The notes under the pieces are model-generated. The model was not told the DNA's origin. It made no database searches and saw only the letters and a program-made list of their open reading frames with translations. The position numbers and the translations under genes are program-made. From contig JAHPZH010000001.1 in the NCBI GenBank assembly GCA_019058315.1, forward strand, positions 1 to 64,000: a stretch of DNA of 64,000 bases, in the 5' to 3' direction. Shown one piece after another: positions 1 to 64,000 of this stretch (position 1 is the first letter of the stretch; the number at the start of each line of letters is the position of its first letter). Source of the stretch: Candidatus Helarchaeota archaeon (GTDB taxonomy: Archaea > Asgardarchaeota > Lokiarchaeia > Helarchaeales > RDOG01).

Positions 1-188
1 GGCGTGGCAGTTTCGGGAGATGTTGCATACGTTGCCGCTTATGATGGAGACTTGCGGTGTGTAAATATTAGCGACCCGACCACCCCCTCTGAAATCGGCT
101 CTTGTTCTTTATCAGGATATGCATTCGGCGTGGCAGTTTCGGGAGATGTTGCATACGTTGCCGCTTATGATGGAGACTTGCGGTGTGT
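1..188 (+). repeat. Exact intragenic direct repeat (126-nt period) encoding LVIVD blades
   Basis: ggcgtggcagtttcgggagatgttgcatacgttgccgcttatgatggagacttgcggtgtgt occurs at 1 and again at about 127. Confidence 0.9.
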
Positions 189-1287
189 TAAGGTTAGACA
201 GTGTGGTGGTGATGATTTAGATTCGGATGGTCTTACTTTTCTTCAGGAAGTTTGGACGTATGATACGGATCCGACAGATGGTGACATGGATGATGATGGG
301 TTGACTGACGGTGATGAGATCTTGGTTTATGGAACTAATGTCACTGATACGGATACTGATGATGATCTTTTGGACGATTATGATGAGGCAATGGTATATC
401 ACAGTAATGGTTCTAATACAGACACGGATTATGACGGCTTGGGTGATTATAATGAAGTTTTTCTTTTTCCAACCAATTTAACAAAGAATGACACAGATGA
501 TGATGGTTTAAATGATTATGATGAAATTTTTATTTATCCGACTAACGCGACCAATAATGACACGGATAGTGATGGACTTAATGATTACGATGAACTGATG
601 GTCTATAATACAAATGCTCTTAACAACGACACTGATGGAGACGGGTTTGATGATTATGATGAAATTTTCGTCCATCCAACCGATCCGAGCGATCCAGACA
701 CGGATGCTGATGGTTTAAATGATTACAACGAGATCATTGTTTATCAAACCAATGCAACGAATAATGATACTGATGGTGATGGATTGCTGGATTACAGTGA
801 AGTTATAGTTTATCCGACTAATGCAACAGACAATGATACGGACGATGATGGACTGAACGATTATAACGAAGTTATGGTGTATCAAACTAATGCCACGAAT
901 AACGATACAGATTATGATGGACTTAATGATTCTGCAGAAATCAATATTTATAATACCAATCCAAATAGCAATGACACTGACGGGGATGGGTTTAGTGATT
1001 ACGACGAGATATTTGTTTATGGCACGGATCCAAACGTTCCAGAAACAGAAGATGGTAATATTCCGTTCATTCCACTACCAAGTAGTCTTGATTTCTTCCT
1101 TTCACCACTCGGCTTGGGAATCATTATTGGTCTTATTGCGGCGTTTTCGATAACCACAGCAATTCTGATTAAAAATAATAAAACAATTAAAGAGCTTCAG
1201 GAAGATAACAAGAGGATCAAAGAGAAATATGAAAAGATCGGAAAAACATCAACTGCAAAAACTTCTACAGATAAGAAAAAAATATAG
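1..1287 (+). CDS. Cell-surface protein, 5'-partial: LVIVD beta-propeller repeats, Ca-binding DTDxDGLxDxxE (TSP3-like) repeats, C-terminal TM anchor
   Basis: Repeated VAVSGDVAYVAAYDGDLRCV; about 12 repeats of ~23 aa (NxTNNDTDxDGLNDYxE); TM segment FFLSPLGLGIIIGLIAAFSITTAILI followed by a Lys-rich tail. Confidence 0.85.
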   Translation, partial: GVAVSGDVAYVAAYDGDLRCVNISDPTTPSEIGSCSLSGYAFGVAVSGDVAYVAAYDGDLRCVKVRQCGGDDLDSDGLTFLQEVWTYDTDPTDGDMDDDGLTDGDEILVYGTNVTDTDTDDDLLDDYDEAMVYHSNGSNTDTDYDGLGDYNEVFLFPTNLTKNDTDDDGLNDYDEIFIYPTNATNNDTDSDGLNDYDELMVYNTNALNNDTDGDGFDDYDEIFVHPTDPSDPDTDADGLNDYNEIIVYQTNATNNDTDGDGLLDYSEVIVYPTNATDNDTDDDGLNDYNEVMVYQTNATNNDTDYDGLNDSAEINIYNTNPNSNDTDGDGFSDYDEIFVYGTDPNVPETEDGNIPFIPLPSSLDFFLSPLGLGIIIGLIAAFSITTAILIKNNKTIKELQEDNKRIKEKYEKIGKTSTAKTSTDKKKI

Positions 1288-1418
1288 AGCTATTAATTCT
1301 CAAATCTCTTCTTTTTTTAATTTTCAGGTATGAAATTTAAATCTAAAAAAATAGAAAATGCTTGGAATAAATGCAACTGGATTTTAAATTTATAATAAAA
1401 TGAAAAAATATAAAAAAA

Positions 1419-2294
1419 TTAATATTCTTTTGGCATATCTTTGAGTTGCGATTGAGTAAAGACTGGGCCATCTGTACAAACGTATTTTTCTCCGACCATA
1501 CAATGTCCGCATTTTCCAATCCCACATTTCATTCTGTTCTCTAGAGAGAGCAAAATATCATCATCGTGGAATCCAAAATCTTTCAGAACTGGTATGGTAA
1601 ATCTGATCATTATTGGGGGACCACAAACTAATGCAATCGTCTGTTCACAAGTTGGGTGCGTTTTTGCAAGAGTAACAGTTTTACAAATATCTGGGACATA
1701 TCCCACGTTAAATTTCCAAGTATCTTCGCCAACATCGATAGTTAAATCGAGTTTAATATCGTCTCTTTTCTTCCAATCATCTAGATCATATTTGTAGATC
1801 ATTTCACCAGAATTTCGAGCTCCGTATAGAACTGCAATATCTCCAAAGTCTTGTCTATTATCTGGATAGAGCATATATCTTACAAGTGCACGTAGTGTTG
1901 TGAAGGCAAATCCTCCACCAATTATAAGTATATGATGCCCTTTCAATCGCTCCATGGGCCAACCATTTCCAAAAGGTCCTCTCAAGCCTATTGTGTCTCC
2001 TTCTTTCATCTCATGTAGTGCAGTAGTTACTACACCCACTTTTTTTACAGTAAATTCGACATAGTCCCCATCTGTTGGGCTAGAAGCAATCCCAATAGGA
2101 CATTCTCCATAACCAAATATAGTTAATCCACCGAATTGACCTGGTATATGCTTATATGCTTTTGCATCTTCAGGATTTTGGAATTCTAAACGGAAAGTTT
2201 TTAGGTCGTTTATATCATTTTCTTGAACTATTTTTGAAATAGTAGTTAATTTTGGAACGTATGGGTTATCTGTTTTTAAACTTGTTTCTGTCAA
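1419..2294 (-). CDS. flxA: FAD/NAD(P)-binding [2Fe-2S] oxidoreductase, FlxA/AsrB/PyrK family
   Basis: PGQF, LRGPFGNG, IGGGFA, CGPPIM, RMKCGIGKCGHC...VCTDGPVF; last gene of the hdr-flx operon. Confidence 0.85.
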   Translation of the reverse strand: MTETSLKTDNPYVPKLTTISKIVQENDINDLKTFRLEFQNPEDAKAYKHIPGQFGGLTIFGYGECPIGIASSPTDGDYVEFTVKKVGVVTTALHEMKEGDTIGLRGPFGNGWPMERLKGHHILIIGGGFAFTTLRALVRYMLYPDNRQDFGDIAVLYGARNSGEMIYKYDLDDWKKRDDIKLDLTIDVGEDTWKFNVGYVPDICKTVTLAKTHPTCEQTIALVCGPPIMIRFTIPVLKDFGFHDDDILLSLENRMKCGIGKCGHCMVGEKYVCTDGPVFTQSQLKDMPKEY

Positions 2295-3334
2295 GCTTTT
2301 TCACCTCCTACTTCCATCAATTTTTTTAAAGCTTCACGAATATCTTGATTAACAGGACAGGAAATAACACACCGTCCACATCCCACACATCCTATTTCAT
2401 TAAGTGTATGGGGATAATAATTAAATTTATGCATGATTCTTTGACGCATTCTCTCTTTACCAGCTGGTCGTGGGTTGTGTCCCGAACCATGAAGTGTAAA
2501 TAGAGGTAATTGGCAAGAATCCCAAATTCTTATTCTTTTACCACCATTAGCAGTCGGCTCATCAACTACATCAAAACAATGGCAAGTGGGACATACGAAA
2601 GTACACACCGAACAACCTACACATTTATCCACAAATTGGACCCAAACTGGATCGTTAAATAAATCATCAGTTGTTATTGTAATTTTGTCTATAGGCAGTT
2701 TTTTCATAGCATCTTCAGCTTTTTTAGCAAGTTCTTTTGCTTTATCTAAATCACCTGATCCAGCGTCTTTAAGCCAAGAAACTTTCCCAAGTAATTTAGT
2801 TCCTTTGTCCGAAACTGCTTCTACCAGATATTTATCATCAATATCGACTAATTGAATATCTAAACCATCTTTCGCATGCGGATGTCCTCCGACAGAAGAA
2901 CAAAAACAAGTACTTAGGGGATCATTGCAAGCCATTCCAATTAAAATCATATTTTTACGTTTTTGAGTGAAATATTTATCGTCAAATTCTCTTCCCGAGA
3001 AAAATTTGTCCATCAAGAGAAAACTCTTTACATCACAAGCTCTTATGCCAAAAATTATTTTATTTCTATCATCTACTGGTGGCGTCATTAATTGTATACC
3101 ACTTTCTGTATTCACATAAGAATATAGAACTTCAGTCTGTGGGAGAATAATTTCCTTTGGAGGTATTTTACTATTAATTCTAACATTATAAAGGGATAAA
3201 TCTACTTCGGAACTCGAAGAAATTTCTTTTAAAAGAATAAAATCTTTCTCTCTCGTCGGGGCAATTACCGTATAATCTTTGATCAATTCATCAAGTAATT
3301 TTGCAACTTCATTTTTTGGTAATATCTTTGCCAT
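2291..3334 (-). CDS. flxB: 4Fe-4S protein, FlxB/AsrA family
   Basis: GIRACD, CFCSSVG, CVGCSVCTFVCPTCHCF, CVGCGRCVISCP. Confidence 0.8.
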   Translation of the reverse strand: MAKILPKNEVAKLLDELIKDYTVIAPTREKDFILLKEISSSSEVDLSLYNVRINSKIPPKEIILPQTEVLYSYVNTESGIQLMTPPVDDRNKIIFGIRACDVKSFLLMDKFFSGREFDDKYFTQKRKNMILIGMACNDPLSTCFCSSVGGHPHAKDGLDIQLVDIDDKYLVEAVSDKGTKLLGKVSWLKDAGSGDLDKAKELAKKAEDAMKKLPIDKITITTDDLFNDPVWVQFVDKCVGCSVCTFVCPTCHCFDVVDEPTANGGKRIRIWDSCQLPLFTLHGSGHNPRPAGKERMRQRIMHKFNYYPHTLNEIGCVGCGRCVISCPVNQDIREALKKLMEVGGEKA

Positions 3335-3336
3335 AA

Positions 3337-4350
3337 TTATTCAACCTCCTTATCCATGATAAATTCTTGTGGATCATCCAGTTTATGAGTTGCCATAGGT
3401 GCTGGTTCTTCCTTTTTAACACCAGTCTCAAATCCATATCTCTCTTTAACTGTCTTAGCCATTTTTCGATTAAGTAATCGTATATTGATGCCCATAGGAC
3501 AAGCTCGAGTGCATGCACCACAGTTTACACAGCGTCCAGCTAAGTGAATGGCACGAACTATATGATATATTATAGTATCGTTGATATCGGTTGTTTTACC
3601 AAACCATAATGGCTGAGAAGCATCCACAAAACATTCATGACAATAGCACATTGGACACACATTTCTGCAAGCGTAACAGCGAATACAATCTTTTAATTCT
3701 TCCTTAAAATATTCCCACCTTTCATCAGGAGTTTTCTTTTCGAATTCTATAATGTCTGCGAAATCATCATCTATAACTTGATCAGGAAGCTCTCCAATTA
3801 CAACATCGCAAACTGAAGAATCAAAGGGTAAATGAGCCTTACATGAGTCAAATATAAAATCTTTTTTAGGAAAAGTCTTTTCAAAATCTTTTCCTTTTAT
3901 TTTTATCGTATCATTTGAAACTGAGCCTTCTAGTATCTCTTTTCCATCTAATTCCTTGTCTATTTTTTTCCGATCTATAATACCAGGACAAGGTAAACCA
4001 ATTATCACAATATTTTCTAGATTAAATTGATTTTCTAGACCTAGAGCAACTATAGAACGGATATCATGAGATTTAGCAGTTACCCCTATTCTCTCCCAAG
4101 GCGGTTTATCCCCTCTTGTTCTTTCTCTCATTGCTTTTTCATCAGTTTTTCTCTTCATTATATAATTTGCTAGGTTTGCTTCACAAAATGAATTCCAAAC
4201 TAGTTTATCAACCTCTTCTGCACTCTTAATAGCGACTGGAACTGCGCGAAGCGGTAAACTACCCATTTGGTATCCTATTACTACATCAACACTCTTATCT
4301 TTGAGTATTTTCTTTACTGCTTCTTTCATTTGGTTTTCAATATCTGACAT
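3337..4350 (-). CDS. flxC: 4Fe-4S protein, FlxC (FdhB/FrhB-like)
   Basis: CIRCYACRNVCPMCYCHEC, HLAGRCVNCGACTRACP; lies between mvhD and flxB. Confidence 0.75.
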   Translation of the reverse strand: MSDIENQMKEAVKKILKDKSVDVVIGYQMGSLPLRAVPVAIKSAEEVDKLVWNSFCEANLANYIMKRKTDEKAMRERTRGDKPPWERIGVTAKSHDIRSIVALGLENQFNLENIVIIGLPCPGIIDRKKIDKELDGKEILEGSVSNDTIKIKGKDFEKTFPKKDFIFDSCKAHLPFDSSVCDVVIGELPDQVIDDDFADIIEFEKKTPDERWEYFKEELKDCIRCYACRNVCPMCYCHECFVDASQPLWFGKTTDINDTIIYHIVRAIHLAGRCVNCGACTRACPMGINIRLLNRKMAKTVKERYGFETGVKKEEPAPMATHKLDDPQEFIMDKEVE

Positions 4351-4351
4351 T

Positions 4352-4777
4352 TTAAGCCTCCTGTTTTACGAGTTTTTTAATCGGACCTACTTTTTTAACA
4401 CGATCTACTACTCGTTTGATAACTTTTGAGAATTTCTCTCCCTCTGCAGCCGATACCCATGAAAAATTAATCCTTTCTGGCTCAATTCCAATGAATTCAA
4501 GCATATCATGTAGAAGAGCAAATCGCCTCCTTGCTGAGTAGTTACCAGCGAGATAATGACAATCGCCTGGGTGACAACCTGAGACTAAAAAACCATCCCA
4601 GCCAGCTTGAAGTGCTTTAATTAAATATAAGGGATTAATTCTTCCAGAACATGGAACTCTCACAATCCTTATATTAGGAGGATATTGAAGCCTGCTAATT
4701 CCTGCAAGATCCGCACCAGCATAGCTACACCAATTGCATAGAAATGCGATAATTTTTGGTTCCCATTCTTCTGACAT
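4352..4777 (-). CDS. mvhD: MvhD/FlxD [2Fe-2S] subunit
   Basis: AFLCNWCSYAGAD, PCSGR, GCHPGDCHY, WVSAAEG. Confidence 0.92.
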   Translation of the reverse strand: MSEEWEPKIIAFLCNWCSYAGADLAGISRLQYPPNIRIVRVPCSGRINPLYLIKALQAGWDGFLVSGCHPGDCHYLAGNYSARRRFALLHDMLEFIGIEPERINFSWVSAAEGEKFSKVIKRVVDRVKKVGPIKKLVKQEA

Positions 4778-7700
4778 TACATGAACCTCCGCGAATTAAT
4801 AACTAATGAAAGCTGTTCGTTAGTAAATCCTAAGAGATCTATCGCTGAACATCTACAATTAGCAGAACACGTTCCACAACCTTTACAAAGGGCTTCATTA
4901 ACAACTGCAATCATTTTGCCTCTGACTTCTTGTAAATCTATTGCATTATAAGGACAATTTTCAACACAAAGTCCACAAGCCGTGCATCGAGCAGGATTTA
5001 CTTGTGCAACGACACCTTCTGCTTCAATTGAATCTTTACTCAAGATTGTAGTTGCCCGACTAACAGTTGCATTAGCTTGAGAGATTGATTCTTGGATTGA
5101 TTTAGGAGCATGAGCTAAACCGCATACAAATATACCTTCAGTCGCAAAATCGACAGGACGTAGCTTCATATGTGCCTCAAGGAAGAAATAATCTTCATTT
5201 AAGGGAACCTTCAGCATAGGAGCTAATGCTTCGTTTGCTTCAATTGGTGCAACAATACCCGCACTTAGGACTAATAAATCCGGTTCAAGTGTAATTTTCC
5301 CAGTATTTGGTTCATTAACAGTTACTGTTAGAAGTCCATTTTGTTTATTAGCAACTGGAGGATCCATTTCATCAAATCTAATGAAAGTTACCCCATTCTC
5401 CCGTGATAATCTATAGTATTTCTCCTTCAAACCATAAGTTCGAATATCTTTATATAGAACAACAATTTCACTATCTGGACTTTTTTCTTTTATTTTTAGA
5501 GCGTTTTTAATTGCTTCAGCACAGCATACACGACTACAATAAGGATGTTCCTCATTCCTGCTTCCAACACACTGAATCATAACAATCTTCTTGTATTTAG
5601 CGAAGTCTACAGTGCCATATAGTCCTCTTTCTACTTCAGATTGTGTCATAACTCTGGGATCTTCTCCGTATAAATATTCTTTCGGTTTATATTCAAGCCC
5701 TCCGGTTGCGACAACAATCACACCATGTTCTACCTCTTTCTTTCCTCCATTATAGGATATTGTTGTTTTGAAGTTTCCGACATATCCGTCTATAGCATCA
5801 ATGGTTGAATTTAGGAAAACATTAATTTTATCATTACTATTTACTTTTTTGATTGTCTCCTTCAAGTATGCTTGAACATCATCGCCTTCAACAGTGGCAT
5901 AAATATTATTTGCAAAACCACCTAGTTTATCGGATTTTTCTAGTAAGAATGTTTCATAACCTTGATCAGCAAAACCCATAGCCGCAGACATGCCTGCTAT
6001 ACCTCCACCTATTACAAGAGCCTTTCTTGTAACATTGAGAGCAATTCTTTGTAATGGTTGAATTTTATTCGCTTTAGCTACTGCCATACGAACTAACTCT
6101 TTGGCTTTTTCAGTAGCTTTCTCTGGCTCGTGCATGTGAACCCAAGAACATTGATCTCGGATGTTTGCCATTTCGAAAAGATAACGATTTAGTCCTGCTT
6201 CTCGGCAAGTTTCTTGAAATAGTGGTTCATGCGTCCTGGGAGTGCAGCTAGCAACAATTACCCTGTTAAGATCATATTCTTGAATCTTTTCTTTTATTAA
6301 ACCTTGAGTATCTGCAGAACACGTATAAAGGTTACGATCAGCTAGAACTACATTGGGTAATGTCTTGCAGTATTCCACAACTGCTGGAACATCAACGGTT
6401 CCACCGATATTTATACCACAATGACAAATGAAACATCCAATACGTGGTGGCTTACCTCTTACATCTTTTTCTGGAGGTAGTGCCTTTGGTGTTACTAACT
6501 TTCCTCTTGCAGGAGCTAATAATGCATTAACTCTACCTGCGGCAGCGCTGGCTTCTGCAACTGTTTCTGGAATATCTTTCGGAGAATTAAAAGCTCCACA
6601 AACATATACTCCAGATCTTGATGAATCAACAGGAGAAAATGAAGCTGTTTGACAAAATCCATATTGATCAAGATTAACACCTGCCGCAGTAGCAAGCTCT
6701 TTAGAACCATCTGTCGGGTTTAAACCTACGGCTAGAACAACCATATTAAATATTTCTTCGATAATTTCTCCTTTACCATCTTCATAGGTCAATACTAAAT
6801 CATGAGTTTCGGGTATTTCTTCAATAGAAGCAATTCTACGTCTTATGTAGCGAACTCCATATTCTTCTTGTGCTCTCGCAATATACTTATCAAAATCCTT
6901 TCCAAAAGCTCGAATATCCATTGAGAATATTGTAGGATTAACTTGATGTTGATGCTCTTTAGCAATAACCGCTTCCTTAGCGGTATACATGCAGCACACA
7001 CTTGAACAATACTCCTTTGAGTGAGCTGGGTCACGCGAACCTATGCATTGAAGAAAAGCTACCTTGCTTGGAATATCTCCATCTGATGGTCGGAGAACTA
7101 AACCGCCGAATGGACCGCTAGCACTTAAAATTCGTTCAAATTCAATTGAAGTAACAACATTTGGATACTTTCCATAGCCATACATTTTTAGTGGGGTTGG
7201 ATCGAACTCGTCAAAGCCAATGGCTAAAATTACCGCTCCTACATTAAGCTCAATTGTCTTATCTGTTTGAACATATTCAATTGCATGAGCTTTGCAGACT
7301 CCTTCACAAATACCGCAACCAATACATTTATCTTTATCAATGCAGAAAATTAAGGGGACCGCTTGAGGATATTTTACAGAAACTGCCTTATTGCTTGACA
7401 ATCTCTCATTAAATATATCAATAGCCTCAGTAGGACAATTTCTGGCACAGACTCCACAACCAGTACAAACATCTTCTTTGATGTATCTCGATTTTTTATA
7501 TAGTGTCGCTTTAAAATTTCCTGCTTCACCTTCAAGTTTTTGTAATTGCGCATTGGTAATTATCTCTATATTAGGATGACGTCCTGTAGCAACCAATTTA
7601 GGGCTTACGATACACATAGCACAATCGTTGGTTGGAAAAGTCTTATCCAATTGTGCCATAACGCCTCCAATGCTTGTACTGGATTCCAAAAGATAAACTT

Positions 7701-7794
7701 TGAATCCAGAATCTCCTAAATCAAGTGAAGCTTGTGATCCAGCTATTCCGCCACCAATAATTAAAACTGAACCTATTTTATCTGTCATAATCAC
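4777..7794 (-). CDS. hdrA: Heterodisulfide reductase subunit A, long (~1000 aa) form with two FAD modules
   Basis: IGGGIAG, QLDKTFPTNDCAMC, EFERIL, CSSVCCMY, CHCGINI, second IGGGIAG, C-terminal ferredoxin. Confidence 0.92.
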   Translation of the reverse strand: MIMTDKIGSVLIIGGGIAGSQASLDLGDSGFKVYLLESSTSIGGVMAQLDKTFPTNDCAMCIVSPKLVATGRHPNIEIITNAQLQKLEGEAGNFKATLYKKSRYIKEDVCTGCGVCARNCPTEAIDIFNERLSSNKAVSVKYPQAVPLIFCIDKDKCIGCGICEGVCKAHAIEYVQTDKTIELNVGAVILAIGFDEFDPTPLKMYGYGKYPNVVTSIEFERILSASGPFGGLVLRPSDGDIPSKVAFLQCIGSRDPAHSKEYCSSVCCMYTAKEAVIAKEHQHQVNPTIFSMDIRAFGKDFDKYIARAQEEYGVRYIRRRIASIEEIPETHDLVLTYEDGKGEIIEEIFNMVVLAVGLNPTDGSKELATAAGVNLDQYGFCQTASFSPVDSSRSGVYVCGAFNSPKDIPETVAEASAAAGRVNALLAPARGKLVTPKALPPEKDVRGKPPRIGCFICHCGINIGGTVDVPAVVEYCKTLPNVVLADRNLYTCSADTQGLIKEKIQEYDLNRVIVASCTPRTHEPLFQETCREAGLNRYLFEMANIRDQCSWVHMHEPEKATEKAKELVRMAVAKANKIQPLQRIALNVTRKALVIGGGIAGMSAAMGFADQGYETFLLEKSDKLGGFANNIYATVEGDDVQAYLKETIKKVNSNDKINVFLNSTIDAIDGYVGNFKTTISYNGGKKEVEHGVIVVATGGLEYKPKEYLYGEDPRVMTQSEVERGLYGTVDFAKYKKIVMIQCVGSRNEEHPYCSRVCCAEAIKNALKIKEKSPDSEIVVLYKDIRTYGLKEKYYRLSRENGVTFIRFDEMDPPVANKQNGLLTVTVNEPNTGKITLEPDLLVLSAGIVAPIEANEALAPMLKVPLNEDYFFLEAHMKLRPVDFATEGIFVCGLAHAPKSIQESISQANATVSRATTILSKDSIEAEGVVAQVNPARCTACGLCVENCPYNAIDLQEVRGKMIAVVNEALCKGCGTCSANCRCSAIDLLGFTNEQLSLVINSRRFM

Positions 7795-8549
7795 ACCTCT
7801 ATAGAAACATAATATGGGGTTACATTATCTATTCTATCTACTGCAACAAGGCCTCTTTGTCTAAGAATTACAACATGTCTAAGAACCTCTTGGGAATCTA
7901 AATCGATATTTTTCGCAACTTCCTTTACAGATTTTGGTTCTTTTAACTGTAGAACTATTCTATTTCTTTTAAACTCGGCCAATATTGCCTCATCAGTAAA
8001 ATTATCAAATTCTTCTTCTATAACTTTCTCTCCGTATACATTTCCATCTGCTAATAAGGGTCTTTTTCTCCCTATAAGTGTTCGAATTCGAAAATCTTCT
8101 GCAACTCTCTGTACTGCCTTAAACTTTTCTAATAATACTGGGTCACCATTTTTCAATGGTGAAGGACCAAGACTTCTTATTTTATCAGTGAAATCTTTTA
8201 CAACTTGAGAGAAGCGAAGTCCCTCTGCTGCTGAAACCCATTCTAACATTAATCGATCATCTAAATTTACGAGTTTTAATATCTTCATAAGTGTTTGAAT
8301 TTTAATTTGAGCATCGTAATTGCCACTTAGGTAATGACAATCGCCCAAATGGCAGCCCAAAACAGCGACTCCATCAAATCCGTTTTCAAAGGCTTTAGTA
8401 ACAATAAAAGGGTCTATTCTCCCACTACACATGACTCTAATTATACGCAAATTCGTGGGATATTGGAATCTACTTACACCAGCTAGGTCTGCCCCAGCGT
8501 AACTACACCAATTGCATAAGAAACCTATAATCTTTGGTTCGAAACTCAC
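7791..8549 (-). CDS. mvhD: MvhD with a ~120-aa C-terminal extension ending in a wHTH-like segment
   Basis: GFLCNWCSYAGAD, GCHLGDCHY; tail PKSVKEVAKNIDLDSQEVLRHVVILRQRGLV. Confidence 0.85.
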   Translation of the reverse strand: MSFEPKIIGFLCNWCSYAGADLAGVSRFQYPTNLRIIRVMCSGRIDPFIVTKAFENGFDGVAVLGCHLGDCHYLSGNYDAQIKIQTLMKILKLVNLDDRLMLEWVSAAEGLRFSQVVKDFTDKIRSLGPSPLKNGDPVLLEKFKAVQRVAEDFRIRTLIGRKRPLLADGNVYGEKVIEEEFDNFTDEAILAEFKRNRIVLQLKEPKSVKEVAKNIDLDSQEVLRHVVILRQRGLVAVDRIDNVTPYYVSIEV

Positions 8550-8550
8550 T

Positions 8551-11500
8551 TTATTTACCTCCTTTTATTGCAAAAATTTGAGATATTAACTGATCTGTGG
8601 TAAAATGACGAATTGTAACTGCGCTTGCTGGACAACTTGAACAACAAACACCACATCCTTTACATACAGCTCCAATTACCTCAACTTGCTCGTCTTCATT
8701 TTTTCTAATTGCTCCGAATGGACACAGTTTTATACATGTTTCACAACCGACACACAAATCTTGGTCAATGTAAGCTGTGACGCCACCAACTTTGATTTGA
8801 TCCTTTGCTAATATAGTAACTGATCTTGCGGCTGCTCCTTTTGCTTGGGCAATAGTCTCATTGATGAGCTTCGGCCATTGTGCACCACCACATAAGAAGA
8901 CACCATCAGTAGCGAAATCTAGTGGTCTCAATTTTACATGAGCCTCAAGGAAGAAACCATTAGCTTCTAAGGGAACCTTTAGCATTTGCGAGAGCTCTTT
9001 AGCTTCTGCGGGCAAAAATGCAGCACTCAATACTAGAAGATCAGCATTAAGCTCTATTTTTTGATTTAATAATGCATGTTTAACAGTAATCGTAAGACCC
9101 TTTGCTAAACTAACTTCAGGTGGTGATTCTTTTTCAAAACGGATAAATATAACTCCCTTTTCTCTTGCTTCTCTATAATAATCCTCTTTAAAACCATAAG
9201 CTCGTAAATCCCTATATAATACAACAATGTTAGTATTTGGGTTCCTTTCTTTTAATTTTAAAGCATTCTTAATCGCAAGAGAGCAGCATATTTTGCTACA
9301 ATAAGGACGTTCATCGTTCCTCGATCCTACGCACTGGATCATAACTACAGAATTAGGATTTACTTGATTCTTTGCTATCTTTGTTTCTAGTTCGTGTTGT
9401 GTTAATATTTTGTCACTCTTTCCGTACTCATACTCTTTTGGCTTGTATTCATTTCCACCTGTGGCTACAATAATCACTCCACTGTCTAAATCATCTTTAG
9501 TGCCATTTTTACTGACTGTAGTTACGAAATTTCCAACAAATCCTTGAATGTCATCAATATTAGCACCTGTATATACTTTGATTTTATCATGATTTTTAAC
9601 TTGATTGATAAGATCTTTGAGGAATTTCTGAGGATCTGAGCCATCAATAAGATAATGAATGTCTCTTACAAGACCTCCAAGTTCTTTCTCTTTCTCAATT
9701 AAAAATGTTTGATAACCTTGATTAGCCAATTCTAATGCTGCTGTCATACCACCAATACCACCACCGATTACAAGCCCCGAATGTTTTATATCTACCATAG
9801 TTTCTTGTATGGGATTTAATAAACCAGCTTTTGCTACACCCATTGCAACGAGCTCTTTTGCCTTTTCGGTTGCTGCTTCAGGTTCAGACATGTGAACCCA
9901 TGAACATTGTTCGCGTAAATTGACAAATTCGAATAAAAATGGATTTAATCCAGCTTCTCGTATGGTATTTTGAAAGAGAGGTTCGTGAGTCCTCGGAGTG
10001 CAACTGGCGACAACAACTCTATTCAATTTATGTTCCTTTATTTTTTCTTTCATAATTTCCTGAGTATCGGCACTACACGTGTATAAATTTTCTTCAGCAT
10101 AAACTATATTTGGGAGCGTTTTAGCGAATTTTACAACTTCTGGAACATCAACAACGCCTCCAATATTAATCCCACAATGGCAAATAAACGCCCCAACCCT
10201 AGGTTCTTGCCCTTCTATTGATAATTCGTCAGGATATTCCTTCTTAGTAATTAATGTTTTTCTCACATCTGTAAGTAAAGTAGAAGCTTTTCCTGCAGCA
10301 CCACTTGCCTCTGCAACTGTTTCTGGGATGTCTTTGGGTCCAGAATATGTTCCACACACATAAATTCCAGGTCTACTTGTCTCTAAGGGAGTAGTTAATC
10401 CTGTAGCTGCAAAATTATACTTATCAATATTTATCCCAAAAGTCTTAGCTAATTCTGGTGATTCCTCAAATGGTGTTAATCCTATTGAGAGAACAACCAA
10501 ATCATAATTGTCTTCAATCATTTCTCCTGTTTCAGTATTTTCTAGAGTAGTTACTACGTCTCCAGTGTGCGGATCTTCTTGCATCATTGAGACTCTTCCT
10601 CTGAAAAACTCAATTCCCCTATTTTGGCCTCTTACATAAAATTCTTCGAAGCCTTTCCCAACAGTCCGCATGTCAATAAAACAGACATGGCATTTAAGGT
10701 CTGGAGCATGTTCCATGGCAATCAACGCTTGTTTTATTGTATACATGCAGCAGACAGCTGAACAATAACCCTTGTCTATTTTTGTATTTCTAGAACCAAT
10801 ACAATTCAACCATAATATTTTATGAGGATGTTTCATATCCAAAGGTCGGACTACATGACCTTTAAAAGGTCCTGAAGCATTTAAAATACGTTCAAACTCA
10901 AGGCTTGTTACCACATTTTTAATTTTACCATACCCGTACTGAGGTAATATTGAGGGATCAAAAGTATCGGTTCCTACTGCGAGAATTATTGCTCCTACAT
11001 TAATTTTAACTTGTTCGTCCTTTTGATTATGATCAACAGCTCCCACTTCGCATACTTTTTCGCAAATCTGACATATTCCATCTTGTAAATAAAGACAAGT
11101 TTCTTTATCAACAACATAAGTGGATGGTACTGCTTGTGGGAATGGAGTATAAATTGCAGTTCTAATACCAAGACCCATATTATACTCGTCTTTGACAGCT
11201 ATTGGACAATGGGTATGACATATACCACAAGCCTTACATTTGTCAGCATCAATAAATCTTGCTTTTTTCAAGAGAGTCACTTCGAAGTTGCCTGCTTGTC
11301 CTTCGACTTTTTCAACTTTACTATAAGTTATTAATTCAATATTAGGATCTCTGCCGACTTCGACCATTTTAGGGGCTAATATACACATTGAACAATCCAA
11401 TGTGGGAAATGTTTTATCTAATTGCCCCATAATTCCGCCAATACTTGGATTATTCTCAATCAAATAAACTTTATAACCTAACTCGGAGAGATCAAGGGAA

Positions 11501-11565
11501 GCTTGTATCCCAGCGACCCCACCGCCTACTACTAATACAGATCCAATTTTAGCCATATTCATCAC
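8551..11565 (-). CDS. hdrA: Heterodisulfide reductase subunit A, long form
   Basis: VGGGVAG, LDKTFPTLDCSMC, CSAVCCMY, CHCGINI, EAHVKLRPLDF. Confidence 0.92.
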   Translation of the reverse strand: MMNMAKIGSVLVVGGGVAGIQASLDLSELGYKVYLIENNPSIGGIMGQLDKTFPTLDCSMCILAPKMVEVGRDPNIELITYSKVEKVEGQAGNFEVTLLKKARFIDADKCKACGICHTHCPIAVKDEYNMGLGIRTAIYTPFPQAVPSTYVVDKETCLYLQDGICQICEKVCEVGAVDHNQKDEQVKINVGAIILAVGTDTFDPSILPQYGYGKIKNVVTSLEFERILNASGPFKGHVVRPLDMKHPHKILWLNCIGSRNTKIDKGYCSAVCCMYTIKQALIAMEHAPDLKCHVCFIDMRTVGKGFEEFYVRGQNRGIEFFRGRVSMMQEDPHTGDVVTTLENTETGEMIEDNYDLVVLSIGLTPFEESPELAKTFGINIDKYNFAATGLTTPLETSRPGIYVCGTYSGPKDIPETVAEASGAAGKASTLLTDVRKTLITKKEYPDELSIEGQEPRVGAFICHCGINIGGVVDVPEVVKFAKTLPNIVYAEENLYTCSADTQEIMKEKIKEHKLNRVVVASCTPRTHEPLFQNTIREAGLNPFLFEFVNLREQCSWVHMSEPEAATEKAKELVAMGVAKAGLLNPIQETMVDIKHSGLVIGGGIGGMTAALELANQGYQTFLIEKEKELGGLVRDIHYLIDGSDPQKFLKDLINQVKNHDKIKVYTGANIDDIQGFVGNFVTTVSKNGTKDDLDSGVIIVATGGNEYKPKEYEYGKSDKILTQHELETKIAKNQVNPNSVVMIQCVGSRNDERPYCSKICCSLAIKNALKLKERNPNTNIVVLYRDLRAYGFKEDYYREAREKGVIFIRFEKESPPEVSLAKGLTITVKHALLNQKIELNADLLVLSAAFLPAEAKELSQMLKVPLEANGFFLEAHVKLRPLDFATDGVFLCGGAQWPKLINETIAQAKGAAARSVTILAKDQIKVGGVTAYIDQDLCVGCETCIKLCPFGAIRKNEDEQVEVIGAVCKGCGVCCSSCPASAVTIRHFTTDQLISQIFAIKGGK

Positions 11566-11567
11566 CC

Positions 11568-12890
11568 TTATCTCTTAGTCTCCTGTAAATTTTTTGAAGC
11601 TCTTTCAGTTTTTACATTGCTCATTCTATTAATAATCTTAAGAGATCTTTCTCTTAGTTTGGAGATATTTTCTGGAGTTGCTCGATATTCTGCAATGAAC
11701 CCTTCAGATAAAGCTTTAGCAAATAATTGCTCGCCTTGTTCTGTGCGGATAAAAACCGTCGAATGATTTTGAGGGGCAGCAATTCCCCCAACAGAAATAT
11801 CTGCATAAACATTAGAGAAATCAGGACAGAATAAGCAATTAGAACGAATAGCTCCCTCAACTTCTTTCATGGGAACTTCTTTAACTGTATCATCTTTAAG
11901 CGTTATAAGAAAATTCTTTTTAATGTTAACTTTTTTTATGTTGTCAACACTTAAGTTTAATTTCTGTTCAAACATTTTTTTCATCAAATCAGTGTATGTG
12001 AAATTCTCCATGCAGAAAAGACCGATAACATACTTTATGGTATTTGCAGGTCGTATTTTTCTAACTTGCATCTTTCTAACTGCTGTAACATGACAAGGAC
12101 AACCAACAAATGCTAACCTTGCATAATCAAAATCGCTTAATTCCAATAATTCAATAATTGATGGGATATCAACATCGTCATATTTATCCGGTGAAGAAGC
12201 GATTTTTGGATTTTTGAATATATTCAATGAAGAGGTTATAGAATATCTCGTACCAGCTGATTTTAAAAGTTGGTCGCTTGATGTAACAATTGTTGGAAAA
12301 GATTTCCAATTTGATGTCGCAATATTTACAATTGCACCATCAACCTTCTTGGTATCAAGTAGATATTTTACAAGAGAAGTAACTATTCCCCCATCCTGAC
12401 AGACCTTTAATATTTCTGGATCAGTAGTTTGTGCCCAAGTAAGCTTTTTATATGAGCCTACAGGGTCCTTGCATGCGTAAGCTTCTGTAAGTTGAGTATT
12501 TAATGATGTTGTTCTTGGACAAAAATGATAACAAAGCCCACATTCTAAACAAATTTGTTCATCTGATTCAATAAATTCAGGAGTGCCATTTTTCATTTTT
12601 ATTGCGTTAATATTATTAATCGCACAAATTGAAACACAGCCACCACATGAAGCGCAGATTTTGGGTTTTATTACCTCATTTTCCAAATCTTTAAAAGTTT
12701 TAACTTCTGTCATTTTTATTTCATCCTTTTTTTCTATTATTTCAACCCTTTCCTTTTTTATTTCACCCATTTCTTTTTTTATTTCAATAATTTCTTTTTT
12801 TCTATCTTTCTTTACATCATAATCGAATATTTCTCGAATGAAATCTTTTATTATTTTTATAATCTCATCTAATAAATCTAATATTTCCAA
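11568..12890 (-). CDS. frhB: Coenzyme F420-binding FrhB/FpoF-family subunit with N-terminal ferredoxin and a charged N-terminal extension
   Basis: CASCGGCVSIC, CLECGLCYHFCP, QDGGIVT, AGTRY, VGCPC, IGLFCMENF, CLFCPDF, ADISVG; AAGGAG SD before the TTG start. Confidence 0.85.
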   Translation of the reverse strand: MEILDLLDEIIKIIKDFIREIFDYDVKKDRKKEIIEIKKEMGEIKKERVEIIEKKDEIKMTEVKTFKDLENEVIKPKICASCGGCVSICAINNINAIKMKNGTPEFIESDEQICLECGLCYHFCPRTTSLNTQLTEAYACKDPVGSYKKLTWAQTTDPEILKVCQDGGIVTSLVKYLLDTKKVDGAIVNIATSNWKSFPTIVTSSDQLLKSAGTRYSITSSLNIFKNPKIASSPDKYDDVDIPSIIELLELSDFDYARLAFVGCPCHVTAVRKMQVRKIRPANTIKYVIGLFCMENFTYTDLMKKMFEQKLNLSVDNIKKVNIKKNFLITLKDDTVKEVPMKEVEGAIRSNCLFCPDFSNVYADISVGGIAAPQNHSTVFIRTEQGEQLFAKALSEGFIAEYRATPENISKLRERSLKIINRMSNVKTERASKNLQETKR

Positions 12891-12915
12891 TAAACTCCTT
12901 TATAGTCATTTATCA

Positions 12916-13788
12916 TCATGTTTCTGCTGGTCCTTCAAGGACGCTTTTGGTTTTTGTCCTGTGAAATCTCAGACCAAGTTCCTTTTCATCATATCCAAAT
13001 GCTAATGCAATAAGTTCCGTTAAATAGAATACCGGAAAATTGTAATCCTCATTGAATTGTTTATTTACAGCATGTTGATTAATATCAAATTGTAAATAAC
13101 AAGCGGGACAAACTACTACTATACAATTAGCTCCAGATTCTTTGATGCTTCTAAGTTTTTTATAAGTCAATTCATTTGCTAAGGTTTCATCGGTTTTTGA
13201 GCAAGGATTACCACAACAATCCATCTTCGCTGTGTAATCTATACTATCAGCTCCTATCGCTTCAACAATCGTATCTAGAGTAGTTGGTTCTATGGGATCA
13301 TCCCAGTCAATAATCTCTGACGGACGGAGATAATGACAACCATAATGAACTGCTACCTTTAATCCTGTTAAAGGATTGGTCACATTTTCTTTAATTTTAT
13401 CGACATTCTCATATAAAATTCGAGCTGCATGATCAATTTGAGCGGTGCCATTATATTTTTTTCCTATTTTTTTTAAGACTCCATTTATTTCATCTTTTTT
13501 ACTAGCGTCTTTTTTCAGTTCATGATTTACCGATTTTAAAGTTTCTACACAACCAGAGCAAAGACTAATTGCTTTACCATCAGTTTCTATCAGACTTAAA
13601 TTTCTTGCGCCTAAAGCTAGCCAGCTAGTAAGATCTATTGCCGGCATTCCTGTTGGGTCTGGACAACAAGAAGCTCCTTTGATGTCCTTGACTTGAATTC
13701 CGAGTTTGTCAAAAACTTTTCTCGCGGAAGCCTCTACAAATGGGATACGTGCCGGAATGACACATCCTAGAAATAATTGATATGACAT
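12916..13788 (-). CDS. hdrB: Heterodisulfide reductase subunit B
   Basis: FLGCVIP, SCCPDP, CSGC, HYGCH, CCG, CPAC (two CCG domains). Confidence 0.92.
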   Translation of the reverse strand: MSYQLFLGCVIPARIPFVEASARKVFDKLGIQVKDIKGASCCPDPTGMPAIDLTSWLALGARNLSLIETDGKAISLCSGCVETLKSVNHELKKDASKKDEINGVLKKIGKKYNGTAQIDHAARILYENVDKIKENVTNPLTGLKVAVHYGCHYLRPSEIIDWDDPIEPTTLDTIVEAIGADSIDYTAKMDCCGNPCSKTDETLANELTYKKLRSIKESGANCIVVVCPACYLQFDINQHAVNKQFNEDYNFPVFYLTELIALAFGYDEKELGLRFHRTKTKSVLEGPAET

Positions 13789-13791
13789 TAT

Positions 13792-14304
13792 TTAGCCCTC
13801 CTTTTTAGACCAATCATATTTAATTTTTTTATCTAATTTTGTCTCTTTTAAGAGCGTTTGAATCTCATTTGCCGAAGCCATTTCTAATTTAGGAATTCCT
13901 AATTGATCCCGTCTTCTTAAGATTGCATCCTGAAAAGGTACTGCCATTCCATATTCTAGAATTGCTGAAGCTTGAGCCTTAAATCCTTCTGGAAATTTTC
14001 CAGCCTCAATGCATTTATTTTTAATAAGATTAAAAATTTCTGTTAGAAATACGTTTTGAGGACATAATTCTACACATAGTTGACAAGTACTGCATTCCCA
14101 AACACTGGGTTCTTGTTTATTCACTAGACTGTCTTTTAATCCCAATATTGATTCTTCAATAATCTTTCTCGGATTATATCTTCCTTTGGTCACTATTGCA
14201 ACAGGACATGAACCAGAACAGGTTCCGCATTGAAAACAATAACTTAAAGAAAAATTATCTTTTATTACTTCATTTCGAAAATTAAAATCTATAGTTGTAG
14301 CCAT
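13792..14304 (-). CDS. hdrC: Heterodisulfide reductase subunit C
   Basis: CFQCGTCSGSCP, WECSTCQLCVELCP; adjacent to hdrB. Confidence 0.9.
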   Translation of the reverse strand: MATTIDFNFRNEVIKDNFSLSYCFQCGTCSGSCPVAIVTKGRYNPRKIIEESILGLKDSLVNKQEPSVWECSTCQLCVELCPQNVFLTEIFNLIKNKCIEAGKFPEGFKAQASAILEYGMAVPFQDAILRRRDQLGIPKLEMASANEIQTLLKETKLDKKIKYDWSKKEG

Positions 14305-14792
14305 ATACCATTCCTCCTGAATTCAAAAATATTTGTAAATCATTTATAGTAAATTGATTAAGGGAAATTTTTTGCAGATTTGAATGTGATTTACCCTTGT
14401 TCCAAAGTTTTGTACTTATATTGATTTTAAAATAGTCGTGCCACATTTTTTAGAAACCAATTTAATAGATCTATTAAGTGAAGAGTAAGTTTTTTTAATT
14501 GAATGATTCAAATCTGTTTTCTGTTAATAACCATAGTAACAATTATCTAAACATTTATAAAAATTTAGATTCATTTTGAATTTCACTAGTTATAATAAAA
14601 ATAGACATAGGTCTCGTTTTTGGTCAAAGGAATCAGTAATAATAATCAAAAATATTCTTACATTCTTCCATTTTTTTAAAAAAAAGTATAATTTCTTTTC
14701 TTATTTTAAGATCGTTTTAAAAAGGAAAAAATAATTAAATAATTTCCAATTTAAAACTAAAGATGAGTAAAAATTTCAGTTAAGGCGATTAT

Positions 14793-15590
14793 ATGACAAA
14801 CGCTATGAATTTATTTAAATTAGATGGCAAGGTTGCTCTTGTCACGGGTGGTGGACGTGGACTTGGATTTTATTCAGCAGAAGGTCTAGCAGAAGCTGGA
14901 GCAGATGTTGCAATTTGTGGTCGAGATATACACGGGAAATTGGATGATGCAGTTAAAAAATTAAAAGATATAGGGAGTAATAGCATCCCTATTAAATGTG
15001 ACATAACAGTAGAGGATGAAGTAAAACAAATGGTAAATCAAGTTAAAGAGCATTATGGAAAATGTGATATTCTAATAAATAATGCAGGACTTGGAGATAT
15101 AATACCTACAAAAAGAATGAGTTTAAAACGTTGGAAGGAAATGCTTAACACAAATTTATCAGGAACCTTTCTATGTTGTCGAGAATTTGGAAAGCTAATG
15201 ATTAAACAAAAATTTGGTAATATTATAAATTTTTCAAGTGAAAATGGTCAAGTTGGCTTTGGAATCGGGATGGCTGCATACGCAACAACAAAAATTGGCA
15301 TTGTAGGACTCACTAGATCATTAGCAGTTGAATGGGGGAAATATAATATTAGAGTTAATGCAATACTTCCTGGTAATATGGAAGAAGGAATGATGGAATT
15401 TCTAAAGAATAAAGACGGTCCGATGTATAAAACGATGGAACCATTGTTGAAAATGATTCCTCTTAATAGATATGGAAATGGGGATGATATCAAGGGTCCA
15501 ATTGTGTTTCTCGCATCAGATGCAAGTAGTTATATTTCAGGAGCAAAAATAGTTGTTGATGGTGGTTTTATTATAAATTCTGGTTTATAA
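14793..15590 (+). CDS. Short-chain dehydrogenase/reductase (SDR; KduD/gluconate-5-DH-like)
   Basis: TGGGRGLG, INNAG, YATTK, IRVNAILPG. Confidence 0.9.
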   Translation: MTNAMNLFKLDGKVALVTGGGRGLGFYSAEGLAEAGADVAICGRDIHGKLDDAVKKLKDIGSNSIPIKCDITVEDEVKQMVNQVKEHYGKCDILINNAGLGDIIPTKRMSLKRWKEMLNTNLSGTFLCCREFGKLMIKQKFGNIINFSSENGQVGFGIGMAAYATTKIGIVGLTRSLAVEWGKYNIRVNAILPGNMEEGMMEFLKNKDGPMYKTMEPLLKMIPLNRYGNGDDIKGPIVFLASDASSYISGAKIVVDGGFIINSGL

Positions 15591-15654
15591 AGTTTTTAAA
15601 ATATAAAATAATATATTTGTAAACCTCATTTTTTTGAATTGAAGAAGTGATTAT

Positions 15655-17532
15655 ATGAGAATAAAAAAAATCATAATAGTATTTACACAGATTTTGATTA
15701 TTTTGACATTATTCCTTGTTATTAACACCTCTAAATTTGAATCTGCCACTCTTCCCTTGTCTTCAGTAAACGACAAGAGTTTTACTTTAAATACTGCTGC
15801 GAGCTGGTCCAACGCTACTGCGATTTCCGACCTTTACGGGTGGAATAATGGTCCAAGTTTTGCACCAAAAGTCGCCGTGGACGGTTTTGGTAATGTGCAT
15901 GTGGTCTGGCACGATGCCACGAACGGTGCATGGGGAAATGATATAGAAATAATGTACGCAAATTATACCGCTGCGGGCTGGTCGAACGCGATCGTGATTT
16001 CCGACCTTAATGGGTGGAACAATGATTTTAGTTTTTATCCAAGCATTGCCGTTGACGGCAGCGGCAACTTGCACGTGGTCTGGGAAGATTATACGGACGG
16101 TGAGTGGGGAAGTGATGATGAAATAATGTACGCAAATTATACCGCTGCGGGCTGGTCCAACGCGACCGCGATTTCCGACATTTACGGGTGGAACGATGGT
16201 GATAGTTATAGAGCAAAAGTTGCCGTGGATGGTAGCGATAACCTGCACGTGGTCTGGGTTGATGACACGGACGGTGAATGGGGAACTGATAAGGAAATAA
16301 TGTATACGAACTACACCGCTGCGGGCTGGTCCAACGCGACCGCGATTTCCGACCTTTACGGGTGGAACGATGGTGATAGTTCTTACCCAAGCGTCGCCAT
16401 GGACGGTTTTGGCAACGTGTATGTGGTCTGGTACGATGATACGGACGGTGAATGGGGAAATGATATAGAAATAATGTACGCAAACTACACCGCTTCTGGC
16501 TGGTCCAATGCAACTTGTATCTCCGACCAGTACGGGTGGAACAATGGTTATAGTTATGATCCAAACATCGCCGTGGATAATAATAGCAACTTGCATTTGG
16601 TTTGGTACGATAGCACGGACGGTGAGTGGGGAACAGATGATGAAATAATGTACGCAAATTATACCGTTGCGGGCTGGTCCAATGCCACCGCGATTTCCGA
16701 CCTTTACGGGTGGAACAATGGTGCTAGTGAACAACCAAGCATCGTCGTAGACGGTAGCGATAACCTGCACGTGGTCTGGGTTGATGACACGGACGGTGAG
16801 TGGGGAACTGATAAGGAAATAATGTATACGAACTACACCGCTGCGGGCTGGTCCAACGCCACCGCGATTTCCGACCTTTTCGGGTGGAACGATGATCTTA
16901 GTTATAGCCCAAGCGTCGCCACGGACGGTATTGGCAACGTGCACGTGGTCTGGTCCGATGGCACGGACGGTGAGTGGGGAAATGATCAGGAAATAATGTA
17001 CGCAATTCTAACTGAAAAACCTACTTCAAACCACCCTGAAGATATCACAACCACAATTTTAGGTTCGCCAGCAATTTATTGGAACCTTTATGATGAGACT
17101 GGTCCTGGTCAATATCGAGTCTGGGTAAACGATTCTAACGATAATTATTATATTTTGCAAAATTGGACTGCATGGGTAAATAACTCTCTTATATTGATTC
17201 CCATTAATTTCACTGTGTTAGGGACATTTAATTATACTATCGAATATTATGATTTCTATCATTATTTCGGCATTTCAGACTCAGTTATCGTAACAATAAC
17301 AGATGTTATTCCGACTCCGACTCCGACTCCAGAGGAGCCAATCATAATCGCACCACAAGGCGGAGGAGATATTTCTAGCTTTCTACTATCACCATTAGGT
17401 CTTGGAATTATAGCTGGCGTTGGGGCGATCTTGCTAATATTGGTAGCAGTTGTAATTAATAAAAATAAAACTATTAAAGAGCTTAACAAAACCAGTAAAA
17501 CTCCGCCTTCTAAAAAATCAATTGAGAAATAA
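15655..17532 (+). CDS. Membrane-anchored 7-blade beta-propeller surface glycoprotein, paralog 1
   Basis: Signal peptide; seven 58-aa repeats (WSNATAISD.YGWN...VHVVW.D.T.GEWG.D.EIMYANYT); Ig-like stalk; PT linker; C-terminal TM with basic tail. Confidence 0.85.
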   Translation: MRIKKIIIVFTQILIILTLFLVINTSKFESATLPLSSVNDKSFTLNTAASWSNATAISDLYGWNNGPSFAPKVAVDGFGNVHVVWHDATNGAWGNDIEIMYANYTAAGWSNAIVISDLNGWNNDFSFYPSIAVDGSGNLHVVWEDYTDGEWGSDDEIMYANYTAAGWSNATAISDIYGWNDGDSYRAKVAVDGSDNLHVVWVDDTDGEWGTDKEIMYTNYTAAGWSNATAISDLYGWNDGDSSYPSVAMDGFGNVYVVWYDDTDGEWGNDIEIMYANYTASGWSNATCISDQYGWNNGYSYDPNIAVDNNSNLHLVWYDSTDGEWGTDDEIMYANYTVAGWSNATAISDLYGWNNGASEQPSIVVDGSDNLHVVWVDDTDGEWGTDKEIMYTNYTAAGWSNATAISDLFGWNDDLSYSPSVATDGIGNVHVVWSDGTDGEWGNDQEIMYAILTEKPTSNHPEDITTTILGSPAIYWNLYDETGPGQYRVWVNDSNDNYYILQNWTAWVNNSLILIPINFTVLGTFNYTIEYYDFYHYFGISDSVIVTITDVIPTPTPTPEEPIIIAPQGGGDISSFLLSPLGLGIIAGVGAILLILVAVVINKNKTIKELNKTSKTPPSKKSIEK

Positions 17533-17711
17533 ATATTCTAAATATCTTAATATTCAAGCCCTCTTTTTTTTCTAAAAATCGCTAAATATAGGATTATCTC
17601 TATTTGTTTCATATCTTGGAGTATATAACGCCCTTTTTCTTATTAAAGATTTATATTTTATAAAATAAAATATATTTCTATCCTCATTTTTTGAATTGAA
17701 GAAGTGATTAG
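17533..17711 (+). repeat. Duplicated intergenic unit (terminator plus promoter/RBS), repeated at 19584-19763 and partly at 15595-15654
   Basis: Shared ccctttttt, ggattatc...atttcatatc and attaaagatttatattttataaaataaaata...cctcattttttgaatt.aagaagtgatta.ATG. Confidence 0.85.
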
Positions 17712-19583
17712 ATGAGAATAAAAAGAAGAATAATATTATTTACACAGCTTTTCTTTATTTTGACATTATTCGTTGTTATTAACACATCTAAATTTGATCC
17801 TGCTACTATTCCCTTGTCTTCAGACACTAATATTAAAAGTTTTACCTTAAATACTGATGCCAGCTGGTCCAATGCCACAGTAATTTCTGATGATTTTACG
17901 GGATGGAATGATGGTACTAGTGGGAGTCCTAAAATCGCCAAGGATAATAATGGAAATTTACATGTAGTCTGGATGGATTATACAGATGGTGGATGGGGAA
18001 CAGATGCAGAAATATGGTATGTAAATTATACTGCCTCAGGCTGGTCCAAAGCAACTTGTATCTCCGACCTATATGGGTGGAATAATGGTGAAAGTTATTC
18101 CCCAAGCCTCACAGTGGACAGTATCGGCAATGTGCACGTGGTCTGGGAAGATGACACGGACGGTGCGTGGGGAACTGATTATGAAATATTTTACGCAAAC
18201 TACACTGTAACAGGTTGGTCAAACGCGATCGCTATTTCCGATCTTTATGGATGGAACGATGACGATAGTCATGTCTCAAGGATCGCGGTAGACTATAACG
18301 GAAACTTGCATGTGGTCTGGCAGGATGACACGGACGGCGAGTGGGGAACTGATAGAGAAATAATGTACACAAACTACACCACCTCGGGCTGGTCAAACGC
18401 GACATGTGTTTCAGACGCTTATGGGTGGAATAATGGCGACAGTCGATATCCAAACGTCGCCGCGGACGATAGCGGCAATGTACATGTGGTCTGGACGGAT
18501 TACACTGACGGTGAATGGGGAACTGATATTGAAATAATGTACGCGAACTACACCACTTCTGGTTGGTCCAATGCAACTTGTATCTCCGACCTGTATGGGT
18601 GGAATAATGGTGAGAGTTATTCCCCAAGCCTCACAGTGGACGGTATCGGCAATGTGCACGTGGTCTGGATGGATAACACGAACGGTGAGTGGGGAACTGA
18701 CTGGGAAATAATGTACGTAAATTACACCACTTTTGGTTGGTCCAACGCCACCGTGATTTCCGACGATTATACTGGGTGGAATGATGGTGAAAGTAATGGG
18801 CAAAGCATCGCTGTGGACGGTAGCGGCAACGTGCACGTGGTCTGGTACGATGATACGAACGGTGAGTGGGGAACTGATTGGGAAATTATGTACGCAAACT
18901 ACACCGCTGCTGGTTGGTCAAACGCTACCATAATTTCCGATATTTATGGGTGGAACAATGGTGGTAGTGTTTCCCCAAACATTTTAGCGGAAGATAATGG
19001 AAATCTACATTTGGTCTGGGGAGATAACACTGTCGGTGAGTGGGGCGGTGGCGGTCTTGATTATGAAATAATGTACGCAATTATAACTGAAAGACCTACT
19101 ACAACCCACCCGACTGATACTACAATCGTAACGTCATCTTCAGTTGCATTTTATTGGACCCTTTATGATGAGACTGGTCCTGGACAATATCGAGTCTGGG
19201 TAAACGATGCTAATGATAATTATTATATATGGCAAAATTGGACTCCATGGATTAATAACTCTCCTATATTTGTTCCTATAAATAGCACTGTTCCAGGGAG
19301 ATTCAATTATACTATTGAATATTATGATTTCTATCAACAATTCGGCATTTCGGACTCAGTTATAGTAACAATAATTGATCCTGCTGGTGAGGAACCAATT
19401 ATAATCGCACCACAAGGCGGTGGAGATATTTCTAGGTTCTTATTATCACCATTGGGTCTTGGAATTATAGCTGGTGTTGGGGCGATCTTGCTAATATTGG
19501 TAGCAGTTGTAATTAACAATAAAAAAACTATCAAAGAGCTTAAAAAAACCAGTAAAACTACAACGTCTAAAAAGTCAAATTAG
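17712..19583 (+). CDS. Membrane-anchored 7-blade beta-propeller surface glycoprotein, paralog 2
   Basis: Same architecture as 15655-17532. Confidence 0.85.
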   Translation: MRIKRRIILFTQLFFILTLFVVINTSKFDPATIPLSSDTNIKSFTLNTDASWSNATVISDDFTGWNDGTSGSPKIAKDNNGNLHVVWMDYTDGGWGTDAEIWYVNYTASGWSKATCISDLYGWNNGESYSPSLTVDSIGNVHVVWEDDTDGAWGTDYEIFYANYTVTGWSNAIAISDLYGWNDDDSHVSRIAVDYNGNLHVVWQDDTDGEWGTDREIMYTNYTTSGWSNATCVSDAYGWNNGDSRYPNVAADDSGNVHVVWTDYTDGEWGTDIEIMYANYTTSGWSNATCISDLYGWNNGESYSPSLTVDGIGNVHVVWMDNTNGEWGTDWEIMYVNYTTFGWSNATVISDDYTGWNDGESNGQSIAVDGSGNVHVVWYDDTNGEWGTDWEIMYANYTAAGWSNATIISDIYGWNNGGSVSPNILAEDNGNLHLVWGDNTVGEWGGGGLDYEIMYAIITERPTTTHPTDTTIVTSSSVAFYWTLYDETGPGQYRVWVNDANDNYYIWQNWTPWINNSPIFVPINSTVPGRFNYTIEYYDFYQQFGISDSVIVTIIDPAGEEPIIIAPQGGGDISRFLLSPLGLGIIAGVGAILLILVAVVINNKKTIKELKKTSKTTTSKKSN

Positions 19584-19763
19584 CAATAAATATGCTAAAT
19601 ATCTTCATATTCAAATGCCCCTTTTTTTAAAAATTGTTAAATGTGGGATTATCCCTATTTATTTCATATCAAGGTGAATAACCCTTTTTCTTATTAAAGA
19701 TTTATATTTTATAAAATAAAATATTTTTTTATCCTCATTTTTTTGAATTAAAGAAGTGATTAT

Positions 19764-21662
19764 ATGAGAATAAAAAAAATCATAATAGTATTTACACAGA
19801 TTTTGATTATTTTGACATTATTCCTTGTTATTAACACCTCTAAATTTGAATCTGCCACTCTTCCCTTGTCTTCAGTAAACGACAAGAGTTTTAACTTAAA
19901 TACTGCTGCGAGCTGGTCCAATGCGACCGTGATTTCCGACGATTATACTGAGTGGAACGATGGTTCGAGTTTTGGTGCTAGCTTCGTCGTGGATGGTATT
20001 GGCAATGTGCACGTCGTCTGGTGCGATGCCACGAACGGTGAGTGGGGAAATGATTATGAAATAATGTACGCAAATTACACCGCTTCTGGTTGGTCCAATG
20101 CCACCGTGATTTCCGACGATTATACTGGGTGGAATGATGGTGACAGTTGTGACCCAAGCATTGCTATGGACGACAGCGGCAACTTGCACGTGGTCTGGGA
20201 CGATACAACGACCGGTTGGTGGGGTGGAGGTTCCGGGGATCTAGAAATATGGTACGCAAATTATACGAGTAAGGGATGGTCCAAAGCAATATTGATTTCT
20301 GATAATATTACTGGCTGGAATAATGGTTGGAGTCAGCTGCCTAGGGTCGCCGTGGATAATAATAGCAACGTGCATGTGGTCTGGGGCGATGACACGGACG
20401 GTGCGTGGGGAACAGATTTGGAAATAATGTACGTAAACTACACTGCTGCGGGCTGGTCGAACACGATCGCTATTTCAGACCTTTACGGGTGGAACAATGA
20501 TATTAGTCGATATCCAAGCGTCGCCGTGGACGGCAGCAGCAACCTTCATGTGGTTTGGGAGGAGCACACGAACGGTGAGTGGGGAGGTGATAGAGAAATA
20601 ATGTACGCGAACTATACCGCTGCGGGCTGGTCCAATGCCACCGCAATTTCCGACCTTTATGGGTGGAATAATGGTGATAGTTATTGGCCAAGCGTCGCTG
20701 TGGATGGCAGTGGCAACGTGCACGTCGTCTGGCACGATGACACGAACGGTGAGTGGGGAACTGATATTGAAATAATGTATGCAAACTACACCGCCTCAGG
20801 TTGGTCCAACGCTACTGCGATTTCCGACATTTACGGGTGGAACAATGGTGGTAGTTATGTGCCAAGCGTCGCCGTGGATGGCAGCGGCAATGTACACGTC
20901 TTCTGGGAAGATTATACGGACGGTGAGTGGGGAACTGATAGTGAAATAATGTACGCAAACTACACCGCTGCGGGCTGGTCCAATGCCACCGTGATTTCCG
21001 ACCTTTACGGGTGGAACAATGGTGATAGTGGGGGCGCAAAGGTCGCCGTGGACAGCAGCGGCAACGTGCACGTGGTCTGGGACGATGACACGAACGGTGA
21101 GTGGGGAACTGATTCTGAAATAATGTACAGAATTATAACTGAAAGCCCTATTTCAAACCATCCGGCTGATAGTACAATCATAACATCATCTTCAGTTGCA
21201 TTCTATTGGACCCTTTATGATGAGTCTGATCCTGGACAATATCGAGTCTGGGTAAACGATGCTAATGATAATTATTATATATGGCAAAATTGGACTCCAT
21301 GGATTAACAACTCTCCTATATTTATACCTATAAATAGCACTGTTCCAGGGAGATTCAATTATACTATCGAATATTATGATTTCTATCACCAATTCGGCAT
21401 TTCGGACTCAGTTATAGTTACAATAATTGATCCTGCTGGTGAGGAACCAATCATAATCGCACCACAAGGTGGTGGAGATATTTCCCGCTTCTTATTATCA
21501 CCTTTAGGAATTGGAATTATAGCTGGTGTTGGGGCGATGTTTCTAATATTGGTAGCAGTTGTAATTAATAATAAAAGGACTATTAAAAAGAACAATAAAA
21601 TTATTGAAGAACTTAAAAAAACCAGTAAAACTCCGACTTCTAAAAAAAGAGTTGAGAAATAA
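19764..21662 (+). CDS. Membrane-anchored 7-blade beta-propeller surface glycoprotein, paralog 3
   Basis: Same architecture; 5' end almost identical to paralog 1, stalk almost identical to paralog 2. Confidence 0.85.
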   Translation: MRIKKIIIVFTQILIILTLFLVINTSKFESATLPLSSVNDKSFNLNTAASWSNATVISDDYTEWNDGSSFGASFVVDGIGNVHVVWCDATNGEWGNDYEIMYANYTASGWSNATVISDDYTGWNDGDSCDPSIAMDDSGNLHVVWDDTTTGWWGGGSGDLEIWYANYTSKGWSKAILISDNITGWNNGWSQLPRVAVDNNSNVHVVWGDDTDGAWGTDLEIMYVNYTAAGWSNTIAISDLYGWNNDISRYPSVAVDGSSNLHVVWEEHTNGEWGGDREIMYANYTAAGWSNATAISDLYGWNNGDSYWPSVAVDGSGNVHVVWHDDTNGEWGTDIEIMYANYTASGWSNATAISDIYGWNNGGSYVPSVAVDGSGNVHVFWEDYTDGEWGTDSEIMYANYTAAGWSNATVISDLYGWNNGDSGGAKVAVDSSGNVHVVWDDDTNGEWGTDSEIMYRIITESPISNHPADSTIITSSSVAFYWTLYDESDPGQYRVWVNDANDNYYIWQNWTPWINNSPIFIPINSTVPGRFNYTIEYYDFYHQFGISDSVIVTIIDPAGEEPIIIAPQGGGDISRFLLSPLGIGIIAGVGAMFLILVAVVINNKRTIKKNNKIIEELKKTSKTPTSKKRVEK

Positions 21663-21715
21663 ATATCTTAACTTTCAAATCCCCTTTTTTTATTTTTAGA
21701 GGATGTTTTAATCGC

Positions 21716-22720
21716 TTAATCAATGATTTCTTTATTCTGGTTCTCCACAGCAGTTTTTAATTCATCAGAAATGCTTTGAGAAATGCTCATACTTTTTTCA
21801 ATTTTTTCTTTTATTTTAAGTATTTTTTTAAATTCCGCCTCTACATTTTCTAATTTCTCAGATACAACACCAAATCGTTCCTCTCGATTTTTATATTCAG
21901 CGTTTAAAAGGTCTATATATTTTTTAAGGTTAGTCGTCGCGATTTGATTTACTTCAATAACTTTTAAAGTTTTATTTCTTTGTTTCACTAATGTATCTAT
22001 TGAATCGTTTAATTCTTGTAGCATTGTTTCAATATTAGTAAGAAGATTTTGTTTTTCAATTAATCTATCTTTATATTTATTAAAGAGTTCTTCATTTACT
22101 TTCTTTTGCTTTTCAATGTTACTTAATGTTTCGCGATATTGTTCAATAGCTTGTTCTATTTCTTTTTTCCTTATTTCTCTGTTTTCTAGCTGTTCATTTA
22201 ATAGTTTTATTTCGTCCTCTTTTACTTTAATTAAATTATTAGAGTGTTCCAGTTCGGATTTATTATTTTCAATTGATAATTTTATGGCTTTTTTTTCAGC
22301 TTGTAGACTTTCTATTTTTTTACTTAATGCTTCAGCATCTGCAGTGCGATTCCTGAGCACTGCATTTTGCTCTTCGATGTTTTTATTTATATTTGAAACC
22401 GTTGCACGAAGTTCATCCACTTGAACAGCTTTTTCCTTCACCTTATCATTAAGGACAATTAGATTAATTTCTCTGTTTTCGGCGTCTTTATGTAGGTCTT
22501 CTTGTTTTCTTAATAAGTCATTACATTTTTGATTCAAAACTTCTATGCTATCTTCAACACTTTTTAATTCTTCTTTTTTATCTGCTATTCCTTTTAAAAT
22601 AGATTCCAGTTCTAATTTTTTTTCTTCTACATCTTTAGTGTTTACTTTAATTTGTTTAGGTTTCTTATTTATTTTTGTCGATTTGGGTTTCCTTTTAGCT
22701 TTCGTCAAAGCATAAACCAT
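21716..22720 (-). CDS. Long coiled-coil protein with a basic N-terminus
   Basis: About 300 aa of uninterrupted E/K/L/I heptads; N-terminus KAKRKPKSTKINKKPK. Confidence 0.75.
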   Translation of the reverse strand: MVYALTKAKRKPKSTKINKKPKQIKVNTKDVEEKKLELESILKGIADKKEELKSVEDSIEVLNQKCNDLLRKQEDLHKDAENREINLIVLNDKVKEKAVQVDELRATVSNINKNIEEQNAVLRNRTADAEALSKKIESLQAEKKAIKLSIENNKSELEHSNNLIKVKEDEIKLLNEQLENREIRKKEIEQAIEQYRETLSNIEKQKKVNEELFNKYKDRLIEKQNLLTNIETMLQELNDSIDTLVKQRNKTLKVIEVNQIATTNLKKYIDLLNAEYKNREERFGVVSEKLENVEAEFKKILKIKEKIEKSMSISQSISDELKTAVENQNKEIID

Positions 22721-22892
22721 TTATCTTTATTAAAAATTAGTTATTCTAAAATTATTAAAAACATGGTTAATTAAATCTTTGTTTGATACTTTTTTTTCTA
22801 TATGTTTTTATTTAAATAGAATAAAAAGAGAAAAGAAAAAATTAGAAAAAATGATCAAGTTCTTTTTTTTTAAACATGAATGGGTGTAAAAA

Positions 22893-23336
22893 ATGGATAT
22901 AAAAAGAGGTTTAGCAAAAAGTTTACTTTATAGGGCAATCACCATTGGACTCGGATTGCTCACAGCATATATTGCTACTGGAGATATCTTAACAGCGTTT
23001 CTTGTTTCCATATTAACAGAAATCGTACAATTTTTTTGGTATTTTGGTTATGACACAGTTTGGACCTATTATGATGAAAAAAGACTTAGAAAAATGATAG
23101 GCGAAGAATATAGACAGAAAGAAATTAAATTAAAATTAAGTCTTGAGTCCATAAATGATATTGCTAGGGAATTTTCTAAGGTGGATACGTTTATTCCTCA
23201 AGTATATAATTCAGTGCTAAGTTTTTATAACAGAATATTACAAAATAAGGAATTGAAAGAATTACATGAGGATTTTTTAGAATATAAGAATGCGTTTGAA
23301 ACCATTCATAAGGGAAGAGAACTTGCAGAAAGTTAA
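22893..23336 (+). CDS. DUF2061-like small membrane protein with a helical C-terminal domain
   Basis: KRGLAKSLLYRAITI...AYIATGD...YFGYDTVW pattern. Confidence 0.65.
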   Translation: MDIKRGLAKSLLYRAITIGLGLLTAYIATGDILTAFLVSILTEIVQFFWYFGYDTVWTYYDEKRLRKMIGEEYRQKEIKLKLSLESINDIAREFSKVDTFIPQVYNSVLSFYNRILQNKELKELHEDFLEYKNAFETIHKGRELAES

Positions 23337-23340
23337 TCTG

Positions 23341-26300
23341 TTACGTTAATAGCCAATCTTCCATTAATGTTATTTGTTCATTTGTGAAATGTTTTTGTGT
23401 AATTGCCCTAACTGGACATCTTGGAACGCATTTTCCACAACCTTTACATAATGCAGGATTTATCTCTGATTTACTAACCTCAACTGTAAATTCTTCGAGT
23501 ACTTGAGTACTAGTAGCTAATGAGATAGCACTATACGGGCAGACTTCAACGCAACTTCCACAGCCTATACATTTTTCAGGGTCAACATAGGAGATATTTC
23601 CTTCTGCCTCAATATAATCCTTACTTAAGACAGTGGAAGCCCTCGAAACCGCCGCATTAGCTTGAGCGATACTTTCTTTAATTGATTTAGGTGCATGTGC
23701 AAGACCGCACAAATAAATTCCTTCAGTAGCAAAATCTACTGGTCGGAGTTTCATATGAGCTTCAAGAAAGAATTGGTCCTCATTTAAGGGAACTTTTAAA
23801 ATTGGTGCCAAGTTTTCATTCCCCGGTGGTGCAACAATCCCTGCGCTTAAAACTAGAAGATCTGCATTAAAAGAGAGTTTTTCAATGCTTGAATTAGATA
23901 ATTCAATGTATAAAGCTCCATTTTTTTCAGTTACTATTGGAGGTTCCTTTTCATCAAATCTAATAAAAGTTATACCTTTCTCACGAGATAATCGATAATA
24001 CTTCTCCTTTAATCCATACGTGCGGATATCTCGATATAATATAAGAATTTCACTATCTGGGTTTTTTTCTTTAATTTTAAGAGCATTTTTAATTGCTTCT
24101 CCACAACAAACCCGACTGCAATAAGGGTGCTCTTCATTTCGGCTTCCCACACATTGAATCATTGCAATTTTTTTACCAATTTTCCCATTTGTATTCAATA
24201 ATTTTTCGAGTTTAGATTGAGTGATTACCTGAGGATTTTCACCATAGAGATATTCTTTTGGTTTATACTCATATGCTCCAGTCGCAACAACTATAACTCC
24301 ATGCTCTATCTCCTTTTTCTTACTACTCGAATTCTCTAAAACAACAGAATTAAAATTACCGACGTATCCATCAATAGTTTCGATAGTTGAATCAAGTAAA
24401 ACCTCGATATTATTTTTGTTTTCAACATTTTTTATCAATTCATGCAAAAATTTTTGCACATCTTCGTTTTCAAGAGTTATGTAAATATTTTTCGCAAATC
24501 CACCCAAATTTTTCTCTTTTTCAATTAAATAAGTCTTAAAACCTTGTTTAGCAAAACCTAATGCTGCTGTCATTCCTGCTATCCCCCCTCCAATCACAAG
24601 AGCATTATGGTTTACATTTAATGTTACTCGTTCTAATGGTTCAATTTGTGAGGCTTTTGCTACGGCCATTCTAACTAAATCTTTTGCTTTTTCAGTAGCC
24701 TTCTCTGGCTCGTGCATATGAACCCAAGAACACTGATCTCTTATATTTGCCATCTCAAATAAGTACTGGTTTAAACCAGCCTCCCTTATTGTCTCGCGGA
24801 ATAATGGTTCATGAGTTCTTGGTGTACAAGATGCAACTATAACGCGGTTCAATCTATGTTTTTTTATCATATCTTTAATTTTACTTTGTGTATCAGCAGA
24901 ACAAGTATATAAGTTCCTATCAGTAAAAACTACGTTAGGTAATGATTCGGCGTATTTAACAACTTGTGGAACATCAACTACCCCTCCAATATTTATTCCA
25001 CAATGACAAATGAAAACTCCTATACGTGGCTCTTGGTTTGATATATCTATTTCTTCAGGATATTCCTTTTCTGTAACCAATTCCCCTCTTACAGGAGCTA
25101 AAAGCTGCTGAACTTGCCCAGCAGCAGCCGAAGCCTCCATAACAGACTCAGGTATATCTTTAGGAGAAGCAAAAACCCCACATACATATATACCAGGTCT
25201 TGAAGACTCTATAGGATTAAATGGTTGTGTTTTGCAAAATCCATATTCATCTAAGTCAATATTTAGTTTTTCAGCTAATTCTTTAGCACTTTTAGTCGGA
25301 TTAAGCCCTACAGCAAGAATTACCATATTAAAAATTTCTTCTATATTTTCCCCCTTATCTCCTTCATATGTAAGAATTAAATCATGATTTTCTGGATCTT
25401 CTTCTATAGAGGCTATTCTACGCCTTATATAACGGATTCCATATTCATCTTTTGCTCGTTCTATATATTTATCAAAATCTTTTCCGTATGCCCGTACATC
25501 CATAGAAAATATTGTGGGGTTTACTTGGTGTTGGTGTTCTTTAGCTATGACTGCTTCTTTACAAGTATACATGCAACAGACCGAGCTGCAATAATCTTTT
25601 GAATGTGCCGGGTCTCTGGAACCGATACATTGGAGAAAGGCTACTTTACTTGGAATATCCCCATCAGAAGGTCTGAGAACCAACCCTCCAAAGGGCCCAC
25701 TCGCACTTAAAATGCGTTCAAATTCAATACTAGACAAAACATTAGGATATTTACCATAACCATACATTTTTAATGGAGTTGGATCGAATTCGTCAAATCC
25801 AATGGCTAAAATAACGGCCCCCACATCAAGCTCTATTGATTCACCAGTTTGAATATAATCAATTGCATGAGCTTTACAAACCCCTTCACAAACACCGCAC
25901 CCAATACATTCATCTTTATTAATGCAAAAAATTAATGGAACTGCTTGGGGATATTTAACAGAAACAGCTTTATTGCTGGCTAATTTTTCATTAAATAAAT
26001 CAATTGCTTCGGTAGGACAATTTCGAGCACATATTCCGCAACCAGTACATGCATCTTCTTTAATGTATCTTGCTTGTTTATGCAATTTTGCTTTAAAATT
26101 TCCCGGTTGTCCCTCAAGCTTTTCCAATTGTGCATTTGTAATTATTTCAATGTTTTGATGTCTTCCCGCTTCTATTAGCTTGGGAGCAAGGATGCACATT
26201 GCACAATCATTGGTTGGAAAAGTCTTATCTAATTGCGCCATGACTCCTCCAATACTGGTAGATGATTCTAAAAGGTAAACTTTAAATCCAGAATCAGCTA

Positions 26301-26367
26301 AATCAATAGATGCTTGAGTTCCGGCAATTCCACCGCCTACTACCAAAACTCCACCAATCTTTTCCAT
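23341..26367 (-). CDS. hdrA: Stand-alone long-form HdrA, close paralog of 4777-7794
   Basis: Same HdrA motifs; long stretches nearly identical to 4777-7794. Confidence 0.92.
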   Translation of the reverse strand: MEKIGGVLVVGGGIAGTQASIDLADSGFKVYLLESSTSIGGVMAQLDKTFPTNDCAMCILAPKLIEAGRHQNIEIITNAQLEKLEGQPGNFKAKLHKQARYIKEDACTGCGICARNCPTEAIDLFNEKLASNKAVSVKYPQAVPLIFCINKDECIGCGVCEGVCKAHAIDYIQTGESIELDVGAVILAIGFDEFDPTPLKMYGYGKYPNVLSSIEFERILSASGPFGGLVLRPSDGDIPSKVAFLQCIGSRDPAHSKDYCSSVCCMYTCKEAVIAKEHQHQVNPTIFSMDVRAYGKDFDKYIERAKDEYGIRYIRRRIASIEEDPENHDLILTYEGDKGENIEEIFNMVILAVGLNPTKSAKELAEKLNIDLDEYGFCKTQPFNPIESSRPGIYVCGVFASPKDIPESVMEASAAAGQVQQLLAPVRGELVTEKEYPEEIDISNQEPRIGVFICHCGINIGGVVDVPQVVKYAESLPNVVFTDRNLYTCSADTQSKIKDMIKKHRLNRVIVASCTPRTHEPLFRETIREAGLNQYLFEMANIRDQCSWVHMHEPEKATEKAKDLVRMAVAKASQIEPLERVTLNVNHNALVIGGGIAGMTAALGFAKQGFKTYLIEKEKNLGGFAKNIYITLENEDVQKFLHELIKNVENKNNIEVLLDSTIETIDGYVGNFNSVVLENSSSKKKEIEHGVIVVATGAYEYKPKEYLYGENPQVITQSKLEKLLNTNGKIGKKIAMIQCVGSRNEEHPYCSRVCCGEAIKNALKIKEKNPDSEILILYRDIRTYGLKEKYYRLSREKGITFIRFDEKEPPIVTEKNGALYIELSNSSIEKLSFNADLLVLSAGIVAPPGNENLAPILKVPLNEDQFFLEAHMKLRPVDFATEGIYLCGLAHAPKSIKESIAQANAAVSRASTVLSKDYIEAEGNISYVDPEKCIGCGSCVEVCPYSAISLATSTQVLEEFTVEVSKSEINPALCKGCGKCVPRCPVRAITQKHFTNEQITLMEDWLLT

Positions 26368-26617
26368 CTATCCACACTTCTAAAAAAGACCAAAGAGAAT
26401 TAAGAGTATTAATGTAATGAATTTAATTTGATTAAATTTTTAAAAATACAATCCATTTTTCATATAAGTTTTTAACTATTGTTTTATTTTATCCTAATCT
26501 TATATTGAATTCAATAGGATAAGAAAAAAAGAGCAAATTAAAAATTACATAGGAATTTTGACTAAAAAGGTTTTAAGAAAAAAAAGGAAAAAAATAAAAA
26601 AAAATACTTTTACGCTT

Positions 26618-28258
26618 TTAATTATAGACAGACAGTATTTGATCAATTATCAATTGAGTTGCTTGTTTTTTCTTTGGTCCTAAGGGTGATCCAAACACAA
26701 ATTGAGTTACTCCTGCATTATGAAGCTCTTCAATTTTACTTATACAATCTTTTGGAGTACCACCAATAGCAAATGCTTCTACATATTTATCGTCTATCAA
26801 CGAGAATCCTCCAGCCATATTACCCTTAGAAAGCTGATTTCTCACTTGTTGAGCTATTTCAATGTTTAAATCATGTCGTTCAAGAACTTGAGGGGGTGTA
26901 GCTGCAGCAATAAAAGCAACAACTGGAACAGCTGCCTTAAATGCATCTTTTTTATTATCTGCTACTGAAAAACTTGTGTATGCAGTTACATCGACTTCTT
27001 CCATTTTTCTATTGGCTTTATTAACACCTTTTTGAATCATTTTATTCGCAATTTTAAAATCAAGTGGATGAGATGCATTTATTAAGACCCCATTGCCAAT
27101 TTCTCCTGCAAGTTGTAGCATCTTCGGTCCTTGAGCTCCAACGTAGATGGGAATTTCTCTCTTTGGTCTAAAATTGAATCTAGCATTATCTAGTTTAATA
27201 ATTTCACCGTCAAAATTAACAGTATCTTTTGTCCATAATGATCTAATAGCAGAAACTGTTTCTCTGACCGTTGTTAATGCTTTTTTCATTCCTATATTTA
27301 AAGATGCCAAGGTCGACTTATCACCAGCTCCCATTCCTAACATCATTCGCCCATTTGATATCATATCCAATGAAGCAATTGATTGTGCTGTAGCACTAAG
27401 ATGTCGAATATATGGATTTGTTACTCCCACTCCAAGATGTGCAGTGTTTGTCGCCCTTGCAATTAAAGTCAAAGTTACATATGGATCCATATTATTATAA
27501 TGGTCCGTAATCCATACTGTGTCCATTCCACCCATTTCAAATTTTCGTGAGTAATCTACAATCTTATCTAGCCCAGTGGCTGGGACTAATTCTACCCCGA
27601 ATCGAATATCACGGTCAACTTTCCGGGGGACAACTTTTCCAGGCATCCATTTAGTTTCGTCTATTGCTCTTATTGCTACTTGTAAGGCGTTAAATAAAGA
27701 TCTAGGATTATAATGACCTTTCAGTAGCTTATTTATATCTTGTTTTTCCTGTGGGCTAAGATTCAAACGTTTGATTTCATCCTTTGATAAAATTGATAAT
27801 ATATCATCAATGAAATCCTCTTTAATATCATTACTAAGACTTCCAAGTCTTGTTAATAAATTCTTAGGTTGGATTGGAACGTGTGTATCAATTGTTAATT
27901 CTGGTTTCACTTCTATTTCAGGAACTGTTATTTTTGGTTTTTCTGCCTCAAATTTTACTTTAAATTCCCGTTTAATTTCTAATTTTTCTTCAGGTTCTGC
28001 TTTAATAGCTGAATATTCCAAAGCAATACTTTTTGTAAATTGTGGATTTGCCTTGGCTGCAATATCTAGAACAGTAGAGACGAGGTATGAATTAGAATGT
28101 CCTTTAGCAAATCTTAATAATGCAGCCCTTTCTTGATCGTTCATGTCCATTTCTTCTTCACTAATTAATGAAAGTAACTCGTCTCTAAAATCATCCATAT
28201 GATCACCTGGAAGGTGATACAATTTTTCTTTTATACTTTTTTTAATCATTTCAACCAT
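26618..28258 (-). CDS. mer: F420-dependent methylene-H4MPT reductase (Mer) with a ~217-aa N-terminal extension containing two helical repeats
   Basis: RFGVELVP, WITDHYNN, GVTNPY, GAGDK, IPIYVGAQGPKML, GVLINASHP, GVTQFVFGSPLGP. Confidence 0.85.
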   Translation of the reverse strand: MVEMIKKSIKEKLYHLPGDHMDDFRDELLSLISEEEMDMNDQERAALLRFAKGHSNSYLVSTVLDIAAKANPQFTKSIALEYSAIKAEPEEKLEIKREFKVKFEAEKPKITVPEIEVKPELTIDTHVPIQPKNLLTRLGSLSNDIKEDFIDDILSILSKDEIKRLNLSPQEKQDINKLLKGHYNPRSLFNALQVAIRAIDETKWMPGKVVPRKVDRDIRFGVELVPATGLDKIVDYSRKFEMGGMDTVWITDHYNNMDPYVTLTLIARATNTAHLGVGVTNPYIRHLSATAQSIASLDMISNGRMMLGMGAGDKSTLASLNIGMKKALTTVRETVSAIRSLWTKDTVNFDGEIIKLDNARFNFRPKREIPIYVGAQGPKMLQLAGEIGNGVLINASHPLDFKIANKMIQKGVNKANRKMEEVDVTAYTSFSVADNKKDAFKAAVPVVAFIAAATPPQVLERHDLNIEIAQQVRNQLSKGNMAGGFSLIDDKYVEAFAIGGTPKDCISKIEELHNAGVTQFVFGSPLGPKKKQATQLIIDQILSVYN

Positions 28259-28733
28259 CTCCTTTCTTTTTTAAGGATTGATTTAAAAGATCTTGAGTAG
28301 CATTCCGATTTGCTTTAAAGGCAACTCGGATTGCATTTCGGATAATAAAATTTGTATAATGTCCTTTAATAAATTGTAATAGAGAAGTTCTTTCTCTATC
28401 TTCTAAATTAACACGTTTTCCTATGATAATATTCAATAAATCTTCGGCAAAATTTTCAAGCTCTTCTTTTGGTAAATCTAGTATTGGTTCGACTTTTTCT
28501 CCAATTTCTATGAAATAATCTTGTTCTTCTTTTTCTAAATTAAAAAAAGGAGTTAAAACAATATTATTCTGAACTGTAGTCCTGACAAGATATCTTCGTT
28601 CTTGCCTAAGATTTAAGCCATTTCTTTCTAATTCATTTAGTTCTTGTCGTCCAAAATAGATGGCAACTCCTCTATTAGGACCTTTATCGTGTAATTTTGC
28701 AACAATTGGTTCCATATTACTATATTCTTCCAT
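28251..28733 (-). CDS. Hypothetical protein: AbrB/SpoVT-like N-domain plus the same helical 'KGH' domain as the Mer extension
   Basis: VAKLHDKGPNRGVAIYFGRQEL...IVLTP; C-domain FAEDLLNII...RERTSLLQFIKGHY; overlaps the mer start by 8 nt. Confidence 0.7.
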   Translation of the reverse strand: MEEYSNMEPIVAKLHDKGPNRGVAIYFGRQELNELERNGLNLRQERRYLVRTTVQNNIVLTPFFNLEKEEQDYFIEIGEKVEPILDLPKEELENFAEDLLNIIIGKRVNLEDRERTSLLQFIKGHYTNFIIRNAIRVAFKANRNATQDLLNQSLKKKGDG

Positions 28734-28768
28734 TTTTATTCATGTAAAAAATTGAAAAAGTAATGGTT

Positions 28769-28837
28769 ATACTAGTGAAACTGGTGTCACGGAGATATAT
28801 ACTTTTTGGACGTAATCATACTAGTATGTATATATCT
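28769..28837. promoter_or_regulatory. Putative operator: inverted repeat and palindromes upstream of the AbrB-like/mer operon
   Basis: AGATATATAC (28793-28802) and GTATATATCT (28828-28837) form a perfect inverted repeat; palindrome CATACTAGTATG at 28817-28828; a second ATACTAGT at 28769-28776. Confidence 0.5.
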
Positions 28838-29027
28838 GTTTTAGTTTTACATAGATAACAGTGTTATAATTGGAAAAACTGTAAACATATTCAAATCAAT
28901 ATGAACAATATTTGATTGAATAGGGTCTATATTTTTGATAAAGACTCTAATTTAAAATAAAATTTGAAGATTTTTACATTTTTTACTTGTAGAATCTTAT
29001 TTAATATCTATCTATCCAAATAATCTT

Positions 29028-30122
29028 CTATTTATTATCATAACCAAGGTTTGCTATTATATCTAATGGATCAATTATATCTTTTGAGGGTATACTTTTG
29101 GTGAATTGAACCATTGGATTGTGTTTTGCTTGTAAATCTCCAGCAACTGAAGCCGCTGCCTTTGCAATATTTTTTAAACTTTTAGAAATACCCAATAAAC
29201 CTAATATAATGTTAATATCCTTATGATTCTTTAAAATCTCAGTTGCTATTTGGGATTCAATTTCTCTAACCTCAGATAAACTGTTGATTACATCATTAGC
29301 TCGAATAAAATCGTTTTTAAAAAATGCCAAAATTGCGTTTTGTTGCATTTTTAAGATAAATTTAGACATATTTGCAAACTTTTGTCTTAATTGAGCATTT
29401 ATATCATAATCTTTTAAATTAATCGCTTGTTTAGCAATTTCTACTGAACTATGAGCCTTCTTACTTAAATCTCGCGACATAATTAGCCCTATGACACAAT
29501 CAATTTTTTCATTAGCAGTACAAATTTCATCAGGACTAACTCGACCAGTTAATGTTAAATTTAGTTGACGTAACATTAACCTGAATAATTTATCAACTTC
29601 ATGTTCTCTATTAATAACATCAACTGCCAGTGCTTCATCTTTATTAAAAAATGATTTCATGGCATCATTATGCATTGAAGCCACAAGTGTGAAGATTCGT
29701 TTTATTAAACTGTTTAAAGGAAACTTAACTGGGTCTACCAAGACTCTAATGGTAACTTCATTAGCAAATTCTTCAGAAATTTCTGCACCTATTAAATTTG
29801 TTGTCGCTTCCTTTAATAATTTTTTACGTTGAGGTGTTATGGTATCTTCTGATACTATAGTTGTTATATCTGTACCTTGAATATAAGCACTATTTATCAT
29901 TCGCTCTAACGAGTTAGGTTCAATAAAATCTTCAGTTTTCAAGACGAATTTTAATTCATTATTGTTAAAATTTTTCATTGGTCGAATATATAAATTACCA
30001 TAATTGTCTTGGTTAATAACTAATTCATCCCCACGATTAATACTCATTTCATTTACCCAAGATTTAGGTAAGGTTAAAAAAAAACTTCCACTAGCTGTAG
30101 TCTGAATTTTTCTTGTTTCCAT
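29028..30122 (-). CDS. phoU: AbrB-PhoU family regulator (archaeal phosphate-uptake regulator type)
   Basis: METRKIQTTASGSFFLTLPKSW (AbrB) followed by two PhoU helical repeats (DEALAVDVINREHEVDKLF). Confidence 0.85.
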   Translation of the reverse strand: METRKIQTTASGSFFLTLPKSWVNEMSINRGDELVINQDNYGNLYIRPMKNFNNNELKFVLKTEDFIEPNSLERMINSAYIQGTDITTIVSEDTITPQRKKLLKEATTNLIGAEISEEFANEVTIRVLVDPVKFPLNSLIKRIFTLVASMHNDAMKSFFNKDEALAVDVINREHEVDKLFRLMLRQLNLTLTGRVSPDEICTANEKIDCVIGLIMSRDLSKKAHSSVEIAKQAINLKDYDINAQLRQKFANMSKFILKMQQNAILAFFKNDFIRANDVINSLSEVREIESQIATEILKNHKDINIILGLLGISKSLKNIAKAAASVAGDLQAKHNPMVQFTKSIPSKDIIDPLDIIANLGYDNK

Positions 30123-30317
30123 TTTAGTTCCAACACAACTATCAGTTTTTTATTAAATAATGTTCTAAAATTAAGTATATAAATTTACATACTTATATAT
30201 ATCGTATAGTATACATATAAAGAGGATAGACATACATAATATACAATTATAATCAATTATTGACTTTTTACAGAAAGTATAAATTAAGCGTTTCATTTAT
30301 TTTTAATTGAGAATAAA

Positions 30318-31235
30318 ATGAATGAAAAATTAATTATTTCGGTTCAGGACGCAGGAAAGGCACGAGGAAAAAGAATATATTTTACTAATAGAGATTTAAA
30401 TAAAATTAAAGAAAAATATGGCGAAGATTTCTTTCTTTTCCAAGAAAAAAAATTAATTGCGCAAATAGACTTGTCAAATGATAAAATAACAATTACTCCA
30501 CTCACCAAATTCAACCCCGAAAAAATCGGTGCAACTGGTGACACGGTATTAAAATACGATCAGGTTAATGAATATACCACTGTAGTTGAAGAAAATAAGG
30601 AATTTGCTAATTTTAATTATAATCTTGATGAACTTAATTACGAACCCTCACAATTAGATTTCTATATTCCTATGGATGGAAAAGGTGAAAAATATTGGAT
30701 TGCCGAAGTGATTTTAGGAGAAAAATTGGCATTCTATAGTGTAGGAAATTCAATTTCCATTGTAAAAAAGGAAAATAAAAGAAAAGCAAAGAAATATTTT
30801 CCTGGCATTTTAAATCTTAAAAATGTTGAAATTAATTATGTAAATGATTATCTAGTATATTCACCCGTTCCTAGTTTCATTGCTGATACTGCATATAACC
30901 AAATATCAAAAAAGAAAATTAATGGTACAGAAATTCCAGCAAAAATTTCTGTTCCTAGTGATGCCGATCTAACCCCCATAGTTGATATGAATAAAGGTAA
31001 GATAAAAGGTCTTGCGATAAAGAAAAGAGAACTACTAGCAAAATATGAAATTAATGCAATTGTTTCAGAAAAATATAATGTAGAGGATCTTAAGATTACC
31101 GAACTTAATGGTGAACTTATTTGGGAAGTTCTTACAAATGAAGGAAAACGATATTTCGATCCTTTTACTGGAATCGAATATGATGGCCTATCTAAAATTA
31201 AAAATCCTACTAAATCAGTAAAAAGCGTGAATTAA
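30318..31235 (+). CDS. Hypothetical protein: AbrB-like N-domain and PepSY-like C-terminus
   Basis: ISVQDAGKARGKRIYFT...ITITP resembles the N-domain of 28251-28733; C-terminal ELNGELIWEV...YFDPFTG. Confidence 0.6.
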   Translation: MNEKLIISVQDAGKARGKRIYFTNRDLNKIKEKYGEDFFLFQEKKLIAQIDLSNDKITITPLTKFNPEKIGATGDTVLKYDQVNEYTTVVEENKEFANFNYNLDELNYEPSQLDFYIPMDGKGEKYWIAEVILGEKLAFYSVGNSISIVKKENKRKAKKYFPGILNLKNVEINYVNDYLVYSPVPSFIADTAYNQISKKKINGTEIPAKISVPSDADLTPIVDMNKGKIKGLAIKKRELLAKYEINAIVSEKYNVEDLKITELNGELIWEVLTNEGKRYFDPFTGIEYDGLSKIKNPTKSVKSVN

Positions 31236-31627
31236 AAAAATAAATTTCATAATTTTAAACGTTATTCTCCTATTTTTTGTATTTTTTTAAAAATATTTCA
31301 TTGTTATATGTCTAAAAAGAATCTTAAATTGAGAAAAAATTATTTTTCTAATAAATTATGACCCTAAATATTTCATTTTAACCATCATTTAAGCTATTTT
31401 TATTGAAATTATTTACTGGTTTAATGAAAATTATTAATAAAACGTGCTTTGAAATAAATGAAGTTGAATCTCTGAAAAAGGAATTTCACAAATTTACAAA
31501 TAGTCTATAATTTTATTTTGCACGCATATCTTAAGAAAGATTTAAATTAAAATTGAGAATTTGTTATTTGGACACTTTAAGACTAAAATAAAATCAAATA
31601 GTTATAATTAACAAGAATTGTGGTTAA

Positions 31628-34600
31628 ATGAAGTCAAATCAAATGTTAGTTATTGGCGGTGGTGTAAGTGGTATCAGTGCAGCATTAGATCTGGCAGATC
31701 AAGGTTTCAAAACATACTTAATAGAGAGTTATCCATCCGTCGGAGGTAGAATGGCACAATTAGACAAGACATTTCCTACATTAGATTGTTCGATTTGCAT
31801 TTTAGCTCCGAAAATGGTCGAGGTTGCCCGTCATGAGAGAATAGAGCTTTTAACGTACTCAGAGGTTAAAGAAGTTCAAAAATTAGATAATGGAAATTTT
31901 AAAGTTAAGATAGTTAAGAAAGCACGATATGTTGATGATTCAAAATGCACCGGTTGCGGAGTTTGTGCCGAAAAATGTCCTATAAAAAAGATTCCCCATG
32001 AATTTGAAGCAGAAATGACCAATAGAACTGCAATTTATATCCCCTTTCCCCAAGCAGTTCCCCGAAAAGCAGTTATTGATACTGAAAATTGCCTATATTT
32101 TCAAAAAGGCATTTGTAAAGCATGCGAAAAATTTTGTCAAGCAGGAGCTATAGACTTCGAACAAAAAGATGAAGAAATTGAAGTCGAAGTCGCTTCAATA
32201 GTTGTTGCTACAGGATTTGATTTAATTGATCCTTCTACAGTATCTGCTCGATTTGGTTATAAAAAATATCCCAATGTGGTGACTAGCCTTCAATATGAGC
32301 GGATTCTGAGTGCCTCAGGACCTTATGGTGGAGAAGTATTGCGTCCTTCTGATAAAAAACATCCGCATAAAATAGCATTTATGTTATGTGTGGGCAGTCG
32401 TAACACAGATAAGAAAGCCAAGTCTTATTGTAGTAAATTCTGTTGCATGTATAGTTGTAAGGATTCAATTATCACTAAGGAACATGCACCAGATGTAGAT
32501 GTGACAATTTTTTATAATGACTTGAGAACTATTGGAAAAGGCCATGAGGAATTTTTTGTAAGAGCTGAAAATGAGTATGGTATTAATTTCATTAATGGTT
32601 TACCTGCTTATATTGAAGAAGATCCTTTAACAAATGATCTGATTGTTCAATATGAAAATATCAAAGAGGGAACCATTCAAACTGAAACGTTCAATATGAT
32701 TATTCTAGCACCAGCTGTAATTCCAAGAAGTGATTCAACTGAATTAGGGAAAATTTTAGGCATTAAAGTTGATGAAAACGGTTTTTTCGAGCCTACTAAT
32801 TCAGCCAATATTCTTGAATCATCTGTTGAAGGAATATATCTTGTCGGATCTTGTCAGAGTCCAGAAGATATCTCACATTCGGTTGCAAAAGCATGTGGTG
32901 CTTCGGCTCTAGCGGGTTCACGAGGTCGTCCTGATTTTGAAGTTGGAAAGAAGCTAGAAGTTCCAGAAAGGATAGTTTTACCCACTGATCCCCCAAGGAT
33001 AGGTGTATTTATCTGTCATTGTGGAATAAATATTGGTGGGGTTGTTGATGTCCCAAAAGTGGTAGAATATGTAAAAACACTCCCCAATGTTGTTTATGCT
33101 ACTGAAAATCTCTATACCTGTTCTGAAGATTCTCAAGTTCTTATAAAAGAGGCAATTGAAAAAAATGACCTTAATCGAGTAATCGTAGCAGCATGTACAC
33201 CAAGAACTCATGAGCCATTATTTAGGGAAACAATCAAAGAGGTTGGCTTAAATCCATATCTATTTACATTTGCAAGTATACGAGAACTTGTTTCTTGGGT
33301 TCATATGAAAGAACCTGAAGCCGCTACTGATAAAGCTAAAGATATGGTAAGAATGGCGATTTCACGATCAAGGTATTTAGAACCTCAAACTACAATTGAA
33401 GCTGATGTGAGACAATCTGTTCTAGTCATAGGAGGCGGAATCGCAGGGTTAAGTGCAGCTAATGCAATAGGAATTAGGGGCTATCGTGTGCATCTGATCG
33501 AACAAAAAGATCATTTAGGAGGTCTATTAACCGAACTTGATTCGATCAATTTTGAACGAATTAATGCTAAGGATTTTATCAACCAAGTAATCGAAAATGT
33601 AAAAGCTAATGCCCAAATAAAAATCTACACCAATACCATTATTAAAGACATTCATGGTTCAATTGGAGATTTTAATGTTGACCTTAATATTAATGGAGAA
33701 ATAAAAAACGTTAAAGTTGGGGCTATAATTGTAGCAGCAGGATCTGACCTATCTAAAGATGGTATATTTGGTTATGGAACTCATCCAAATATTTACACTC
33801 AACTTGAATTCATTAAGAAATTCGAAAATAAGGAATTTAAAGATGGTGAAAATTTCGCATTTATTCAGTGTGCAGGACAACGAGATCCAGAAGGATTGAC
33901 CTATTGTTCGAACATTTGTTGTGAAGTTGCAATAAAAAGTTCGATGCAGATTAAAGAAATCTATCCTAATTCTAATGTGTGTATCTTATATCGTGATATA
34001 CGAGTAGAACCTGAAGGGGAAGAATATTATCGAAAATCAAGAGAAAATACAGCTTATTTAAAATACGTAGAAAAACCAAGAGTTTCAGTTGGTTCTGATA
34101 ATAAAATTATGATTCAGGTCAAGAATGTATTGACTGGTTCAGATATAGAATTGCCTGTTGATCATTTAATTCTTGCAACTCCAATGATAGCTTATCCAGA
34201 TAATAAAAAACTTTCCGAATTTTTGAAAGTTCCTCTAGGACCGATGGGATTCTTCTTGGAAGCTCATCCAAAGCTAAGACCCGTCGATTTTGCTACAGAT
34301 GGAATTTTTGTTTGTGGTGCAGCTCAAAGTCCTAAAAATGTAGCTGATTCCATAAGTCAAGCATTAGGTGCTGCTTCTAGAGCGTTGCGATTCATTGAAA
34401 GAGGAAAGGTTGAGAGTGAAGCCATCACGGCGTGGGTGGACCCAAATCTATGTATAAGTTGCGGAATGTGTCAACATATTTGTCCATATGGTGCAATTGG
34501 AATTAGAGTTGAGGAAGGTAAAATAGTTTCCGAAGTAAATCAATTATTGTGTAAAGGTTGTGGAACATGTAGTGTTGTATGCCCTGCCCAAGCCATTACA

Positions 34601-35089
34601 ATGCGCCATTATGGTATGGAACCCATATTAGATATGGTTCATGAAGCAGTAGCGATACAACCACCTGAAGATGAACCAAGAGTTGTAGCTTTCTTGTGTA
34701 ATTGGTGTTGTTACGCCGGCGCAGATAATGCGGGTGTTAGTCGATTTCAATATCCACCTAATATCAGAGTGATAAGATTAATGTGTAGTGGTCGTGTTGA
34801 TCCACTATTTGTTCTCGAAGCATTTGCAAGTGGCGCAGATGGTGTATTCATCGGAGGATGCCACATAGGAGATTGTCACTATATTTCGGGCAACGAAAAG
34901 GCATATCGGAGAGTCATAAAGCTTAAAAAAACATTAGAAGAGGTGGGCATCGATCCTGCAAGATTTAAGTTAGAATGGGTATCGGCTAGTGAAGGCAAGA
35001 TTTTCCAAAAAGTAATAACTGAATTTGTTCAAGAGTTGAAAAAATTAGGTCCTAGTAAATTAAGACCAAAAATACTTGGAGGTAATTAA
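31628..35089 (+). CDS. hdrA: Long-form HdrA fused to a C-terminal MvhD
   Basis: HdrA motifs plus terminal AFLCNWCCYAGAD...GCHIGDCHY...WVSASEG. Confidence 0.92.
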   Translation: MKSNQMLVIGGGVSGISAALDLADQGFKTYLIESYPSVGGRMAQLDKTFPTLDCSICILAPKMVEVARHERIELLTYSEVKEVQKLDNGNFKVKIVKKARYVDDSKCTGCGVCAEKCPIKKIPHEFEAEMTNRTAIYIPFPQAVPRKAVIDTENCLYFQKGICKACEKFCQAGAIDFEQKDEEIEVEVASIVVATGFDLIDPSTVSARFGYKKYPNVVTSLQYERILSASGPYGGEVLRPSDKKHPHKIAFMLCVGSRNTDKKAKSYCSKFCCMYSCKDSIITKEHAPDVDVTIFYNDLRTIGKGHEEFFVRAENEYGINFINGLPAYIEEDPLTNDLIVQYENIKEGTIQTETFNMIILAPAVIPRSDSTELGKILGIKVDENGFFEPTNSANILESSVEGIYLVGSCQSPEDISHSVAKACGASALAGSRGRPDFEVGKKLEVPERIVLPTDPPRIGVFICHCGINIGGVVDVPKVVEYVKTLPNVVYATENLYTCSEDSQVLIKEAIEKNDLNRVIVAACTPRTHEPLFRETIKEVGLNPYLFTFASIRELVSWVHMKEPEAATDKAKDMVRMAISRSRYLEPQTTIEADVRQSVLVIGGGIAGLSAANAIGIRGYRVHLIEQKDHLGGLLTELDSINFERINAKDFINQVIENVKANAQIKIYTNTIIKDIHGSIGDFNVDLNINGEIKNVKVGAIIVAAGSDLSKDGIFGYGTHPNIYTQLEFIKKFENKEFKDGENFAFIQCAGQRDPEGLTYCSNICCEVAIKSSMQIKEIYPNSNVCILYRDIRVEPEGEEYYRKSRENTAYLKYVEKPRVSVGSDNKIMIQVKNVLTGSDIELPVDHLILATPMIAYPDNKKLSEFLKVPLGPMGFFLEAHPKLRPVDFATDGIFVCGAAQSPKNVADSISQALGAASRALRFIERGKVESEAITAWVDPNLCISCGMCQHICPYGAIGIRVEEGKIVSEVNQLLCKGCGTCSVVCPAQAITMRHYGMEPILDMVHEAVAIQPPEDEPRVVAFLCNWCCYAGADNAGVSRFQYPPNIRVIRLMCSGRVDPLFVLEAFASGADGVFIGGCHIGDCHYISGNEKAYRRVIKLKKTLEEVGIDPARFKLEWVSASEGKIFQKVITEFVQELKKLGPSKLRPKILGGN

Positions 35090-35092
35090 AAA

Positions 35093-35761
35093 ATGATAAT
35101 AACTAAAGAAAAACCACTAGAAGAAATATATGCAATGTTAGAACCTCATAAAAAAATATTAATAATAGGTTGTGATGGTTGTTTTCAACCCCCACGCGGA
35201 CTTAAACAAGCAAATTTAACAGCAAAATTAATACAAATTAAGAGAAAACTTGAAAATAAAGGATTCGCGGCAAAAACTGCCACGGTTTTAAGACAATGCG
35301 ATGATGACATAACTGTTTCAACACTCAGACCAATATTGGATGACGAACAATTTGATGCAATTTTATCCCTAGCATGTGGTGTGGGAGTTCAAACGGTTGC
35401 TGAAATTTACGATATACCTGTCTATCCTGCTCAAAATACTTTATTTATGGGATCAAAAATAGGTGATGAGTTTCTCGAAAAATGCGCAGCATGTGGTGAT
35501 TGCCTTTTGGGCTATACTGGAGGTCTCTGTCCTATCGCTAATTGTGCAAAATCATTGGTTAATGGTCCATGTGGTGGCCCAATTGATGGGAAATGCGAAG
35601 TAGGTGAATACAAAAATCAATGTGCTTGGATAGAGATATATAAAAGATTAAATTCGCGTCCTGGTGGTTTAGAACTATTCATGAAATTTAGGACACCTGT
35701 TGATTATAGAAAACGTAGCAATCCACGAAAATCCGCAGAAGAGGTGATCGAGATTGAGTGA
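35093..35761 (+). CDS. metV: Methylenetetrahydrofolate reductase small Fe-S/Zn subunit (MetV, MTHFR_C)
   Basis: GCDGC, RQCD, LACGVGVQ, CAACGDCLL...CPIANCAKSLVNGPCGG...CAW. Confidence 0.88.
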   Translation: MIITKEKPLEEIYAMLEPHKKILIIGCDGCFQPPRGLKQANLTAKLIQIKRKLENKGFAAKTATVLRQCDDDITVSTLRPILDDEQFDAILSLACGVGVQTVAEIYDIPVYPAQNTLFMGSKIGDEFLEKCAACGDCLLGYTGGLCPIANCAKSLVNGPCGGPIDGKCEVGEYKNQCAWIEIYKRLNSRPGGLELFMKFRTPVDYRKRSNPRKSAEEVIEIE

Positions 35762-36686
35762 TAGAATATTCAGTAATTTAATGCGAGAAATTAAAGCTGG
35801 AAGATTCGCGTTTACAGGAGAATTGGAACCAGAGAAAACAACAAACTTACATGAATTAATTGAAGGTGCTAAAGTCATGAAGGACGCAGTGGTTGCTGCC
35901 AATGTCACGGATAATCCTCAATCAATGGCTTATATGTCTAGTCTAGTTGCTTCCTACTCCGTTCAAAAAGAATCTGGATTAGAAATGGTTTATCAATTGC
36001 GGTGTTCTGATAGAAATCGTATTGCATTAATATCGGATCTACTGGGAGCCGGTCATCTCGGAATTAGGAACATCCTTGCTCTCACGGGAGATCATACAGC
36101 TCTTGGGGATACACCTGAAGCAAAACCTGTTTTTGATCTTGATTCAGGTCAACTTTGTTATCTCATTCGTAAAATGGTTGACGAAGGTACTGATTTAAAT
36201 GGTAATGAAATCCATGACCCTCCAAAGTACCATGTTGGAGTAGCTGGAAATCCAAATTGCGTACCAATGGAAGCCGAAATATTAAAAATAGGCAGAAAAA
36301 TCCAAGCAGGAGCCGAATTCGTTCAAACTCAAGTAATTTATGACATTGAATTAGCAAAAAAATTCATAAAGGAAATAGAGCGTTATAAAACTCCTGTTTT
36401 AATCGGCATCTTTCCAATGAAATCCTATGGTGTAGCAAAATATTTTGATCAATATATTCCTGGTGTGAGCGTTCCTAAAGAGATACTTGAAAATATGAAA
36501 GCAGTGAAAAAATCAAATATGGAGAAGAAAGAGAAAAAACAAAAATATGCGGAGATTAACTTCGAATTTTTCGTTCCATTTATACGAGAACTGATGAAAA
36601 ACACTAAAGCCGCAGGAGTTCACGTCATGGCTGTTGCATGGGAACCAATCGTGGTTCAATTAATCAAAAGAGCCCGTGGCGAATAA
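35754..36686 (+). CDS. metF: Methylenetetrahydrofolate reductase MetF
   Basis: TGELEPEK, NVTDN, CSDRNRIAL, NILALTGDH, AGAEFVQTQ, GVHVMA. Confidence 0.9.
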   Translation: MSDRIFSNLMREIKAGRFAFTGELEPEKTTNLHELIEGAKVMKDAVVAANVTDNPQSMAYMSSLVASYSVQKESGLEMVYQLRCSDRNRIALISDLLGAGHLGIRNILALTGDHTALGDTPEAKPVFDLDSGQLCYLIRKMVDEGTDLNGNEIHDPPKYHVGVAGNPNCVPMEAEILKIGRKIQAGAEFVQTQVIYDIELAKKFIKEIERYKTPVLIGIFPMKSYGVAKYFDQYIPGVSVPKEILENMKAVKKSNMEKKEKKQKYAEINFEFFVPFIRELMKNTKAAGVHVMAVAWEPIVVQLIKRARGE

Positions 36687-36720
36687 TTTATTTTTTATTT
36701 TTTTAATTTTTACTAATTTT

Positions 36721-37182
36721 TTATATCTTTTCTGTAAATTCTTTTTGATATTCATTTAAAATAATACAATTTATCACTCTTTTTATACCCTCAATTTTTC
36801 CCACATATTGTTCTAAAAATCTATCTAAATGTGGAATATCAATAAAATTTGCTCGAACCCAAATACCACATTCTCCACTCATAAAAAATAAATGTTCTAC
36901 TTCCGAGAATCCCGATAATTTTTTTGCAATATCTCGGGTTTTAGAAATATCTGGATCTATTCTCAAAAAAGCTTTAATTTTTTTTTCCTTAGAGGGTAGA
37001 TTTACTTGAATTGTATATCTTGATATTACTCCTTTATCTTCTAAAGTTTTGATTCTTCTTCTAACTGTTGTTTCAGTCTTCCCAACTTCCTCAGCAATGA
37101 CTTTTAAAGAGATTTTAGCATCCTTTTTTAGAAATGTTAAAATTCTTTTGTCAATTTCATCCAAATTATATTCCTGTTCCAT
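36721..37182 (-). CDS. Lrp/AsnC transcriptional regulator
   Basis: LDEIDKRILTFLKKDAKISLKVIAEEVGKTETTVRRRIKTLEDKGVI plus a RAM domain. Confidence 0.92.
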   Translation of the reverse strand: MEQEYNLDEIDKRILTFLKKDAKISLKVIAEEVGKTETTVRRRIKTLEDKGVISRYTIQVNLPSKEKKIKAFLRIDPDISKTRDIAKKLSGFSEVEHLFFMSGECGIWVRANFIDIPHLDRFLEQYVGKIEGIKRVINCIILNEYQKEFTEKI

Positions 37183-37312
37183 TCAAAAAACCCATTAAAA
37201 TTTGTTAAATTTCTAATATTATTATTAAAAAAATTTATAAAAATGTTATTTTTAATAAATAAAAATTTTTAATTTGTTAAAAAAACAAAATAAATTGAAG
37301 AATTTTATTAAT

Positions 37313-37507
37313 CATATCTTATAAATATCTTAGGTTAGATAATTCAAATTGAATTAACTTATGTATGACATTTAAATACTAAATAAATCCATTTGTATAA
37401 AATTATACATATCTTATTAAATATCATAGGTTAGATAATTCATATTAAATTTTACTTATGTACGACATTTAAATATGAAAATAAATCTATTTGTATAAAA
37501 TTATACA
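37313..37507. repeat. Two-copy ~97-bp intergenic tandem repeat, each copy ending in the palindrome TGTATAA-N2-TTATACA
   Basis: Copies start at 37313 and 37408; palindromes at 37394-37409 and 37492-37507. Confidence 0.85.
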
Positions 37508-37821
37508 CATTTATCACATAATATGTTAAAAAAGTTGGGAAATCTTATAAATAATAATACTGAATTTAATCATTTTTCAATAAAAAAAATCATGAAAAAT
37601 ATAAATCAATTATTAATTTGTTTTTTTTTTTACATTTTATACATTTATAAACAATATTTATGATCAAATTTATTTCTAAAGCAAATTTATGAATTTTATT
37701 TCATCAAAAATAATAAATTTTAACGCATTTTTGACTAAAAATGGAAGATTTTCCCACTCCGAAATATATAAAAAGCTTTGCATATTAGATTTATATAGAA
37801 AATAATGGATGTTGATGAAAA

Positions 37822-38271
37822 ATGGAATTGATTCAAAAAAGTATTGAAGTAAAACCGGTTATTGAAATACCAAAACTAAAATACCGAAATATTTTGTTAG
37901 ATATAATCTATTTATATTCCACAGTTGAACAAGAAAAATTAGAACAAACAAAAAAATATCCTGTAAAAGGCTCTCGATGTACTAAAAGAAGAGTACCCTC
38001 ATTAGCACCTGTTATGGCGATACTAAATAGAATGCAATATGTGGATGAAAAAATTAATTATTTAAGGGCTTATATAGACGGTCTTGAAAGAACAAGAGAA
38101 ACAATTTATTCTCAGAGAAGTCTTCCAAATATAATTGGTCAAGAAGATTATAGAGCACAAATGAGTGTCTATTTACAGGTTTATCCAGAAATGCTCAAGC
38201 TAGCTCGAAACAAACTTAGAGAGCTAGAAGATGAAAGATACGAAAACAAGACCCTAATTCATAAATTTTAA
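37822..38271 (+). CDS. Hypothetical alpha-helical protein
   Basis: 149-aa ORF with normal codon usage, followed by a T-tract. Confidence 0.7.
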   Translation: MELIQKSIEVKPVIEIPKLKYRNILLDIIYLYSTVEQEKLEQTKKYPVKGSRCTKRRVPSLAPVMAILNRMQYVDEKINYLRAYIDGLERTRETIYSQRSLPNIIGQEDYRAQMSVYLQVYPEMLKLARNKLRELEDERYENKTLIHKF

Positions 38272-38406
38272 TCATTTTTTATTAATTTTAAAGTCAAACT
38301 CAAAATAACACATTTTATTTCTCATAATTTTCTAATTTATTAAATTTCATTACTACTTTTTTCACTCTATCGAAAGTGACTTTTTCCTGTCATTAATAGT
38401 AGGATA

Positions 38407-38808
38407 TTAAACCACTGGAATAGTTAATTTGAAAAGCTGAATATGCTTTTTAAAACTACTTCGACTCAATAGCTTATAAAAACCAGATTGAGTCGCTTTT
38501 TGCATATTCCCAGGGTCTAGAAAAACTTTGCGATCTAGAGCTGCATATAAAAGACGATCTCCATAGTCAACCAAATCTGTTGCCTCTAAAATATGCCGTA
38601 AAATGGAGAAATCAGAAAATTTTACCATCATTTCCCCTTTTCTATCAGTCAATTTAGCGATTTTTATAAAAAGTTGTTTCTCAATTCTTGTAATTTTAAT
38701 AATACAGTTATCTACTTTAATAAAAATAGTATCATCTTTAATAGGTCTCAATTTTTTAAATCTAGAAAATAAATCCTCATATAAGTCAACAACTTCTTGA
38801 CAATCCAT
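38407..38808 (-). CDS. Hypothetical protein, possible SCP2-like lipid-binding fold
   Basis: Helix-beta-beta-beta-helix pattern (IFIKV, IIKITRI, LFIKI, MMVKFSDF..LRHIL, RKVFL). Confidence 0.55.
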   Translation of the reverse strand: MDCQEVVDLYEDLFSRFKKLRPIKDDTIFIKVDNCIIKITRIEKQLFIKIAKLTDRKGEMMVKFSDFSILRHILEATDLVDYGDRLLYAALDRKVFLDPGNMQKATQSGFYKLLSRSSFKKHIQLFKLTIPVV

Positions 38809-38951
38809 GTCTTTATTTTTAATTAATCAAATTATAAATTTATTTTTAACAAATAATACTTCAAAAAAATTTTAAGAAATGCAAATAATTAAAATATTCA
38901 ATTAAATTAGAAACAAATCAAAAACTATACTATTTACATATGGTGAAAAAA

Positions 38952-39617
38952 ATGCTTTTAGATATTGAAAGGCTGATTAATGAAGACATAGACTTAAGAA
39001 ATGAAATGCGTTCCATTTTCAGAAAGCTAGAAGATGGTTATGGCGATATGATTGAGGTATATGAAAAATTTGAAAAACCATTAATACAAATAATCGATAC
39101 TTTAAAAGAATACGCCAGACAAACCTCAGAAGACCAACAAGATTCCCCATATTTCGCCCTTGCTAAAAAATATGAGTCTTTAATTGACGCACAAAAGCAA
39201 CTCGCTCATACTGTAACAAATGATGTGATATTATTACTTCAAGGAATTGAGAACAAATCAGAACTTTTAAACGATTCGATTAAAGATTTAAATTCCGCTG
39301 CGAAAAACGCTAGAAAATTAAGGAACAAAATTAATAAATTAGATGAACAAATCGAGGAATTAAAAGCTAAAGGTAAACCTGAAAAGGTTCCCAAAAAAGA
39401 AAGCGAAAAACAGATTAAAACATCTGAATTCAATCTTGCGAGGGATAGACTTATTGAAGCAAAAGGGAAGTTTGAAGGTACTCTAGGAAATTTCAACATG
39501 GAACGGGACGATAGTCTAAAAGATGCTTTAGAAAAGTTAGCAGAAGCAGAAAACAAGTATGTAGATGCCTTGAAAGAAATAATTGACGAAGAAAAAGATG
39601 TTGCTGGAAAGCTCTAA
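38952..39617 (+). CDS. Putative BAR-domain (Vps5/SNX-BAR-like) protein 1
   Basis: About 220 aa in three long helices; GKPEK turn; F.MER..SLK.AL..L...E; start chosen from the GGTGA SD and paralog alignment (ORF track starts at 38940). Confidence 0.65.
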   Translation: MLLDIERLINEDIDLRNEMRSIFRKLEDGYGDMIEVYEKFEKPLIQIIDTLKEYARQTSEDQQDSPYFALAKKYESLIDAQKQLAHTVTNDVILLLQGIENKSELLNDSIKDLNSAAKNARKLRNKINKLDEQIEELKAKGKPEKVPKKESEKQIKTSEFNLARDRLIEAKGKFEGTLGNFNMERDDSLKDALEKLAEAENKYVDALKEIIDEEKDVAGKL

Positions 39618-39744
39618 TTATCCATTTATTTTTAACCACTTTTAATTTTTTTAGGATTTTAAATTTCAGATTTAATAAATTAACAAATAATAAAAGGAAA
39701 GAAATCAAATAAATAATTAAAAAATTGGATTGGGTGATATAAAA

Positions 39745-40491
39745 ATGAGTTATGATATTGACACGATTATTGCTGAAGATATCGACGTAAAAAATGAATT
39801 TAATACTATTTTTAAGAACCTTGAAGATGGTTTTAAAGGAATTTTAAGTGTCTATGAAAAACTTGAAAAACCTTATTTACAAATCAGTGAAAATCTTAAG
39901 GAATATGCTAAAGCGACTTCTGAATCTGGGAAAGAAGAATCTTCGCCGTTTTTTAGCCTTGGAAAAAAATATGAAACACTTATAGATAGTCATAAAGAGC
40001 TTTCTCACGATATTACAGACGATGTAGTAATTGTTTTGCAGACCTTAGTTAGTAAATCTGTACTTCTCAATGAAGAATTCAAAGTTTTAAATTCTAGCGT
40101 GAAAGATGTAAGAAATTTGAGAAATAAAATCGCTAAATTAGAGGTTCAAATAGAAGAAGCACATGGTAAAGGTAAACCTGATAAAGCTACAAAAAAGGAA
40201 GCTGAAAAGCAAATAAAACAGGATGAATTAGATTCAGCAAACACTAAATTAAAAAGTAAAAAAGAACATTTTGATAAAACAATCGCAGATTTTAATGAAG
40301 AACGGGATGAAATGTTGAAAAAAGCATTAAAGAAGTTGATAACAGCGGAAAATACACAAATAAAGGCAATAAATGGAATAATTGGTGGATTAGAGAAAGC
40401 TTCTGGAGAAAAAGTCGCTAAAAAGAAAGCCCCTGTCAAAGAAGAACCAGTAGAAGAAGCCCCTGCAGAAGAAGAAGACACTACTGTATAA
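39745..40491 (+). CDS. Putative BAR-domain protein 2 with an acidic/Pro tail
   Basis: Paralog with GKPDK and FNEERDEMLKKAL; tail KKAPVKEEPVEEAPAEEEDTTV (ORF track starts at 39730). Confidence 0.65.
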   Translation: MSYDIDTIIAEDIDVKNEFNTIFKNLEDGFKGILSVYEKLEKPYLQISENLKEYAKATSESGKEESSPFFSLGKKYETLIDSHKELSHDITDDVVIVLQTLVSKSVLLNEEFKVLNSSVKDVRNLRNKIAKLEVQIEEAHGKGKPDKATKKEAEKQIKQDELDSANTKLKSKKEHFDKTIADFNEERDEMLKKALKKLITAENTQIKAINGIIGGLEKASGEKVAKKKAPVKEEPVEEAPAEEEDTTV

Positions 40492-40738
40492 TTAATACAA
40501 ATGGACTACACAAAAAATTCAAATATTACAATCAATTTCATATTTTTATTTTTTTTTTAGAAAATCTTGTTTTGTCTCAATTTTTTTTTTTAGATTCACA
40601 TTTTCTTATGTTCTATATCCTTTAAATTAAAAAAATGATTGGAGATTAAAATAAAATTAATAAAGTATAAAACTATAATAAAAGGAAATAGCAAATTAAA
40701 AATTAAAAGATTAAAGAATTAAAAATGGTGAAAATAAA

Positions 40739-41410
40739 ATGAGTTTTGATCTTGAACAATTAATTTCTGAAGATGTTGACGTAAAAAATGAAATGCATAA
40801 TATTTTCAAGCAGCTAGAAGATGGTTTTCAAGATATACTAAAAAATACTGAAAAATTCGAAGGTCCCTATAATAAAATTATTGAAAATTTAAAAGATTAT
40901 GCGAGAGTAACTACAACGACTGGCAACCAAGAGGATTCGCCATTCTTTGATGTGGCAAAAAAATATGAGGGACTTCTTGATGGTCATAAAGAATATATTC
41001 ATGATGTAACTGATGATGTAATTTTAGTATTGCAGCAATTGATAGGAAAATCCAAATTATTGGATGAAGCAATCAAGGAATTAAGTTCCGCTGCAAAAGA
41101 TGCTAGAAAATTAAAAAATAAACTTGAAAAAATCGATGAAGATATTTCAAACGCGCAAGCTCAAGGTAAATCTGATAAAGCAACAAAAAAACTAGCTGAA
41201 AAAGAAACGAAAACTGCAGAATTTAACTCTGCAAAAGATAAACTAGCAAGCATTTTGGAACGATTTAATGTTAAAATAGATGATTTTAATTCGGAACGAG
41301 ACGAATTAATGAAGAAATCATTAGGTGATTTAATCGCTTCAGAAAAGAAATTAATAGAAGCAATGCAATCAGTGCATGATGAGCTTGATAAAGCAGCGGG
41401 AAGCCTTTAA
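40739..41410 (+). CDS. Putative BAR-domain protein 3
   Basis: Paralog with GKSDK and FNSERDELMKKSL. Confidence 0.65.
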   Translation: MSFDLEQLISEDVDVKNEMHNIFKQLEDGFQDILKNTEKFEGPYNKIIENLKDYARVTTTTGNQEDSPFFDVAKKYEGLLDGHKEYIHDVTDDVILVLQQLIGKSKLLDEAIKELSSAAKDARKLKNKLEKIDEDISNAQAQGKSDKATKKLAEKETKTAEFNSAKDKLASILERFNVKIDDFNSERDELMKKSLGDLIASEKKLIEAMQSVHDELDKAAGSL

Positions 41411-41517
41411 AACTTTTTATTTTTTTTATTCTAATCTATTTTTCCCTTTAACTGATATTTTCTATAATTCTTATTATCTTTTTTTTATTAAAATTAGAAA
41501 TTACCCGTTGCATCGGG

Positions 41518-41560
41518 GAGTCATTTCATAACACAAGTTTATTTATGAAATTCATTCTCT
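41518..41560 (-). promoter_or_regulatory. Eukaryote-like SECIS element of the Sec-hdrA mRNA
   Basis: Minus strand GAGA-AUGAA-UUUCAUAA-AU-AAACUU-GU-G-UUAUGAAA-UGA-CUC: AUGA/GA core, 8-bp perfect helix extendable to ~11 bp, apical AAA. Confidence 0.8.
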
Positions 41561-43531
41561 TTTTATTGAGATTTCTGTCTCTTCGGCGAAAAGATTGTCG
41601 ATATACGACTCAAATTGTGTATTTCCATATGCTTTAAGGGTCATAGCGTTATTCTTACATATAGCTGCACATGCTCCACAACCACGACAGAACATTTCAT
41701 TTACCTTTATTTTATTATTTTCCAATGATATTGCTTGGTAAGGACAAATAATCACGCATTGTCCACATCTGCTGCATATTTCATCATCTACTTTTGCGCG
41801 TATTAATTCCATTTCATAGACTCCTGTTGTCATCGGAATTGCAGCCGAAGCAGCAGCTCCTTTTCCTTGATTAACAGTTGCATCAACCGCTTTGGGACCT
41901 TGAGCAACACCTGCGACATAAATTCCGGGTATTTTAGTCCTTACTGGATCTAATCGTTGGTGAAATTCTTTTATAAATCCATCAGGGCTTTTTTCCAATC
42001 GTAATTGTTCTGCTATCTTCTCTGTGCCTTCAGAAGGTTCCATAGCAACTGAAAGAACTACCAATTCTGCTTCCAACTTTTTGATCTCTCCATTAAGAGT
42101 ATCTTCAACGCGTAAAATTACATTTTTTGTTTCCGGATCCTCCTTAACCTCTGCAATATTTCCACGGAGAAATTTAATCCCTAATTCTCGCATACGTTTG
42201 TAATATTCTTCGTATGCTTTTCCAGGTGTCCTAATATCCATGTAACAAATTGTAATATCCGTATCTGGGTTTTCATTTTTTAATAGACCAGCATTTTTAA
42301 TAGCTACAAGACAGCAAACTCCAGCACTGCAATATTCATTAGTTTCAACGCTTCTTGAACCAACACATTGTATCATGACTACTTTACTAGGGAATTTATC
42401 ATCAGAAATTCTCCTAAATTCACCAAAAGTAGGTCCATTTGGGCTTAAAAGACGTTCCAATTGCAACTGGGTTATAACATTTTCGTACTTACCAAAACCA
42501 AATGCACCTGCTGGATCAAAAGTTTTGAACCCACTTGCTACAATTATAGTTCCTACGTTAATTGTCAATTCTTCAGGTTGTTGATCGAAATCAATTGCTT
42601 CTTCCTCGCATTCCCGAACACATAATCGGCATTTAATACACTTATCTTCATCTATTGTGTATTTTAATGGGACAGCTTGCGGAAATAACGTGTATATAGC
42701 TCTTCTGGTGTTATACCCGAAATTAAATTCGTTAGGTACTTGAATCGGACATACTTCGTCACAGGCCCCACAACCTGTACATTTATCTTCATTCACAAAT
42801 CTCGGTTTTTTCAAGATTTTCACTTGAAAATTACCGATATATCCCTGTATTTCCTTTATTTCACTGTATGTAATTAATTCAATATTAGGGTGGCTACCAG
42901 TTTCAAGCATTAGCGGTCCAAGAATTCAGATACAACATTCGTCTGTGGGGAAAATTCGATCGAACATTGCAGTATGTCCACCAATCGTGGTAGATTTTTC
43001 CACTAAGTACACTTTAAATCCTTGATCTGCGAGACTTAGGGCGCTAGTCATCCCAGCAATACCACCGCCAACAACTAATACTTTAGGATCTATATCAACC
43101 CGTTTAATCGGAATCAATTCCAGGAGCGCAGCTTTATGAACTGCTGCTCTTAGCAAATCCTTTGCCATATTAGTCGCTATCTTTGGTTCATTACGATGAA
43201 CATATGAATCATGCTCTCGAATATTTACGAACTCAAGCATACTGGGGTCTAATCCGTTATCTTTTAGAACCCTTCGGAAAACTCTTTGGTGTGTCTGAGG
43301 AGTGCAAGCAGCAACTAATATACGATTCAACCCAAATTCCTTGATCTTTTCCGCAATTAAGGCAGCACCAGCTTCGGTACACATGGAAATATATTCCTCA
43401 GAAACTGATACTAATGGTAGTGATTTTGCGTATTTGACGACTTCTGGGACATTAATAATATCGGCAATATTTTTACCTCAGCGACAAACAAAAACTCCAA
43501 TGCGAATAGTATCTTCAGTCAACGCTCTCAT
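41552..43531 (-). CDS. hdrA: Selenocysteine-containing HdrA (659 aa, two in-frame UGA read as Sec18 and Sec202)
   Basis: One continuous frame from ATG 43531: IGVFVCR-UGA-GKNI (43478-43480; paralogs CHCGINI) and FPTDECCI-UGA-ILGP (42926-42928; paralogs CSICILAP). It joins ORF-track fragments 42926-43384 and 41552-42910; SECIS at the 3' end. Confidence 0.9.
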
Positions 43532-43946
43532 CACCACCTCCATTATTTTTTTTAAGTGGATTTGGTCCTAATTTTTTAATATTTTCTGTAAATTCTTGAA
43601 CAGTATGTGAAAATTTAGATCCTTCACTTGCAGAAACCCATTCAAGTCGAAGTCGTTCTGCACCAAGACCTAGATTTTCAAGTACATTTTTTAAACTTGA
43701 CATACGCTTTTCAGCAGCTAGATTCCCAGAGATGTAATGACAATCGCCAGGATGACAGCCCCCAACTAATACTCCATCAACTCCATTTTCAAAAGCTTTC
43801 AAAATGAAGACTGGATCTACCCTACCAGAACACATAACTCGGATAACACGTATAGTAGGTGGGTACTGAAATCTGCTGACTCCAGCTAGGTCTGCCCCAG
43901 CATAGCTGCACCAATTACATAGGAATGCTAATATTTTTGGGAACAA
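43515..43946 (-). CDS. mvhD: MvhD [2Fe-2S] subunit (all-Cys form)
   Basis: AFLCNWCSYAGAD, MCSGR, GCHPGDCHY; overlaps the Sec-hdrA start. Confidence 0.92.
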   Translation of the reverse strand: MFPKILAFLCNWCSYAGADLAGVSRFQYPPTIRVIRVMCSGRVDPVFILKAFENGVDGVLVGGCHPGDCHYISGNLAAEKRMSSLKNVLENLGLGAERLRLEWVSASEGSKFSHTVQEFTENIKKLGPNPLKKNNGGGDESVD

Positions 43947-44143
43947 ATAAAGTGACCTCTAAAATAATATCGAAATGTTTATCATAAATTTTTGCTTAAT
44001 TGAAAAGATACTTTGATTAAAAATCCCATAAGAATTTAAAAATGATTTTACAAGTTCCAGAAAAAATTGGGTTCAAGTATATTTTATAACCATTATAAAA
44101 TAATTCTTGACATTAGTTCAAGATATTAAACAGCTAAATTTAA

Positions 44144-44974
44144 GTGAGCTTTTTGACAAAAAAAATTAAAATTATCTATCAAGAGGCTGATTGGAAAGAT
44201 GGATTTGATCCTGATAATATAAAATTCGATGATGAGACTGATGAAACCGCCACATATGAAATTATTAGGCAAAATCTAATATATGAAGATATTGAAGAAG
44301 AAATTCCTGCTAATGTTGATATTATAGACCTTCATCAGTTAGGAATTTCAAAAATTGATACTCACCAATTTGCCAAATTCCCCAAATTAAATGAAATTGT
44401 TCTTGGTTATAACCGTTTAGGGTTTCCAGACCCCTTTGATCTTTCAGGTCTCTCAAAATGTAAGAAATTAGAAGTACTTATCCTAGAGCGTAATTCACAT
44501 CGTTGGATTAACCTTACTCCTCTCGGATCTTGTCCTAAATTTAAAGGAATTACATTACGAGCAAATGTAATTGGGCAGATAGATTTATCACCCTTTAGCA
44601 AATGCCCAAAATTTGAAACACTTGAAATCCCTATGAATCGCCTAAAACATATTGATCTTAAACCTCTTGCGAAATGTCCTAAATTTAAATGGCTCGCCTT
44701 GGATTCCAACCAACTGCAGCATATTGATCTTTCACCACTAGCAAATTGCCCTAAACTGGAAGGTTTATATCTTCAGGACAATCAATTAAAAAATATTGAC
44801 CTTTCGCCTCTTACAAATTGCCATAATTTAAGTGATATCACTCTAAATAAAAACCAGTATGAGTTTATTGACCTAACGCCACTCGCTTCATGTCCAAACC
44901 TTGAACGTGTAGTTATTGATGATGTTAAACATAAGATTCCCAAAGGCGATAATAATTGGTTAAATGTGTATTGA
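44144..44974 (+). CDS. Leucine-rich repeat protein
   Basis: About eight 22-aa repeats of IDLSPLxxCPKLExLxLxxNxL. Confidence 0.9.
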   Translation: MSFLTKKIKIIYQEADWKDGFDPDNIKFDDETDETATYEIIRQNLIYEDIEEEIPANVDIIDLHQLGISKIDTHQFAKFPKLNEIVLGYNRLGFPDPFDLSGLSKCKKLEVLILERNSHRWINLTPLGSCPKFKGITLRANVIGQIDLSPFSKCPKFETLEIPMNRLKHIDLKPLAKCPKFKWLALDSNQLQHIDLSPLANCPKLEGLYLQDNQLKNIDLSPLTNCHNLSDITLNKNQYEFIDLTPLASCPNLERVVIDDVKHKIPKGDNNWLNVY

Positions 44975-45021
44975 TGATTTAATAATTTAAAAGGATTAAG
45001 TCTTCCCCAAACCAAAAAACC

Positions 45022-46164
45022 TCAAATAAGATAAGCACTTTTAGCTACAAACGTAGCAAAATCCTCGATTTGAATCTTAAATTCTTTTTCACTAGGTTCT
45101 TCTTTTAATTCATGTTTTAAGCAGTTAAAATGCATCTGACATTTTGGACAAGTTGTGACTAGAATTTCAGCACCCGTATTTTCAGCTTCGGTTAATCGTA
45201 AATTTCTTAAAGTTTTTGTTTCAATATTGCAATTAATCCATGAATTAACACCACAACATTGGGCATCTTCACGAGAATTTTCCATTTCGATTAATTCTAC
45301 TCCAGGAATTGCTTGAAGAACTTTGCGAGGGGCATCATAAATTCCTAAATGTCTCCCATATCGACAAGGATCGTGATAAGTAATTTTTCTTGGATATTCA
45401 TAAGGAAATTCTAGTTCATTATTCTCAATTTTCTTAAGCAAAAATTCCGCTAATGAAGTAATTTCAAAGTCAAATTTCCTTATGAATCTAGGATAATCAA
45501 TTTTAAAGGTTTTATACCCTTCTGCACAATTAAATATAACTAATTTAGCACCTGACTTTTCGATAGCATTAATATTATATTCTCCTAATTTTCTAAAGGT
45601 CTCTATATCTCCAATCCATAAACTATCATGCCCACAACATTTCTCATCATCTAAGATAGCGGGAATTACTCCCAATTTATTTAAAATCTTGATTGTGCTA
45701 AATGTATTTTTTGAATAATCAACTCCTACCTCAACCATATGTTGTTCGTTATTATAAAATGGAACACAACCCATAAAATATAAAATATCACCAGTTTTAG
45801 AAACTTTTACACCTTTTGGAATAGAACTGATTCGATTAGGTGTTAGTTTTTCGTTTGCCATTATTCTATTTATCAATGAAAAGTAGCCATAATGAGCTTG
45901 TTCAGCTGCCATAGTCCCTTCTTTAAATGATTTTATTCTTTGATTTAAAACAAAATCGGAAAATTTTATGCCCATCGGACATCTAGAGGAACAAAGGTCG
46001 CATGTCAAACATTTCCAGATTTTTTTATTCGCTTTTCCATCAAGTATAAAGTCTTGTGCAATAATCCTTGGTGAAAAATCACTAACTTTTCTTAATGGAC
46101 AAGATCCAGTACATTTTCCGCACTGATAACATGTTCGGATAACTTTCTGGTTTGTAACTGTCAA
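45022..46164 (-). CDS. HdrD/GlpC-like Fe-S oxidoreductase (2x[4Fe-4S] plus two CCG domains)
   Basis: CYQCGKCTGSCP, CLTCDLCSSRCP, FMGC, EKCCGH, YHDPC, CCG, TCPKC. Confidence 0.85.
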   Translation of the reverse strand: MTVTNQKVIRTCYQCGKCTGSCPLRKVSDFSPRIIAQDFILDGKANKKIWKCLTCDLCSSRCPMGIKFSDFVLNQRIKSFKEGTMAAEQAHYGYFSLINRIMANEKLTPNRISSIPKGVKVSKTGDILYFMGCVPFYNNEQHMVEVGVDYSKNTFSTIKILNKLGVIPAILDDEKCCGHDSLWIGDIETFRKLGEYNINAIEKSGAKLVIFNCAEGYKTFKIDYPRFIRKFDFEITSLAEFLLKKIENNELEFPYEYPRKITYHDPCRYGRHLGIYDAPRKVLQAIPGVELIEMENSREDAQCCGVNSWINCNIETKTLRNLRLTEAENTGAEILVTTCPKCQMHFNCLKHELKEEPSEKEFKIQIEDFATFVAKSAYLI

Positions 46165-46563
46165 AATTTATACTCCATAGCTTACCTAATAACATTTTAG
46201 AATATATATTTAAAAAATTTATTAATTAAATAATTTTCCATCCACATTTTCTCGTATTTTCTGGTAATAATAAGATTTATAATCAAAATCATAAATTTAA
46301 ATTTCTTTAACTATCAACCTTTATTATATTTATGTAAAATTATTTCCTACGGAATTCTAATTATTTTATTATATATTTTTTTTTAAATCAAAGACAATTC
46401 AAGAAATCTGGGTATAATAATCATTGAATTATAGTTAAAATTTAGATTAAAGAGAAGTTGTAGGGATTTCCGTAGTTTTTTTCTTCTCAATCACAATCTG
46501 TGTATTTGATAAAACTGAACATTTATTAATTCACAAATCTATCTAATAATACCAAAAAAAAAG

Positions 46564-48300
46564 ATGGGATATATTTTGGAAAAAAAAATTAAAGTAATAA
46601 TCCTAATTGCTATAATTGCTGGGACTGGCGTATTTATTGGTGTGACTGTTGGAATTATGGCTCAACAAGGAGCAATGGATCAAATATTGTTATTACTAGG
46701 TATAACATTACCAAAAAAAACTACATATATTGCACCGACATCGAACCACCCGGAAGACGTTGCAACAGATCTTGGTGGAACAGAAACTATTAATTGGACG
46801 TTATATGATGATGTTGGTCCTGGACAATATAGAGTCTGGGTTAACGATACAAACGACAATTATTACCTCAGGGTAAACTGGACTCCTTGGATTAATGATA
46901 CCAATTTAGCAATATCAATAAATCGTACTTATATGAATGTTGGAATTGTATTTAATTATACTATCGAATTTTATGACAATAATAGTCGTTTTGGTACCCC
47001 TGATACTGTAATGGTAACCCAAAAAATGTGGACGTGGGTGTCGGGAAATAACACAATTAATGAGCAAGGGACTTATGGCACGCAGGGTGTGCCCGCTGCG
47101 GAAAATGTCCCTGGAGCAAGGTATATGAGCGTCTCTTGGAGGGATTCCGATGACAATCTCTGGCTCTTCGGGGGATATGGACGTGATAGTGCAGGTAGCG
47201 AGGGCAGACTTAATGACTTGTGGATGTACAACACGACGAGTGGATGGTGGATGTGGGTATCAGGAAATAACACAATAAATCAAGCAGGGACCTACGGTAC
47301 CCAGGGCGTGCCCGCTCTAGGGAATTTTCCAGGAGCAAGGCAAGAATGCTTCTCTTGGACGGACTCAAATGACAATCTCTGGCTATTCGGAGGATGGACA
47401 CCCATTGGATGGGGTTGGCTTAATGAATTATGGATGTATAACATGACGAGTGGATGGTGGACGTGGGTGTCAGGAAATAACACAATAAATCAGAATGGGA
47501 CCTATGGCACGAAGAGCGTGCCCGCTGCGGGAAATATCCCTGGATCAAGAGATGGAGGCGTCTCCTGGAGGGACTCGAATGATAATCTCTGGCTCTTCGG
47601 GGGATTTGCATTTGATAGTGTAGGTGATCAAGGTAGGGTTAATGACTTGTGGATGTTCAATATAACGAGCGGATGGTGGACTTGGGTGTGGGGAAGTAAT
47701 ATAATAAATCAGGGGGGTATCTACGGCTCGCAGGGTGTCCCCGCTGCGTCAAATGAACCCGGAGCAAGGTTTGATTGCATCTCTTGGACGGACTCAAATG
47801 ACAATCTCTGGCTCTTCGGGGGATTTGGACGTGACAGTACAGGTTTCTATTGGAGACTTAATGACTTGTGGATGTACAACATTACGAGTGGATGGTGGAC
47901 TTGGGTGTCGGGAAGTAATATAGGACAGCAATGGGGGAACTATGGTTCAAGGGGCATGCCCGCTTCGACAAATGTCCCCGGAGCAAGGGATTATAGCGTC
48001 ACTTGGAAGGATACGGATGACAATCTCTGGCTCTTCGGGGGATGGGGACATGATAGTGGAGGCTTATTAAACAAGCTTAATGACTTGTGGATGTTCAACA
48101 TGACGAGTGGATATTGGACCTGGATATCGGGAAGTAATAGAATAAATCAGGCAGGAACCTACGGCACGAAGGGTGTGCCTGCTGCAACAAATGTTCCTGA
48201 AGCAAGGAGAATTCTCGTCTCCTGGACGGACTCCGATGACAATCTATGGCTCTTCGGGGGAGGTGGACTGCTTAATGACCTGTGGAAATATGGAAAGTAA
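46564..48300 (+). CDS. N-terminally anchored surface protein: Ig-like stalk plus six Kelch-like repeats
   Basis: N-terminal TM; PTSNHPED...GPGQYRVWVND stalk; six ~71-aa repeats WTWVSG...PGAR...NLWLFGG...LNDLWMY. Confidence 0.85.
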   Translation: MGYILEKKIKVIILIAIIAGTGVFIGVTVGIMAQQGAMDQILLLLGITLPKKTTYIAPTSNHPEDVATDLGGTETINWTLYDDVGPGQYRVWVNDTNDNYYLRVNWTPWINDTNLAISINRTYMNVGIVFNYTIEFYDNNSRFGTPDTVMVTQKMWTWVSGNNTINEQGTYGTQGVPAAENVPGARYMSVSWRDSDDNLWLFGGYGRDSAGSEGRLNDLWMYNTTSGWWMWVSGNNTINQAGTYGTQGVPALGNFPGARQECFSWTDSNDNLWLFGGWTPIGWGWLNELWMYNMTSGWWTWVSGNNTINQNGTYGTKSVPAAGNIPGSRDGGVSWRDSNDNLWLFGGFAFDSVGDQGRVNDLWMFNITSGWWTWVWGSNIINQGGIYGSQGVPAASNEPGARFDCISWTDSNDNLWLFGGFGRDSTGFYWRLNDLWMYNITSGWWTWVSGSNIGQQWGNYGSRGMPASTNVPGARDYSVTWKDTDDNLWLFGGWGHDSGGLLNKLNDLWMFNMTSGYWTWISGSNRINQAGTYGTKGVPAATNVPEARRILVSWTDSDDNLWLFGGGGLLNDLWKYGK

Positions 48301-48661
48301 AAGAGAACTGAAGAATCTTAAAATCATTACTTACTATTTTTTTTTACTCTAAATCTTAAATTTCATAAAGTCATATGATGAAAAAAGCTATGAAAAATTT
48401 GAAAATTAGATCTATTTAAAATTATTTCTTATAGAGATTTAATGATTCAATAAGAAGAAGATTAGATAAAAAAGGTAAAATCGGAATGAAAATAACATAA
48501 TCAATAACTTAAATAGACCTTTGTGCTTTACTGGGTTTTTCAGATAAGGAAATAATATTTTTTTCTAAATTTTGTTTTTCTTATCTATTCTTATTTCTAG
48601 GAATAGTAGTTATAAAAAAAGTTTTAAATAATTTTTAGTATGTGGTTATGGATTAAAAATA

Positions 48662-49264
48662 TTGAATTATAACATTTTTTCAACCGAATATGGTGTTTAT
48701 TTGATTGATGTTAAGCTTATTAAAAAATCTGATTCAAAATTCATTAAGGAAATAATTGAATACGGCAAAAAATTCTTTGGTGATGACGTAGAGAAGATAA
48801 AGGCTTGTATCCAGTGCGGAACTTGCACTGGAGGTTGCCCATCTGCCCGTCGGACCGCTTGGAGAACCAGGATGCTATTTAGAAAGTGTCAAATGGGGAT
48901 GAAAGATGAGGCACTTTCTGGAGAAGAGTTATGGGACTGTACAACATGCTATACTTGTCAAGAACGCTGTGTTCGTGGCATTCCAACAACGGATTTAGTT
49001 AGAATAATAAGAAACCTAGCTTTTGCTGAGGGCAAAGGAATTCAAAAGGCACACATTTTCGTAGCAACTTTATTACCAAGATTTGGTCATGCAGTCCCCA
49101 TAAATGATGAAACGAAAGAGGTACGAAAGGAAGTTGGATTAGGTGAATTACCTCCCACAGTTCACAGCTACCCCGAAGGTTTAAAGGAAATTAACAAAAT
49201 AATGGAAGAAACAGGTTTTGATAAAAAAGTAAAAAAGCTGCAAGAGGAAGGTGAGAATAAATAA
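48662..49264 (+). CDS. hdrC: Heterodisulfide reductase subunit C (true start may be the TTG at 48701)
   Basis: CIQCGTCTGGCPS, WDCTTCYTCQERC, GHAVPIN, LPPTVH. Confidence 0.92.
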   Translation: MNYNIFSTEYGVYLIDVKLIKKSDSKFIKEIIEYGKKFFGDDVEKIKACIQCGTCTGGCPSARRTAWRTRMLFRKCQMGMKDEALSGEELWDCTTCYTCQERCVRGIPTTDLVRIIRNLAFAEGKGIQKAHIFVATLLPRFGHAVPINDETKEVRKEVGLGELPPTVHSYPEGLKEINKIMEETGFDKKVKKLQEEGENK

Positions 49265-50151
49265 TGCAAAAATATTCTTATTTTCTGGGTTGTTTAACAC
49301 CGAACCGATATCCTGGTGTAGAAGCTGCGACAATTAAAGTCATGAAGATGTTTGATATTGATCTTATAGAAATGAAAGGGGCATCTTGTTGTCCTGCTCC
49401 AGGAGTATTTGGGTCTTTTGATCTAGATACATGGATGTCTATAGCTGCAAGAAATATATCAATAGCTGAGGAAAGTGGAACTGACATTACAATGACATGT
49501 AATGGGTGTTATGGATCTTTGCAAGAAACTCATCATTTATTAGAAGATCCAATAAAGAAAGAAAAAGTAAATAAAATCCTTGGGAAAATCGGACGCGAAT
49601 ATAAGGGAACATCCAAAGTTCGTCATGTTATTGAACTTTTAGTTGAAGATGTCGGTTTAGATAGAATCCGAGAAGCTGTGGTGCAACCATTAACTGGAAT
49701 AAGAGTAGCAATACATTATGGCTGTCATTTCTTGAAACCCTCTAAAGTGCGTCATCAAGGAAGTGCCGAAACACCACATGTTCTTGATGATATAATGGAA
49801 GCTATAGGTGCAGAATCTATAGATTATAAAGATAGAAATATGTGTTGCGGCGCTGGTGGAGGAGTAAGAGCTGCTTTTAAAGATGTGGCTCTGAGTTTCA
49901 CTAAAGAAAAAATTGATAATATTTTAGAAGCAAAAGGAGACTGTATAACGACCCCCTGTGCTTTCTGTCTATTTCAATTTGATGTGGGACAGAATGAAAT
50001 TAACGAACAATTGAAAACCACATATCAAGTTCCTGTTTTATATTTTACACAATTAATGGGGTTAGCATTTGGATTATCACCAGAAGAATTAGGAATTTTA
50101 CATCATAAAACCCCAGTTCAACCTTTATTAGATAAATTATTAACAATGTGA
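49264..50151 (+). CDS. hdrB: Heterodisulfide reductase subunit B
   Basis: FLGCLTPNRYPG, SCCPAPG, CNGC, HYGCH, CCGAGGGVR, CAFC. Confidence 0.93.
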   Translation: MQKYSYFLGCLTPNRYPGVEAATIKVMKMFDIDLIEMKGASCCPAPGVFGSFDLDTWMSIAARNISIAEESGTDITMTCNGCYGSLQETHHLLEDPIKKEKVNKILGKIGREYKGTSKVRHVIELLVEDVGLDRIREAVVQPLTGIRVAIHYGCHFLKPSKVRHQGSAETPHVLDDIMEAIGAESIDYKDRNMCCGAGGGVRAAFKDVALSFTKEKIDNILEAKGDCITTPCAFCLFQFDVGQNEINEQLKTTYQVPVLYFTQLMGLAFGLSPEELGILHHKTPVQPLLDKLLTM

Positions 50152-50172
50152 TCAAAAAAGGAGAAAGATTTA

Positions 50173-52143
50173 ATGAAAATTGGCGTATATATTTGCGAAT
50201 GTGGAATAAATATTGCTTCTATGGTTGATGTAGAAAAGGTTATGGAATTTGCAAAAGAACTCCCAAATGTTGTGGTATCACGTTGGTATAAATTTATGTG
50301 TAGTGATCCAGGTCAGGACTTAATTCGACAAGATATTGACGAATTAGGATTAGATAGAGTTATTGTTGCTGCTTGTTCACCTAGGATGCATGAACCAACA
50401 TTTCGAGAATTAGTAGAAAAATGTGGTGTGAATCCTTATTGTTTTGAGATGGTAAATATTCGAGAACAAAATTCTTGGGTTCACACAGATAAGGTACAGG
50501 CAACAAAAAAAGCTATGACATTGATAGCAGGCTCTGTAAGTCGTGCAGCATTATTAGAACCGCTTGTTAGAAGTAGAGTGGGAGTTACTCATGAAGCTAT
50601 GGTGATTGGTGGCGGTGTAGCTGGAATTCAAGCTGCATTGGATATTGCTAATAATGGTTATAAAGTTTATTTAGTTGAAAAATCTCCCACTATCGGAGGA
50701 AGAATGGCTCAACTTGATAAGACTTTTCCAACATTAGATTGTTCTGCTTGTATTCTAACTCCAAAAATGTCTAATGTGGGTAGAAATCCGAATATAGAAT
50801 TGCTTACCAATACCGAAGTTGTAAAAGTAGACGGATATGTTGGTAATTTCAAGATTACTATTCGTAAGAATGCTACTTGTGTCATTCCTGATAAATGCAA
50901 TGCCTGTGGTGATTGTGCTGACATTTGTCCTGTAATTGTACCCAATGAATTTGACGTTGGTTTGAGTCCAAGAAAAGCTATATATATTGCTTTTCCTCAA
51001 GCAGTTCCAAATAAATATTTAATTGACCAAAATGCCTGTATTAAATGTGGACTATGTGTCAAATCATGTGAAGCAGAAGCGATCGACCTCAATTTAGAAA
51101 CTGTTGAAGAAACTCTTGAAGTTGGTACAATCGTAATGGCATCTGGTTATGATGTGTTCCAAGCAGAAATAATTGAACCTTATGGATTTGGAAAATATGA
51201 TAATGTTATTAATGGACTTCAAATGGAACGTCTTTTCAGTTCATTTGGACCCACCTTAGGAAAAGTTGTCAAGATATCAAATCCTCATGAGGCACCAGAA
51301 AAAGTTGCATTTATTCATTGTGTTGGGAGTAGAAATTTACAAGAAGGGGCTAAAGAATACTGTTCAAGAGTATGTTGTATGTATTTAATCAAACAAGCAT
51401 TACTGTATAAGGAAAAACACCCAGAAGCAGAAGTCTATCTTTTCTATATGGACATTAGAGCATTTGGAAAGGGATTTGAAGAATTCTATAATAGAGTTCA
51501 ATTACATTCTGGAGTAACATTTGTGAGGGGTCGAGTTGCAGAAATTTATGAAAAAGAAGATAAAACATTAACTATTCGAGCAGAAGATACATTTCTAAGA
51601 CGCCCCGTTGAATTAGACTTTGATATGGTAGTTCTAGGTGTAGGACTAGTTGCCAAGGAAGATTTAACCGAATTAGCAAGATTATTCAACTTATCGCGCA
51701 GTCCTGACGGATTCTTACTGGAAGCACATCCAAAATTACGTCCTAACGACACTTTTACAGATGGGGTCTTTTTGGCAGGTTGTGTTCAAGGTCCAAAAGA
51801 CATTCCTGACACTGTTGCACAAGCTTCTGGTTCCGCAGCAAAGGCATGTGAAATCTTATCAAAAGATGAACTACTCATTGAACCAATCACTTCAATAGTT
51901 AATGAAGATAAATGCCGAGGCTGTGGAATGTGTGTAGAAGTATGTCCTTATACTGCCATTGAGTTAAAAGTTGTAAATAAATTTGGACATCTAGTAACTG
52001 TAGCTTCTGTTAACGAAGCATTGTGTAAAGGTTGTGGATCTTGTAATGCTGCTTGTTTGTCAGGTGCTATTGAACAAAGACATTTTAAAGATAATCAAAT
52101 TCTAGCAATCATTGAAACATTTACTAAGGGTGTTGTAAAATGA
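50173..52143 (+). CDS. hdrA: Heterodisulfide reductase subunit A, canonical 656 aa (Cys form)
   Basis: CECGINI, ACSPRMHE, LDKTFPTLDCSAC, CSRVCCMY, EAHPKLRP. Confidence 0.93.
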   Translation: MKIGVYICECGINIASMVDVEKVMEFAKELPNVVVSRWYKFMCSDPGQDLIRQDIDELGLDRVIVAACSPRMHEPTFRELVEKCGVNPYCFEMVNIREQNSWVHTDKVQATKKAMTLIAGSVSRAALLEPLVRSRVGVTHEAMVIGGGVAGIQAALDIANNGYKVYLVEKSPTIGGRMAQLDKTFPTLDCSACILTPKMSNVGRNPNIELLTNTEVVKVDGYVGNFKITIRKNATCVIPDKCNACGDCADICPVIVPNEFDVGLSPRKAIYIAFPQAVPNKYLIDQNACIKCGLCVKSCEAEAIDLNLETVEETLEVGTIVMASGYDVFQAEIIEPYGFGKYDNVINGLQMERLFSSFGPTLGKVVKISNPHEAPEKVAFIHCVGSRNLQEGAKEYCSRVCCMYLIKQALLYKEKHPEAEVYLFYMDIRAFGKGFEEFYNRVQLHSGVTFVRGRVAEIYEKEDKTLTIRAEDTFLRRPVELDFDMVVLGVGLVAKEDLTELARLFNLSRSPDGFLLEAHPKLRPNDTFTDGVFLAGCVQGPKDIPDTVAQASGSAAKACEILSKDELLIEPITSIVNEDKCRGCGMCVEVCPYTAIELKVVNKFGHLVTVASVNEALCKGCGSCNAACLSGAIEQRHFKDNQILAIIETFTKGVVK

Positions 52144-52592
52144 GTAAGAAAGAAATAGATAAGGATTGGGAACCTAATATTGTTGCTTTTTTATGTAATT
52201 GGTGCTCCTACGCTGGTGCAGACCTAGCAGGAACAAGTAGGGTTAAGTATCCAGCAAATATCAAAATAATCCGAGTAATGTGTTCAAGCCGAATAAATCC
52301 AATGTTCGTTATCAATGCACTCCAACAGGGAGCTGACGGAGTATTAATCTCTGGTTGCCATATTGGAGATTGTCATTATATTTACGGAAATTATTATACA
52401 AGAAGAAGATTTGCTATTTTAAAAGAATTATTAGAATATGTGGGGATAGATCCCAGACGATTTCGCCTATCTTGGGTCTCTGCATCAGAAGGAGTAAGAT
52501 GGGGAGAAGTTGTTTCTGAGGTTGTGAATGAAATTAAAAAAATTGGCCCAATTAAAAAGTTCCAGAGAAAATTGGAGGCAGTACAAAAATGA
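52140..52592 (+). CDS. mvhD: MvhD/FlxD
   Basis: AFLCNWCSYAGAD, GCHIGDCHY. Confidence 0.92.
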   Translation: MSKKEIDKDWEPNIVAFLCNWCSYAGADLAGTSRVKYPANIKIIRVMCSSRINPMFVINALQQGADGVLISGCHIGDCHYIYGNYYTRRRFAILKELLEYVGIDPRRFRLSWVSASEGVRWGEVVSEVVNEIKKIGPIKKFQRKLEAVQK

Positions 52593-53575
52593 ACATTGAC
52601 GAAATGAAAAATTTAATGAAAGATTTATTAAAACGGGACGACGTTAAATATGCTATTGGATATGAAAAAGGAACTTATGGAGCGAGAGTGAGACCCCTTT
52701 TTGCCATTAATCCTGATGATGTTGATAATTTTATTTTAAATCCCTTATGTGTTCCAAACTTAGCAACTTACCTTACAAAGGAAGAAAAATTACCTTTACC
52801 ACGTGGTCAGACAGCAGAAAAAAAGAAGATCCTTATCGTAGCAAAGGGTTGTGATACAAGATCTATTATTAATCTTATTGAAGAGAAGGGTATTGCTAGA
52901 GAGGATGTTATAATATTTGGTGTAGCATGCACAGGTGTTATAGATCTAAAGAAATTAAAAAAATATTTGAAAGGAATTCCAAAAGTCGATGATGTAATTG
53001 AAGAGGGCGAAAAATATATAGTTAAAGCAGGAGATAAATCCTTAGAAATTCCTAAGGATGAAATCATTGCTACAAAATGTTTAACTTGTGAATATCCGAA
53101 TCCTCTTATTTATGACCATCTTGTTGGTGAAATGGTAGAGGATGTTAAAGAGGAAGATTATAAATCGATTGAAGAACTGGAAAATATGTCACAAGAAGAA
53201 CGCTGGGCTTTTTGGGAAGATCAATTTAGTGAATGTATTAGATGCTATGCTTGTCGTAATATTTGTCCTATGTGCTATTGCAAAACATGCAAGGTAGATG
53301 ATCTCAGCCCACAATGGATTAGAAGATCTGTAAATACTTCTGAAAATACAGCTTACCATCTTATGCGTGCATTCCACCTAGCAGGTCGTTGCATTGGTTG
53401 TGGCGAATGTGAGAGAGCTTGTCCAAAAGGAATTCCATTGACAAAATTATACAAAAAATTGAACAAAGAAGTTAAACGAATATTTAATTATGTTGCCGGA
53501 ACAGACGAAAAAGAAATACCAGTTCTGTCATTTTTCAAACCAGAAGATAGTGCAATTGATGAGGATATTCTGTAG
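52589..53575 (+). CDS. flxC: 4Fe-4S protein, FlxC (FdhB/FrhB-like)
   Basis: KGCD, CIRCYACRNICPMCYC, HLAGRCIGCGECERACP. Confidence 0.75.
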   Translation: MNIDEMKNLMKDLLKRDDVKYAIGYEKGTYGARVRPLFAINPDDVDNFILNPLCVPNLATYLTKEEKLPLPRGQTAEKKKILIVAKGCDTRSIINLIEEKGIAREDVIIFGVACTGVIDLKKLKKYLKGIPKVDDVIEEGEKYIVKAGDKSLEIPKDEIIATKCLTCEYPNPLIYDHLVGEMVEDVKEEDYKSIEELENMSQEERWAFWEDQFSECIRCYACRNICPMCYCKTCKVDDLSPQWIRRSVNTSENTAYHLMRAFHLAGRCIGCGECERACPKGIPLTKLYKKLNKEVKRIFNYVAGTDEKEIPVLSFFKPEDSAIDEDIL

Positions 53576-53587
53576 AGGTGTGATAAC

Positions 53588-54619
53588 TTGGAAAATAAAA
53601 TACTCAAAAAGGATAATTTAACCAAATTTTCTGAAGCAATAATGAAAAATCACGTACTATATGCCCCAATTATCAAAAATGAAATACCTCAATTCAAAAT
53701 TATTACAGATCCAAAGAATATATCCTTGGATTTTCAAAATACAATTATGTCCGCCAAAGAAGTTCTATTTAAACAAACAGAAACCATGTATTGCTATACT
53801 TTGAGTGGCGGTGTGGAATTATCTCCCGCAAAGCCATCTGAAAAATCAGTTATACTAGGCATTCGACCATGTGATGCTAAAAGTTTGTCTGTTCTTGATG
53901 AAATTTTTACGAAGGACATTATTGATCCTTATTATAAAGCGAGGAGAGAAAATACGACTCTTATTGGATTAGCGTGTAACGAACCTGGATTAAATTGTTT
54001 CTGCACCTCTGTTAAGGGATCACCCACAGGGACTGAAAATGTTGATATTCTTCTTACTGATTTAGGAGATAAATATTTAGTAGAAGTTTTAACAGAAAAA
54101 GGGCAAAAAATAGCGGATGATACTAAAGGATTACTTCAAAACGCATCATCTACAGATAAAAGTGCAAAAGAAAAACTTCAAAAAGAAGTCTTGGAGAAAT
54201 TTACGCGAAGTGTTGACGTAGATGGTATAGCAGAAAAGATAAAAGAACTTTTCGAAAATGAAATCTGGGAAGATCTTGCAAGAATATGTCTAGGATGCTC
54301 CATTTGCACTTATATGTGTCCTACATGTACGTGTTTTGATGTGCAAGATGAATGTGAAGGAAATGTTGGATGTAGAATTCGAGTTTGGGATAACTGTCAA
54401 AATCCTGAATATTCTTTACATGGATCAGGTCATAATCCTAGACCTGCACGAACAAATCGTGTAAGACATAAAATAGGGCATAAATTTTCATATCTTCCTA
54501 TAACTGCAGATATTTTTGGCTGTGTTGGTTGTGGGCGATGCATCGAAAATTGCCCCGAAAATTGGGATATTATCGATGCAATCGAAAAAATAAAAAAAGT
54601 CAAAGTTAAAGCTGATTAA
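53588..54619 (+). CDS. flxB: 4Fe-4S protein, FlxB/AsrA family
   Basis: GIRPCD, CFCTSV, CLGCSICTYMCPTCTCF, CVGCGRCIENCP. Confidence 0.8.
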   Translation: MENKILKKDNLTKFSEAIMKNHVLYAPIIKNEIPQFKIITDPKNISLDFQNTIMSAKEVLFKQTETMYCYTLSGGVELSPAKPSEKSVILGIRPCDAKSLSVLDEIFTKDIIDPYYKARRENTTLIGLACNEPGLNCFCTSVKGSPTGTENVDILLTDLGDKYLVEVLTEKGQKIADDTKGLLQNASSTDKSAKEKLQKEVLEKFTRSVDVDGIAEKIKELFENEIWEDLARICLGCSICTYMCPTCTCFDVQDECEGNVGCRIRVWDNCQNPEYSLHGSGHNPRPARTNRVRHKIGHKFSYLPITADIFGCVGCGRCIENCPENWDIIDAIEKIKKVKVKAD

Positions 54620-54855
54620 TAATAGAATTTATATCCAACATCTTTTTTTATAAATTAAACACTCATAATAAAAATATGATTAATTTTATTTCTATTTTAA
54701 AAATTCCATTTTCGCCCTTTTAACATAAAATTAAGAGATGGTGTTTCAAAACGTCGTATGGTGGAGATTTACTTAATTTCTTTAATCAATTTATAAATGG
54801 TGAAATACCACTGACTTTTAATTCAAAGAAATTATCGAAGTGGTTTAGAGAAGGA

Positions 54856-55797
54856 ATGAGTTCCATCTATTATTTGATGTTTGGTATAACTTATGAATGT
54901 CAGCTTAACTGCCCTCATTGTTGTGTTGGAAATTATGCAAAAGAAAAACACAGAGAACTTTCAACAAAAGAGATTAAGGATGTCTTGGATCAAGCTTCTA
55001 CAACTTTTATAGTTAATTTCTTTGGTGGAGAACCAACACTGAGACCAGATATAATGGAATTAATAAGTTATGCTTCGAAAAAATCAATATTTGTGTTCTT
55101 AGACACTAATGGGATACGAGTTACAAAAGATTTCGCACGAGAATTGAAAGCTAATGGATTAGAAATGCTTTACGTAAGCATTGATAGCCCTATTCCCGAA
55201 AAACATGATAATCTACGCGGTATGGAAGGATTATTCGAAACTGCTGTTGGAGCTATAAAGAATGCTCTTGATATAGGATTAAAATGTTCTTTATCAACTT
55301 ATATAACAAGGGAAAATCTAAGCAATGGTGAGTTTGAACAAGTGATACAATTGGCAAGAAAACTTGGTGCAACAGGAGTAAGGTATTTATTACCCACACC
55401 TGCTGGTAGATGGTTATATAACGTAGATGTAAGGTTGACACCCAAAGAAGAGAAGAAAGTCTGGGAAATTGTGGAATATCCTTTCGTTTGTAGAGATTTC
55501 TATTTTCAAAATCAAAGTTCAAGCCAATGTAGAGGATTGTCTGAAAAAGCATACCTTTATATTTCTCCCTATGGTGATGTCCAGCCTTGCTGTTTTATAC
55601 CTCTTACATTCGGGAATATAAGAGAAGAACCCCTAAATAAGATCGTTAATAGAATGTGGAGCCACCCGATGTTTAGACATCCTTGTATATATAAAGAATG
55701 TCCAATGCTTAATGATGATTTCAGAAAGAAATATATAGATAAAATTCCCAGAGGCACAAAATTACCATTTAAATTGCATGAAAAAAATAGTTCTTAA
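54856..55797 (+). CDS. Radical SAM/SPASM(Twitch) protein
   Basis: CQLNCPHC, GGEP, VSIDS, C-terminal C...YISPYGDVQPCC...GN. Confidence 0.88.
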   Translation: MSSIYYLMFGITYECQLNCPHCCVGNYAKEKHRELSTKEIKDVLDQASTTFIVNFFGGEPTLRPDIMELISYASKKSIFVFLDTNGIRVTKDFARELKANGLEMLYVSIDSPIPEKHDNLRGMEGLFETAVGAIKNALDIGLKCSLSTYITRENLSNGEFEQVIQLARKLGATGVRYLLPTPAGRWLYNVDVRLTPKEEKKVWEIVEYPFVCRDFYFQNQSSSQCRGLSEKAYLYISPYGDVQPCCFIPLTFGNIREEPLNKIVNRMWSHPMFRHPCIYKECPMLNDDFRKKYIDKIPRGTKLPFKLHEKNSS

Positions 55798-55811
55798 TGG
55801 TGTAAGTTAAT

Positions 55812-57197
55812 TTGGTTATAAAAGTAGGATTTATGCAATTAAGTAGCTGCTGGGGTTGTCATCAATCCTTACTTAACTTACACGAAGAACTTCTTGAAAT
55901 TCTTCCATTAATAGAAATAGTGTATTGGCCAGCTGTTATTGATGTAAAAGAAAAAGATCTTGAAGCTATGCCCAATGATTCCATTGATGTTGGATTTATT
56001 GAAGGGATGATTAGAACAGAACAAGATTTAAATAATGTTAAACTTATTAGAAAAAAATCTAAAATAATTGTAGCTTGGGGAGCTTGTGCTGTCCTTGGTG
56101 GAATTCCAGGACTAGCAAATTTATATGATAAAGATGAATTACTTTCGAGAAAATTTAAAGAATGTGAATCCATTGAAATAACTAAAGGTGTTCCATTAGA
56201 AAATGTGCCTAACATTGAAGAATGTGTTGAATTAGTTAAATCAATTGTAACTGTTGATGCATTTATTCCTGGGTGTCCTCCAAGCCCTGAACAAATTAAA
56301 AGTGCTATTATTTATTTAATTGTCTTATTATCAGATAAGAAATATCCTGGTACTAATGTCTGTAAAGTCTGTGAAATGAGGGGTGATTCCTGCATTTTAA
56401 ATCAAGACATATTATGTTTTGGTCCAATTTCACAAGCAGTTCCTAATTTAAAATGGAAAAAAGATAAAGGAGCATGTTTAGGTGAATATGGATATACAGA
56501 TGTGCCATCAGAACCTGAGGTCCATAAATTAATGGATTTATTAATATCTAAAGTTCAAGACCCCTTGACAGAAAAACAAATCAGCCAATTTAATAAATTC
56601 ATAATTTTATTTTTACGTTTATCAAATTTAGGTTACTTATATTCCCCACACGACCCTATTATGCGAATATCTACAAAAAGAGAAGGTCTTCCTTCAAAAA
56701 AAATAAAAATAAAAAACAAAAATTTTACAATATTTGATTTAAATTTACCAAATTATCCTGAAATTACTAAAAATATTCTTGGTATGATTTTGTATAGATT
56801 AAACGAAGATCCTGGATTTAAGGTTATTTGGAAATCTGTCTGTGCTACATGTCCCCGAGATACCAAAGAAAAACATTTGACAAATATTAAGAGAGATTTT
56901 GAAGGTATTGCTAATCCAGATGATTGCCTTTTAGAACAAGGCTATTTATGTATGGGACCTGCCACACAAGCAGGCTGCGGGGCAATTTGTCCTAAAGCTG
57001 GAGTTCCTTGTTTAGGATGTTATGGTCCTACAGCAAACACTCAAGATATTGGTGCAAAATTCATAAGTGCAATAGGTTCGATTTCAACAGAATTACATCC
57101 AGAGGAAATCTTGAGAAAAATGATCGATCCAGCTGGTCTCGTATATAGATTTCAACTTCCTGCTAGTATTTTACACAAAAAAATAAAGGAGAAATAA
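55812..57197 (+). CDS. mvhG: MvhG/VhuG-like NiFe-hydrogenase small subunit with an internal insertion
   Basis: SSCWGC, EGMIRT, GACAVLGGIPGLAN, PGCPP, CLLEQGYLCMGPATQAGCGAICP...CLGCYGP. Confidence 0.8.
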   Translation: MVIKVGFMQLSSCWGCHQSLLNLHEELLEILPLIEIVYWPAVIDVKEKDLEAMPNDSIDVGFIEGMIRTEQDLNNVKLIRKKSKIIVAWGACAVLGGIPGLANLYDKDELLSRKFKECESIEITKGVPLENVPNIEECVELVKSIVTVDAFIPGCPPSPEQIKSAIIYLIVLLSDKKYPGTNVCKVCEMRGDSCILNQDILCFGPISQAVPNLKWKKDKGACLGEYGYTDVPSEPEVHKLMDLLISKVQDPLTEKQISQFNKFIILFLRLSNLGYLYSPHDPIMRISTKREGLPSKKIKIKNKNFTIFDLNLPNYPEITKNILGMILYRLNEDPGFKVIWKSVCATCPRDTKEKHLTNIKRDFEGIANPDDCLLEQGYLCMGPATQAGCGAICPKAGVPCLGCYGPTANTQDIGAKFISAIGSISTELHPEEILRKMIDPAGLVYRFQLPASILHKKIKEK

Positions 57198-57254
57198 ATT
57201 AAAAAAATTAATCTTATTTTCTTTTCATTATTTCCGTTGAGTATTAGGTTAAAT

Positions 57255-57530
57255 TCAATCAAGTGTTACTTTTTCTATTTTTCCATCTGTAATTTTATAC
57301 TTTTCTAGAGTTAATGCACCTCGATAGCATGCTGCCGCACAGTTTAAACATTCACCCTTCTTTAACACGTACTGCGCACATGCTACTCGATTAACTATTA
57401 GTTCTCCTACACCCCACTCAATAGCTTTGATAGGACATGCATGTACACATGCACGACATTTATGACAAGCCGAAATAAATTTAATTATAGGAGAATAAAA
57501 GATTCCTTCATTCTTTTTCAATATATTCAC
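57255..57530 (-). CDS. 2x[4Fe-4S] ferredoxin
   Basis: CHKCRACVHACP and CAQY...CLNCAAAC. Confidence 0.75.
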   Translation of the reverse strand: MNILKKNEGIFYSPIIKFISACHKCRACVHACPIKAIEWGVGELIVNRVACAQYVLKKGECLNCAAACYRGALTLEKYKITDGKIEKVTLD

Positions 57531-57546
57531 AACGATTAAAAATTCT

Positions 57547-57783
57547 TTATAATTTTGGAAGTAATTTTATCGCATTAAATTTACAGAATTTTTGGCATCT
57601 ACCACATCCAAGACACATTGTTTGATTTATCATCACTTTTTTCATGCTTGGAAGATAAAAAATTGCATTTCTCGGACAAATATTAATGCATTGTTGGCAT
57701 CCCATACATTTAGTAAAATCTACTATCCCATATAATTGGTAATTTAATTTTTGCATTTGCAATTCCCACATTAGAAGAACCAT
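57547..57783 (-). CDS. 2x[4Fe-4S] ferredoxin
   Basis: CMGCQQCINICP and CLGCGRCQKFC. Confidence 0.8.
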   Translation of the reverse strand: MVLLMWELQMQKLNYQLYGIVDFTKCMGCQQCINICPRNAIFYLPSMKKVMINQTMCLGCGRCQKFCKFNAIKLLPKL

Positions 57784-57879
57784 CAGAAAAATCTGAAGAA
57801 ATAGGGTTCCTTTATATAAACGCTGTAAAATTAATTAAAAATCATTAAATTATTCAATTAATTGTGACTAATTTGCTAT

Positions 57880-58737
57880 TTATGTTTTTTTCAAGATTAT
57901 ATCTCCAATCTCTACCCCTAGATCGGTCGCAATAACTGGACATTTTGCCATTAATAGGAAAAAAATATTCTTTTGATTGCTTAAAGCTTCATAATTACCT
58001 TGACCTTTGCTAATAATTATATCAGATTTTCTAACTATTTCTAAAAATTCCTCACCCCAACGTTCTAGACCTGAACCCTCAATTCCAACGTTGACTTTAA
58101 TAAATTCAACATTTGGAAATTTATCAAGTCCTACATATTTAGCATCATCTTGGGTTGCATCATTAAGAATTGGAGCGCCTTTAACAGCAAATTGAATTTT
58201 ATCTATTTTATATTTATCTGAAATAGTTTCTAACAATAATTTATCAAAAACAATTTCTCCCGTATTGTCTAAAATATAAGAAATGCTTTTTGCTTGTTTT
58301 AAAGCTTGAACTAATTCGTTATAATTATTAATTTTTAATGTTTTTTCTAATACTTCTGTTATTGTACTATTTAAATCAAAGTTTGATTTAACACCAAAAT
58401 CTATCACATTACCCGCGATAGCTAATTTTACGGCGGTTAAAAGAGGTTTATCTGAATTTTCCACCATATCTTGTAAACTGGAATATAAATTTAAAGCAAT
58501 ATCATTGTATTTCTTTTTAACTTTTTTATAAGGATCCTTCTCTTTAGTTTCTTTTTTGACAATGGCGTGTACAACGCGAGCAAGTTCAGGTGGAGATTTT
58601 TGCCAATCTAATTTAGCTAGTTCTGCAATTACTTTTCTTAAAATTTTTTCATGTATGACTTCATCATTTGTAACGAATCTAGAGGCTTGAAGAGCTTGTC
58701 TTTGAAAACAAGGAATGCAATCCAGATGTGCTTTCAT
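57880..58737 (-). CDS. DUF89/ARMT1-like damage-control metal-dependent phosphatase
   Basis: DCIPC, DPY, GNVIDFG, DNTGEIVFD, PILNDAT, KGQGNYEAL, AKC. Confidence 0.9.
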   Translation of the reverse strand: MKAHLDCIPCFQRQALQASRFVTNDEVIHEKILRKVIAELAKLDWQKSPPELARVVHAIVKKETKEKDPYKKVKKKYNDIALNLYSSLQDMVENSDKPLLTAVKLAIAGNVIDFGVKSNFDLNSTITEVLEKTLKINNYNELVQALKQAKSISYILDNTGEIVFDKLLLETISDKYKIDKIQFAVKGAPILNDATQDDAKYVGLDKFPNVEFIKVNVGIEGSGLERWGEEFLEIVRKSDIIISKGQGNYEALSNQKNIFFLLMAKCPVIATDLGVEIGDIILKKT

Positions 58738-58787
58738 CTTAATTTCACTCTTTTCATAGATTATTTATAGTAGAATCAAAAATTTTT

Positions 58788-59813
58788 TTGAATATGCTTA
58801 AACTATTAATATGTATTTTTATATTTTTTTTAGATGAATACGAATTGAAAAATAAAAATCTCATAGCGTTTGGACCAGTTCCTTCAAGGCGTTTAGGTCA
58901 TAGTTTGGGGATAAACAATATTCCTCCAAAAATTTGTTCATATTCTTGTATTTATTGTCAACTAGGTAAAACTAAAAACATGAAATTTCAAAGAAGCACT
59001 TTTTATAAGGTTGAAGATATAATACAAGCTGTAAAAAATCAACTTGAAAAAACAAAAGGTAGGGGAGAATCCGTAGATTATTTGACTTTTGTTCCTGATG
59101 GAGAACCCACTCTAGATATCAATCTTGGTCATGAAATTGAACTATTAAAACCCTTAGGAATTAAAATTGCAGTCATTACCAATTCATCTCTTATATGGAA
59201 TCCGGATGTTAGAAATAACCTTCAAAAAGCTGATTTAGTATCTTTAAAGATTGATGCAGCTAGTAAAGAAATCTGGAAAAGAATGAATAGACCTCATAAA
59301 AATATCAAATTAAATGAAATATTAGATGGTCTAATAAGGTTTGCAAAGACTTTCAAGAACAAATTAATTACAGAAACTATGTTAATTCAAAATATAAATG
59401 ATAATATTAGTGAATTAAATAAAATTGCAAATCTTATTGAACAAATCAATCCCGATGAATGTTTTATTTCTATTCCTATTAGACCTCCAGCTGAAAAATG
59501 GGCCATCCCAGCAAATGAAGAATCAATTAATAATGCATTTCAAATTTTTAACAAAAAATGTAATAGAGTAGAATATCTCATAGGTTATGAAGGAAATGAG
59601 TTTGCATTCACAGGAAACATCGAAAATGATTTGTTAAGCATAACTTCAGTGCATCCAATGAGGGAAGAAGGTGTAAAAGAGTTACTAAAGAGAGCTAATA
59701 CAAACTGGTCTATAATTAATAGATTATTAGATGAAAAAAAACTCACAGAATTAAAATTCCAAGGCAAAAAATTTTATATGCGGAGATTATCAAGTATTTC
59801 GAGTTCGAATTAA
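58788..59813 (+). CDS. Radical SAM protein (COG0731/TYW1-like); true start probably ~58845
   Basis: FGPVPSRRLGHSLGIN, CSYSCIYCQLG, DGEPTL. Confidence 0.88.
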   Translation: MNMLKLLICIFIFFLDEYELKNKNLIAFGPVPSRRLGHSLGINNIPPKICSYSCIYCQLGKTKNMKFQRSTFYKVEDIIQAVKNQLEKTKGRGESVDYLTFVPDGEPTLDINLGHEIELLKPLGIKIAVITNSSLIWNPDVRNNLQKADLVSLKIDAASKEIWKRMNRPHKNIKLNEILDGLIRFAKTFKNKLITETMLIQNINDNISELNKIANLIEQINPDECFISIPIRPPAEKWAIPANEESINNAFQIFNKKCNRVEYLIGYEGNEFAFTGNIENDLLSITSVHPMREEGVKELLKRANTNWSIINRLLDEKKLTELKFQGKKFYMRRLSSISSSN

Positions 59814-59838
59814 TTCTTTTAAAATAGAGGCTGAAGAA

Positions 59839-61041
59839 ATGGTAAAAATTTCCAATTTTATAAAAGTAGCGCTTCTATTATTAATGTTTAGAACTATTCT
59901 ATTTGTAATTAAATTGATTTTTGGAATTTTAATTAATAGTTTACTATTAATAGCCGATTCAATCAATAGCGGAGCAGATATGGTAATTGCTCTTGGGATT
60001 TTAATTGGCTCAATACTATCAGAGCGAAAACCTTCTAAAAAATACCCTTATGGGATGTATAAAATTGAAAATCTAATAGAATTATTCATTTCTTTAGCAG
60101 TTTTTTATATTGGTTATACCATTTTGTCTGAAATTTTTCAGAATTTTGAAATTATTCAAACAACCAATATTGAATTAGGATTATTAATTTCAGCTATTTG
60201 TATAGGAATCTCTATTTCTCTTATGATTTTTCTAAGTAAAAAAGGAAAAAATATGAATTCTCCTATGTTTATAGCAGAAAGTGCGGATATAAGGATGGAT
60301 ATTTTAGCTACAACTCTAGTCTTTATAGGTATAAGTGGTCAATATTTCGGTTTCGACTTTTTAGAACTCTTTATGGGTATTTTTCTTGCGATTTTAGTAT
60401 TTATAACAGGATTACAGATTTTCATTCATTCGACTAAAGTTTTACTTGATGCCAGTGTGGATTATGATAAGTTAAATATTATTCGGAATATGATTGAAAA
60501 ACAACCTAATGTATTTGCTATTGAAAGATTATTTGTTCGAAGTGCAGGTAGATATTATTTTTTGGAACTTAATATAAAAACCCATTTGAAACTAGTTAAA
60601 AAAGCTCAAGAATTGAGAGATGAGATTGAAAAGGAAATTAAGGAAGAATTTCCAGAAATTTCTAGGATTATTATTGATATTGATCTAGAAAAAAAAGAAT
60701 TTACTCGATATGCAATTCCTTTACTAGATAATGAGGGACTAAATTCGATAATATCAGACCATTTTGGTTCCGCTAAATACTTCCTCAATTTTGATTTAAA
60801 AGATAATAAAATTATTAACTTAAATTTTATGCAGAATCCCTATTTGACCGAAGAAAAACGAAAAGGAATATTAGTAGGGAATTGGCTTGCCGCAAAATCG
60901 ACTGACATAATACTTGTGAAAGAACCCTTAAAAGGCGGAGCAAAACTGGCTTTAGAAAAGCATTTAATAGAGATTAAAATAATAGAAAATCCCTCTATAA
61001 AAGAATATTTTGAAAAGTTAGGTCTAAATTTCGAATTCTAA
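59839..61041 (+). CDS. Cation diffusion facilitator fused to a NifB/NifX-like domain
   Basis: Six TMs, YPYGMYKIENL, CDF dimerisation domain, C-terminal ISDHFGSAKYF. Confidence 0.88.
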   Translation: MVKISNFIKVALLLLMFRTILFVIKLIFGILINSLLLIADSINSGADMVIALGILIGSILSERKPSKKYPYGMYKIENLIELFISLAVFYIGYTILSEIFQNFEIIQTTNIELGLLISAICIGISISLMIFLSKKGKNMNSPMFIAESADIRMDILATTLVFIGISGQYFGFDFLELFMGIFLAILVFITGLQIFIHSTKVLLDASVDYDKLNIIRNMIEKQPNVFAIERLFVRSAGRYYFLELNIKTHLKLVKKAQELRDEIEKEIKEEFPEISRIIIDIDLEKKEFTRYAIPLLDNEGLNSIISDHFGSAKYFLNFDLKDNKIINLNFMQNPYLTEEKRKGILVGNWLAAKSTDIILVKEPLKGGAKLALEKHLIEIKIIENPSIKEYFEKLGLNFEF

Positions 61042-61216
61042 TTAGTTTATTTGATTATAAAATAGTAAATATCGATAATTGATCAGTTTCAATTTGAAAC
61101 ATAAATTTAAAAAAAAAGTTCTATTTTTATTCATTAGAAAGAAATTTTTCAAGATTTGAATCTTATAGAATTTTATGATGAAAATTAAAAAAAAATTATT
61201 GGAGGTCTAATGACTT

Positions 61217-61681
61217 ATGAGTGAAACAAAAAAGATTGTAGTAACATCACAACCCCCTGGAGGATTAGATTCACTAGTAGACCCTCGTTTTGGAAGATGT
61301 AATTCTTTTACATTAGTATCTGTAACAGGAAACGATATTAAAGAAGAAAAAATTATACCCAATGGTGCAATGAATGCAATGGGTGGAGCAGGAATACAAG
61401 CAGCCCAAACTGTGGCTAACTTAGGTGCCAATGCTATAATAACAGGGAATCTTGGACCAAATGCGTTTAATGCACTTCAGCAAACAGGTCTTCAAATTGC
61501 AATTTCAACTCCGATTAAAGTTAGAGATGCTGTGCAGAATTATATAGATGGAAAGTTACAAATCGTATCAAGTTCAACTGTAGGACTTCATGCCGGAATG
61601 GGGATGGGAATGGGTGGAGGAATGGGAGGCGGAAGAGGTCGCGGTATGGGTGGAGGAAGAGGACAAGGAAGAAGGTTTTGA
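61217..61681 (+). CDS. NifB/NifX family (Orange protein-like) metal-cluster-binding protein with a Gly/Met/Arg tail
   Basis: VDPRFGRC, GGAGIQAAQ, TGNLGPNA, GMGMGMGGGMGGGRGRG. Confidence 0.9.
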   Translation: MSETKKIVVTSQPPGGLDSLVDPRFGRCNSFTLVSVTGNDIKEEKIIPNGAMNAMGGAGIQAAQTVANLGANAIITGNLGPNAFNALQQTGLQIAISTPIKVRDAVQNYIDGKLQIVSSSTVGLHAGMGMGMGGGMGGGRGRGMGGGRGQGRRF

Positions 61682-61691
61682 GGAAAATTAG

Positions 61692-62597
61692 TTGGAATCA
61701 TGGAAAAAATTAAAGATACCTGTTATCGGTATAACTGGAGGTAAAGGTGGAACTGGAAAAACCACAGTAGCCATTAACTTGGCATATCTTTTTTCCCGTG
61801 ATAATAAGGTTTTACTTCTAGATCTTGATGTTGATGCCCCAAACGTTGCAATTTTATTAGGTGCAAAATTAAAAGAAGTAAAAAAAGTAAAAGATTTTAT
61901 ACCACTTTTTAATGAAAATTGTACTTTTTGTGGAGAGTGCCAAAAAGTATGTCGTGCACATGCTTTATTTCAATTTGGAGAAAATCTACCCACTTTAGTC
62001 CCTGAATTATGTAATTGTTGTGAAGCCTGTAAAATTATCTGTCCGAATAATGCCATCGATAATGGGATAAAGACTTTTGGTTATATACATGAAGGATCTA
62101 TTTATAATAATATTGACCTATTAGTAGGAGAGCTGAAGATAAAGGAACCGCGATCTGCAAAAGTAGTCGAAGAAGTCAAAGATTATGCAATTGAGCAAAT
62201 CAATAATAATGGTTATGATATAGTTATAGCAGATACCGCACCTGGTGCTCATTGTGATATTGTAATAGCACTCGATGGTGTAAAATCTATTTTAAGTGTG
62301 ACAGAACCCACTATATTTGGTCGCCATGACTTAGAACGTATTCTTCAATTGATTGAAATTGTAAATAAAGAAGCAAATTCTAAAATAGTTTTAAACCGTG
62401 CAGATATGACTAAGGAGAAAAAAATCATCTATGAGCTAGCAAAAAAATATAATAGTGAAGTAATTGAAGAAATTCCAATGGATAATGCCGTATTGAAAAG
62501 TTATAGCGAAGGAGTGCCTGTATGTAAAAAATTTCCAAAATCGGCTGCGGCAAAAGCATTTAATAAATTATATAATAAAATGAGGGGTTCAATTTGA
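61692..62597 (+). CDS. MinD-superfamily P-loop ATPase with inserted ferredoxin (COG1149)
   Basis: GGKGGTGKTT, DLDVDAPN, CTFCGEC...CNCCEAC, DTAPG, TEPT. Confidence 0.9.
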   Translation: MESWKKLKIPVIGITGGKGGTGKTTVAINLAYLFSRDNKVLLLDLDVDAPNVAILLGAKLKEVKKVKDFIPLFNENCTFCGECQKVCRAHALFQFGENLPTLVPELCNCCEACKIICPNNAIDNGIKTFGYIHEGSIYNNIDLLVGELKIKEPRSAKVVEEVKDYAIEQINNNGYDIVIADTAPGAHCDIVIALDGVKSILSVTEPTIFGRHDLERILQLIEIVNKEANSKIVLNRADMTKEKKIIYELAKKYNSEVIEEIPMDNAVLKSYSEGVPVCKKFPKSAAAKAFNKLYNKMRGSI

Positions 62598-63511
62598 TGG
62601 AAATAACTGTTCTAAGTGGTAAAGGTGGTGTTGGGAAAACTACTCTAACCGCCTCTCTTTCATATTTATTTCATCAAGATAATCAAAATATCATTTCTGT
62701 TGATACTGATGTCGATGCACCAAATTTATTATTAATTCTAGGTGGCAAAGAGCTAGAGAGGAAAAGTATCGAAGCGTCTGAAAAAGCATTTCTTGATAAA
62801 CAGAAATGTAGAAACTGCGGTGCATGTGAAAAAATTTGTAAGTTTGGTGCTATAAGTTGGGATGATGTAAATGATATTCCTATAATCAGCAGACTTCATT
62901 GTGAGGGATGTGGCGTGTGTTCATTAATCTGCCCTGAACAAGCAATAGAAATTAGACCGGTAAAAAGTGGTAAACTTATACATATGGAAACAAAATTTGG
63001 TTATCCCGTAATTACCGGAGATATTGAAATTGGAGATGCAAGCTCGGGAAAAATTGTCGCCGAAGCAAAAACAAAAGCCCGGGAATTATCTAAAACATTA
63101 AGTTCTGATACCTTATTAGTAGATGGTCCGCCTGGAATAGGCTGCCCTGTAATTGCTTCAGCTTCTGGTTCTACATATATTGTTTTAATAAGTGAACCAA
63201 CACCTGCAGCAAAGCATGATCTTGAAAGAGTATTAGAAATTTCGAGGTTTTTCTGCAAAAGGATTGGTTTAGTTATTAATAAAGCTGATATAAATAAGAA
63301 ATTTACAGAAGAATTAATTAAATTTGCAAAAACTGAAAATTTAGACATTCTTGGAACAATTCCCGTTGATGACGCTGTACCAAAATCCATTACCAATGGA
63401 GTCCCCGTTGTTGTTGATAATCCCAATTCTCCAGCTTCTAAAGCTATTTATTCCATATATGAGAAGTTAAAGAATCATTTAAATGACACTTTAAATGAAA
63501 ATTCGCTTTAA
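62594..63511 (+). CDS. MinD-superfamily P-loop ATPase with inserted ferredoxin (COG1149), second copy
   Basis: SGKGGVGKTT, DVDAPN, CRNCGAC...CEGCGVC, DGPPGIGCPVIAS. Confidence 0.9.
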   Translation: MMEITVLSGKGGVGKTTLTASLSYLFHQDNQNIISVDTDVDAPNLLLILGGKELERKSIEASEKAFLDKQKCRNCGACEKICKFGAISWDDVNDIPIISRLHCEGCGVCSLICPEQAIEIRPVKSGKLIHMETKFGYPVITGDIEIGDASSGKIVAEAKTKARELSKTLSSDTLLVDGPPGIGCPVIASASGSTYIVLISEPTPAAKHDLERVLEISRFFCKRIGLVINKADINKKFTEELIKFAKTENLDILGTIPVDDAVPKSITNGVPVVVDNPNSPASKAIYSIYEKLKNHLNDTLNENSL

Positions 63512-63531
63512 CTTGAATTCTATTCCTATTT

Positions 63532-63999
63532 TTATGTTTTTTTAGTTAAATAGCAAATACCTTGTTGTGTAAAAGAATTCATAAAGATATTAACTATTTT
63601 TCCATCCACATCATCGCTTAAATCAATCACTTTAACTGCATCGGCCCAAATTTGAGAATCAGGTATTAACTCTAGAAGCGAATTCTTAGCATTTTGAAAA
63701 TAATTTCGATTTATTATATAATTCTCTTTTTCAGGATGAATAACTAAATAGAGCATATCTGATTCCACGAGAATATTAAAAAAATGGGTTCCAAGTGAAA
63801 CGTCGGGAATCAGATCTCCTATTTTTTCTGTAATTTCGCCTATAATTGAAACATTATCAATTTCAGCGAAAGAAATGGGAACTCCAAAACTCGGTGTAGA
63901 CGTCCCCCAACGTCCGGGACCTAAAAGCATTATTTTTTTGTCCGAATCTTCTTCTAATTGATTTATTTTACCAATTAAACGTGCAATAGAATATCTATC
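63532..63999 (-). CDS. C-terminal end of a PEP/pyruvate-binding (PPDK_N-like) domain protein, 5'-partial
   Basis: The frame is open to the window edge: DRYSIARLIGKIN...LLGPGRWGTS...DVSLGTHFF. Confidence 0.8.
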   Translation of the reverse strand, partial: DRYSIARLIGKINQLEEDSDKKIMLLGPGRWGTSTPSFGVPISFAEIDNVSIIGEITEKIGDLIPDVSLGTHFFNILVESDMLYLVIHPEKENYIINRNYFQNAKNSLLELIPDSQIWADAVKVIDLSDDVDGKIVNIFMNSFTQQGICYLTKKT

Positions 64000-64000
64000 A

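Follow-up and report, generated by a model that had tools for sequence, protein, structure and literature searches.

Mer belongs to the core enzymes of the archaeal H4MPT Wood-Ljungdahl/methanogenesis pathway. The canonical enzyme of methanogens is an F420-dependent TIM barrel of about 325 aa and, to our knowledge, Mer has so far been regarded as a TIM barrel and nothing more. Trigger enzymes such as glutamine synthetase of B. subtilis, with TnrA/GlnR, and PutA of E. coli are known to act through their catalytic body or through a DNA-binding domain to which they are fused. A small upstream gene that overlaps the gene of its partner is found in type II toxin-antitoxin systems with AbrB-fold antitoxins (MazE-MazF, AbrB-type VapB-VapC). 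In beta-carboxysomes, the tandem SSUL repeats of CcmM are homologous to free RbcS.

The window analysed here, a stretch of 64,000 nucleotides from a Candidatus Helarchaeota archaeon, encodes a Mer that departs from the single-domain architecture of about 325 aa: the protein has 546 aa, with two copies of a helical domain, named KGH, in front of the barrel. This domain, undescribed so far and present in tandem on the only canonical Mer of the organism, is also found on a small putative DNA-binding protein, S, encoded just upstream. The genes and domains of the locus are as follows.

26618..28258, minus strand: gene of the KGH-A/linker/KGH-B/Mer protein (P0001, 546 aa), an open reading frame with an 8-nt overlap with the S gene
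28004..28243, minus strand: KGH type A, the Mer-distal copy (Mer aa 6-85), found by BLASTP and HMM; clade A support 99/95
27869..28003, minus strand: K/E/P-rich linker (Mer aa 86-130) between the KGH copies, poorly conserved in length and sequence
27641..27868, minus strand: KGH type B, the Mer-proximal copy (Mer aa 131-206), in which an insert of 3 residues follows helix 1; clade B support 98/94
26621..27604, minus strand: catalytic TIM-barrel core of Mer (aa 219-546), matching NF002619, TIGR03555 and PF00296
28251..28733, minus strand: gene of the S protein (P0002, 160 aa), an open reading frame for an N-domain, a linker helix and a C-terminal KGH; AF2 pLDDT 82.6
28536..28712, minus strand: N-domain of S (aa 8-66), predicted beta-beta-alpha-beta-beta by AF2, with G18, R21, G22 and Y26 conserved in the alignment
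28266..28505, minus strand: KGH type S (aa 77-156 of P0002), from the HMM envelope; clade S in the domain tree, support 91/87
29028..30122, minus strand: gene of an AbrB(MazE)-PhoU regulator (P0004), a conserved neighbour of the cassette (PF04014 E 2e-6, PF01895 E 9e-19)
30318..31235, plus strand: P0003 (305 aa), a paralogue of the S N-domain and the only one that the genome has (BLASTP E 2e-6; profile search of the own genome E 1.5e-23)

The enzyme core scored 412.1 bits on NF002619 (cut-off 276) and 389.9 bits on TIGR03555 (cut-off 348.7), its residues from about 219 to 542 covering model positions 1-324 of 325, and it matched PF00296 with an E value of 7e-63. By these family matches, the C-terminal ~330 aa is a full-length, otherwise canonical Mer and, because the core covers the full model above the cut-offs, the 215-aa N-terminal extension is real extra sequence. 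It is this extension that sets the protein apart from canonical Mer, with two KGH domains here and 1, 6 or 8 in relatives; in orthologues it was 186-215 aa long. No other Mer of the genome passed the family cut-off. Mers of the same family and order were plain proteins of ~335 aa, in tandem pairs, with only 43-46% identity to the present core, and KGH-bearing Mers from contigs of 30-53% GC were 48-88% identical to it.

The original prediction had read one domain three times in the two overlapping genes, and this reading was borne out. By pairwise BLASTP, the two copies on Mer aligned with each other (E 2e-9, 29% identity over 72 aa), and the C-half of the S protein aligned with copy 1 (E 9e-14) and with copy 2 (E 5e-9), so all three segments are significantly alike (E 2e-9 to 9e-14). 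The HMM envelopes, Mer aa 6-85 and 131-206 and S protein aa 77-156, lie near the ranges first proposed, and the domain comprises ~78 residues. There are only these three copies in the entire 5.8-Mb genome, and the same three are present in the orthologues on four other contigs. Of 1.84 billion representative proteins, about 25 contain KGH, and a scan of 185,579 species genomes with a sequence pattern taken from the alignment of S residues 66-160 (A3) returned no relative. The domain had been called unrecognised, and indeed searches of Pfam, NCBIfam and the PDB with its sequence matched no family. KGH and the N-domain of S and P0003 are two domain families absent from Pfam and NCBIfam.

When the type S copy (aa 77-156) was modelled alone with AF2, a four-helix bundle was obtained (pLDDT 93, pTM 0.81). 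Foldseek searches with this model found nothing at E below 3.9, and the ESM Atlas feature search gave no usable match. All that a sequence-profile search of the PDB brought up were designed helical repeats and repeats of the Pumilio type, which were judged to reflect compositional/helical bias and were rejected. The top structural matches were the XRE-type entries 3eus (Z 5.8, rmsd 2.6 over 65 aa) and 3f6w (Z 5.0), both under the noise level of the tool for helical domains; behind them, at Z 3.8-4.5, came controller proteins, HipB and further XRE entries. KGH taken together with the linker helix matched death-fold modules (PYD/CARD) with Z values of 4-5 over 70-90 residues, also under that noise level. 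The likeness to both groups lies in size and helix packing, but KGH has four helices (five if the linker helix is counted) against five or six, shows no sequence similarity to them and is mostly acidic. As modelled, KGH is without a clear structural relative. That KGH might be part of PhoU was also considered and rejected, since a profile comparison by hhalign between KGH and the neighbouring AbrB-PhoU proteins gave a probability of 0.4%.

S genes were present at 11 loci (the window, L014, L015, L016, L034, L035, L036, L040, L041, L047 and L048), and in 11/11 of them the next downstream gene has KGH, either overlapping the S gene or separated from it by at most 13 nt where measured. The three clades of the domain tree are separate, and therefore three long-lived paralogue types of KGH were kept distinct: S on the small protein; A, which is Mer-distal and occurs in 1-7 tandem copies; and B, which is Mer-proximal, always single and directly before the barrel. 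Clade B takes in the KGH of single-copy Mers. Four loci have type A as a gene of its own, and the remaining ones have it fused to Mer; in L036, L047 and L048 this gene is flanked by those of S and B-Mer, and in L040, where Mer is absent, it is paired with S. This alternation between free and fused type A is a Rosetta-stone pattern, which argues for a functional link. The original prediction that KGH links the small protein to Mer thus stands at the level of evolution, through the adjacency at every S locus, the overlapping or abutting genes and the Rosetta-stone-type fusion. The pairing held wherever S was found. Apart from the present genome, none of 400 genomes of the phylum that were searched had KGH. 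The number of KGH domains on Mer (1, 2, 6 or 8), together with variable linkers, fits multivalent display rather than catalysis. The AbrB-PhoU gene adjoins the cassette also in L014, L015, L016, L034 and L041.

P0002 matched no family of Pfam or NCBIfam, and four close homologues of S were found among 5.8 billion proteins. In the AF2 model, the N-half of S has strands at residues 13-16, 23-26, 48-52 and 58-62 and a helix at 29-37, and the KG..RG tip of its hairpin is conserved. In the ESM Atlas this half matched MazE/AbrB (PF04014) clusters with TM 0.60-0.61, and the top Foldseek match of the S model, on the N-domain, was VapB (6nkl; probability 0.87 but E 0.38). At the level of sequence, neither P0002 nor any of 16 N-domains matched PF04014 or another Pfam family at E<=1, hhalign against the N-domains of the adjoining AbrB-PhoU proteins gave a probability of 3.8%, which is no support, and a PDB profile search with the N-domain returned no AbrB-type match. 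The 'AbrB-like' label first given to this half is weakly supported, by the fold prediction of an AbrB/MazE-like domain; membership of the sequence family was not found. S is a small, probably DNA-binding protein.

The intergenic region upstream of the S gene contains the following elements.

28768..28827, minus strand: conserved promoter block, about 95% identical to L014
28793-28806, minus strand: TATA box with an A-rich BRE, within the conserved block
28775-28790, minus strand: imperfect inverted repeat GTGACACCAGTTTCAC, within the conserved block
28818-28825 and 28769-28776, minus strand: ACTAGTAT at both flanks, within the conserved block

The rest of the intergenic region had only about 50-60% identity to L014, which is a close relative of the window. 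Immediately 3' of the TATA box comes the conserved inverted repeat, GTGACAC...GTTTCAC. Across loci, the heptamers GTTTCAC/GTGAAAC, a motif picked post hoc, were enriched about 30-fold upstream of S genes, with 9 of the 16 occurrences in 73 kb falling at most 130 nt upstream of an S gene. The conserved operator-like repeat at the S promoter is circumstantial support for S forming a dimeric swapped-hairpin barrel that would bind DNA. On the upstream side of the TATA box, the perfect palindrome ATACTAGTAT was rejected as a candidate, as its 3 matches in the window against 2.6 expected showed no enrichment.

The analysis establishes the domain with its homology and fold class, the architectures in which it occurs, a strict order of the genes, a fusion event and a promoter motif that is conserved. 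DNA binding by S, the pairing of KGH domains and the sign of the regulation are inferred. Our best reading, to which we give somewhat less than an even chance, is an autoregulatory module in which Mer would titrate its own regulator as toxins do antitoxins. S would bind the GTGACAC...GTTTCAC repeat immediately downstream of the TATA box, so that the S-(A)-Mer operon would be autoregulated. The KGH of S would pair with the A/B KGH domains shown on flexible linkers by Mer, and the amount (or state) of Mer would then titrate the regulator, or co-repress with it. The pairing in all S loci suggests that enzyme and regulator dock via their shared KGH. As part of this reading, KGH would be an autonomous ~78-residue four-helix domain for protein-protein interaction, an assignment that we put forward tentatively.

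The proposed logic, that of a type II toxin-antitoxin operon or of a trigger enzyme, would here govern an enzyme central to C1 metabolism. With the toxin-antitoxin operons the locus shares the small upstream overlapping gene, whose product has a predicted N-terminal hairpin domain followed by a C-terminal, putatively partner-binding part, the candidate operator at the own promoter of the small gene, and the top matches of the S model, VapB by Foldseek and MazE clusters in the Atlas. It differs in that the downstream partner is a full-length Mer and not a toxin, in that the proposed contact would be made between homologous folded domains and not by an unfolded antitoxin tail, and in that the N-domain of S fails the PF04014 sequence tests. 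As in trigger enzymes, a metabolic enzyme would control the transcription factor of its own pathway, but the interaction proposed here would use a dedicated domain that is common to regulator and enzyme and is tandemly amplified.

Several observations speak against the autoregulatory module. The genuine AbrB-PhoU regulator, whose gene adjoins the cassette in most loci, could equally bind the promoter repeat, the N-half of S is without AbrB/MazE membership at the sequence level, and arrays of 6-8 tandem KGH domains seem to exceed the need of a simple titration device. At L037, the neighbours of a KGH protein are a GvpD/KaiC-like ATPase and FrhB, and no S gene is visible. Furthermore, the top structural matches of the modelled KGH, weak as they are, belong to XRE-type helix-turn-helix proteins. 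A complex prediction for the Mer extension with S aa 66-160 scored 0.02, in a run made without controls that counts neither way.

The arrays could instead serve assembly, with KGH domains as multivalent 'beads on a string' that would cluster Mer with other KGH proteins in a metabolon, filament or condensate, and with S as an adaptor and not a transcription factor. We regard this as rather unlikely, even if the labile KGH number (1-8) and the flexible K/E/P-rich linkers would suit it. The domain is also dipolar, its N-half being acidic (-1 to -11) and its C-half mostly neutral to basic (-3 to +6), which could favour head-to-tail association; charge complementarity between the S, A and B types was inconsistent from locus to locus. 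The SSUL repeats of CcmM and free RbcS offer a parallel in their tandem small modules, flexible linkers, enzyme-like fusion, variable number and free-standing homologue, but fold and pathway are unrelated, the free KGH relative bears a putative DNA-binding domain, and an assembly of KGH is only proposed. The weak likeness of KGH and its linker helix to homotypic death-fold modules points in the same direction as these features, at Z values under the noise level given above. Against S as an adaptor speak the resemblance of its N-half to a DNA-binding hairpin domain and the operator-like repeat conserved at its promoter, and the S/A pair of L040 occurs without Mer. If the XRE-family matches (3eus and 3f6w, then controller proteins and HipB) were taken at face value, KGH would be a divergent helix-turn-helix on DNA or RNA that tethers Mer to nucleic acid. 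This is very improbable in our judgement: those matches also fall under the noise level, most KGH copies are acidic, with a pI of about 4.1-5.9 and a net charge down to -11 in Mer-distal copies, which disfavours a DNA binder, none of 34 KGH copies matched a helix-turn-helix family of Pfam at E<=0.01, and another part of S is already a putative DNA-binding domain.

No docking between the two proteins would be involved if KGH bound the same small molecule on both (F420/F420H2, a derivative of H4MPT or some other metabolite, for example) and had been recruited separately to regulator and enzyme in the manner of ACT, CBS or GAF domains. KGH proteins do adjoin the F420-linked enzymes Mer and FrhB, and basic or His residues are usual in the turn between helices 2 and 3. 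The original prediction had left room for ligand binding, and sequence conservation in the wider family argues against that part of it. Only one Gly and one Glu, where helix 2 begins, are conserved in at least 90% of copies, an argument against a cofactor site. The tripeptide that gave the domain its name is not invariant: many copies have R, N, Q or G in place of K, and H varies to Q, N, E, Y or V, so a conserved small-molecule or covalent attachment site is unlikely; for the same reason, a role as covalent carrier domain via the K was rejected. With 6-8 tandem sensors on one enzyme being unusual, and KGH being predicted as a compact 78-residue four-helix bundle, we consider a shared sensor decidedly unlikely. 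Little probability is also given to a recognition tag, by which KGH would be the handle for a GvpD/KaiC-like ATPase and a small 'hairpin' partner that control the stability or activity of KGH proteins. In haloarchaea, GvpD lowers the amount of GvpE, and here a gene for a GvpD_P-loop/KaiC-type ATPase is found next to KGH genes, including regulator-like ones, or at most a few kb away, at five loci (L016, L036, L037, L040 and L048); P0026, P0027 and P0029 are fusions of KGH with the small hairpin protein encoded after the ATPase. Gas-vesicle genes are absent from these surroundings, however, no likeness between KGH and GvpE came up, and the window has no such ATPase nearby: the only GvpD-like ATPase of its genome lies on a different contig, where no KGH gene was seen next to it, and a query with a single hairpin protein found none in this genome. 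Nor was an ATPase present within the contigs, which are short, of the window-type loci L014, L015, L034 and L041.

A broader version of the docking proposal, possible though doubtful, is that KGH represents a new class of homotypic docking domain and that Mer shows an array of 1-8 units to a DNA-binding regulator and to free KGH adaptors. If true, this would amount to a multivalent transcription switch that senses enzyme abundance, or to a Mer-centred assembly, in an Asgard-type archaeon, and some lineages may also wire the KGH array to a GvpD/KaiC-like ATPase. Should the docking of S and Mer hold, the autoregulatory module would stand as a clear example from archaea of feedback by a metabolic enzyme on the transcription of its own gene via a dedicated, amplifiable module, and it would offer a handle on the regulation of C1 flux in uncultured sediment archaea.

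The surroundings of the cassette were also inspected. The mer gene sits beside hdrA-mvhD-metVF. P0003, the paralogue of the S N-domain, is divergently transcribed and heads the hdrA-mvhD operon side, and its orthologue in L041 occupies the same divergent position.

The two genes under study, which encode the extended Mer (P0001) and the small S protein upstream of it (P0002), overlap and together span 26618-28733 of the window:

26618-28258, minus strand, ORF of P0001 (546 aa)
28251-28733, minus strand, ORF of P0002 (160 aa)

Residues 219-542 of P0001 aligned with the full length of the Mer equivalog models and scored higher than either curated cut-off requires (NF002619, 412 bits; TIGR03555, 390 bits), and no second Mer passing the cut-offs was found in the whole 5.8-Mb genome. 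BLASTP aligned the two copies of the KGH domain in Mer with each other (E 2e-9) and the C-terminal half of P0002 with copy 1 (E 9e-14) and copy 2 (E 5e-9), and the KGH HMM envelopes fell at residues 6-85 and 131-206 of Mer and 77-156 of P0002, which confirmed that one domain occurs three times on Mer and the upstream protein. The domain had also been called unrecognised, and Pfam and NCBIfam gave no match to the first 215 residues of P0001 or to any part of P0002. There were no further KGH copies elsewhere in the genome. Among 5.8 billion proteins, a word-indexed search returned four P0002 homologues and one more extended Mer. Of the 28 hits that an exhaustive profile search yielded among 1.84 billion cluster representatives, two (P0025 and P0038) were repeat-protein artefacts. 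No relative turned up when 185,579 species genomes were scanned with a pattern. KGH is new to the libraries searched.

KGH-bearing Mers, found on contigs of 30-53% GC, were 48-88% identical to the Mer core of the window, compared with 43-46% for the plain, tandemly paired Mers (~335 aa) of the same family and order, so they form their own subfamily, which may have originated as an old paralogue or by gene transfer. Such tandem pairs occur in related genomes (L026 and L027, at G124:C247:11864-12862 and G123:C56:5363-6370), and for two pairs in-frame TGA/TAG stops were reported inside the search match of the first gene, where alignment overhang, a pseudogene or recoding is possible. P0014 (L034:1714-4953) and P0015 (L035:165-2825) have diverged furthest in the barrel, which is 48% identical to the Mer core of the window and visibly altered in loops that are conserved elsewhere. 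A UQ_con (E2 ubiquitin-conjugating enzyme) gene at L034:5164-5607 adjoins the P0014 cassette, consistent with that contig having an Asgard-type host.

S-type genes, defined by an N-domain like that of P0002 and a C-terminal KGH, were present in 11 loci (the window, L014, L015, L016, L034, L035 as a fragment, L036, L040, L041, L047 and L048). In all 11 the gene directly downstream of S carried KGH, and the two overlapped or lay at most 13 nt apart wherever both ends were visible. Searching 399 further genomes of the phylum with the profiles of KGH and of the P0002 N-domain gave no match. A maximum-likelihood tree of 50 KGH copies, with its backbone not resolved, contained three supported clades: A (99/95), with all Mer-distal copies; B (98/94), with the Mer-proximal copy, single-copy Mers included; and S (91/87), with the copies that sit on the small proteins of the window clade. 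L036, L047 and L048 encode, between S and a Mer with a B copy, a free-standing KGH protein of ~106-109 aa with an acidic N-terminus, and L040 has the same pair with no Mer downstream. The fused A copy of the window clade fills the position of this free-standing protein, a Rosetta-stone pattern, and no other indirect evidence argues as strongly for KGH proteins working together. Judged from the strictly conserved gene order and this fusion, KGH links a putative DNA-binding protein to Mer in evolution, and this part of the original prediction stands.

Membership of the N-domain of that protein in AbrB was supported by no sequence method used, so "AbrB-like" is a fold-level lead and not an assignment. 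The P0002 model (AF2, six-sequence alignment, pLDDT 82.6) showed a beta-beta-alpha-beta-beta unit at residues 13-62, which a linker helix (68-85) joins to four further helices (89-158). Its N-domain matched MazE/AbrB clusters of the ESM Atlas with TM 0.60-0.61 by row, and the best Foldseek PDB match of the model was VapB (probability 0.87, E 0.38). KGH alone was modelled with pLDDT 93 and pTM 0.81 (34 sequences). Its best PDB matches were HTH proteins of the XRE type (3eus, Z 5.8, rmsd 2.6 over 65 aa; 3f6w, Z 5.0), and with the linker helix it also resembled death-fold domains (Z 4-5). None of these scores reached the level that the tool gives as noise for helical domains, Foldseek found nothing, and we assign KGH no fold.

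The spacer upstream of P0002 is 294 nt long and has diverged from the orthologous L014 spacer except for a ~60-nt block (28768-28827, ~95% identical), which contains both of these features:

28793-28806, A-rich BRE and TATA box
28775-28790, imperfect inverted repeat GTGACACCAGTTTCAC, directly after the TATA box

Variants of the repeat lie at the same place in L015, L034, L040, L041, L047 and L048. The heptamers GTTTCAC/GTGAAAC occur exactly 16 times in 73 kb of sequence from these loci as perfect matches, nine of them at most 130 nt upstream of S genes (nominal binomial P 2e-12, for a motif chosen after inspection and with some loci close relatives). Archaeal repressor sites usually overlap the transcription start region. 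The reading that we tentatively prefer, and that is quite possible, is an autoregulatory module resembling a toxin-antitoxin system or a trigger enzyme: S would bind the repeat at the promoter and would itself be bound by the KGH array of Mer. Alternatively, the repeat could be bound by the neighbouring AbrB-PhoU protein (P0004 in the window, its gene preceding S and Mer); S is present in all loci bearing the repeat and AbrB-PhoU in most. The original observation thus holds and has been extended, and its interpretation is partly supported; docking and DNA binding, like any redox sensing, are inferred.

Mers carry one (P0040, P0041), two (window clade, L041), six (P0015) or eight (P0014) KGH copies, separated by K/E/P-rich linkers that vary. 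Such amplification in tandem is what one would expect if a putative protein-binding module were displayed multivalently. That the array is a purely structural multivalent scaffold is rather unlikely. A ligand sensor shared by both proteins is unlikely, since conservation reaches 90% across 34 copies at two positions only, the Glu that opens helix 2 and the "KGH" Gly, with K and H varying. This speaks against a site for catalysis or cofactor attachment and against a conserved ligand site. The XRE-type matches would suit a nucleic-acid-binding HTH, but most KGH copies are acidic (pI 4.1-5.9; N-half acidic, C-half mostly neutral to basic), which makes it doubtful that the whole domain binds nucleic acid. 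This reading is very improbable. KGH as a recognition tag for a GvpD-like ATPase is quite unlikely. A GvpD_P-loop/KaiC-type ATPase adjoins KGH genes or lies within a few kb of them in five loci, in most with a small "hairpin" protein (~55-67 aa) beside it:

L036:2002-3649, ATPase region
L037:4552-6360, ATPase region
L040:3-694, ATPase region
L048:197-1058, ATPase region
L016:3380-4798, ATPase region

P0026, P0027 and P0029 are fusions of the hairpin with KGH, and in L037 such a fusion is followed by FrhB and FlpD. In the genome of the window the GvpD-like ATPase is encoded on a different contig, where no KGH gene was seen beside it, and a single-protein query did not find the hairpin protein in this genome.

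Around the autoregulatory module proposed here, two large HdrA-like flavoprotein/FeS ORFs flank the regulator-Mer region:

23341-26367, minus strand, 1008 aa
31628-35089, plus strand, 1153 aa

P0003 (30318-31235, plus strand), the sole paralogue of the S N-domain in the genome, is divergent and reads towards an HdrA-like gene. Its orthologue (L041:2721-3506, minus strand) has the same divergent layout relative to the AbrB-PhoU, S and Mer genes, with FlpD-Fer4, DUF5981 (MetV-like) and MTHFR genes behind it. Free-standing versions of the S-type N-domain (74-75 aa) occur in L040 and L048. The 14.8-kb L016 contig carries a second cassette (10492-14145) with the same logic and a different domain, in which the first gene encodes 212 aa and the next a 560-aa Mpt_N (methylene-H4MPT dehydrogenase-like) enzyme, whose N-terminal extension of ~215 aa shares homology with the 212-aa protein (BLASTP E 6e-8). 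Ahead of this cassette lies a near-identical AbrB-PhoU paralogue, one of three on the contig.
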